This document shows, in pieces, positions 1 through 35,743 of a stretch of DNA of 35,743 nt; positions within the stretch are counted from its first letter, which is position 1, and every line of letters starts with the position of its first letter. The position numbers and the translations under genes were made by a program. Below the pieces are notes generated by a model, which was not told where the DNA came from, searched no databases, and saw nothing but the letters and a program-made list of their open reading frames with translations. Source of the DNA: Asterionella formosa (lineage: Eukaryota); the NCBI GenBank assembly GCA_002256025.1, contig NKIB01000034.1, forward strand, positions 1 through 35,743, written 5' to 3'.

Positions 1-969
1 CCTTCAACAAGTGATGCGAAGTCGATTTCGGCTTATGGTAGAACTCATGCTTGAGGATGTGCTTGAGTTGATCTTTGAATGATAGTGACTCTCGAAGTAA
101 GTCAAAACCAAGCGAATCAATTTTTTTTGTTCTTTTCATTGTTCCACTCAAACACTTGTTGCCACGCATTGTTGATCAAGCAAAATGACAATCAGCCTCA
201 AATCTTCCTTGGCGGAAACCTCTTGATCTTCTGGATGAGTTATCATGAGTTTTAGGAGTATCTTTAAGGTCTTGAGACAGGCAGCAAAGTCGATTATAAA
301 CATGTTGAAATGTTTTATTGAGTAATATCATGGCATCCAGCCACTGTTATTGACTCTCAGAGATATCATGAAGAAGGTAATCTTCCAGCCACATCACTAT
401 GACTTTCTTGTTGAGACTGTTATGGTGGGACTGAGCATCTGAGTGTATTGCAACGCTCATCCAGTCAGACAGGACGATATCTATGAGTCATCTTTTGTAG
501 CAGTAGGTGAACAAGCAAAGAATCTGCTGGACTGAAGATATATGTGTTAGCCATATCACAGGATTTACTGAAATCAATAAACAAGCTTCCCCTGAGCGTC
601 AATTGATCATATCTTTGCTGTAAGACTCCAAATGTTGACCTGGCTTGTAAGGATACACAAAGAAGTTTGAATCTTGATGTTTAGTATGTTGTTATCCTTC
701 ATCAATGGGACCACTGGAACTTGAGAGGACATCAACAATATTAATTCTAATTGGACTCTTTTTGAATTCAAAGTGAAGTATCTAACTAGAAGTAGTAGTA
801 TTTGTTGAATATATGAGCTTATTTGTTAATCCTTGTGTGTAACTCGTTCTCCAAGTCGACACCAAAGTATACAATGAGGGTTAGTCGAGTTCTCTCATTA
901 TTGAGTTCTGATACATATATGATATAACACTAACCCTATATACATCTGTATTGATGCGCAAGATCGCTC

Positions 970-1050
970 ACCTGGTACCCTGGTAACCAGTCGATACGAG
1001 CAAATGGGCGCCGGTACCAGTACTAGGTACTGGTACCTGGTACCACAACC
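970..1050. repeat. GGTACC-rich low-complexity tract
   Basis: Clustered GGTACC/GGTACT/GGTAAC units (cctggtaccctggtaacc; ggtactggtacctggtacc). Confidence 0.7.
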
Positions 1051-1468
1051 GGTATTGTCGCCAAGAATAGCTTTGTGCACTGTACTGGAGTAGTAGTAAA
1101 CTACTAGTGCTAGCTTCCAGTACGGGTTTCACTGGGAGTTTAATTTTTTACGACTACGTTCCCGGTATATCATTCTCACAGTAAGAAATGTTGCCAAGTA
1201 CCTGTGCTGTACAACCATTACTAGGTGCGAAATACGAGCTTACCGGTACATATACAGTACCACTACTCTGGTACCAGCTACCTGGTACTCCCTCTGTCTA
1301 GTAACAGTTGCACCGATTCGCCGGCACCACCAGTGTCTTTACTGTTCGCATATGAAGGATTATGTGGCCAACATACCAAATTTCCACGTGAGGGTCGGCT
1401 TCTTCGGGAAAATGCGTTTTTAATGAGTTACATATACGATAACATACACCGGTACTCGGAACATATAC

Positions 1469-2114
1469 CCGTATACTTCATTGTCCTGGACCCCCCAATG
1501 TTCACTGCCGTGACTGAATTTGACTGATTTTACTTAAGGGGGGCCCAGGACAATGAAGAGAATTCCCTTATAACGGACCTAAGTAAATTTCTTTAGTTCT
1601 ACAGGATAGCGCAGATTTTTCTAAGATGTATTAATATGAAAATTATTTCCGTCTTGTGAAAAATGAGAGAGTTCTTCACCTCGCGAGAAAAACGCGACTT
1701 CATGTTGTTATCGGCGATCTCAATTTTCGTTGTCATTATTAGTGTCATTACTTTACTTTTTTTACGATTGTATTTTCCATGTCGTTCTTAATACAGGTAG
1801 CAAGTAGCAAAGCGTCGTTCTCTATTTTCGTGGAGATAATTCGTATTTTCGTCATGGTCAAGGTTGCGACAACATCATGAAGGATTCTCCAGCTGCTCAC
1901 AGCCACTACCTGTATTCTTGTGTTTTGTATGTACAAAAGAATCGCAAAATGGTAGCTAAATTATTACATACTAGTGCCTACGAGGACGAAAAGAATTTTG
2001 GCACGTTACTTTGTCCATGACAAGAAAATGATTGGGTGTTTGGTTCCGCCTCGAGAAAAATGTACAGGGGGGTCCAGCAACCATAGGGGGGGTCCAGGAC
2101 AATGAAGTATACGG
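1469..2114. mobile_element. Non-autonomous DNA transposon (MITE), Tc2/pogo-like, about 646 bp
   Basis: 28-bp terminal inverted repeat CCGTATACTTCATTGTCCTGGACCCCCC (1469-1496) with its reverse complement ending at 2114. TA follows the right end (2115-2116); TA lies at 1466-1467 on the left with one extra C. CCGTA termini with TA target sites are typical of Tc2/pogo elements. No coding capacity. Confidence 0.85.
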
Positions 2115-2199
2115 TATGCTCATGGCTCTTGTTTATACGTTCATAATGAATCTAAGTTGCTGGATGTAGTTTCAATATCACTCCACGCACAAAGGTATA

Positions 2200-3794
2200 T
2201 ACTATTACAAACCGAAGATGCACCAAACCTCGAGCAAAGTACAGAGTTATTCGTAAGACTCTAGATAAGGAAATAGTAAAGCTTGTTCTAAACAACATTG
2301 TTAGAGAAGTAGAAGCTATAAAGGCTAACAATGGAGGAGTGCTATCACTAGATTAGTAGCAAACAAAGGTGGCAAAATTACGTGGCTAACAAAAGATATG
2401 ATAATGTACCATTTGAAGAAATTGAACAACAACAACACAGATCTGGTAGTAGGGGTTTTAAATTTTACAGCTCTATTGGATTGCCCCCCAGCAAATCAAA
2501 TTGAAACTAGCAGCATACTTACCTTTGCAACCAAAAATTCCACTACTGCAACCCCTTTGACAACAGTTACATTTAACTCAGATGAAAACAGCAGTGCGAG
2601 AAACAATTATCTAACAGATAGACCTGATCAGCATGAGACTGAACAAACACAACTTTCTGGTGAGAAGGGGGGGGGACGAGTACAAACGAAAATATTTCTG
2701 CAATAGAGACCATGCAACTTCCTCCAGCACCAGGAGCAAATGGTCGTCCCAAATACAGCACCATGGCATTTTCAAGAGACTACCAGCAACGCATTAAACG
2801 AGCAACCAACGAACTAAAACACACTTCTTCATCATGAAATACAACTGTCAGCAGTTTCAACAACCCTGACAGAATTGAATGCCGCTATGTCAATCATCAC
2901 ACAGCAGAACTGAATCTAAAGGAAGGTATCACCGGCACCCTTCTTGACAAAGTTATTGAATTCAGGAGCAAGAGGATTCAAGGAATGGCATCAATATTGA
3001 TCAGATGGCTCGCCAACGGAAGGAATCGGCGTTATGGCCAATCGCGCAAAATAAAAGGTATACAGCAGGACTTCATGTGGCGGCTGGAAGCACTCTACGA
3101 TATGATCAGGATGAAAAGAAGAGCAGAGGAAAAGGATAGTGAGAAAGCGAATAAGAAAGTCATTAACTACACAGCAACATTGAACAAGTTGCAAGAGATC
3201 AGAGTTCTCAACAAACAGGAACACGCATGGACGGTGGCGCAAACAAAAACAATGGTGTCTTGGTACAAACAAATTGACGATGCGCCATGACCTGCAACTA
3301 AACATCTACTGCTTACTTACCATATATATTGATACAATGGGACGTGGCGTTGCACCAGTCGCAGTTGCCGGAGGTATACCGCCACCAGCAGCCTCAGCTG
3401 AAGAGAACGACGAGGGTGAAGTCGTAGTGAAAGAAGATTGAGATATGTGTTCCTCACAAAAAATCGACGTCAGTTGACACAAGAAATTGGAGAAAATATG
3501 GAAAACGAGGTAATATTTTCTAACCGTTTACCATTAAAAAGTAAATATACATGAGGCAAAATATATGAATGGCTTAAGACCACTAAAAGGCAAAATGAAC
3601 GACTTAAAAAAAAGAAGTTCGATATCGTAAGATACATGCTTCCAATTGTTAAAATGATTCATTTATCTAGAACTTGCATGCATTACCGGTAGTCGACCTC
3701 TATTCAAAGGGTTTTAATTGAGGTCCGCTGAACATTTTTCTAATTTTAGTCCAAAAACGGGGTAATATAGTGGTCTTAAGCAGTTTTTGGCTGG
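2200..3794 (+). mobile_element. Decayed, internally deleted DNA transposon (probably pogo-like transposase relic), copy A
   Basis: Frameshifted peptide fragments (NGRPKYST, LNLKEGITGTLL, WTVAQTKTMVSWYKQIDDAP) match those of the element at 34200-35743. Right end is ...CAGTTTTTGGCTGG|TA at 3794. A perfect 14-bp inverted repeat lies at 3572-3585/3768-3781. The left end was not found. Confidence 0.6.
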
Positions 3795-4243
3795 TACCAG
3801 GGGACCACAATTTGAACCCCAGTTTACAAAGCGTCAGGCATGTTTATTGAGGCGGGTAGGCGCAGGTACGAAACTACACTGTACCAGGACCAGTGTTTGA
3901 ACCAGTATACCGGTACACAGAATTGTGCAAAAAGTTCGACGGGCAGGCGCAGGTCCGAACACTCGTCTTTGCATTGTTTGATCAAGATTCCGTTCCCTCA
4001 TGTGCTTCCACCTGGAATCTTTTTTTCTACGGGGAAAATATGGAAGTGATGTAGATGATGACGTGTTTTCAGCACCTTTTATCATGATCCTGCAGGCGTA
4101 GCACGGATTTGATATAACGGTTCCGGTAGCCTGATGTTGCAATTCAGGCTTCGCTGATGTGGTGCAAATGCCAAGGGGCAGTTGAGTTTACGAATAGTTT
4201 TCTCTTTTTCAACCCTGCGCGCTTAGGAAAAGTCCTCGTATCA

Positions 4244-4802
4244 GGTACCATGATCTAACAAAAATAATATCATTCTATCATGGCGACAGGTACCAGTACT
4301 AAACTACCCATCGAGATACGAGAATACATCATACATACGGTACCTGGTACCAAACTTGAATAATCGATACAACTGTTATTTGACTGAGGGAATACCAGCT
4401 CGTGGGTAAGAATATTGATCTAAGTAGGCTGGTACTCCTGGTACCTGGTACCTGGTAACAGATCCTCATCGGAACAATAATGAAAACTGCATGCAGAATC
4501 TTGATCATATGATTTCCAGCATACCGGTAAGCTGCATCCACATCGGGAGGTCGGTACCAGAAACCTTAGCTTACAGAATTCCGGAAGCAGATACTCTGAA
4601 TCTATCGAATATACCGGCGTGTAACGTATATGTTTGCCGGCCGTACAGGAAATATGTACAGATAATTCCAGTGCATATAATGCCAAAATGATATGACCCT
4701 AGTACCAGGTACCAGTACCAGGTACTGTATACCCGGTATGATATGCGGGTGCATCCATCTGTTATGTAACATGTATACCGCTATCGGTTCCAGGTCCCGG
4801 TA
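4244..4802. repeat. GGTACC-rich low-complexity tract upstream of the LOX-fusion gene
   Basis: Many GGTACC(A/T) and TACCGG units, e.g. ggtactcctggtacctggtacctggtaac (4431-4459) and gtaccaggtaccagtaccaggtac (about 4702-4725). Confidence 0.7.
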
Positions 4803-4838
4803 CTCATAATTACTAAACTGATACTCCTACTAATTACG

Positions 4839-7815
4839 ATGAATGTGCCGGATCCTTTCTTCATCGAGAATCGCTTCCAAAAGCCTGCAATCAAGAATAA
4901 CGGTGTGCGCTGGAGTGCCGCTTCCATTTTGTCGTTATTGGTCTTGATTGTAAGCTCGTATTCTCAATTTTCCAAGCTCAAACAAGTTCCTTATTGTCGC
5001 GCGACACAAAGATTTCTCGTCCCGACAACAAGCGCAAAGCCTTCTTCATCAGCTGTAGCCTTTATTCGAAAGCAGCTCACCAGCTCTTGTTACACTACCG
5101 GTACTCTCATAGAGCGCTACTACTCGCCTAAATCGGAAGAGATCGATTCGGGCACAAAGACAGAAGGATGCGGCAACAGCAATGATTATGCCTTGTGGCC
5201 CCTCGTGGGGTTTGCCGCTTCCACTTTTGGATCCTTCATTGGGATCATACTCGAGATAGGTCTTTTCCTTCATGGTGAGCAATTCAATTTCAGCTATTCA
5301 CCGATCTCGTCTTCTATTGTCAACATTAGGCGATTGGTCTATGCATTCATTGTCACAGCCACTGCCTTGACGACATTTGCGTTGACCATTGATCCAATTG
5401 GTTTTCCCCAGAGATATCTAGCATTTTCACTTTTTGCTTCATTTCTACTTGGATTCTTGACCACGGCTTTGTACTTTGATAAGGAGCCCACTGGAACATT
5501 TGCTCTTCTTGCGATAATCATGATTTCACAAGTGCTATGGATCTTTTCTAATGGAACTATCTTGGGAGGAGACGAAGCCACCTACTTTTTGAAATTTGGG
5601 GCGCTTTCTCATTTACTCAGAGATGCATTCTTCTTCCCGTCTACGCCTGAGTACTCCACCATTTACCATTTGCTTGCCTCCATCACGAGCTGGGTCATGT
5701 ACCATTCATTGGCCCTAGTGTGCAATGTGGATCCTACCTATACTGCCACCATAGCTCAAGCCTTAGTGCCAAATCAAGTCTTTGCTGTTTCCCTCATCGT
5801 GAGTTTCTTGGCTGGGCATGTGTTTATCCTCATGATCTCACGAGCGACATATCAAGCATGGAGGAGTATGACATCGTACATCTTATGGAGTTCTGTTTAT
5901 TTGTTGCTCCTCTCGGCACCTCGATTGAGACATCCTGTCAAGTTGAGTGAAGTGTACCGGGAACAAGTCATCAACCGTAGAGAAGTGCGACCGTATTCAG
6001 AACAACATAGTGCATACATGCCAAAACCACTTGGAATCCCAAGTATCAATGGGTAAGGAATGTTGGAGAAAATGAATGAATGGATTTACACCCGTTGAAG
6101 CGCTGTTTTGTCAATCACACCAAATTCAAACAGGAAACATCTCACTTGCTCTCAAATTTTTTAGTCCATTGCTTCTTTCAACAGTTGAGATCTTTGCTTC
6201 TATCCGTAAATTTCTCCATCTAGGTTTTGCCATAGTGGCGTTTCTCAACAATAAATTTCCACAAGCTGATGTGAATTACCCACTTAAATACAAGGAACGA
6301 ATGAAGGTGTGGGAAGATGGATCAAAGTATTTTCCGGCATCATTTTTTGGCCTGAATTGGAAAATGCCAAAAAAGACCAGGAAACTTCAAGCGACACCTC
6401 AACCCATGTTGGACGCCTATAAGGAAGGAAAATTATTAGCACACATGTGCCAGTATGGAGCTGGAAACAGCTTTCTCCGGCGGGCTGTAGAAAAAAACGA
6501 ATATCCATTTTTCAAGTTAGTTAAGAGAGGATCTGCATTCAATAGCCAGCACGGTCTTGTGCTAGACTTGAGCCAACTTGATCAATATGAGACAAAGACC
6601 GACTATGAGCCTTACGGTGGAATTGCTTTCTTTTTCATAAAAGACCGTGACCTTGTCACAAAGTGGGTGATAGAGCCAAGGTCCAAGTCAAAAACCGCCC
6701 AAGAGCCTTCGAGCGCCTCGTTTCGCCGTATTGAAGAAATGATCAGAGTCTCTCTCATATTCTGCATGACTGCTGGTAAGCACGTGGCGGAGGTTCACAT
6801 GGCATTGAACCTATTGGAAATTGCTCTCCATAATTCCTTCGACTACGATTTAAATCCACACTTTCAACCAGGAGATCAGTTCATTGCTCATCCATTCCGT
6901 TTGGTCTTATACATTCATCTATTTTCTCATGGTTTGATTTCTGAACTTCAAGTCTGCCATGTGCTTCAAGAAGGGGCAGTCTTAAACCAAGTCTTTGCCC
7001 TCACACACAATAGCATGTGTGAATACTTGACAAATGCATACGACAACTTCCGGTATGGTGAGGATGAAGACTTTGCAGAGCGCAGGTTGGCCATGCACCA
7101 GCTGCTACATTTGGATAGAGGGTTTCCGAGCTTCACGTGTGCACTCCAGTGGGAGCTCCAGTACCATGACATCTTTGAAACATATGCAAATTCAGTGGTA
7201 GGTGCCATGTATGCAAATGATAAAGACGTACGTGATGACGATGCCATGAGGAAGTTCGTCGCCAGCATAAGTAGTAAATTGGACGACAATAGAAGATACG
7301 GGACTAGCGAAAATGGCTACATGCAAACAAAGGCAGAGATCAAGAACTTTGTGAGTGACACAATCTTTCACATTATTGTAAAGCATCAACTTTACGGAAC
7401 AGATGGCTTGACTGGTATGTTGGATCCTCGCATCAACAGTTTTCAGATTCCTAAAGATGGTGGTCCTCCGGCAATTGATGAATGGAGATCCCTTGTTTTT
7501 GCGGCATTTGCCACAGCGCACCCCACTTTTTCCCTTCTCCTTCAGGATCAGATGGCGACACCAGTGCAATTGGGCGAGCCTATACTATCCGACCTCTTCA
7601 GAGATGCTACCCCAATCAACAGGAACCATTCCCGTCAAGACAAGGAAATGTTAATTACTAGACTCCGGGGAGCTTGGGATCAGATGCAGCTGGACCTTCG
7701 TAATAAAAACATCGAGTGGGAATACAAGGGAAGTGGTGAACGAGCTCAAAATGATGAAAATTACATGTATTGCCGTTGCCTTCCGGCTGAACTTCGCACT
7801 AGTGCTGGCTATTGA
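4839..7815 (+). CDS. Multi-pass membrane protein fused to a divergent lipoxygenase catalytic domain (about 954 aa, 2 exons)
   Basis: Exons 4839-6052 and 6165-7815. Intron 6053-6164 (GTAAGG...CTCAC...TTTTTTAG) joins the two long ORFs in frame. Exon 1 has about 8 hydrophobic helices. Exon 2 has lipoxygenase-type H-x4-H (HVAEVH, 6781-6798), downstream HPFRLVLYIH, and a third ligand motif IFHIIVKHQLYG (His at 7384), ordered and spaced like soybean LOX-1 H499/H504/H690. Confidence 0.75.
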
Positions 7816-7989
7816 TATCTCTGTTGATACAATTGCTGAATTAGTTACCAGAGAGGTGCTAATTTCATCATATCATGTAGAGAACATCTTCAAATCATAG
7901 CATTGTTCAGCACATAAATAGCTTGATTGTTGCAGTGGCAAAAACGGAAGAAGCGCGTTTGACATTGACTTTCAGAAGATCAATATGAC

Positions 7990-8050
7990 TTTTAGGAAAT
8001 TTTAGGAAACATACAGAAATTTAAGGAAATATCAGCACATTTCAGGAAAT
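7990..8050 (+). repeat. Short degenerate tandem repeat, unit about TTTAGGAAAT
   Basis: tttaggaaat, tttaggaaac, ttaaggaaat and ttcaggaaat recur at multiples of 10 bp. Possibly subterminal repeats of a decayed element. Confidence 0.5.
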
Positions 8051-8129
8051 ACATGCAATTTGCCCATCATTATAATATATTTTGTGTATTTCCAAGCAAT
8101 TTGTGCCAATTGCCCCTCTATTTCCAGTA

Positions 8130-9790
8130 CTGGGATTGCCAAAATCAGCAAGGGGTCTACTTAAGGAAACCATTTTATATACTATGCAGATTTGAGTAAA
8201 TTATATATAGTATTCACTTTTTTGTTTGTTGCCTGAAAATTGGACTCTGGTAATTCACCTTTCACCATGCTGATCATCATCCATCATGCCCTGTCTGAAG
8301 CGAAATCAGTTCATTGATGTGCCAGTAGTGATTCATTGTCAAATAGAAGCGATGGGTTGTTGGATTGTTTGTTGTCTTCTTGTGGGATTCATAGGTGTAT
8401 ATCTGATGTTGGTGGCAAGTTTTTGCTCCGGTCATGTATGTGATGCTCAACTGATATTCTAGTTATTTAGCCTACATGCGTAGTATATGGTACTCAAAAC
8501 AACCACGCATGGTTCAAACTAAATTTTTACTCTTCAAGCAATGCATTTTGTTATATCATGCATGCTGTAGACTTGGTATTATCTTCACGAGACTATTATA
8601 TTAAATTATTTGCATGACATATTCATTGATTTTACGTATGCCCGATTTCGTCCTCACAATTATAATAAAACACTCTACCCTGCCTGCCGTTGCTCAATTC
8701 TGGCTTGTAAAAGCACCTTTCAACTTTCTTATGAGCCCATAGTCTGCTGCATGTTATGCTTGTTAGAGCGGATCGGTGAGTACAACAGTGAAACACTAAA
8801 TGTGATCATAAATACCACTAATTGTCGAATTTCCGATTTGATTGCTTCCATGGTCCATTTTGATCACTTCCATCGTTGTTTGTAGTTTCGCTGCACTGCT
8901 GTTTTGATTTGACTGTAACTATCTACACAAGGGCCGATGTATGTATCAATGCCTACTCTTTGAAGATGAATTGTTGTTGATCTTATTTGTTGATTTGTAT
9001 AGTCGTTGAACCTGATGTCATTATTGCTGCCAGCCAAGCAATGCATTTCTTGTGGTACTAATTCGCTTTGCTACCTTTCTACTACGAGTTTGTATCACAA
9101 GCTATGTAACAATACTCCGCTAGAGGGAGTTGCTTGTGCTGGAGCAGCCTGGCAATCACGCTTGCTCAGAATGGAATGATCAGGGTTTCTTGTTCTTTGG
9201 TGGGAGGAATGACTATGGTGGAAAGACTGTTACTGGTGTCAAGCTACTACTACAGCGATGTGCTGCATGGTTGCAGATACCAGATCATTGACACTACATA
9301 ATGATGCAGGTCAAAATTGGGTTCACCTTTTTTCTTCTTGTTTCGGTCTTTGATTGTGTGGTGATGGAAAGTCAATGTTACTACCTGTGTAAGTCCTACA
9401 ATGTCACAATGCATACATCTCCATTGAGACTCCTATTTTTACTTCATTTCTAACCCAAAACAAATTTTTCTATTTCTCATTTGACGCTACTTATAATATT
9501 TCATTTCATACTTTGGTTGCTCCAAACATCATGTTCAATTTTCATTGATGTTGCTTGTTACAATCATTTCCATATATGTTTGACGCTTGTTGTACCATTT
9601 CTAAGTATATTACCGTTATTCTGGCTGTCATGCTAATATCGGCAATTTTAATACCGAAAAATTTTATGTGCCCCATATTTTTCCTAAATAAAAATCACTT
9701 AAGAAATTACTTACAGCTTACATATTACATAGAAGTACCCGAATGGCAATACGATAGCTGGAACGGGATTTGCTGCCTAGGCACTCTAGT
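8130..9790 (-). mobile_element. Highly decayed transposon-like region, family unresolved
   Basis: AT-rich, no long ORF. Minus-strand fragment RCMHCDIVG (about 9395-9420) resembles a zinc-knuckle half. The ends show only weak inverted similarity (CTGGGATTGCC...CAGCAA versus CTAGAGTGCC...CAGCAA). Confidence 0.25.
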
Positions 9791-10149
9791 TCTGCCCTAG
9801 AATGACTGGTCATTATTTTTCTCACGCTACTCATTTGCATATTATTCTGCTATGGCTGAGTGCACCCGCAAAGTACATTGGGTAGCCGCCCAGACCTTGT
9901 ACTTGTATGTTAGAAATTTAGTTTCACCAAATATTTGTTTTGCATACATCAAAGAAGAGTCATCATATTAGATCTTTATTTCCCTTCATTAGAAATAGTT
10001 ACTCCTGGTTCACCATTAAATATTTATAATTAATCATCGTCGTTGATGCATTGTGCAACGATGAGTTCTGAACTTTCCAATCAACTTTTCAACTGCAAAA
10101 GTTCCATGTCTGTCGCTTTGTGAGTTTATTGTGTTGACTTGATCACTAT

Positions 10150-11200
10150 CATTTGCATGGTAACACTATCAATTGCATGATAGGCAATCAATCATTGTCT
10201 CGCTTGTTTTGCAAACTTTCTTATTCGCATTTCAATGTAATCACATCTACCAACAAACATTTTCCAACTGCTTCTGTAAATTTGCCTCTCCCTTTCTTTT
10301 ACTTCAGGGATAGATTTCGATAGTGGTTCTTGGAGGATGCCTAGATGTACTCAACTCCTTCGCCTGCAAGTTCTGCATGGCATTTTGGAGTTAGAATAAC
10401 TTCCACTCCAACCTTTTGTCCAATGAATTCCATCATTCCTTGCTCGTGAAGGAAGTCGGATCACATGGTCATCATGTGTCTTAAGCTTGTAGAATTGTCA
10501 ACGATTCCGAAATCGTCGTGTTTTCCAGTAAGTTTTTATTTTCAATGCTCATTTCATCAATGAATACTCTCTTCCATAACAACTGTAACAAACCGTTCGA
10601 CTTACCCAACCGACATTTTTTCTTTCAAATGGTTCTTTGGTTTCAATGGCGTTCTTTGTACATAGTTCGACTAATGCATCTCTTTTGCTTTTCTCTTTCA
10701 TGTTTACTCCTTGGCTGAGCAGGTCTATTGTCAATGCCAGCCGATTTCGCTTAGCACTTTTTTCCCAATCACAACATCATCGCGACATGATTCAGCTTAA
10801 GTAGGGGCGAGCCAAAATAGACCCTGATCTGAATGTTAAAAAGTGAGTAATTGAGTATCGCCTGCTGAGTGTAGAATTGTATTGTACTAAGTTCCCAGGT
10901 ATCCTTGTTCTGTTTCTATTTTCGTTTCTCTCATCAATGTGTTCCTTCCCCCAAATGTCTTGTTCAATGTTGTCAAAATTTGCACCCAGCCATTTACATA
11001 CAAAGGAATTCTGGCTATTTCCATTTAGACATTCCACAGACCACATCTAGTCTTCAGACACTTGTTGACATCAACAGCCTAAATGACACATATGACAGAT
11101 TGTATGATGGTTAATATAAGACGGCATTCTGGTGTGATTACCAGCATAACCTGTTTTCCTTTCGCCTTATTTTTCCTTAGTAGAACTACTTTCAGTGCTT
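10150..11200 (-). pseudogene. IS630/Tc1-superfamily transposase pseudogene
   Basis: Minus-strand fragments WVGKSNGLLQLLW (about 10570-10610) and GVEVILTPKCHAELAGEGVEYI*ASSKNHYR (about 10318-10410) match the KG-x-x-x-VL-x-ERG and PK(F/C)H-x-EL-x-x-(x)-IE-x-x-W motifs of eukaryotic IS630/Tc1-like transposases. Stops and frameshifts are present. Confidence 0.75.
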
Positions 11201-11449
11201 TCTACCTGTAAGTGATTTATGTACTATTTACCATTGTGCCGGTACTGGTATCACGTACTCTCTACCGTAGTTGTTTATCTGGAATTGAAACACACAAGGG
11301 TTCATGTCAGGTCGTGCGGCAATGACGATTTTTGAGGAATCTCCATGCATGTACATTTTTATACATTGATTCACGACTTATGCAAACGGGATTCCAGTCC
11401 CACCGTTACACTCCTCAGCAACAAAGGGTAACCCTGGTACAACCTTTCT

Positions 11450-11590
11450 CTTAGAAATGGAGACTGAACCTAGTACAGCTGGTGGTACCAGGTACCTGGT
11501 ACCCACTATAGTAAGTTTCAGAGCAGGAGATTTAAGATGGTACGGGTAGTACAAGGTAACCAGGTACCCTGGTACCCTGGTACCCTGGCA
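11450..11590. repeat. GGTACC tandem tract
   Basis: ggtacca-ggtacct-ggtaccc (from 11484) and three copies of GGTACCCT (from 11563). Confidence 0.75.
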
Positions 11591-12335
11591 ACAGTGGTCT
11601 ACCAGCATACCGCTCTCACCATTTCGACGACATGATGTACAGGAACCGTCCGGCTCTACAGACGTATTTGTATGTACATTTCTCCGTTTGCCGTTATTAC
11701 TCCGAAAGCGTCTTGCTGAATTACCGTAGCCGAGCTCAGAAAGGATGCCGGTATACGTACTACTACGAGGATGCCGGCCAGTCACGCAAAACTCGAAATT
11801 GTAAAAAGAATGAAATCCTCCTCCTCGTGGGTCTCGTTCTGTTCCTCGCTGGGAAATGCAGCAAGGCAGCAGCCAACATTTCTTTGTTTGCGTGTACGTA
11901 TCTAATAAGAATAACCGCTTATAAAATTGCATTGCTTTACGGCGGAGTATATCACCGGCACCCTGAATAATCCAAAACTCAAAATACACATAACATCATT
12001 TACCATAGAATTATATATCATATGTATGTATTAATTTGATCGATTGATAAATTGTCATTTTCCCAACAAGAGAGAGAGTTGCCACAACAGCCTATTGCTC
12101 GCTGCAACGACACCTCGTTCGTCCAGGGGAGCAACACAAGCGAGTCAAGCAACAACAACTGAAGCCACTTCACGCCCTTTTAGATTGCGACGGGGAAAGG
12201 GAGGAAACAAGACACACGATTCCTTCTTGTCAAGTGCCGAAGCGATTGCAACGGTCGCGTGCCTTTAAGGACGACTCTTGACCCAGGGAGCTCTTCAAAA
12301 CACGAGGGTGTCGTATTCAAGGTGGAACTGCAGAT

Positions 12336-14143
12336 ATGGTGAATACAATGAATGCCGCCGGCGGGGGGAAACCGAGGCAACCGAGCTCGATTCGGCCGAT
12401 GCACCGTCGAGCATTGCTCCTATTACTGCTATCAAGTCATGTGGTGAATGGGCAAGCTTTGACGTTTGCACCCAGCACTGGTATGTGTTGGAGTTTTCTG
12501 TTATTGTATTTCAAATTCCTCGACGACTGCTGCTCTGACCAATTTTTTTCTCGGCAGGTCCGCCTTTAGCTCCAGTCACCACAAACACTCCAGGCTTTAT
12601 CGGAAGTCCATCCTCGCCGGCATTTCATCCTCCAATTACAGTGGCGCCAATCTCTGGTACAACCCCAATTCCAAGCGCGTCGCCTACTTTGCTGCCGTCA
12701 CTGGGAACTTTTTCCCCTTCGATTCCTCCCAGTTCTAAAATCACTTTGGAGCCATCGAACGTTCCAACATTATCACCAACTGTATTGGCTACTCCATCTC
12801 TCTCGCCCGGATTTACGACCACTGCTCCATCGATCTACGGAACCTTGTCTTCACCTTTGACAATAACGATTTCTCCTACAGTCCAGCCAACCACCACAGC
12901 AGCTACACCGGTGCTCACCATGTCACAAAATTTGGCGCCCAGCTCGGGACAGGTATTGCAGCTCCAACGATACAGTGTCCAAGTTGTGGTGACATTTCAA
13001 GACTTGAACACGCTGATTGGATCGTCCATTACAAATATTGAAAACGCTACAGCGGTGCACATTCGAACAGAGTTGAGCAAATTACAAGGGGCCTATAATT
13101 TTTCGGTTGACACGAACCTCGTGCAACAGTCTTCTGCCAATCAAAGGCGGCGGCGACTGGCGCCACTAGCCATCTATTTGGATACGTCAGTGGCGTTCCG
13201 CTCCTCAACGACTGGAATTGATGCTGTTTCCTTGGTTGAAAGTGCCTTTGACTCGGATTCCAAACTTGCAACGTATTTGAAGTTGCTGAAGCAATCTGGG
13301 GACGAAGCATTCTCGGCGGTAAACTCACTTTCAGTTGAAGTAAAAAGTGGCACTACGCAAGGTAGCAACAAAAATGGGGGTTCTTCTATCTACATTATCA
13401 TTGGAGCAGCGGCCGGAGGAGCTGCCTTGTTGGCCCTAATATTAGGCTTTGTTATTTGCCGCAAAAAACAGAAAGTTGTGGAACCACCTGGCGCCACGCC
13501 ATATAGCCACAGCACAGGTCCTGCGCATGCTGGTGGACTGTTGACACAAGAAATTATGGTGGATAAGCAGGATGATATTTCAACTCTAGGCGATCCCATG
13601 TTTGGAAACGGTATGCACATGATGGGTAGTGGATTGGAGAAGGACGAGACGATTTTGGGCAGTACTAGTATTGATTACGACTACACGAAGGCGTATGGAG
13701 CTGGTGGGACTGCTCCAAGCGTCATGTCTTCGCATGTGGGTGGGTCCATGCCAGGTCCATCCGATTTGTCATCGAGGGGAATGTCAGATGTGAGTGGATT
13801 GGGTCTTGGCACGATGGACTCCTCAATCTTTTCCGATGACTCGTCCTTTGAGCAACAATTTAGCGAAATGGAAGACCGCATAGAAGTTATTGCGCCTGCC
13901 GGTAAACTGGGAATGGTTATTGATACCCCGTCTGGTGGTGCACCTGTTGTTCACGCAATTAAGGAAACAAGCGTCCTTGCATCAAAAGTCCAAGTGGGCG
14001 ACCGACTTATATCTGTTGACGATGAAGATACAACAGGCATGACGGCAATGCAAGTCTCGAAACTTATTAGTATCAAGGCGGATAATTCTTGGCGAACTCT
14101 GGTTTTCCTTCGCGTTCGAGCGAGGAAAGACACGGATCCATAA
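12336..14143 (+). CDS. Type I membrane protein: signal peptide, Pro/Ser/Thr-rich stalk, RRRRL motif, one TM helix, C-terminal PDZ domain (about 576 aa, 2 exons)
   Basis: Exons 12336-12480 and 12558-14143. Intron 12481-12557 (GTATGT...GCAG) is in frame. Signal-like RRALLLLLLSSHVVNG; TM IYIIIGAAAGGAALLALILGFVIC followed by RKKQK; PDZ signature APAGKLGMVID...VQVGDRLISVD. A downstream Met may be the true start. Confidence 0.88.
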
Positions 14144-14231
14144 CTCCTCATCGTGGTGTTTTATGTCAACATTGTAGCCCCAATTGAAGGTTAATATATA
14201 TAAATTTGTGATAGAATCAAGAAAATTCTAT

Positions 14232-17036
14232 TTATTGAGCCCTAACATTAACTGTCCATTCCGGAGGCATTTGGACTATGCCCGATATACTGTTTTTTGG
14301 GATACGATTGTAGATCTTCGGATGATGCTTGAAGAGCACCTCAAGAATGTCGGGATGGACTTGCCCATCGCGGCAACACATTTGAAAGGTTAATTTGGCC
14401 ATTTTCTCTTTTTCCTGTTTCATTTGCTCGTCGGCATCATTTCTGGGGTTGAATACCGTCAAAGCAGTACGGTAGGTGATATGATTTAGGGATATACCAA
14501 GGTTTTGCATTTCATTTAAGACTAGCAATGCCACCTTGATTGCGTCAGGAATATTATTTTGCCCACTTGTAAATGCACAAGCATTCAGAACCGCTGTGAA
14601 CGGAAAGACTGTGGGCTTCAGCATTTCATTTCCTGCTTGGTACGACTTGGCCATTTCCTCAAGGAGTTTCCATCCTAAGACCGCCTTGTCTGGTCTTGTG
14701 CTAGCTGCAATCGCTTGAATGACCGTTGTGTACGTTCTATTGTCTGGTGCAGCATTTACATTGCCGTTCGCATGCTCATCCTTCATTTCTTGTAGAATTG
14801 CAAGAGCCCTTTCGGGTTGATCTGCCTTGCTTCGCCACCATGCCGCAATAACATTTGTATATATTACACGATTCAACTTTTCGCCAGTATCTTGAAGTCG
14901 TCTTAACCAAGTTTCTGCTTTTTTGCCAGAGTCAGGATGCAAGGAATTTGCCCAAACATCTACAAGACTTGCATAACAAACTGCATCTGGCTTTATGTCG
15001 TACTCATCCTCCATGTGGCTTATAAGTCTTTCCGCTCGCTGGGGAGCATCCACTGCACGCGACAATGACCAAGCCTTGATGCACGATGTGTACACATGCG
15101 AATTCGGCAGCAAAGCTGGATTCCTTTGTGTATTTGCAGCATTCTCCATCTCCCACAGAATCTCTTCCCCCTTCTCTGCAGCTTCTACACTTCTTCCTTT
15201 ACTTAAAGCGTTAATGAGAGCACCATATACAACAGCATCTGCTTGGACATACTTCAAGCCTTTCATTCGTTCAAAGACACTCAATGCCTTCATTGGTGTG
15301 TTGGACCGCCCATAAGCACCTATAATGTTGGTATACATATCAATCCGAGGTTCGTACCATTCTTGATGTGTCTGGTTGTATTTCTCTTCCAATTCTTGCA
15401 ATAGCATATCGGCGTGATACGCGGCATCGGTTGCAAAGGATGTTGTCCACGCAGTAATAGCTGCTCCATAATGTGATGCTTGTGGAGGAAATCCTTCATC
15501 TGCCATGGTTAGTAGGACTTGATTGACACTTTGCAATGCATGAGGGTGGTTAATACTACGGACACATCGTGCTAAACCCCAAAGTACAAAGTTGTACGTT
15601 GCGTAGTTTGGTGTTACCATGTTTCTGCGTGCTTGGAAGGCTTCCCAAATGACAGGTACACGATCATAAGGGACTGCAGCAAGTACATGATTCCAACATC
15701 GTGTAAGCTCTGGATCAGTTGCCCCTCTTAGTTGATCAGTATCAAACAATGCCATGACGCGTTCCAATAAATTTTCACAATCGTTGGGTATATTCATCTT
15801 GGTCGCGTACAATAGTGTCAAACTGTACCATGAGATGGGAACTTGTTTGGATTGTTCCAATCGTCTATTTTCGGCCTTGTTGAAAAATTCAATGAGCCCC
15901 GGTTCCATTGTCCGACTCCACCTTTCAATAATCAAGGAATAATGATTGGCCCAGGGCAAATTATCCATGTTAAGAGCTGCTAGCATTGACAGGACAGGGA
16001 TGGCGCTATGCAGAATGGGGTCAACCTTTTGCTTATTTTGAGATTCATTGGATCGAAACAGAATGCTGAGATAGTCACTTGCAAGATACCCAATTAGTTT
16101 CGGTACATGATTTTTTGATTCTTCTAATTGATGTTCGACTGTCTCGTGTACCAGATTCGGTTGTTCCAAAAGTACCTGTATTTTGGCATACCATTCCATT
16201 CCTAATCTCCACTGCTTTGCTTTCAAGGCCCACCCAATGGCTCTAGCATATCCCCGAATATAGTGATATGATTGGTACGGTGTCCTTGTGTTTTCCCAGG
16301 CAGTGTCCATTCGACCCACGGTATGAATCATTTCTTCTCTCCAATTCAATGTTTCATACGTTCGTTCAAATCCCGCAGTCAACAAGGAATACGTCTCAAC
16401 CGTGGGGTTCATGTTCTCACGTTCCAAAAACGAGACAATATCCATCATGGCATCCATGGGAGGAGATCGGTGCGATCTGGTATATCCATCAAGTACCAAA
16501 TGAAAGGCTTGTAACGTTGGTGCGAGACTCAAATGTCCCCCCAACTTGCCCACCCACCTGTCCAGCACTAAGGCAGCCGTATGCCCTTGTCCTGTATGTA
16601 TGGCAAGCTTTTGAATCAATAGTAGAAAAGGTTGGCTCGTTTCGTACCGAACGGATGTTTCCATCCACCGGTCGACAAGCAATTGCATGTTGGACGCTGC
16701 TTCGGGAGCATCATGATGGAGCCAATCTGTCATCACGGCAAGGAGATCGACATTGGACATGCAGTCTTGTTCCAAGAGAACATGAGTTTGATCCAATAAT
16801 TGGTTGGTTTGAATGGAAATGAGTGAATCGATCTGCTTACTTTGATTGTCTCTACTGGTGGCAGTGGCAAAGGTTCGATGCGACACGACGGGAAGCGATG
16901 ATAACAGTCTCATCATTGTGCTACAATTCTTTAGAGCAGTAGATGGAGTCAACAACTGCCGCTGAATTTGCAGTACAATACGTTGATGAGCAGCAGCAGA
17001 TCGCTGCATTAGATATCGGGCATGGTGCTGTCTCAT
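14232..17036 (-). CDS. Pentatricopeptide repeat (PPR) protein, probably mitochondrial (934 aa)
   Basis: Intronless ORF with many PPR-like motifs (PNYATYNFVLWGLA, DAVVYGALINALSK, PNSHVYTSCIKAWS, PDAVCYASLVDVWA, PDNRTYTTVIQAIA). The Arg-rich, acid-free N-terminus ending RTFATA resembles a mitochondrial presequence. Confidence 0.92.
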   Translation of the reverse strand: MRQHHARYLMQRSAAAHQRIVLQIQRQLLTPSTALKNCSTMMRLLSSLPVVSHRTFATATSRDNQSKQIDSLISIQTNQLLDQTHVLLEQDCMSNVDLLAVMTDWLHHDAPEAASNMQLLVDRWMETSVRYETSQPFLLLIQKLAIHTGQGHTAALVLDRWVGKLGGHLSLAPTLQAFHLVLDGYTRSHRSPPMDAMMDIVSFLERENMNPTVETYSLLTAGFERTYETLNWREEMIHTVGRMDTAWENTRTPYQSYHYIRGYARAIGWALKAKQWRLGMEWYAKIQVLLEQPNLVHETVEHQLEESKNHVPKLIGYLASDYLSILFRSNESQNKQKVDPILHSAIPVLSMLAALNMDNLPWANHYSLIIERWSRTMEPGLIEFFNKAENRRLEQSKQVPISWYSLTLLYATKMNIPNDCENLLERVMALFDTDQLRGATDPELTRCWNHVLAAVPYDRVPVIWEAFQARRNMVTPNYATYNFVLWGLARCVRSINHPHALQSVNQVLLTMADEGFPPQASHYGAAITAWTTSFATDAAYHADMLLQELEEKYNQTHQEWYEPRIDMYTNIIGAYGRSNTPMKALSVFERMKGLKYVQADAVVYGALINALSKGRSVEAAEKGEEILWEMENAANTQRNPALLPNSHVYTSCIKAWSLSRAVDAPQRAERLISHMEDEYDIKPDAVCYASLVDVWANSLHPDSGKKAETWLRRLQDTGEKLNRVIYTNVIAAWWRSKADQPERALAILQEMKDEHANGNVNAAPDNRTYTTVIQAIAASTRPDKAVLGWKLLEEMAKSYQAGNEMLKPTVFPFTAVLNACAFTSGQNNIPDAIKVALLVLNEMQNLGISLNHITYRTALTVFNPRNDADEQMKQEKEKMAKLTFQMCCRDGQVHPDILEVLFKHHPKIYNRIPKNSISGIVQMPPEWTVNVRAQ

Positions 17037-17722
17037 GGTTGATGAAGATGAGTAAGGGGGTTAATCATAGCAATAGTATTACAGATACGACATGAAACAA
17101 CAAAATAAATTTTTATAGATATACCGGTATGCGGTATACGGTACCAGCCATTGTTTGTGTTTTTTCAATTTCTTGAAATGTTGTGCCGCAGGTACCGGTA
17201 GTGAAGTGATGTACCGGTATGTAAATAACATTATTTTCTTACCGGTAAACTTACCAGGCATTATAGGTACCTGTACCTGGTACCAGGTTTGATACTAATA
17301 CCCTCGCTATTAGATTTTGTATGGATGTCTCGTTTTTTCATATTCATATATTTATAAAAACATATACATATATCATTTACTTTTTCTAATTCACAGGTTT
17401 TGCTTTGTCCTCTCATTGATGCAAGTGATGAATATTTAGTTATTAAATAGTAAAAATCAATAAGTTCTTGTTCATTGGACCCCTGACTAAGAATGCAAAG
17501 GAGCTGTTTGGTCAGAGAAACTAGTATTGAAAATCGAAGGCCTAAGTGTGGGGGCAACAGTAATTAATGCATGCAAAAGACACTAGGTGGCATAACAAGT
17601 GTCACCTTGTGTAACGAGACCAGTCAACGAGTACATTGAACATCGAGACCCCTCCATTTTGTTTATAATTACCACCAGAAGAAAAAGGCAGGGAAATCCA
17701 TGAGATGCATGGGCAACATACC

Positions 17723-19714
17723 CTAATGAGAATGACCGCCATGACCCCCATGATGAAAATTGCCACTGCGGTGAGCGGCATGTTGAGCAGCAGCAACCCG
17801 TTCACGAATCGCATCGGGATCATACCCTTCATCATACAGTTGTCGTTGAAAATCATCGCTGAGAATTTCAAGACCTTCTCCGAGTGCTTTAAAGTTCTTC
17901 TCTGCTTGGGTCCGTTGCTCAGTTGTATACTTATTATTGCTCCACCTATCCGGGTGGTATTCCAGACATTTGATTTTGTACTGCTTCTTAATCTCTGCAA
18001 GAGACGCCAAGGACGACACTCCAAGCAAGGTATAGTAGTCAGGTCGATTTTGTTTACGGACAGCAAAATCGGCAAAGTCGTAGGCCTTGCGAATATTCTC
18101 ACTGTTGGATCCCCACCCTTTAAGCAAGTCGCTCAATTCCTCCCTCGCTTCTTCGTGTTTTCCTAGCCCATGGTAGGCTTTGCATTTGAGCAACCAGGCT
18201 TTTTCAAAATCATCTCTAGCATAAATCGCCAAGGAGCAATCCTTGAGAGCAGCTGAATAATTTTTTAGTCTCAAATAAACCTCTGCCCTTTCCGAATAAA
18301 GCATACTATATAGTGGGGCCTTGACAGGCAACGGATCACACTTGTCAATTGAATCCGTAAAGGCTTGTACAGCAATATCAAATTTGCGATTAAATACAGC
18401 GTTTCTGGCAGTCTGGACTGCCTCTTTCACCTGTTTGCATTGTTTCAGTGTCAGCTTGGCGCCAATACAGTCAGGATCAAAGCGGAGCGCTTCGCGCAAG
18501 AGCGATAGTCCATTGTCAAAGTCCCCCATCAAGTACATGCAATGACCACGTACTTGGTATCCTTCTGCACTTTGGTTGTCTCCACGAATAACTTGCAAAC
18601 TCAATCGCAGCGCAGAGTCAGTCAATCCCAACCCAAGATCTGCCTTGGCGGCTCCTAGAATAACACATGGGGCTTTTGTATCTCGCAAGAGTGCACCAAA
18701 CACAGCCTTGGCTGATGCGTAGTCTTGCTGTGTAATCATGAGATCCATGCCTCGTGCCATTTCATCTCTAATAGCAAATGCCTTTATTAGTTCCTTGACC
18801 AAGACTTGAGACTTTGGATTGATGGAACAAGCCTGTTCCAGACCTCTACATGCATCATCAAAGGATCCCAATTCCATCAACGCCTTGGTGCGTCGAACGT
18901 ATGCTTTTACATAGGTCGGGTCCAAGTCTATGGCCTTTTCACAATCTGACAACGCTTCTCGCCATGTTAAAAGTTGAATCCAAGCGGCAGCACGGTTAGC
19001 GTACAATGTCGCCAACAACGTTGTGGTCGAGGACGATGTGTCCCCTACTATCAGTACTTCAATTGCCTTGGAATACAAATCTCTCGCCTGTTCAAAGTTG
19101 GACGTTGCGAATTTGTCATTTGCCTCCACCTTGAATGATTCAGCGAGCGATAGGGGGGATCGATCCACAACAACAACAACATCATCATCATCATCCATCA
19201 CTTGGTCCGTGTCAGTATCATCATGTGCTACTGCACTACCGGTATCGGAATTGTCAATAGCGGCAACAGCATCCGACTGTGACGACAACGACGTTGTATG
19301 TGCTGTCGTTGAGACCAGATGGTCTTGCAAATCTCCATAGTCCCCAGTCCAGCGACATCCATGCCTTTGCTTCAAGGGACAACTGACTCTGATCCTGTTT
19401 AGGACACGATGTGCCACTGGTTGACATAGTTTCAACGACGACGCATAAATTGACCGGCTACCCACCATGGTGGTAGTGGTGGGACCATGGGACGCAGTCG
19501 CTCCATGAAACTCCAGGCTTTCGTTGCAGGTAGGACAGCGCTGTTGTTGTGACAATCGGGACAATAACCATGTTTCCAAGCATAGCTTACAAAACACGTG
19601 CGAACACTTTGTCGTTACCAGAGCATCGAGTCCGCAGAGCTGCTGGCAAATGGCACAGAGAAAGGCGCCGTAATGGCGTTCGTCAGAGAGTACATGATGG
19701 AGATCTAAACCCAT
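17723..19714 (-). CDS. RING finger + TRAF/SIAH-like zinc finger + TPR repeats + J-domain (DNAJC7-like co-chaperone fusion, 663 aa)
   Basis: C3HC4 RING (CAIC...CSHVFCKLC...CPTC), then CPLKQRHGCRWTG...DHL. TPR motifs include LYANRAAAWIQL and KAYVRRTKALMELG. C-terminal J-domain DYYTLLGV...YHPDRW has an intact HPD. Confidence 0.92.
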   Translation of the reverse strand: MGLDLHHVLSDERHYGAFLCAICQQLCGLDALVTTKCSHVFCKLCLETWLLSRLSQQQRCPTCNESLEFHGATASHGPTTTTMVGSRSIYASSLKLCQPVAHRVLNRIRVSCPLKQRHGCRWTGDYGDLQDHLVSTTAHTTSLSSQSDAVAAIDNSDTGSAVAHDDTDTDQVMDDDDDVVVVVDRSPLSLAESFKVEANDKFATSNFEQARDLYSKAIEVLIVGDTSSSTTTLLATLYANRAAAWIQLLTWREALSDCEKAIDLDPTYVKAYVRRTKALMELGSFDDACRGLEQACSINPKSQVLVKELIKAFAIRDEMARGMDLMITQQDYASAKAVFGALLRDTKAPCVILGAAKADLGLGLTDSALRLSLQVIRGDNQSAEGYQVRGHCMYLMGDFDNGLSLLREALRFDPDCIGAKLTLKQCKQVKEAVQTARNAVFNRKFDIAVQAFTDSIDKCDPLPVKAPLYSMLYSERAEVYLRLKNYSAALKDCSLAIYARDDFEKAWLLKCKAYHGLGKHEEAREELSDLLKGWGSNSENIRKAYDFADFAVRKQNRPDYYTLLGVSSLASLAEIKKQYKIKCLEYHPDRWSNNKYTTEQRTQAEKNFKALGEGLEILSDDFQRQLYDEGYDPDAIRERVAAAQHAAHRSGNFHHGGHGGHSH

Positions 19715-20274
19715 AATGATGAGGGGAATTATTAGTATATGTAATTATTTATATATATTGCCTTGCTCTTGTTTTTGTTTGAGGTTTGCTGTTGCTTGTC
19801 AATCTATAGATTCTAATAAAATAAAGTACAGGTATCTTAGACATGTATTGTTATTTGCCCTTGCGCTTGATGTGGATGAATCATCTCTGTGTCCTGCGTC
19901 TCAGCACATCTCTCAGAATTAAATACCGGGTATATATATTGCTTACTGGTTTAGTCGGCCGGAGTATCTAATAATATAATTCTGAACCGATAAATTAATA
20001 ATAAATATAGTGCACAGATGAATATTTCAAATTAGTGCAATACCACTATATATATAGTGATAGCAGGAGTACCGGTACTAGTACCACTTTCTGTGCTGGC
20101 AATCCCCACCCTGTTTTAGCTTTTGTCTTGCTTTACGATGAGAACTGTGGGAGTCTAAGTAATTTTTGGTATCTCTGAGTAACTTCTATTCGGGGCCATA
20201 TCATTGCACGGTGGATTTTTTGGCAGTCAATTTTCTTTTGGTTTGAGCAGGGACCATCAAGCATCCTCCCACCT

Positions 20275-20480
20275 GGCGAATGGCTTAGTGGTTAGCACAC
20301 CCACCATGGTGGCGGGTTTGATTCCTGCATTCTCCAACTGTCTTTTTCATGTAGTCCCTAGGGTTCTGGGGGGTGCGGCTGACAAAAAGACAGTTATTGT
20401 TGTACCGTATGGACGAATAAAACCAGTACTAATTGTGTTTATCTATTTTGTGGGCCCAAGTGCAATTATTGGATAGCTTT
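20275..20480 (+). mobile_element. Putative tRNA-derived SINE, copy 1
   Basis: Pol III A box TGGCTTAGTGG (20281-20291) and B box GGTTTGATTCC (20315-20325) in a shortened tRNA-like head, followed by a 140-bp body colinear with the copy at 25847-26054. Confidence 0.65.
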
Positions 20481-21382
20481 GATTTCATTGACATTTTTGT
20501 ATTCTCCTCCTGCCATCATCTTGTGATTCTTGTTTGAGACGGCACTTCAAAGCACAATAAATCCTAAAGTTATCACATTCATTTCAAGAATACACTCCAT
20601 TCTGTTTAGCATCTTCATCAGGTACAATTCAGCAGTAGCCTTTTATCAGCATTGCTCTAAATCGGGTGCCATTTTCAGCCTCTCCCATAGTCTGTGGCTT
20701 TCTCATGGTGTGTTTGTTTTTCGACATGTTGCATTTCATGATGTTTATCATTTGCTGTTTAAACTAACTAATAATATACATTATCACGGATTTACTAACG
20801 AATATATGAATTTACTATTGCCCAATTCTCAAATCGTGACAAATGCAAAATGTTGCATGGATTAAAACTTTGTCAATAGTATGGAACTTGTGGTAGGTAA
20901 GCATTTTTCAGGGATAACTCTTGAAGTTGACGAGAAGAGGCTTAAGAAATGCTTCCTAACTGGTCCCTTTTACTGGTACCACGAACTCAATGTTTTTCAT
21001 CGAGTTACAATTTTGACTACCTGTACACCCCCGAATTCTCGATGGAGTCAAAATCGGGTGGAAAATCGAGAATGAGTATACAATTTTTGGATCAGATAAG
21101 GAAAAAACGTGTTATAATTGCCCCGGCATTTTGTTCGAGTTTGCACAAAGAAAGTGCTCCATGTGCCACCCTTTTGCTTGTTTGCTCGTCGCTCCCCACA
21201 AACTCCTGCATTTTCATGTTTTCAAACTTACCCATTAAATGCATGAATTTTGTTGTTGTTTCTATTCGATGACATCGCTCAAGTATTGACATACCGATAA
21301 TGTAGGTGATTATTTTATTTTTCCTTTAAAATAGGGTTTTAAAGCTCATGAATAATCATAGGTATGATATACATGTATACAA

Positions 21383-24300
21383 CTATCCAATGACAACAAC
21401 AGCCTCTCGTGCCTCTGTAGAATCTGTCGCATCATCCACATCCACATCCCCATCTGGCTCATAGTTATCAGGATTGACTAACGGATCTGCACCTACTGCC
21501 ACTGCTTCCATTGCGTCACCACGTTGCAAGGCCAAGGCTAAGGATTCCTGTCCTATTCCAGGTTGCAAATCACTAGCGATTCGCTCGAGTTGGATCACAA
21601 AATGAGTAATCAGGATGTTTCTGGCCTGGTGCTGGCGACCGCGATGCACACCATTTCGGCTAGCAATACTGCTGCCAGAGCGATGCACGTGATGATATTG
21701 CTTTCGACGCTTGCCCTGGTCTTGCTCAGCACTGTTCAAACCATGGTCGACCAAAGTATGAGGGGACGAACACACTGGTGAGATGGCCATGCGGCAAAAT
21801 ATGGCATGAAAAGGTTCCCCGTTGCTAGGAATGCTGCTACCATGACTTCTTTCATCCCTATGCGAGATGGCATTTGTCCAATGCTGTTGTCGAACAATAT
21901 TGTTGGCTCCAGAATTCTCTCGAAATACTGTGACATTGCGACCCAGCATATGATGAGGCTTGGCAGTCACTTGGATATAGTGGAAATCGCCAAAACCACT
22001 GCTTGCAACAAGACGCTCCACGTTTGCATCCAATTGATCATCGCCGTGGATGCCAGCTCCAGCATGACCTGCAGGCGCTGCTACTGCAAGGCGAGGATTG
22101 AATGTAGGGTCACGAATCTCTGAAGCTCGGTCCTCCTCTTCCTCTTCATGTGTCTGTGATAGCTCTTCATGTGTACCCCCTTGCCCGGTTGTAGAATTTG
22201 CCAAGGAAGAGTTCCCTGACACTGATGACATTGCCTCCCCAACTGCGGCGGCTGCGTCGAGCAACGCCCGGGCCTTGGGTTCTGGAATGGAAAGCAGAGT
22301 TTGTACTGGTTTGCCAATCACAAGGTGAGAGTCAATACCAGTCAATCCAGAATATGCAGCATTCACATGAACAACCAAAAATGGAGGTGCTGATTGAACA
22401 ACCAACCTGGCATGATATACGTGAGCAAAAAAGACTAATAATCACAAAATTGATGGCGAAAAATACAAAATTTCAAATAAATACTCACCTTGCAATCTTG
22501 GTGAAAGACAACACGGCTTCAAGAGTGACTGGCTTTCCAGGACGAAAAACAACATCTTCGCTACTGCCACTGCTATCTGAGGACCCTAGCTGCTGTTGAA
22601 CTTGTTCTTCGTATTCTCGTCGCATGTTCATTCTCTTTCGCTTTTTGTCAATGAGCTTGAGCCCTCGAGAAACCTCATCTTCTACAATTGATTCTGGAGG
22701 TTGTACCTTGTTCATTCCCCCATGAGTCGAATCATGAACGTGATGAAGACCAGCAGTACGACCGTGATCTAAATCCATATCGATTGCTTTGGTTTGCTTT
22801 TCGTGGTTGTTCTCATCGGAGTTAGAGTTCTGGTCGCCGCCGCTGTTGTCTCCTTTGGCAGCATCAGTGCTACTACCCTTGCCATCTCCTCCACTTCCAC
22901 TACCACTGTTACCGGCGCTCCCGCTATTTCCTCCACTTCCAGAACCAGAGGTATTATTGTTTGTGTTACTTGAGCTGAATTGGTCTGAGGACCTTTGAAA
23001 GCTTTCAGCAGACGACTCTGACACAATCCTGGACTGTCCCGTATGATTCCCTTGGTTAACAACATGATGTACACCGCGGTGTTGTGCATCGTGTTGCTGA
23101 GGAGCATGGTGTTGGGCGTGATGGTTGGAAGCGTTTTGACGAGCGCCATGATGTGGAGGTGCTGGTGCCTCGGACGACGAACTCGAAACAGGACTCTGAT
23201 TGTCGGGTTCATCCTGGGCCTGCAAGGGGCCAACTACTCCCTGCGCAGCTGCCTCAACATGGTGACGAGGACGAGGCAAAGGCCTGGAATCCGTCGAAGT
23301 AAAGGAGGTGGAATCCGCATTGATTGATTCGTCAATCCCTTCGTTCGTCAGGTGCTTTCGTTTCGTTCGGGCGAGAACAATCATAGATGACGAATCACTT
23401 TCGTCGTCATCAGGTGATCTGATTTGTCGCTGAGGAAAACATTCTCCTTGAGCATTACTTTCCGAACTTTCTGGGGGGGGATCGTAAGAACCAGTAGAGC
23501 TCATTCCCGTTCGTTGCTCTTGAGCAATAGCATTCGGTGGCCTCGACCAATGTTTGGCGCCACCCTTGGCTGCGGAATTCGAGTCCGAAGAGTTTGTCGT
23601 TGAAAAGAATGATGTAAACCCTTCCGATGACTGGTGACCGTCTGCAGGGTATTCAGCATCTCTCACTTGTTTTGTTGATTCTATTACTTGATCGTCTTGT
23701 ATCGGTATTGGATGCATGTGGTTGACGTTGAGGGATGAAAAGAAGGGTCTAACAGCCTGGCGAGGGGATATGCATGAGTGAGACTCCCCCCATTGTGTCA
23801 TTTCCAATAATCAATTATCAACTTTAGATCACTTACCTCCATCAAGTGCATATAGTTGTCAACTGAAGGCGGTGGGCCCGGCATAGTACACGGAGCTCGA
23901 TGTAATTCTGCTGTCAATGGCGCATCAGTGGCTTGTACACGATTTACAGTGCTCAAGTCAATTCGAGGGTCCATCGGATGCTGAATGCGCACTCCATTCC
24001 ACTGAGGCAATGTCTGACCCAACGTTGTCATATGAGTTTCTTGCATTTGCCGACTTTGTTGCACGAGCTGTTCCAATGCAATCATTTCCGCTGCAACATG
24101 TCGTGCGTTCATTGTGTCGCCGCCATTAATTGAAAAATCAGATTCTTGATAGTCGTCTTGGCTGTTTGTAAGGCTCTTCAGACTTTTTCGGGCAGCCTTC
24201 CGTTCCTTTGTTAGATGCTTCTTTTGACTTTGTGCTGTTTGCTCTTGAGAAGCATCAATAGAGTTCGCTGCCACGCCTGATGTCACTTCATCAAGCTTCA

Positions 24301-24589
24301 GATTACCAACAGTGAGATCAACTGATGAGTGGCTCTTTTTCTTTGAGGAAGTATCCGATGCGGAGTCTGAAGACGAGCAGTCAGCGCTGTAGCCCCCTCG
24401 GCTCCCTCGCCCGTTGCTGCTGCTTGACGAAGCGCTTTCCTCCCCTTGCCTTTGTTGTATACCATTAGTTGGCCTGTGTTTCATTTCTTGACTATTGGCT
24501 TTACCCTCGTTTCCTGGTGATGCAGCATGCTCAGCACTCTGTGGCTGCTCCAGCTCCTGTTCACCTTTGTGTACTGAATCAGACCCCAT
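21383..24589 (-). CDS. Large disordered protein with C-terminal PAS-like domain (about 1014 aa, 3 exons)
   Basis: Exons 24589-23837, 23756-22489 and 22406-21383. Introns 23757-23836 (GTAAGT...CCAG) and 22407-22488 (GTGAGT...CCAG) keep the frame. PAS start ARLVVQSAPPFLVVHVNAAYSGLTG...VIGKPVQTLL; PAS end strands CRMAISPV and ITHFVIQLE; basic NLS-like KKRKR. Confidence 0.85.
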
Positions 24590-25846
24590 CTTGCCATTTT
24601 GTTTCTTGTTTCCTTCGCATTTTGTGGTGCCGAAACCTAGTCGGGTTGAATGATTCAGGGAAGAGATGATGTCACATGGTCTAGGAATCGGCCAATCATA
24701 AAGGATTTCCTAATGATGTCATTATAGGGCAATAAACTGAAAGAGCTCCCTTTAAATACAAATTAAGCACTGTTCTCTAGGATAATTTACCATTTACAAT
24801 GAGTCCCTACCTCAAATTGACATACGTGAGCAACAACATTGGTGTCAGGCGATTATTTGAGAACCACTCCTAATTGAAACGCTCAAACGAATTCATTGAT
24901 ACGAGTACGTAGGTGCTTAAAAGAATTACGAATCTCTCAACAGAGGTATTGGTCATTTTTCTTCGTTTCACGATGGGGAGTGCATAAATTATCCAATCAA
25001 ACGTGGAGAAAGGTCTGACCTCACTGATTCCTTGAAAGAACATGTGTCACCGTCGTATGTATGAACGAAAAGGATGATGCAAGCGTCACATGTTATGTAC
25101 ACATCACCTCTCGTTAATCTGCTTTATCGCCTTTTTGCTGAAGAAATGGCAAGCGTCACTTGTGCCTTGCTCACGCACCAAACTCATTTGTACGTACGTA
25201 AGTACTGTTACATTATCAGATACCGTCATACTCGTATATAATATATGCAAGAACCAATGAACACTACGGCGCATTGCTCAAAAGGTACTAAAAACTGCTT
25301 TCACCAACCAACGCGCTCTTTTTCAGGCTACGCACATACCAGTGAAGTATAATTCACATGATATGCATGATATAATTGGGCGAGCTTCAAAATAAAAAAT
25401 ATATTATTGCCTCCTGTGTCACATGGAGCACTTGTCTTGTGCAAATACAAAAGATAGGATTCAGATGCCGGGGCACTTACATAACATTTTGGCCTGAAGA
25501 CTGTAGATTTGTATACTAATCCCTTGATGCTCTCCCCATTTTGAGAGTACTGGTAGTCTACCTGGTACTGTAAAACCTGGTGTCTCGTATAACCCCATAT
25601 ACCTTGTCAGAATGTGTCTGTTAGGCTATTGATGTCGACAAGTGTCCAAAGACTAGATGTCATCTGAGGAATGTCTGAACGGAAATAGACAGCAGTGATA
25701 TAGCAGAATAATATGCAAATAAGTGGCATGAGGTATGCACATACATTTACAGCCACATCAATCAGCATTCAGTGAATATATATGTACATCAATCATCATT
25801 TGCTTTAGATTGCAATGATGTTGTCATCCTTTTCCGGTCAAAGGAT

Positions 25847-26054
25847 AGGAATGGCTAAGTTGGTTAGCACACCTTCCAAGGTGGCGAGTTCGATTCCTGC
25901 ATTCTCCTCCTGTATTATTCATGGAGTCCCTAGTACAGTTTTGTGGTGTGTGGCTAACGGAAGGTCAGGTCTCATTGTACCGTATTGACAAATAAAACCG
26001 GAGCTAGTTTGTCCATTTATTTGGGCCCTAGTGCGAGGCAGTATTGGATAGCTT
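25847..26054 (+). mobile_element. Putative tRNA-derived SINE, copy 2
   Basis: A box TGGCTAAGTTGG, B box AGTTCGATTCC and residual loop CTTCCAA. Aligns end to end with 20275-20480; both end TTGGATAGCTTT. Confidence 0.65.
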
Positions 26055-26162
26055 TAACATCGTCTGCAAATAGAAACCATCATCTTCGTATGATGCATCT
26101 TACGATCATGATGATCTGATCATACAAATTCAATAGATCATCTAATAAGTAAGATAATGATA

Positions 26163-26233
26163 GGGGAATCGCTTAGGGGTTTAGCACATTGCCTTTGATC
26201 TGAGGTGGTGTGGTTCGATTCACGCATTTTTTT
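26163..26233 (+). pseudogene. Degenerate tRNA-like sequence (tRNA pseudogene or head of a related SINE)
   Basis: GGGGAATCGCTTAG...TTAGCAC...GGTTCGATTCACGCATTTTTTT shares the head motifs of the two SINE copies, with a longer A-B spacing and a T-run after it. Anticodon stem pairing is poor. Confidence 0.45.
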
Positions 26234-27129
26234 GAGAAGCAATTGTTGGGTTCATCTCCCACACTCCTTACAGTCCTGCACGGTCTTGCCTGGTGTGCAA
26301 GAAATAGTGGTTTGCCCCCCTAGCTACAAGCAACTTGTGCCGCCTTCCTAGGCAGTCAGAGTTTCCCCTGACGTTGCGCCTAAGACGATCACCTTTCGCG
26401 AAAGGTGGTTGGGGAATCAAATACACTAACAAAACTAAGAGGGAAGCACAGGTCCTCTTGTCGGCAGGTAGCACAATGAAAAAATTGCCTAAAGAAATAG
26501 GTGAGCACGAATGGGATATAAAGCATACTAAATTTTAAGTACAATCATGATCGTCGTAATTTATAGAAACCGTTTTGACTACTAGTATGAATATTCAATT
26601 ATTTTATGTATTGTATCTAATTTGTTTTGTATCGTCATTTCCTCATAGGATGATGTGGTGTAAGGAAAAGAAACGGGAATTCTGGTTTATAATCATCATT
26701 CGCTCCATTCCCAACACAGAATACATTGTCTGTAAATAAAAAATAACATATTTATAAAATCACGGGTATCATACAAAATGTGGCGCAGATTGTTTTGCCG
26801 CATGATGATCACATCAATGTATGTGTGATAGGTACATGTCATAGATATGAATATTCGATTGTGCTTAAAGTCTACGCAATTAAAAATCATTGAGTTCTAT
26901 AATAAATCATCAATCATACAAAGCCTTCTAAAAATGATCATTTTAAAACATACAGCGATTGAGTAACAACAATTCACTTTGCAATCGTCATTTCTCATTG
27001 AATTTCAATCGCTCTCCTCATGATCATTAAATAGTAATTGTATTTTATATCCGGCGAAGACACACATACAACCATGATCATTCCCCAAAAGGACAGCTAC
27101 AAAGGTCCCAGGAACTTAGGCGCCCGATT

Positions 27130-27725
27130 TGCACTTGGAGGAAATACCCAGCCACAACAAACTGGTACACTTACTAATCCATAAGGGGAGAATGATAATC
27201 CAAAATATATCTGCTTCAAAACTACATAAGAATGATGGTAATGATTGCATACAAAGTCATGTAATGACAAGCAATGAATATCCTCTATGCGGATCCATTT
27301 TAACTGCAGCTGAAGATGACAAAATTGACAGGTCTTATCTTCCCAATGTCATTCTAACAAGAATGGGTTTCAATTCGAGGACTAAACGCCTTCTGTTCTT
27401 AGGCCCAATTGTAGCAAGGTTTCTTGGAAACTGGTTTTTCCTGAAAATCATTCTTTAAAATTAAGTTTTAATAAAAATGAATTTTATGGGCCAGTGCGAA
27501 ACCATTAGGAATTTCTTTAATGTCAATTTAATATGGGAAGAGTCGAATTTGAGTGCCTGCCACCAGCGCCAAATTTCAGTTTTAACAAAATGACCACAAC
27601 TTGCTGGTATCCTGGTTTCTCCCATAGAATTTGACAGTACAGTCTCACATGATGTTACTGTGCATACCCCGCTGGAATACTTGATGGAGTAAACATTGGG
27701 AGGAAAATAGAGGTGTATCATATCA
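27130..27725 (-). pseudogene. Possible pogo-type DDE transposase fragment
   Basis: Minus-strand LYFPPNVYS resembles the pogo FLPPN-x-TS motif. The remainder is interrupted by stops and frameshifts. Confidence 0.25.
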
Positions 27726-28484
27726 TTTATCAGTCTGACGGGTAAAACATGTTACAAGTGCCCCAGCATGATCTTGATTGAGTGTATACATGTGAAGTTC
27801 TTCATGTGTAATCCATGCTTTTCACCTTTTTTGATTGCCACTTTTGACCTAAATTAAAGAATTATTAATGCCCTATTGGCTGATAACTACTAACAGTATG
27901 ACCCGATCCGGTATTTACTGTCAGTGGGTGATGCAGTTTTTACTGGTCCCGCTACATGCTATACCTGTACATGGTAGTTACTTCTGCTTCTTAAATATTG
28001 ACTGATTCTCAGTCAGTCATTCGTAGGTTCTCACAAAATGTTCATGCGAATTGATGACAAGGCACATTGGTCTGGAAGAAGATGCTCTTTTGCGTACGCA
28101 CATGCTGGTACCAGGAACCTGGCCCTGGTACCAGGTACCGTAAAGAAAGGTTCTCATCTGATGGTGACTAGGAGATATGTATTAATTATTTTAGCTTAGT
28201 GCGAACACGGAGCTTCAGATTACGTCAAAGAACGACGTAGACTTCCTCCAGTTCTACTACCAAACCAAGGATATAAACTGACGATTTGTTTTCGTAAAAT
28301 CGGAACGCAAACCAGAATATGAGAACCCATAAAGACACCCTCCCGGAGGATTCCACCAATGGAAAGTCAAAGAAGCCATGACGCTGCCGAGAGTCATCAA
28401 TTGGAGTTCTTGTCGTCCTGATGTTGATTGGTTTCATTCCAAAAATGGCTGGTCGTCTCCCTTCCAATCTAATTCCTAGCAATC

Positions 28485-29780
28485 ATGTATGTACTCACAA
28501 AACAACACGACGATCGAAACGAAGTAAACAGCACAAATTACGAACGAATCAAATCCATCAGCAACATCATGAGCATGGACGACAACGATAGCATAAGTGT
28601 TGGCAGTATGCTAGACGACGATGGTGAAGCGAGCGGGTATGCATCTGACGTGGAAGGAAGGAGCACGAGAAATAAAAACTCGTCGACAACAGATGAAATC
28701 GTATCTGATTCGGATTCTCACGACCGTCAACGCAGTGCCTTGGATGCGTGTGGCATGAACTATTCTCCTGATATCAGCGAAGGTGAGGACGATGAGAGTA
28801 ACGCTTTTACCATCGCTTTTTTACAGCAGAAACGGCATTTGCTAAAGCGCGCAGCTGACCACATGAAGCGTGAAGGTGTTTATGACGCTTCTATTGCGAG
28901 GACGGCCATCAACCTCATGTCACTTGAAGACCCAGAGATTTGGATCGAAGCCAAACGCGTTCTCCGCGTTCTAGCCCTTCGGGAGGACGGCGAGGAGAAT
29001 ATCTTCATCTCCCCTCAACAGGTGTTGAGTAGCACTCCCCACCTCTCCTCGAGCCCGAAAATGGAGGACCCACCTCGCAAGAGACGCAAAGTACAAAAGA
29101 TTGATGTCAGTAGCGTCAGGCATGTTCAAGCTGATGCGTATGCTGCAGTGCACCTAGTCAGTTCAGATGAAGACATTTCAAAGAAAGCTGAGTCACTTTA
29201 TGCAGATGGTCCATGGATGGCAGACGCACTTCGTCAAATGGAGGGCGATTACACTTCAGCAGCAAGCAATTCGCCGCGGAAACAAGGAGCTTCAATAAGT
29301 AGCAAATGGGAAATTCAATTAGATCCACGCGTTGGTGTATGCCTCACCTCAGAGAATAGCGAATTTCCCCCAACGTTTATCAACTTAGCAGATGCATTGG
29401 CCATCACAGAGGTACCACAGCTTCTTGCTCAAGCCACTCACCCCTTCTCGGTGGTACATGCCAATCGAGCCTTCTTTTCCGAATCTGGCCTTACTCCGGG
29501 CAATGTGTTTGGACATGGTGTTGAAACGGTTCTAAATGCACCCATTATAATGGGAGCATCAATGGCTGCTACGTTTGATGGTCGCAAGGCCAGCAAAATC
29601 CAAGTTCTCCCTGTCTGTTCAAAGGACGGCTCGATAACGACGCATGTTCTTTTTCAACTCATTCGAGATGATGAATCAATGCTTCTGCAAAAGGCAAATG
29701 CCCTCTTTGCCAAGGACACGCATGCAAAAGGACAACAAGGTGAATCACATCCCAGTTCATTGGTTGAAACTTGTGGGTAG
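28485..29780 (+). CDS. Acidic/disordered protein with NLS and C-terminal PAS-like domain (431 aa; start may be Met at 28569)
   Basis: Intronless ORF. NLS PPRKRRKV. PAS-like LADALAITEVPQLLAQATHPFSVVHANRAFFSESG...VFGHGVETVL...IQVLPV...ITTHVLFQL is similar to the PAS of the gene at 21383-24589. Confidence 0.85.
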   Translation: MYVLTKQHDDRNEVNSTNYERIKSISNIMSMDDNDSISVGSMLDDDGEASGYASDVEGRSTRNKNSSTTDEIVSDSDSHDRQRSALDACGMNYSPDISEGEDDESNAFTIAFLQQKRHLLKRAADHMKREGVYDASIARTAINLMSLEDPEIWIEAKRVLRVLALREDGEENIFISPQQVLSSTPHLSSSPKMEDPPRKRRKVQKIDVSSVRHVQADAYAAVHLVSSDEDISKKAESLYADGPWMADALRQMEGDYTSAASNSPRKQGASISSKWEIQLDPRVGVCLTSENSEFPPTFINLADALAITEVPQLLAQATHPFSVVHANRAFFSESGLTPGNVFGHGVETVLNAPIIMGASMAATFDGRKASKIQVLPVCSKDGSITTHVLFQLIRDDESMLLQKANALFAKDTHAKGQQGESHPSSLVETCG

Positions 29781-30234
29781 GGAAGGTGATAACGATAAAT
29801 CATTATCGCACTTTCAACCACATCTTTGAATCCTAATTCAAATGTAACGGGATAATTAACTGCACTTGTTTGTCTACATTATATAGTTTATTCGTGCAGG
29901 TGACTAAGGCATTGTCATGACAGCAAGTGGAGAAGAAATCCATTTTCCTTCGGTCATACCAAACAACAGGACTACCGGTATACCTTTATGATATTCTACC
30001 ACAACCAGCATATACCTACTAGCTGTAAGGTTATTTCTGTTGAACATGGTCTATGCACCTCCTGCAACAGCCAAACTTGAGAAGTGAATCTCATTGCTAT
30101 AAATTTCGATGGATTTTCGACGGCAAAAATACATAGTGAGTGCATGTCAAGTACATATTGTTCATTCTCCCTCACCAGGGTTTTATTAACGGAACGTAAT
30201 AGATAGATGTATCATAATTATACCGTATGTATGT

Positions 30235-30360
30235 ACTGGTACCGGTAATTGCTATCCTCATGCCTGTCGTTAAAAATGTGTACACATGTTCTGTTTTCAG
30301 GTACCAGGTAGTCTACCAGGTACCGGTACCTGGTAGTACTGGTACTGGTACTGGTACCAT
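30235..30360. repeat. GGTACC/GGTACT tandem tract upstream of the NIPA-like gene
   Basis: ggtaccaggtagtctaccaggtaccggtacctggtagtactggtactggtactggtacc (about 30300-30358). Confidence 0.75.
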
Positions 30361-30556
30361 GTATTGTGCGCGACAGAACATTTACTACCAACGAGGACAA
30401 CACGACTTGGTTGCTAGGACAGGTTTTCGTTTTAGCAGCCATCATTTGCTGTCGTCGTTAATTTACATCGCTTCGTTTCGCCTCGAAATACCGAAAATAC
30501 ATACATGATCATGCTTGTTGTCTTGCAATTGATCTTCAACTAAGTCAATCGCCATC

Positions 30557-32019
30557 ATGGGAGAGTTCACTCTTACACAATCAATCCCTATTTGTAGTGT
30601 GTTCGCTGCACTAGGGGGTTTCCTTGAGGTACGAGCATAACGATCATACATTCACGTAAAACGATAAATATCGATCACAAACGGAACTGTTCTTTGAAAA
30701 TTATTCATCCTCCTTTTTCGCAGGTTGCGGCAACTGCTGTATTGGCATACCCAGCTGCCCGTCAAAGTCAAGGAAAATTCTGGACAGAAAATCAGCTGAA
30801 AATGTGTCTTGCGCTGAACATACTCCTGCAAGTTGTGGCCTCGCTTGCTGGGCATCTGTTCGCCACTTGGTTCGGGCCCGTCAGTGTTGTCGGGCCCATA
30901 TTCTTCGCGGTCGAGCTTATGGCCAACGTGATAGTATTTGGAATAGCCTTGGGTCTGGAGCATTTTTCGAAGGAAATGAAAGTTGGTACATACGTCATTG
31001 TTGTCGGAACCATGTGAGTTATCATTTGAATATATATTCATTTCTGCAAATGGCTATTCTATATTTTATTCACAATCGACAGCCTGTTACTTCGGGTTGG
31101 ACCCGGCACAATCGAGCTGCAAGATTTCGTCAGACTTGTCACACGACCATGGGCACTCGCTTGGTGTGCCGTTTTACTATTCGGCATGCTTTTATCAACC
31201 GTGATTATGAATTTCCGAGGCTTCAAAACTTTTAATATTCAAATGAGGACGAGCTGCCTCCTAGTTGCTCGGGGCTCTACCTTTGCGTTGAATCTTAGTG
31301 CGGGAAAGGCTCTAGTCTTGGAGACCAGCACCCCTTGGAAGGTCGTGGCTGTTTTAATTAAGGTCCTATCTGGAGCTGTCTACACCCAGGCAATTGTCGT
31401 ACAGTCAACTACTGTTGAGCAAAGAGTCTTCGTGCCTCTCGTTTCGGTGTTTATCATGTCCGTCAATGCCATTACAGGGCTCGTCATATGGGAAGATTGG
31501 ACTGTTGTCCAGGACTGGACGGGGTATGCTTGCGTTTTTCTCCTATTTTTCCTCGGTTGTTACCTCATGCTTGGTGATATCACTTTGCTTGGTGAGGCGT
31601 TTGGTGGTCTTTTTCGGACAACATATAGAATGTTTCTACCTAGCAGCCGTGACGATTTGCTCGTGCATCTCAAAGCCTTCTTCGTACCACCAGATGAAAG
31701 TGCGCTGTCGGTGGTCTCAGGAGAGACCAGTGAATTGACTCGTTCTCAATCAACGAAGCTCAGAAACGAAAAGTCATGGACCAATATTTTTGAGATCCAC
31801 AGTTTTATCCAAGGCCAAGGAAATCAATTCAAAAACACAATGTCCACAATGATGGAATCAACGTTACCAATTCAATCAAGAGGCATTACTGGAGGAAGCA
31901 TTGAATTGGTTGATGGTGGTTTAGAGAGTCAACCAATTGTTGGTACCCCGGTGAGCTCACAGGAACGAACTATTACAATTGGAAGGGCTCATTCGCCGAG
32001 GGAACGAATTGGTTTATAG
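30557..32019 (+). CDS. NIPA-like (DMT superfamily) putative magnesium transporter (about 432 aa, 3 exons)
   Basis: Exons 30557-30628, 30724-31013 and 31083-32019, with in-frame GT-AG introns 30629-30723 and 31014-31082. About 9 hydrophobic helices. ATWFGPVSVVGP resembles the NIPA A-x-x-FAP-x-SLV-x-P motif; VFVPL...TGLVIWED...VFLLFFLGCYL matches the NIPA C-terminal helices. Confidence 0.8.
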
Positions 32020-32455
32020 GGGCTAAATTTTCATAAGCGATTCTACAAATCGGAAAATACATAAGTTTGCAATAATGAGAAATATCATTCAAGTTCGTTA
32101 AAACCAGAAGTATTTTTAGTCTTTTGATGTTTCTATTTATCCACGAGAACATGTCATCCTTATGGATTATTTTCTGTCCACAAGGTAGGGTTTTGTGTTG
32201 GTGCAATTAATAATTGCGGCAATACTGAGCGAGATTGATTATATCCTGCCAGGCTAGCTATACTTCTAGACATCAAGTGTTGGATGTCGTAGTATAGTAC
32301 ACCAGTGCTTCTTCTGTTCAACTATAGTTTCAAGCAAACTTTAGGTCACTGCCTCTCATAAAGTTCAAGTCGTTTTTGGTAGAATTGCGCCCCTCTGGAA
32401 TGCATGTTTGCACCAGACCCTCATTTTTCGTTGACCCTTCCATGACCAATAGACA

Positions 32456-33530
32456 TATGAAGAAGGATTTGACACCAGAAAAGAGATAATATATCGTTGA
32501 TTGCTTGCTTCACAACCTCAAAAGAGACAATGATGGAAATGATGAAATGGATGGCCGGCTTGTAGTAAATCCAGCAGGTATTCACATTTGTTTAGCTAAA
32601 AAGTTCGGCGTCAGTCACAATTATCAAATCTGGGAGCGCGCGCTCGAATCGTTAAAAAATGGAGATGTTGAAATGCAGCACTTTCCTGGAAAAACAAGAG
32701 AAGTGGGAGAGGTGCAAAATACTCATTGCAGATATTAAAACAGCTGTCATGTAGATAAAACCTCACCATCAGCGACAAACTTACTGCATGTTGGCTGAGA
32801 AGCTTGGTATCCTTCCTGTTTGTACTGTATTCAATTGTTCAAATTCGAAAGAGCTAGGAGTCATTCAGTCTCATAAAAATGCTATTAAGCCATTGCTGAC
32901 ACCAAACAATGCATTAAGCCATGTGTTTTATTATATAAATCGGCGGCTGCAATTGAACCATCCAGATCACCAACTCAATCATAATCAATTTCGATCCTGG
33001 TGAGTTTGGTTTCTTTTTTAACTTGATGTTCATATACATGAGAAGTAGTTCGTCATGTCAAAGGACGCAGAACATATTTCTAGCTGAAGACGAGGTACCA
33101 CCAGGAAGGAATGCTAATCACAATAAAAAGGCATGTTTCTTAGTGCTGTTGTGAGACCGAGATACAACGCTACCTGGGAGATGATTTTCGATGATAAAAT
33201 GGTAATGTGTCCTTTCGTGAAACAAGTTCCTGCAAGCATGAGGTTGGCAAATATAGAAAGGGTGTACTAGCAGAGACAAAAGAGGTTTATGCAGATTATA
33301 TAATGAACAAGGTAATTCCAGCAATACCTGCGAAGTGGCCTACCAATGGAACTCTTGAATCCAGACCTGTATTGCTTCAAGTAACAAGATAATGTAAAGA
33401 CTCATTTTCGGGCCGGCATAAAAATTTTATAGAAGCTGGAAGTGTGATGGGATGGAATATTGCCCTAACACCACAACCGCCCAATTCTCCTGATCTGAAT
33501 GTGATTGATTTGTCTTTTTTCGTGCTTTCC
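32456..33530 (+). pseudogene. Mariner DD39D-type (plant/oomycete-like) transposase pseudogene
   Basis: Fragments IKPLLT, VHIHEK*F (canonical VHIDEKWF), MFLSAVVRPRY, KVIPAIPAKWP, QDNVKTH and QPPNSPDLNVIDLSFF occur in the expected order, with frameshifts and stops. Confidence 0.88.
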
Positions 33531-34199
33531 CACCGACCTTGTCAGTGGGATTTTTTGATGAAACTATGGTTTATCTGGATTTGTTGAGTAAGGCTGCTGT
33601 TACAGACGAGGCTTATTGTTTGGAAGAAATATTGCTATGTCATCGCAAAAACGAATACAAGATTCAGTCAAGTCAACAATAAAAACTTTCTGAAATCCAA
33701 TGATGCTGTCTGGCACAACATTGCGTCCACAGACATGGTGAATGTAATTTGTACGCCCGCCGCTGTTGTTGTCCTTGAGGCCCAAGACTTGCTTATTGAT
33801 TGTATTTCGATTTTCGTGCTGCTACATATTCGTTTAGAAGGCATTTTTACCCTTGTTGTTTATAGAATTTGTAGTCTGCCTACATTCCTCCTGAATCCAT
33901 ATTTACTAAAGTACTAGCTATGTGTATTGGTGAACTTATACAATACACAATATATGATTGCACCATAAGTGAAAATCGAAAAAGCCCAAAATCGGTTTTT
34001 TATTTAACGTAGTTGCCAATTTCAAATTAACTACCGGTAAATATATACTATTCATGGATATGTAGCTAAGCCCAAGGCACACAATATATAGGGCAATTAA
34101 GCCGGAGAACATGGTTGGAGTCAAAATGACCCCGAAGAAATGTTTAGAATTGATGCAATTGTTAGCCCCCAGAGGCAGTTAGTAGTTGATGAACTGGTA

Positions 34200-35743
34200 C
34201 CACTTAGCTAAAAACTGTAAGCCACCGCTATTTTACTCTATCTTTCGACTAAAAATATTTATGTAATTCAACGATCAAAACTTGACGCTAGTACAAAGCT
34301 TATGTTAGACAATGCTCTCTGCTATACTATTAAGGAATCAGTTTTGATCCAGTGTATCTAGCATGAAGAAATAATATTGCATAGCGGTGGCTTACAGTGC
34401 ATATTTTTCTATCTGTACATGCATATATTTTCCCCCCACACCGAGTTTATTTTTATTCCGTTAATACTACAAAAATTATTTTCTTATTACTTTACGTTTT
34501 ACACTTTTGCAGGGCAGCATCATCGTTGGAGAATTCTTCTGGTGCATAACATTAATATCGAGCTTCTATGCATCTAATTACTTGCTTGCGGAGTCTCAAA
34601 CTTCATCACGGAATGGTGGATCCTCGGCAGTAGCAGTTGTAGAAGGAGAGGGAATAGCAACAGGAGGAGGTGCAGTAACAACAACCACAGCAATAGGAGG
34701 CGCATGTAGAGGGAATGGCGGCTGCTGGTCACCACGGTGATTGGTGTCGTCGAATCTTGTAATCAGAGCTTGCCTTGTTTGTGGAACCGGCAAATCACCT
34801 GATCGTTTGTACCAACGCACCATTAATTTCAATTCTGGCACAGACATCTGTTCTTTTGTTTTGTTTTGTTCTGTTCTGTTCTGTTCTATTCCTTCAATGT
34901 AAGTGTTTTTCCGCGAAGTGTATTGAATTCTTGTTGCCTTTTTGTTTCATTTGTACTAATGACAATGTCTGAAATTCGCTTCCGTTCCAGTGTAGCAGCA
35001 AGAATATTTGGCCCAAGGGTAAAGGTTTGTGCTTAGGCCAGAAGTCCTGCTGTTATCCTCTTCTTGTGTCCCTCAATGTGTGAATCCGCTGTCTCCCTTC
35101 TCTGTCTACTAGCTTGGGCGGCGTCCCGGTCGATTCCATTTCGCACATCCTTGCATTTGCAAAACTTGTTAATTCTTCCAACAATTGTTCCAGAAAAGCC
35201 AGTTTGGAGGTTTAACTCATCAGGAGGGAGAGTGGCAGTCTCTGTGGGCGCATTGATGTTCTGTTGTGTCGTGGTTGGGTTACTAGTTGAATCTCAGGGT
35301 GAAGCAAGACATTATAGTTCAGGGGATACCATCCTTGTTCATAAATTGCTTTCTTGTTTGGTGTGGCAGAATTTGCAGGTATTCCATTCCTTTCCTTGGC
35401 AGCATCAATGATCAAAGAAATTGTTCCTTTGGAGGTACGTTTGTTGTTATTTTTGCTGTCTAGCATTTTATTCATGTACTCATCTGTTGCTTCAATCAAT
35501 GCATTTTGCATCTGGGGTTTGTTGCTAATGGTGGTAGCAATGGTGGCACCTTTGGGCCATCCACCAACAGTTGTATAGTTGTACTACTCATGTCCTCCTT
35601 GTTTGTTTTCGTTGTTTTTGTATTTGCCTCCAAACTTCCCCAGGTAAGCACACCATTGTTTCCAGTATCATATGCCAAAGTGCCCATCATTGTAAACTGA
35701 CTATCATAATGCTCACTCACACCTTCATTGTTGTCATCTTCTT
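34200..35743 (-). mobile_element. Decayed, internally deleted DNA transposon (probably pogo-like transposase relic), copy B, runs off the window
   Basis: Terminus TA|CCACTTAGCTAAAAACTGTAAGCCACCGCTA at 34200. Perfect 18-bp inverted repeat at 34214-34231/34381-34398. Peptide fragments (GWPKGATI, ELNLQTGFSGTIV, MSVPELKLMVRWYKRSGDLPVP) are homologous to copy A. Confidence 0.6.
34848..34891 (+). repeat. Pentanucleotide microsatellite (TGTTY)n
   Basis: Tandem TGTTT/TGTTC units inside the transposase relic. Confidence 0.75.

Follow-up and report, generated by a model that had tools for sequence, protein, structure and literature searches.

Evidence for a single spliced gene joining a nine-helix membrane domain to a lipoxygenase-fold domain in Asterionella formosa

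Two long open reading frames lie close together on the plus strand of a contig of Asterionella formosa (4770..6056, with its first ATG at 4839, and 6076..7815), within a window, i.e., the whole stretch of DNA analyzed, of 35,743 nucleotides. In a preliminary description of this locus, the first frame was read as a polytopic membrane protein, the second as lipoxygenase-like, and the pair as one protein interrupted by an intron. This raises the questions of whether the two frames form one gene, whether the second half is a lipoxygenase, and what a membrane domain would contribute to such an enzyme. We are highly confident that the locus is one spliced and transcribed gene with a nine-helix, linker, and lipoxygenase-fold architecture. 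With moderate confidence we extend this to the whole reading, namely that the product of this gene is a membrane-integrated oxygenase of the lipoxygenase superfamily acting on lipids; its catalysis, metal, and topology we infer.

Gene structure and transcription

Excision of a segment that starts with GT at 6053-6054 and ends with AG at 6163-6164, both read directly from the sequence, leaves a glycine codon split by the joint (GG before it and T after it) and continues into the second frame, giving a single gene. The joint, which skips 112 nt from GT to AG, was present in RNA contigs of all four runs (X2, X6, X7, and X5), each of them from a different study. The longest evidence comes from an X2 contig (record 4, 3085 nt) that aligns with 4782-6051 and 6164-7944, across both reading frames; an X6 contig (record 13, 1548 nt) aligns with 5358-6051 and 6164-7017. 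The intron was retained in one short X7 contig (171 nt, 6023-6193). Sequence and RNA therefore agree on the phase-compatible 112-bp intron that had been proposed to join the membrane and lipoxygenase-like frames, and the contigs across 6052/6165 represent one spliced mRNA rather than two genes. A competing acceptor, the AG at 6132-6133 that would give an 81-nt intron, was rejected: it leads to a stop within 30 codons and has no supporting RNA joint.

Homologs bear on the same junction. Up to the very end of the exon, the first frame aligned with the N-terminal parts of P0007 (E = 5e-25) and P0015 (E = 1e-31), and since full-length homologs are collinear with the spliced product, a chance joining of two reading frames is excluded. 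The junction motif and the downstream P-Q-A-D motif are 35 residues apart in the spliced protein, compared to 34 in the uninterrupted P0007, and eight database frames from relatives stop two to three residues past the same (I/V)-P-x-(I/V) junction. The start codon at 4839 is the first in-frame ATG after a stop at 4767-4769; RNA contigs begin at 4782-4826, and the N-terminal R-F-Q-x-P motif of the window protein aligns with bacterial homologs in alignment A3. As a separate observation on its origin, the window carries a spliceosomal intron along with genes of the PPR and RING-TPR-DnaJ types, and is nuclear DNA of a eukaryote.

Table 1. Features of the gene and its product, with positions in the window. 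A2, A3, and A5 are alignments.
Feature	Position	Strand	Remarks
Coding sequence	join(4839..6052, 6165..7815)	+	954 codons
Exon 1	4839..6052	+	Start codon, membrane domain, and linker; residues 1-404 and two bases of Gly405
Nine predicted membrane helices	4905..5915	+	AlphaFold model m3e83271e7265
Glu139 in helix 2	5253..5255	+	Invariant in 28/28 rows of A3 and 13/13 rows of A5
S273-x3-H277 (STIYH), start of helix 7	5655..5669	+	S273 invariant; H277 in 27/28 rows
Linker	5916..6052	+	Invariant P366, Y386, H390, and P401 (A3); two short predicted strands
Intron	6053..6164	+	112 nt, GT..AG, phase 2, at the domain junction; RNA joint in 4/4 runs
Exon 2	6165..7815	+	Lipoxygenase-fold domain, residues 405-954; TGA stop
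K-H-x4-H, His611 and His616 (C-half H206 and H211)	6781..6798	+	Candidate ligands 1 and 2; invariant in 27/27 rows of A2
H-x-x-Y-G, His812 (C-half H407)	7384..7398	+	Candidate ligand 3; invariant in A2
C-terminal tail L-P-x(8)-Y	7780..7812	+	Chain end Tyr954, fixed in position family-wide
3' untranslated region	7816..8033	+	Contig ends at 7944 (X2) and 8033 (X5, X7)

The C-terminal half and its candidate metal site

The C-terminal half was modeled by AlphaFold as a domain of ~550 residues (model me94287371001; pLDDT 83.9, pTM 0.87). In a Foldseek search, the best match was to Pa-LOX 5lc8 (E = 3.2e-11, probability 1.00) and 132 matches were obtained at E ≤ 0.001, with lipoxygenases throughout among the matches listed (TM 0.55-0.61). 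VIA aligned 419 of the 549 residues to 4g33 (Z 25.1, rmsd 3.4); of the 991 chains, 132 reached Z ≥ 8, and the best 50 of these were all lipoxygenases. In the ESM Atlas, all 30 feature matches were clusters carrying PF00305, with a top score of 0.97. The half that had been called lipoxygenase-like is thus modeled as a lipoxygenase fold, judging by the AlphaFold model and its Foldseek and VIA matches.

Sequence-profile comparisons weakly support the same relationship. A search of PDB sequences with the family profile gave 16 matches at E ≤ 10, of which 14 were lipoxygenases (best E = 0.0094). With hhalign, comparisons to canonical lipoxygenase alignments scored 76.6% over 163 columns (E = 2.1e-5) and 83.2% over 219 columns (E = 8.8e-6), setting the H-P-F-R of the family opposite H-P-V/L-Y of the lipoxygenases and the invariant His that follows opposite their P-H. 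The Pfam profile PF00305 gave no match to the window protein even at E ≤ 1, NCBIfam gave none to the C-terminal half, and the Pfam annotation field is empty for all 29 relatives. When PF00305 was searched against five carrier genomes, it found canonical lipoxygenases in two of the five and left the family's own loci unmatched. With neither Pfam nor NCBIfam matching the family, profile-based lipoxygenase surveys of bacteria and algae miss it.

Four positions, H206, H211, H407, and the terminal Tyr/Phe in C-half numbering, are invariant across the 27 rows of alignment A2. The K-H-x4-H motif lies in the long central helix of the model (helix 184-213) and has the spacing of the lipoxygenase H-x4-H; hhalign sets H206 opposite the second lipoxygenase His instead of the first, leaving the register ambiguous by five residues. 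HMMER aligns H407 with the ligand-helix His of ALOX15B; the hhalign alignment ends two residues before H407, in a register four off that of HMMER. Four residues beyond H407 stands an invariant Gly (H-x-x-Y-G-T), where lipoxygenases have an Asn, His, or Ser ligand. The complete rows all end in G/S-x-G/A-Y or F, with a terminal Tyr or Phe instead of Ile or Val. In VIA, model residue 548 aligns with the penultimate residue of 4g33 (684), 3d3l (662), and 1fgq (838), and also of 2p0m; moreover, L-P-S followed by eight residues to the chain end is found in the canonical lipoxygenase L039 and in the family alike. An hhalign run at a loose threshold stretched the alignment over both ends and aligned the C-terminal tails, with low confidence there and an implausible third-His region, and was left unused for ligand assignment. 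We regard H611, H616, and H812 as candidate ligands, putative equivalents of the lipoxygenase histidines. The lipoxygenase label given in the preliminary description applies to the fold and to part of the ligand set only; PF00305 fails to detect the domain, and a Gly takes the Asn ligand position throughout.

The membrane domain and its orientation

The N-terminal half is polytopic, as had been described, with nine helices in the AlphaFold model (pLDDT 81.7, pTM 0.75) instead of the roughly eight first counted. These span residues 23-49, 120-144, 155-183, 190-213, 218-238, 244-264, 270-297, 313-333, and 335-359, and were given lengths of 21-29 residues. Helices 1 and 2 are separated by a disordered insert (residues 50-119), which is 70 residues long in the window protein compared to a mean of 19.5 over 28 rows, and is much shorter or absent in most bacterial rows. 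Helices 1-7 form a 7TM bundle; structural comparison of residues ~16-300 gave matches to 7TM bundles (Z 13-16, 4-11% identity), in a Z range that the structure-comparison tool itself notes as common for any helical bundle.

Searches with the N-terminal half gave no match in Foldseek at E ≤ 0.001, none to PDB sequences at E ≤ 10, and no usable match in the ESM Atlas. Pfam returned only MalF_N_TM (E = 0.012, under the cut-off) and NCBIfam only CrcB (E = 0.72), and both were taken as noise. There was no Pfam match to a PLAT domain, and the N-terminal 404 residues were modeled as nine helices without a beta-barrel. A retinal Lys and the residues of the PAQR zinc site were absent among the invariant columns of the membrane domain.

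The conserved polar set of the domain consists of E139, R164, S273, H277, and R342, and the S-x3-H motif is also retained in the stand-alone 7TM relatives P0073 and P0080. Three His-containing motifs of the membrane part had been suggested to bind metal or heme. The S-x3-H motif (STIYH) is conserved, but the His of SHLLRD and that of MYH are not; with two of the three His variable, a heme or metal site built from these motifs was rejected, and no indication of heme was found in the membrane domain. A strongly conserved linker of ~45 residues joins this domain to the lipoxygenase-like domain.

Loop charges alternate across the membrane, with K+R per loop of 5.25, 1.82, 0.46, 1.11, and 1.25 on one side compared to 1.61, 0.82, 0.18, and 0.93 on the other. 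In the relative P0071, a cyclic-nucleotide phosphodiesterase (PF00233, E = 3.3e-27) directly follows helix 8. Taken together, the charge counts and the position of this phosphodiesterase suggest that the N-terminus lies in the cytosol and the lipoxygenase-like domain across the membrane from it; this topology is the weakest step of our reading.

Distribution, proposed function, and known systems

The same three-part protein occurs in marine bacteria of several phyla, with the eukaryotic gene in a separate clade. Seventeen of the 29 relatives are 813-932 aa in length, and the fusion lies in one frame at 34 of 38 bacterial loci. Judged from these sequences, the fusion of membrane and lipoxygenase-like domains is old. 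The architecture, noted at the outset as one that was not recognized, is real and conserved; neither Pfam nor NCBIfam matches it, and no description of it was found in the openly accessible literature searched. No paper there reported a lipoxygenase joined to an integral membrane domain, and among the papers listed neither "transmembrane lipoxygenase" nor "integral membrane lipoxygenase" occurred as an exact phrase.

At 19 of the 38 bacterial loci the nearest gene encodes a lipase (patatin at 13, Lipase_3 at six), immediately downstream on the same strand in 18, with gaps of 3-79 nt where checked; a lipase neighbor is absent at the other 19. In 10 of 11 patatin neighbors, the patatin motif begins at about residue 8-30 with no preceding hydrophobic signal segment. 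For want of such a segment these patatins are probably cytosolic, an awkward fit with an extracytoplasmic lipoxygenase-like domain. The polyunsaturated-fatty-acid synthase PfaA exceeded the cut-off in five of 10 carrier genomes, compared to none of 14 control genomes that were not matched marine species, and was below the cut-off or absent in the remaining five carriers.

In our preferred reading, the C-terminal domain would be an oxygenase that belongs to the lipoxygenase superfamily and depends on a metal. The H-x4-H pair, the invariant His further on, and the fixed C-terminal Tyr/Phe with its carboxylate would hold this metal, and the Gly in place of the Asn ligand would leave an extra open or water-filled position beside it. 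As substrate, the enzyme would draw a polyunsaturated acyl chain from the membrane, either as a fatty acid freed by the adjoining acyl hydrolase (in bacteria) or as an esterified lipid. Its membrane domain would anchor the enzyme in the bilayer and would probably guide lipid to it via E139, R164, S273-x3-H277, and R342; this guiding role is conjecture, given that the domain matches only generic 7TM bundles.

The alternative that survives best keeps the fold and changes the chemistry, for example to that of a hydroperoxide isomerase or lyase, an epoxyalcohol synthase, or an oxygenase of a non-fatty-acid lipid, with part of the metal site kept and its ligand sphere changed. This is what an invariant Gly for Asn/His/Ser and a Tyr/Phe for the terminal Ile/Val could reflect, and the escape of the domain from PF00305 points the same way. 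Among enzymes with the lipoxygenase fold, some, such as epidermal LOX3, use hydroperoxides as substrates instead of fatty acids. A canonical lipoxygenase is also present in two of the five carrier genomes, so the two proteins may not be redundant with each other. However, no variation was seen in the H-x4-H pair, in the third His, or in the fixed C-terminus, and the lipase neighbors are equally compatible with an ordinary supply of fatty acids. We consider such altered chemistry somewhat unlikely.

In a second alternative, the protein would be a signaling device rather than a bulk lipid oxygenase, with its 7TM part acting as sensor or receptor and its lipoxygenase-fold domain binding the ligand or giving the output. 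The superposition of helices 1-7 on GPCR, rhodopsin, and adiponectin-receptor bundles (Z 13-16) would suit this, although that range is common for any helical bundle. The membrane module does stand alone in proteins of ~270 aa (P0073, P0077, P0080, P0084, and P0092; E = 3e-16 to 3e-7), and in P0071 it is fused to the cyclic-nucleotide phosphodiesterase, but P0071 is the lone database representative and possibly a merged gene model. Catalysis on lipids is favored by the conserved His residues and by the operon association with lipases, and we find a sensor improbable. Scarcely credible is a pair of genes, i.e., a membrane protein ending at TAA 6054-6056 and a soluble lipoxygenase-like protein from ATG 6076: the second frame has its own ATG directly following a stop and 19 nt downstream of the first frame's stop, database gene callers predicted such a 579-aa protein for the 97% identical relative P0001, and one RNA contig of 171 nt is unspliced, but this model conflicts with spliced contigs in all four runs (one covering 4782-7944), the near-equal spacing from the junction to P-Q-A-D (35 spliced, 34 in P0007), and single-frame fusion at 34 of 38 bacterial loci.

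The membrane-integrated oxygenase reading can be pressed further, to a membrane-built lipid-oxidizing machine missed by standard lipoxygenase profiles. Its 7TM-like domain would take a polyunsaturated acyl chain or lipase-freed fatty acid from the bilayer and hand it across to an extracytoplasmic lipoxygenase-fold domain whose unusual metal site would combine three His with a terminal Tyr carboxylate, accounting for part of algal oxylipin output. In this full form the proposal is tentative and, in our judgment, rather unlikely.

How lipoxygenases gain access to membrane-buried substrates is an open question. To our knowledge, no integral-membrane lipoxygenase is known, and every lipoxygenase structure matched in this work is a soluble or peripheral protein. 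The conserved, expressed protein described here ties a lipoxygenase fold covalently to a polytopic membrane domain and is linked to acyl hydrolases in bacterial operons; it would offer a natural system for the study of membrane-coupled lipid oxygenation. The genetic basis of algal oxylipin signaling is incomplete, and profile-based surveys miss the family there too; in the full form of the proposal above, it would explain part of algal oxylipin production where canonical lipoxygenase genes are scarce. The altered ligand sphere, with Gly for Asn and a terminal Tyr/Phe, also makes the family interesting for non-heme metal-site chemistry.

For the membrane domain, the adiponectin receptor PAQR 5lx9, which has a bound C18 fatty acid, gave the second-largest aligned length among the matches listed (216 residues; Z 14.3, rmsd 3.5), with 8% identity and no sequence relationship, and scored no better than GPCRs, rhodopsins, or a designed 7TM protein (Z 13-16). 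The zinc site of PAQR proteins consists of three His and one Asp. It has no counterpart among the invariant residues of the window family, which has two further helices. The coral allene oxide synthase-lipoxygenase (3dy5) shares the fold of the second domain (Z 23.3) and, like the window protein, carries its lipoxygenase at the C-terminus of a two-domain protein. In contrast, the coral partner is a soluble catalase-like heme enzyme that acts on the lipoxygenase product, whereas that of the window protein is polytopic and has no heme signature.

Diatom lipoxygenases have been proposed to start oxylipin synthesis in algae, and their fourth ligand varies, with His, Gln, or Ser for Asn (Giordano et al., 2024; PMC10968607, main text). 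The 45 sequences catalogued there have a recognizable LOX domain, three or more of the five coordination residues, and lengths of ~700-740 aa, and only three diatom proteins were found annotated as lipoxygenase (PMC10968607, main text). The main text of this catalogue describes no membrane fusion, and the word "membrane" has no occurrences in it.

The closest relatives in fold are bacterial lipoxygenases without a PLAT domain, namely those of Pseudomonas aeruginosa (4g33, 5ir4, and 5lc8) and Cyanothece CspLOX2 (5med), with Z 24.3-25.1 over 417-448 residues at 12-14% identity. PF00305 detects these enzymes and not the window family. Both groups have an H-x4-H on the central helix, a candidate ligand pair in the window family, as well as an H-P-x-x-L-L motif followed by a His, a later His, and a C-terminus that would be buried at the same place. 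The bacterial ligand set is His-His-His-Asn-Ile; the window family departs from it with a Gly at the Asn position and a Tyr or Phe as the last residue. The bacterial enzymes, soluble or peripheral, carry either a helical lid or a short extension at the N-terminus, and the window family has the nine-helix membrane domain instead. The P. aeruginosa structure 4g33 is a complex with phospholipid, and action on membrane lipids therefore has a precedent within the lipoxygenase fold.

Gene structure and transcripts

The membrane and lipoxygenase-like domains are encoded by two long frames on the forward strand of the window, separated by a short intron. Removal of this intron yields a Gly codon (GG|T), after which reading continues in frame 2; an acceptor at 6132-6133 was discarded, as reading would meet a stop.

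Gene under study and other long frames of the window
Feature	Position	Strand	Basis
Long frame 1	4770..6056, first ATG 4839	+	reading-frame scan
Long frame 2	6076..7815	+	reading-frame scan
Intron	6053..6164, 112 nt; GT at 6053-6054, AG at 6163-6164	+	sequence
Coding sequence	join(4839..6052, 6165..7815), 954 codons	+	sequence and RNA contigs
Pentatricopeptide-repeat protein	14235-17060	-	
RING-TPR-DnaJ protein	17726-19744	-	

From sequence alone two separate genes were possible, since frame 2 opens with an ATG of its own, at 6076, just after a TGA; this alternative was ruled out by RNA contigs spliced across both frames. Half or more of the sampled words of the window were present in seven public RNA runs, one of them a polyA 'algae' transcriptome and the others metatranscriptomes from lakes and fresh water. 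Four runs, each from a separate study, were used for the splice check, and all four gave the same single joint (skips 112, GT..AG), confirming the preliminary description's claim of one gene with a 112-bp intron. A 3085-nt contig of run X2 (record 4) aligned with 4782-6051 and 6164-7944, placing both frames in one spliced molecule, and a 1548-nt contig of run X6 (record 13) with 5358-6051 and 6164-7017. No further joint occurred in contigs of the four runs, so the gene has one intron; contig starts (4782-4826) and ends (7944-8033) indicate short untranslated regions. These are assembled contigs, not raw reads, and show presence rather than proportions. The window thus carries one expressed gene.

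One contig of run X7 (6023-6193, 171 nt, depth 7.6) retains the intron; it could stem from precursor RNA, from DNA carry-over or from a minor intron-retaining form. Were such an RNA translated, reading would stop at the TAA at 6054-6056 and only the membrane domain would be made. Short GGTACC / CCAGGTAC-like repeats abound in the 150 nt 5' of the gene (window 4690-4800), very-high-depth contigs of X2 include 18-23 nt pieces on 4438-4457 and 4702-4724, and seven extra nucleotides (GGTACCT) follow 4798 in the X2 transcript contig. The pentatricopeptide-repeat and RING-TPR-DnaJ frames are typical of eukaryotic nuclear DNA.

The membrane domain as a separate module

An AlphaFold model of the N-terminal half, built from 28 sequences (pLDDT 81.7, pTM 0.75), shows nine long helices; residues 50-119 form a disordered insert, which most bacterial homologues lack or have in shortened form. 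The polytopic character proposed previously therefore stands, with nine modelled helices in place of about eight. Foldseek returned no match for this model at E ≤ 0.001. Residues ~16-300 matched 7TM bundles in a VIA search, with Z 16.1 for a designed GPCR-like protein, 15.4 for microbial rhodopsins, 13-15 for many GPCRs and 14.3 (216 residues aligned) for adiponectin receptor 2 in complex with a C18 fatty acid, although the tool warns that Z values in this range are common for helical bundles. We therefore take the modelled N-terminal half to be no more than a bundle of seven helices with two additional ones; a rival explanation builds on such a bundle and takes the protein to be a 7TM-based sensor. 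The conserved polar set comprises E139 (helix 2), R164 (helix 3), S273-x3-H277 (helix 7) and R342 (helix 9). Three His motifs had been proposed in the membrane part; in the alignment S-T-I-Y-H is conserved and the remaining two are not.

A membrane-domain profile run over 1.84 billion representatives found only 78 proteins at E ≤ 0.001, in four groups. The first comprises fragments and full fusions, among them divergent ones that end P-G-S-A-Y, L-G-T-M-Y or I-G-A-A-Y, and the second exon-1-like frames that stop just past an (I/V)-P-x-(I/V) junction. The third consists of stand-alone proteins (~270 aa) in which the E, R and S/T-x3-H positions are retained. Its members P0073, P0077, P0080, P0084 and P0092 (270-278 aa) have no Pfam match; the conserved Glu and Arg are kept in P0073, P0080 and P0092, and S/T-x3-H is clear in P0073 and P0080. 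The fourth is P0071 (933 aa), in which the module extends up to helix 8 and a cyclic-nucleotide phosphodiesterase (PF00233, E 3.3e-27) then takes the place of the lipoxygenase-like domain; P0071 is a single database representative and possibly a merged gene model. Because stand-alone and phosphodiesterase-fused forms exist, the membrane module is an evolutionary unit of its own.

The interdomain linker (window 5988-6050; columns ~455-497 of the 28-row family alignment) is among the best conserved stretches, with invariant P366, Y386, H390 and P401, and may be structurally part of the lipoxygenase-like domain rather than a passive tether.

Distribution and bacterial gene neighbourhood

The C-terminal half matched 29 proteins, 17 of them long (813-932 aa), and the Pfam field is empty for all 29. 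Frame 1 aligned, almost to its very end, with the N-termini of long forms (P0007, E 5e-25; P0015, E 1e-31), and 35 residues separate the junction motif from the P-Q-A-D motif in the window versus 34 in the uninterrupted P0007, i.e., the splice junction restores collinearity. A prokaryote scan (one genome per species, 843-aa query) found 38 family loci, which come from Saprospiraceae, Aureispira, Lewinella, Chitinophagales, Moritella, Oleispira, Litoribacillus, Litoribrevibacter, Marinicella, Saccharospirillaceae, Polyangiales, Pirellulaceae, Gemmata, Stieleria and Acidobacteriota, one Chloroflexota bin and one bin labelled Thermoplasmatota. At 34 of these loci the match begins within the first 70 query residues, which means that a single locus encodes the entire fusion; it forms one uninterrupted frame in every locus with frames listed except L023, whose translation has five stops, and three loci are cut by contig ends. 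Given the long collinear relatives and the single-locus fusion in prokaryotes, the fusion is old, and its architecture of membrane and lipoxygenase-fold domains is conserved.

At L029:6001-8567, in a Pirellulaceae bin, the match covers query residues 343-843 only, the membrane domain being unmatched, and an IS66-type transposase fragment adjoins. L011, on a 4.4-kb contig of the Thermoplasmatota archaeon bin, is identical to P0012 over its C-terminal 500 residues and falls among bacterial sequences in the tree; its presence in an archaeal bin may be a binning artefact or transfer.

Sixty-four C-terminal domains were placed in a quick maximum-likelihood tree (L014 and L023 omitted for X or stops in translation). 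The window belongs to a 12-row clade (SH-aLRT 100) without any labelled bacterial locus, and every labelled bacterial locus of the tree lies in a 52-row clade (SH-aLRT 100). Database frames of eight relatives (P0032, P0033, P0038, P0044, P0045, P0046, P0050 and P0051) stop 2-3 residues past the same (I/V)-P-x-(I/V) junction. This is the output expected of a prokaryote-style gene caller when an intron follows, and the domain-boundary intron thus appears to be conserved within the 12-row clade.

Among the frames flanking the 38 loci (the closest two per side; 132 proteins), a patatin adjoins in 13 loci (L001-L008, L010, L014, L015, L022 and L023) and Lipase_3 in six (L017, L018, L019, L021, L025 and L027). 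These 19 loci belong to Bacteroidota, Pseudomonadota, Acidobacteriota and a Chloroflexota bin; because several are close kin, they do not count as 19 separate events. In 18 of them the lipase gene follows directly downstream in the same orientation (gaps 3-79 nt in cases checked), an operon link of the family gene to acyl hydrolases in bacteria. A dienelactone-hydrolase-family gene lies upstream in L031 and L038, and none of the other loci has lipid-related neighbours in the scanned frames. The Oceanospirillales-type loci L016 and L030 share one neighbour set: genes for an AraC regulator and a PEBP-family member lie upstream, and those for glyoxalase-fold and DJ-1/PfpI proteins lie downstream in reverse orientation. 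The large polyunsaturated-fatty-acid synthase subunit PfaA exceeded its curated cut-off in five of 10 carrier genomes and was absent above it from the other five, versus 0 of 14 controls, which are model organisms rather than matched marine species. Canonical lipoxygenases (PF00305) accompany the membrane-fused member in two of five carriers, G002 and G003 (L039, Litoribacillus peritrichatus, 698 aa; L040, Moritella sp. JT01, 551 aa).

Lysine and arginine counts of the loops alternate over 28 sequences (N-terminal side: 5.25, 1.82, 0.46, 1.11, 1.25; opposite side: 1.61, 0.82, 0.18, 0.93). The phosphodiesterase of P0071 likewise argues that the point after helix 8 is cytosolic; a ninth transmembrane helix would then put the lipoxygenase-like domain outside the cytoplasm. 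The partner hydrolases speak against this, as they look cytosolic: in 10 of 11 patatin neighbours the patatin motif starts at about residue 8-30 and no hydrophobic signal segment precedes it, nor do the class-3 lipase neighbours have an obvious signal peptide.

Lipoxygenase fold and candidate metal site

Profile searches did not identify the C-terminal half: PF00305 gave no match to the window protein even at E ≤ 1, and an NCBIfam search gave nothing. Against PDB sequences, the single-sequence query hit ALOX15B only (E = 1), with V-K-H of the window protein opposite A-K-H of the ligand helix, and with the family profile 14 of 16 matches at E ≤ 10 were lipoxygenases (best E 0.0094, two collinear stretches). 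Using hhalign, the family matched the two canonical bacterial lipoxygenases from carrier genomes (76.6% probability, E 2.1e-5) and a set of 16 canonical lipoxygenases (83.2%, E 8.8e-6, 219 columns); the latter alignment sets H-P-F-R opposite H-P-V/L-Y and the next invariant His opposite P-H. An ESM Atlas feature search returned PF00305-carrying clusters in 30 of 30 cases (top 0.97), with a low 'recognition' value for this query. The AlphaFold model, built from 27 sequences (pLDDT 83.9, pTM 0.87), matched 132 PDB chains in Foldseek at E ≤ 0.001 (best 3.2e-11), all lipoxygenases among the matches listed, and the best 50 chains in VIA-align were all lipoxygenases (Z 20.7-25.1), with 4g33 at Z 25.1 (rmsd 3.4 Å, 419 residues aligned). 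The lipoxygenase assignment made earlier is thus borne out at the level of the model: the C-terminal half is a lipoxygenase by predicted fold, not by profile, and it appears to retain most of the ligand scaffold.

Invariant over 27 sequences are K-H-x4-H (H206 and H211 of the C-terminal half), H242-P, H251, H255, H402 and H407-x-x-Y-G-T, and the last residue is Tyr or Phe. H407 lies opposite the third lipoxygenase ligand in HMMER, although sequence registers conflict, hhalign being offset by five residues at the first His pair and four at the third His. Because the divergent branch P0087/P0100 has Cys in place of H402, this His is unlikely to be an essential ligand. The position of the chain end does not vary among complete family members, and the tail of L-P-S plus eight residues has equal length in canonical L039 and the family. 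Structural alignments place model residue 548 opposite the penultimate residue of 4g33 (684), 3d3l (662), 2p0m (662) and soybean LOX-1 (838), which puts the terminal Tyr of the family in place of the lipoxygenase terminal Ile, whose carboxylate is an iron ligand. The conserved residues suggest that the lipoxygenase metal site is partly kept.

No account of a lipoxygenase joined to an integral membrane domain turned up in full-text literature searches. The proteins of the 2024 diatom lipoxygenase catalogue (PMC10968607) are ~700-740 aa with recognisable LOX domains, and the word 'membrane' does not occur in its text. With no Pfam or NCBIfam match and no literature description found, we class the protein as a new family with a new architecture and an altered ligand set within the lipoxygenase fold superfamily.

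We propose that the C-terminal domain is probably a metal-dependent oxygenase that would act on polyunsaturated acyl chains drawn from the membrane, with the membrane domain anchoring it and perhaps feeding it substrate. Another rival explanation is that the lipoxygenase fold is now used for other lipid chemistry. The modelled fold is common to 4g33, the P. aeruginosa lipoxygenase-phospholipid complex, and the H-x4-H spacing is identical; in contrast, lipoxygenases have Asn, His or Ser four residues past the third His, where the family has an invariant Gly four past H407, and they end in Ile, whereas the family ends in an aromatic residue.
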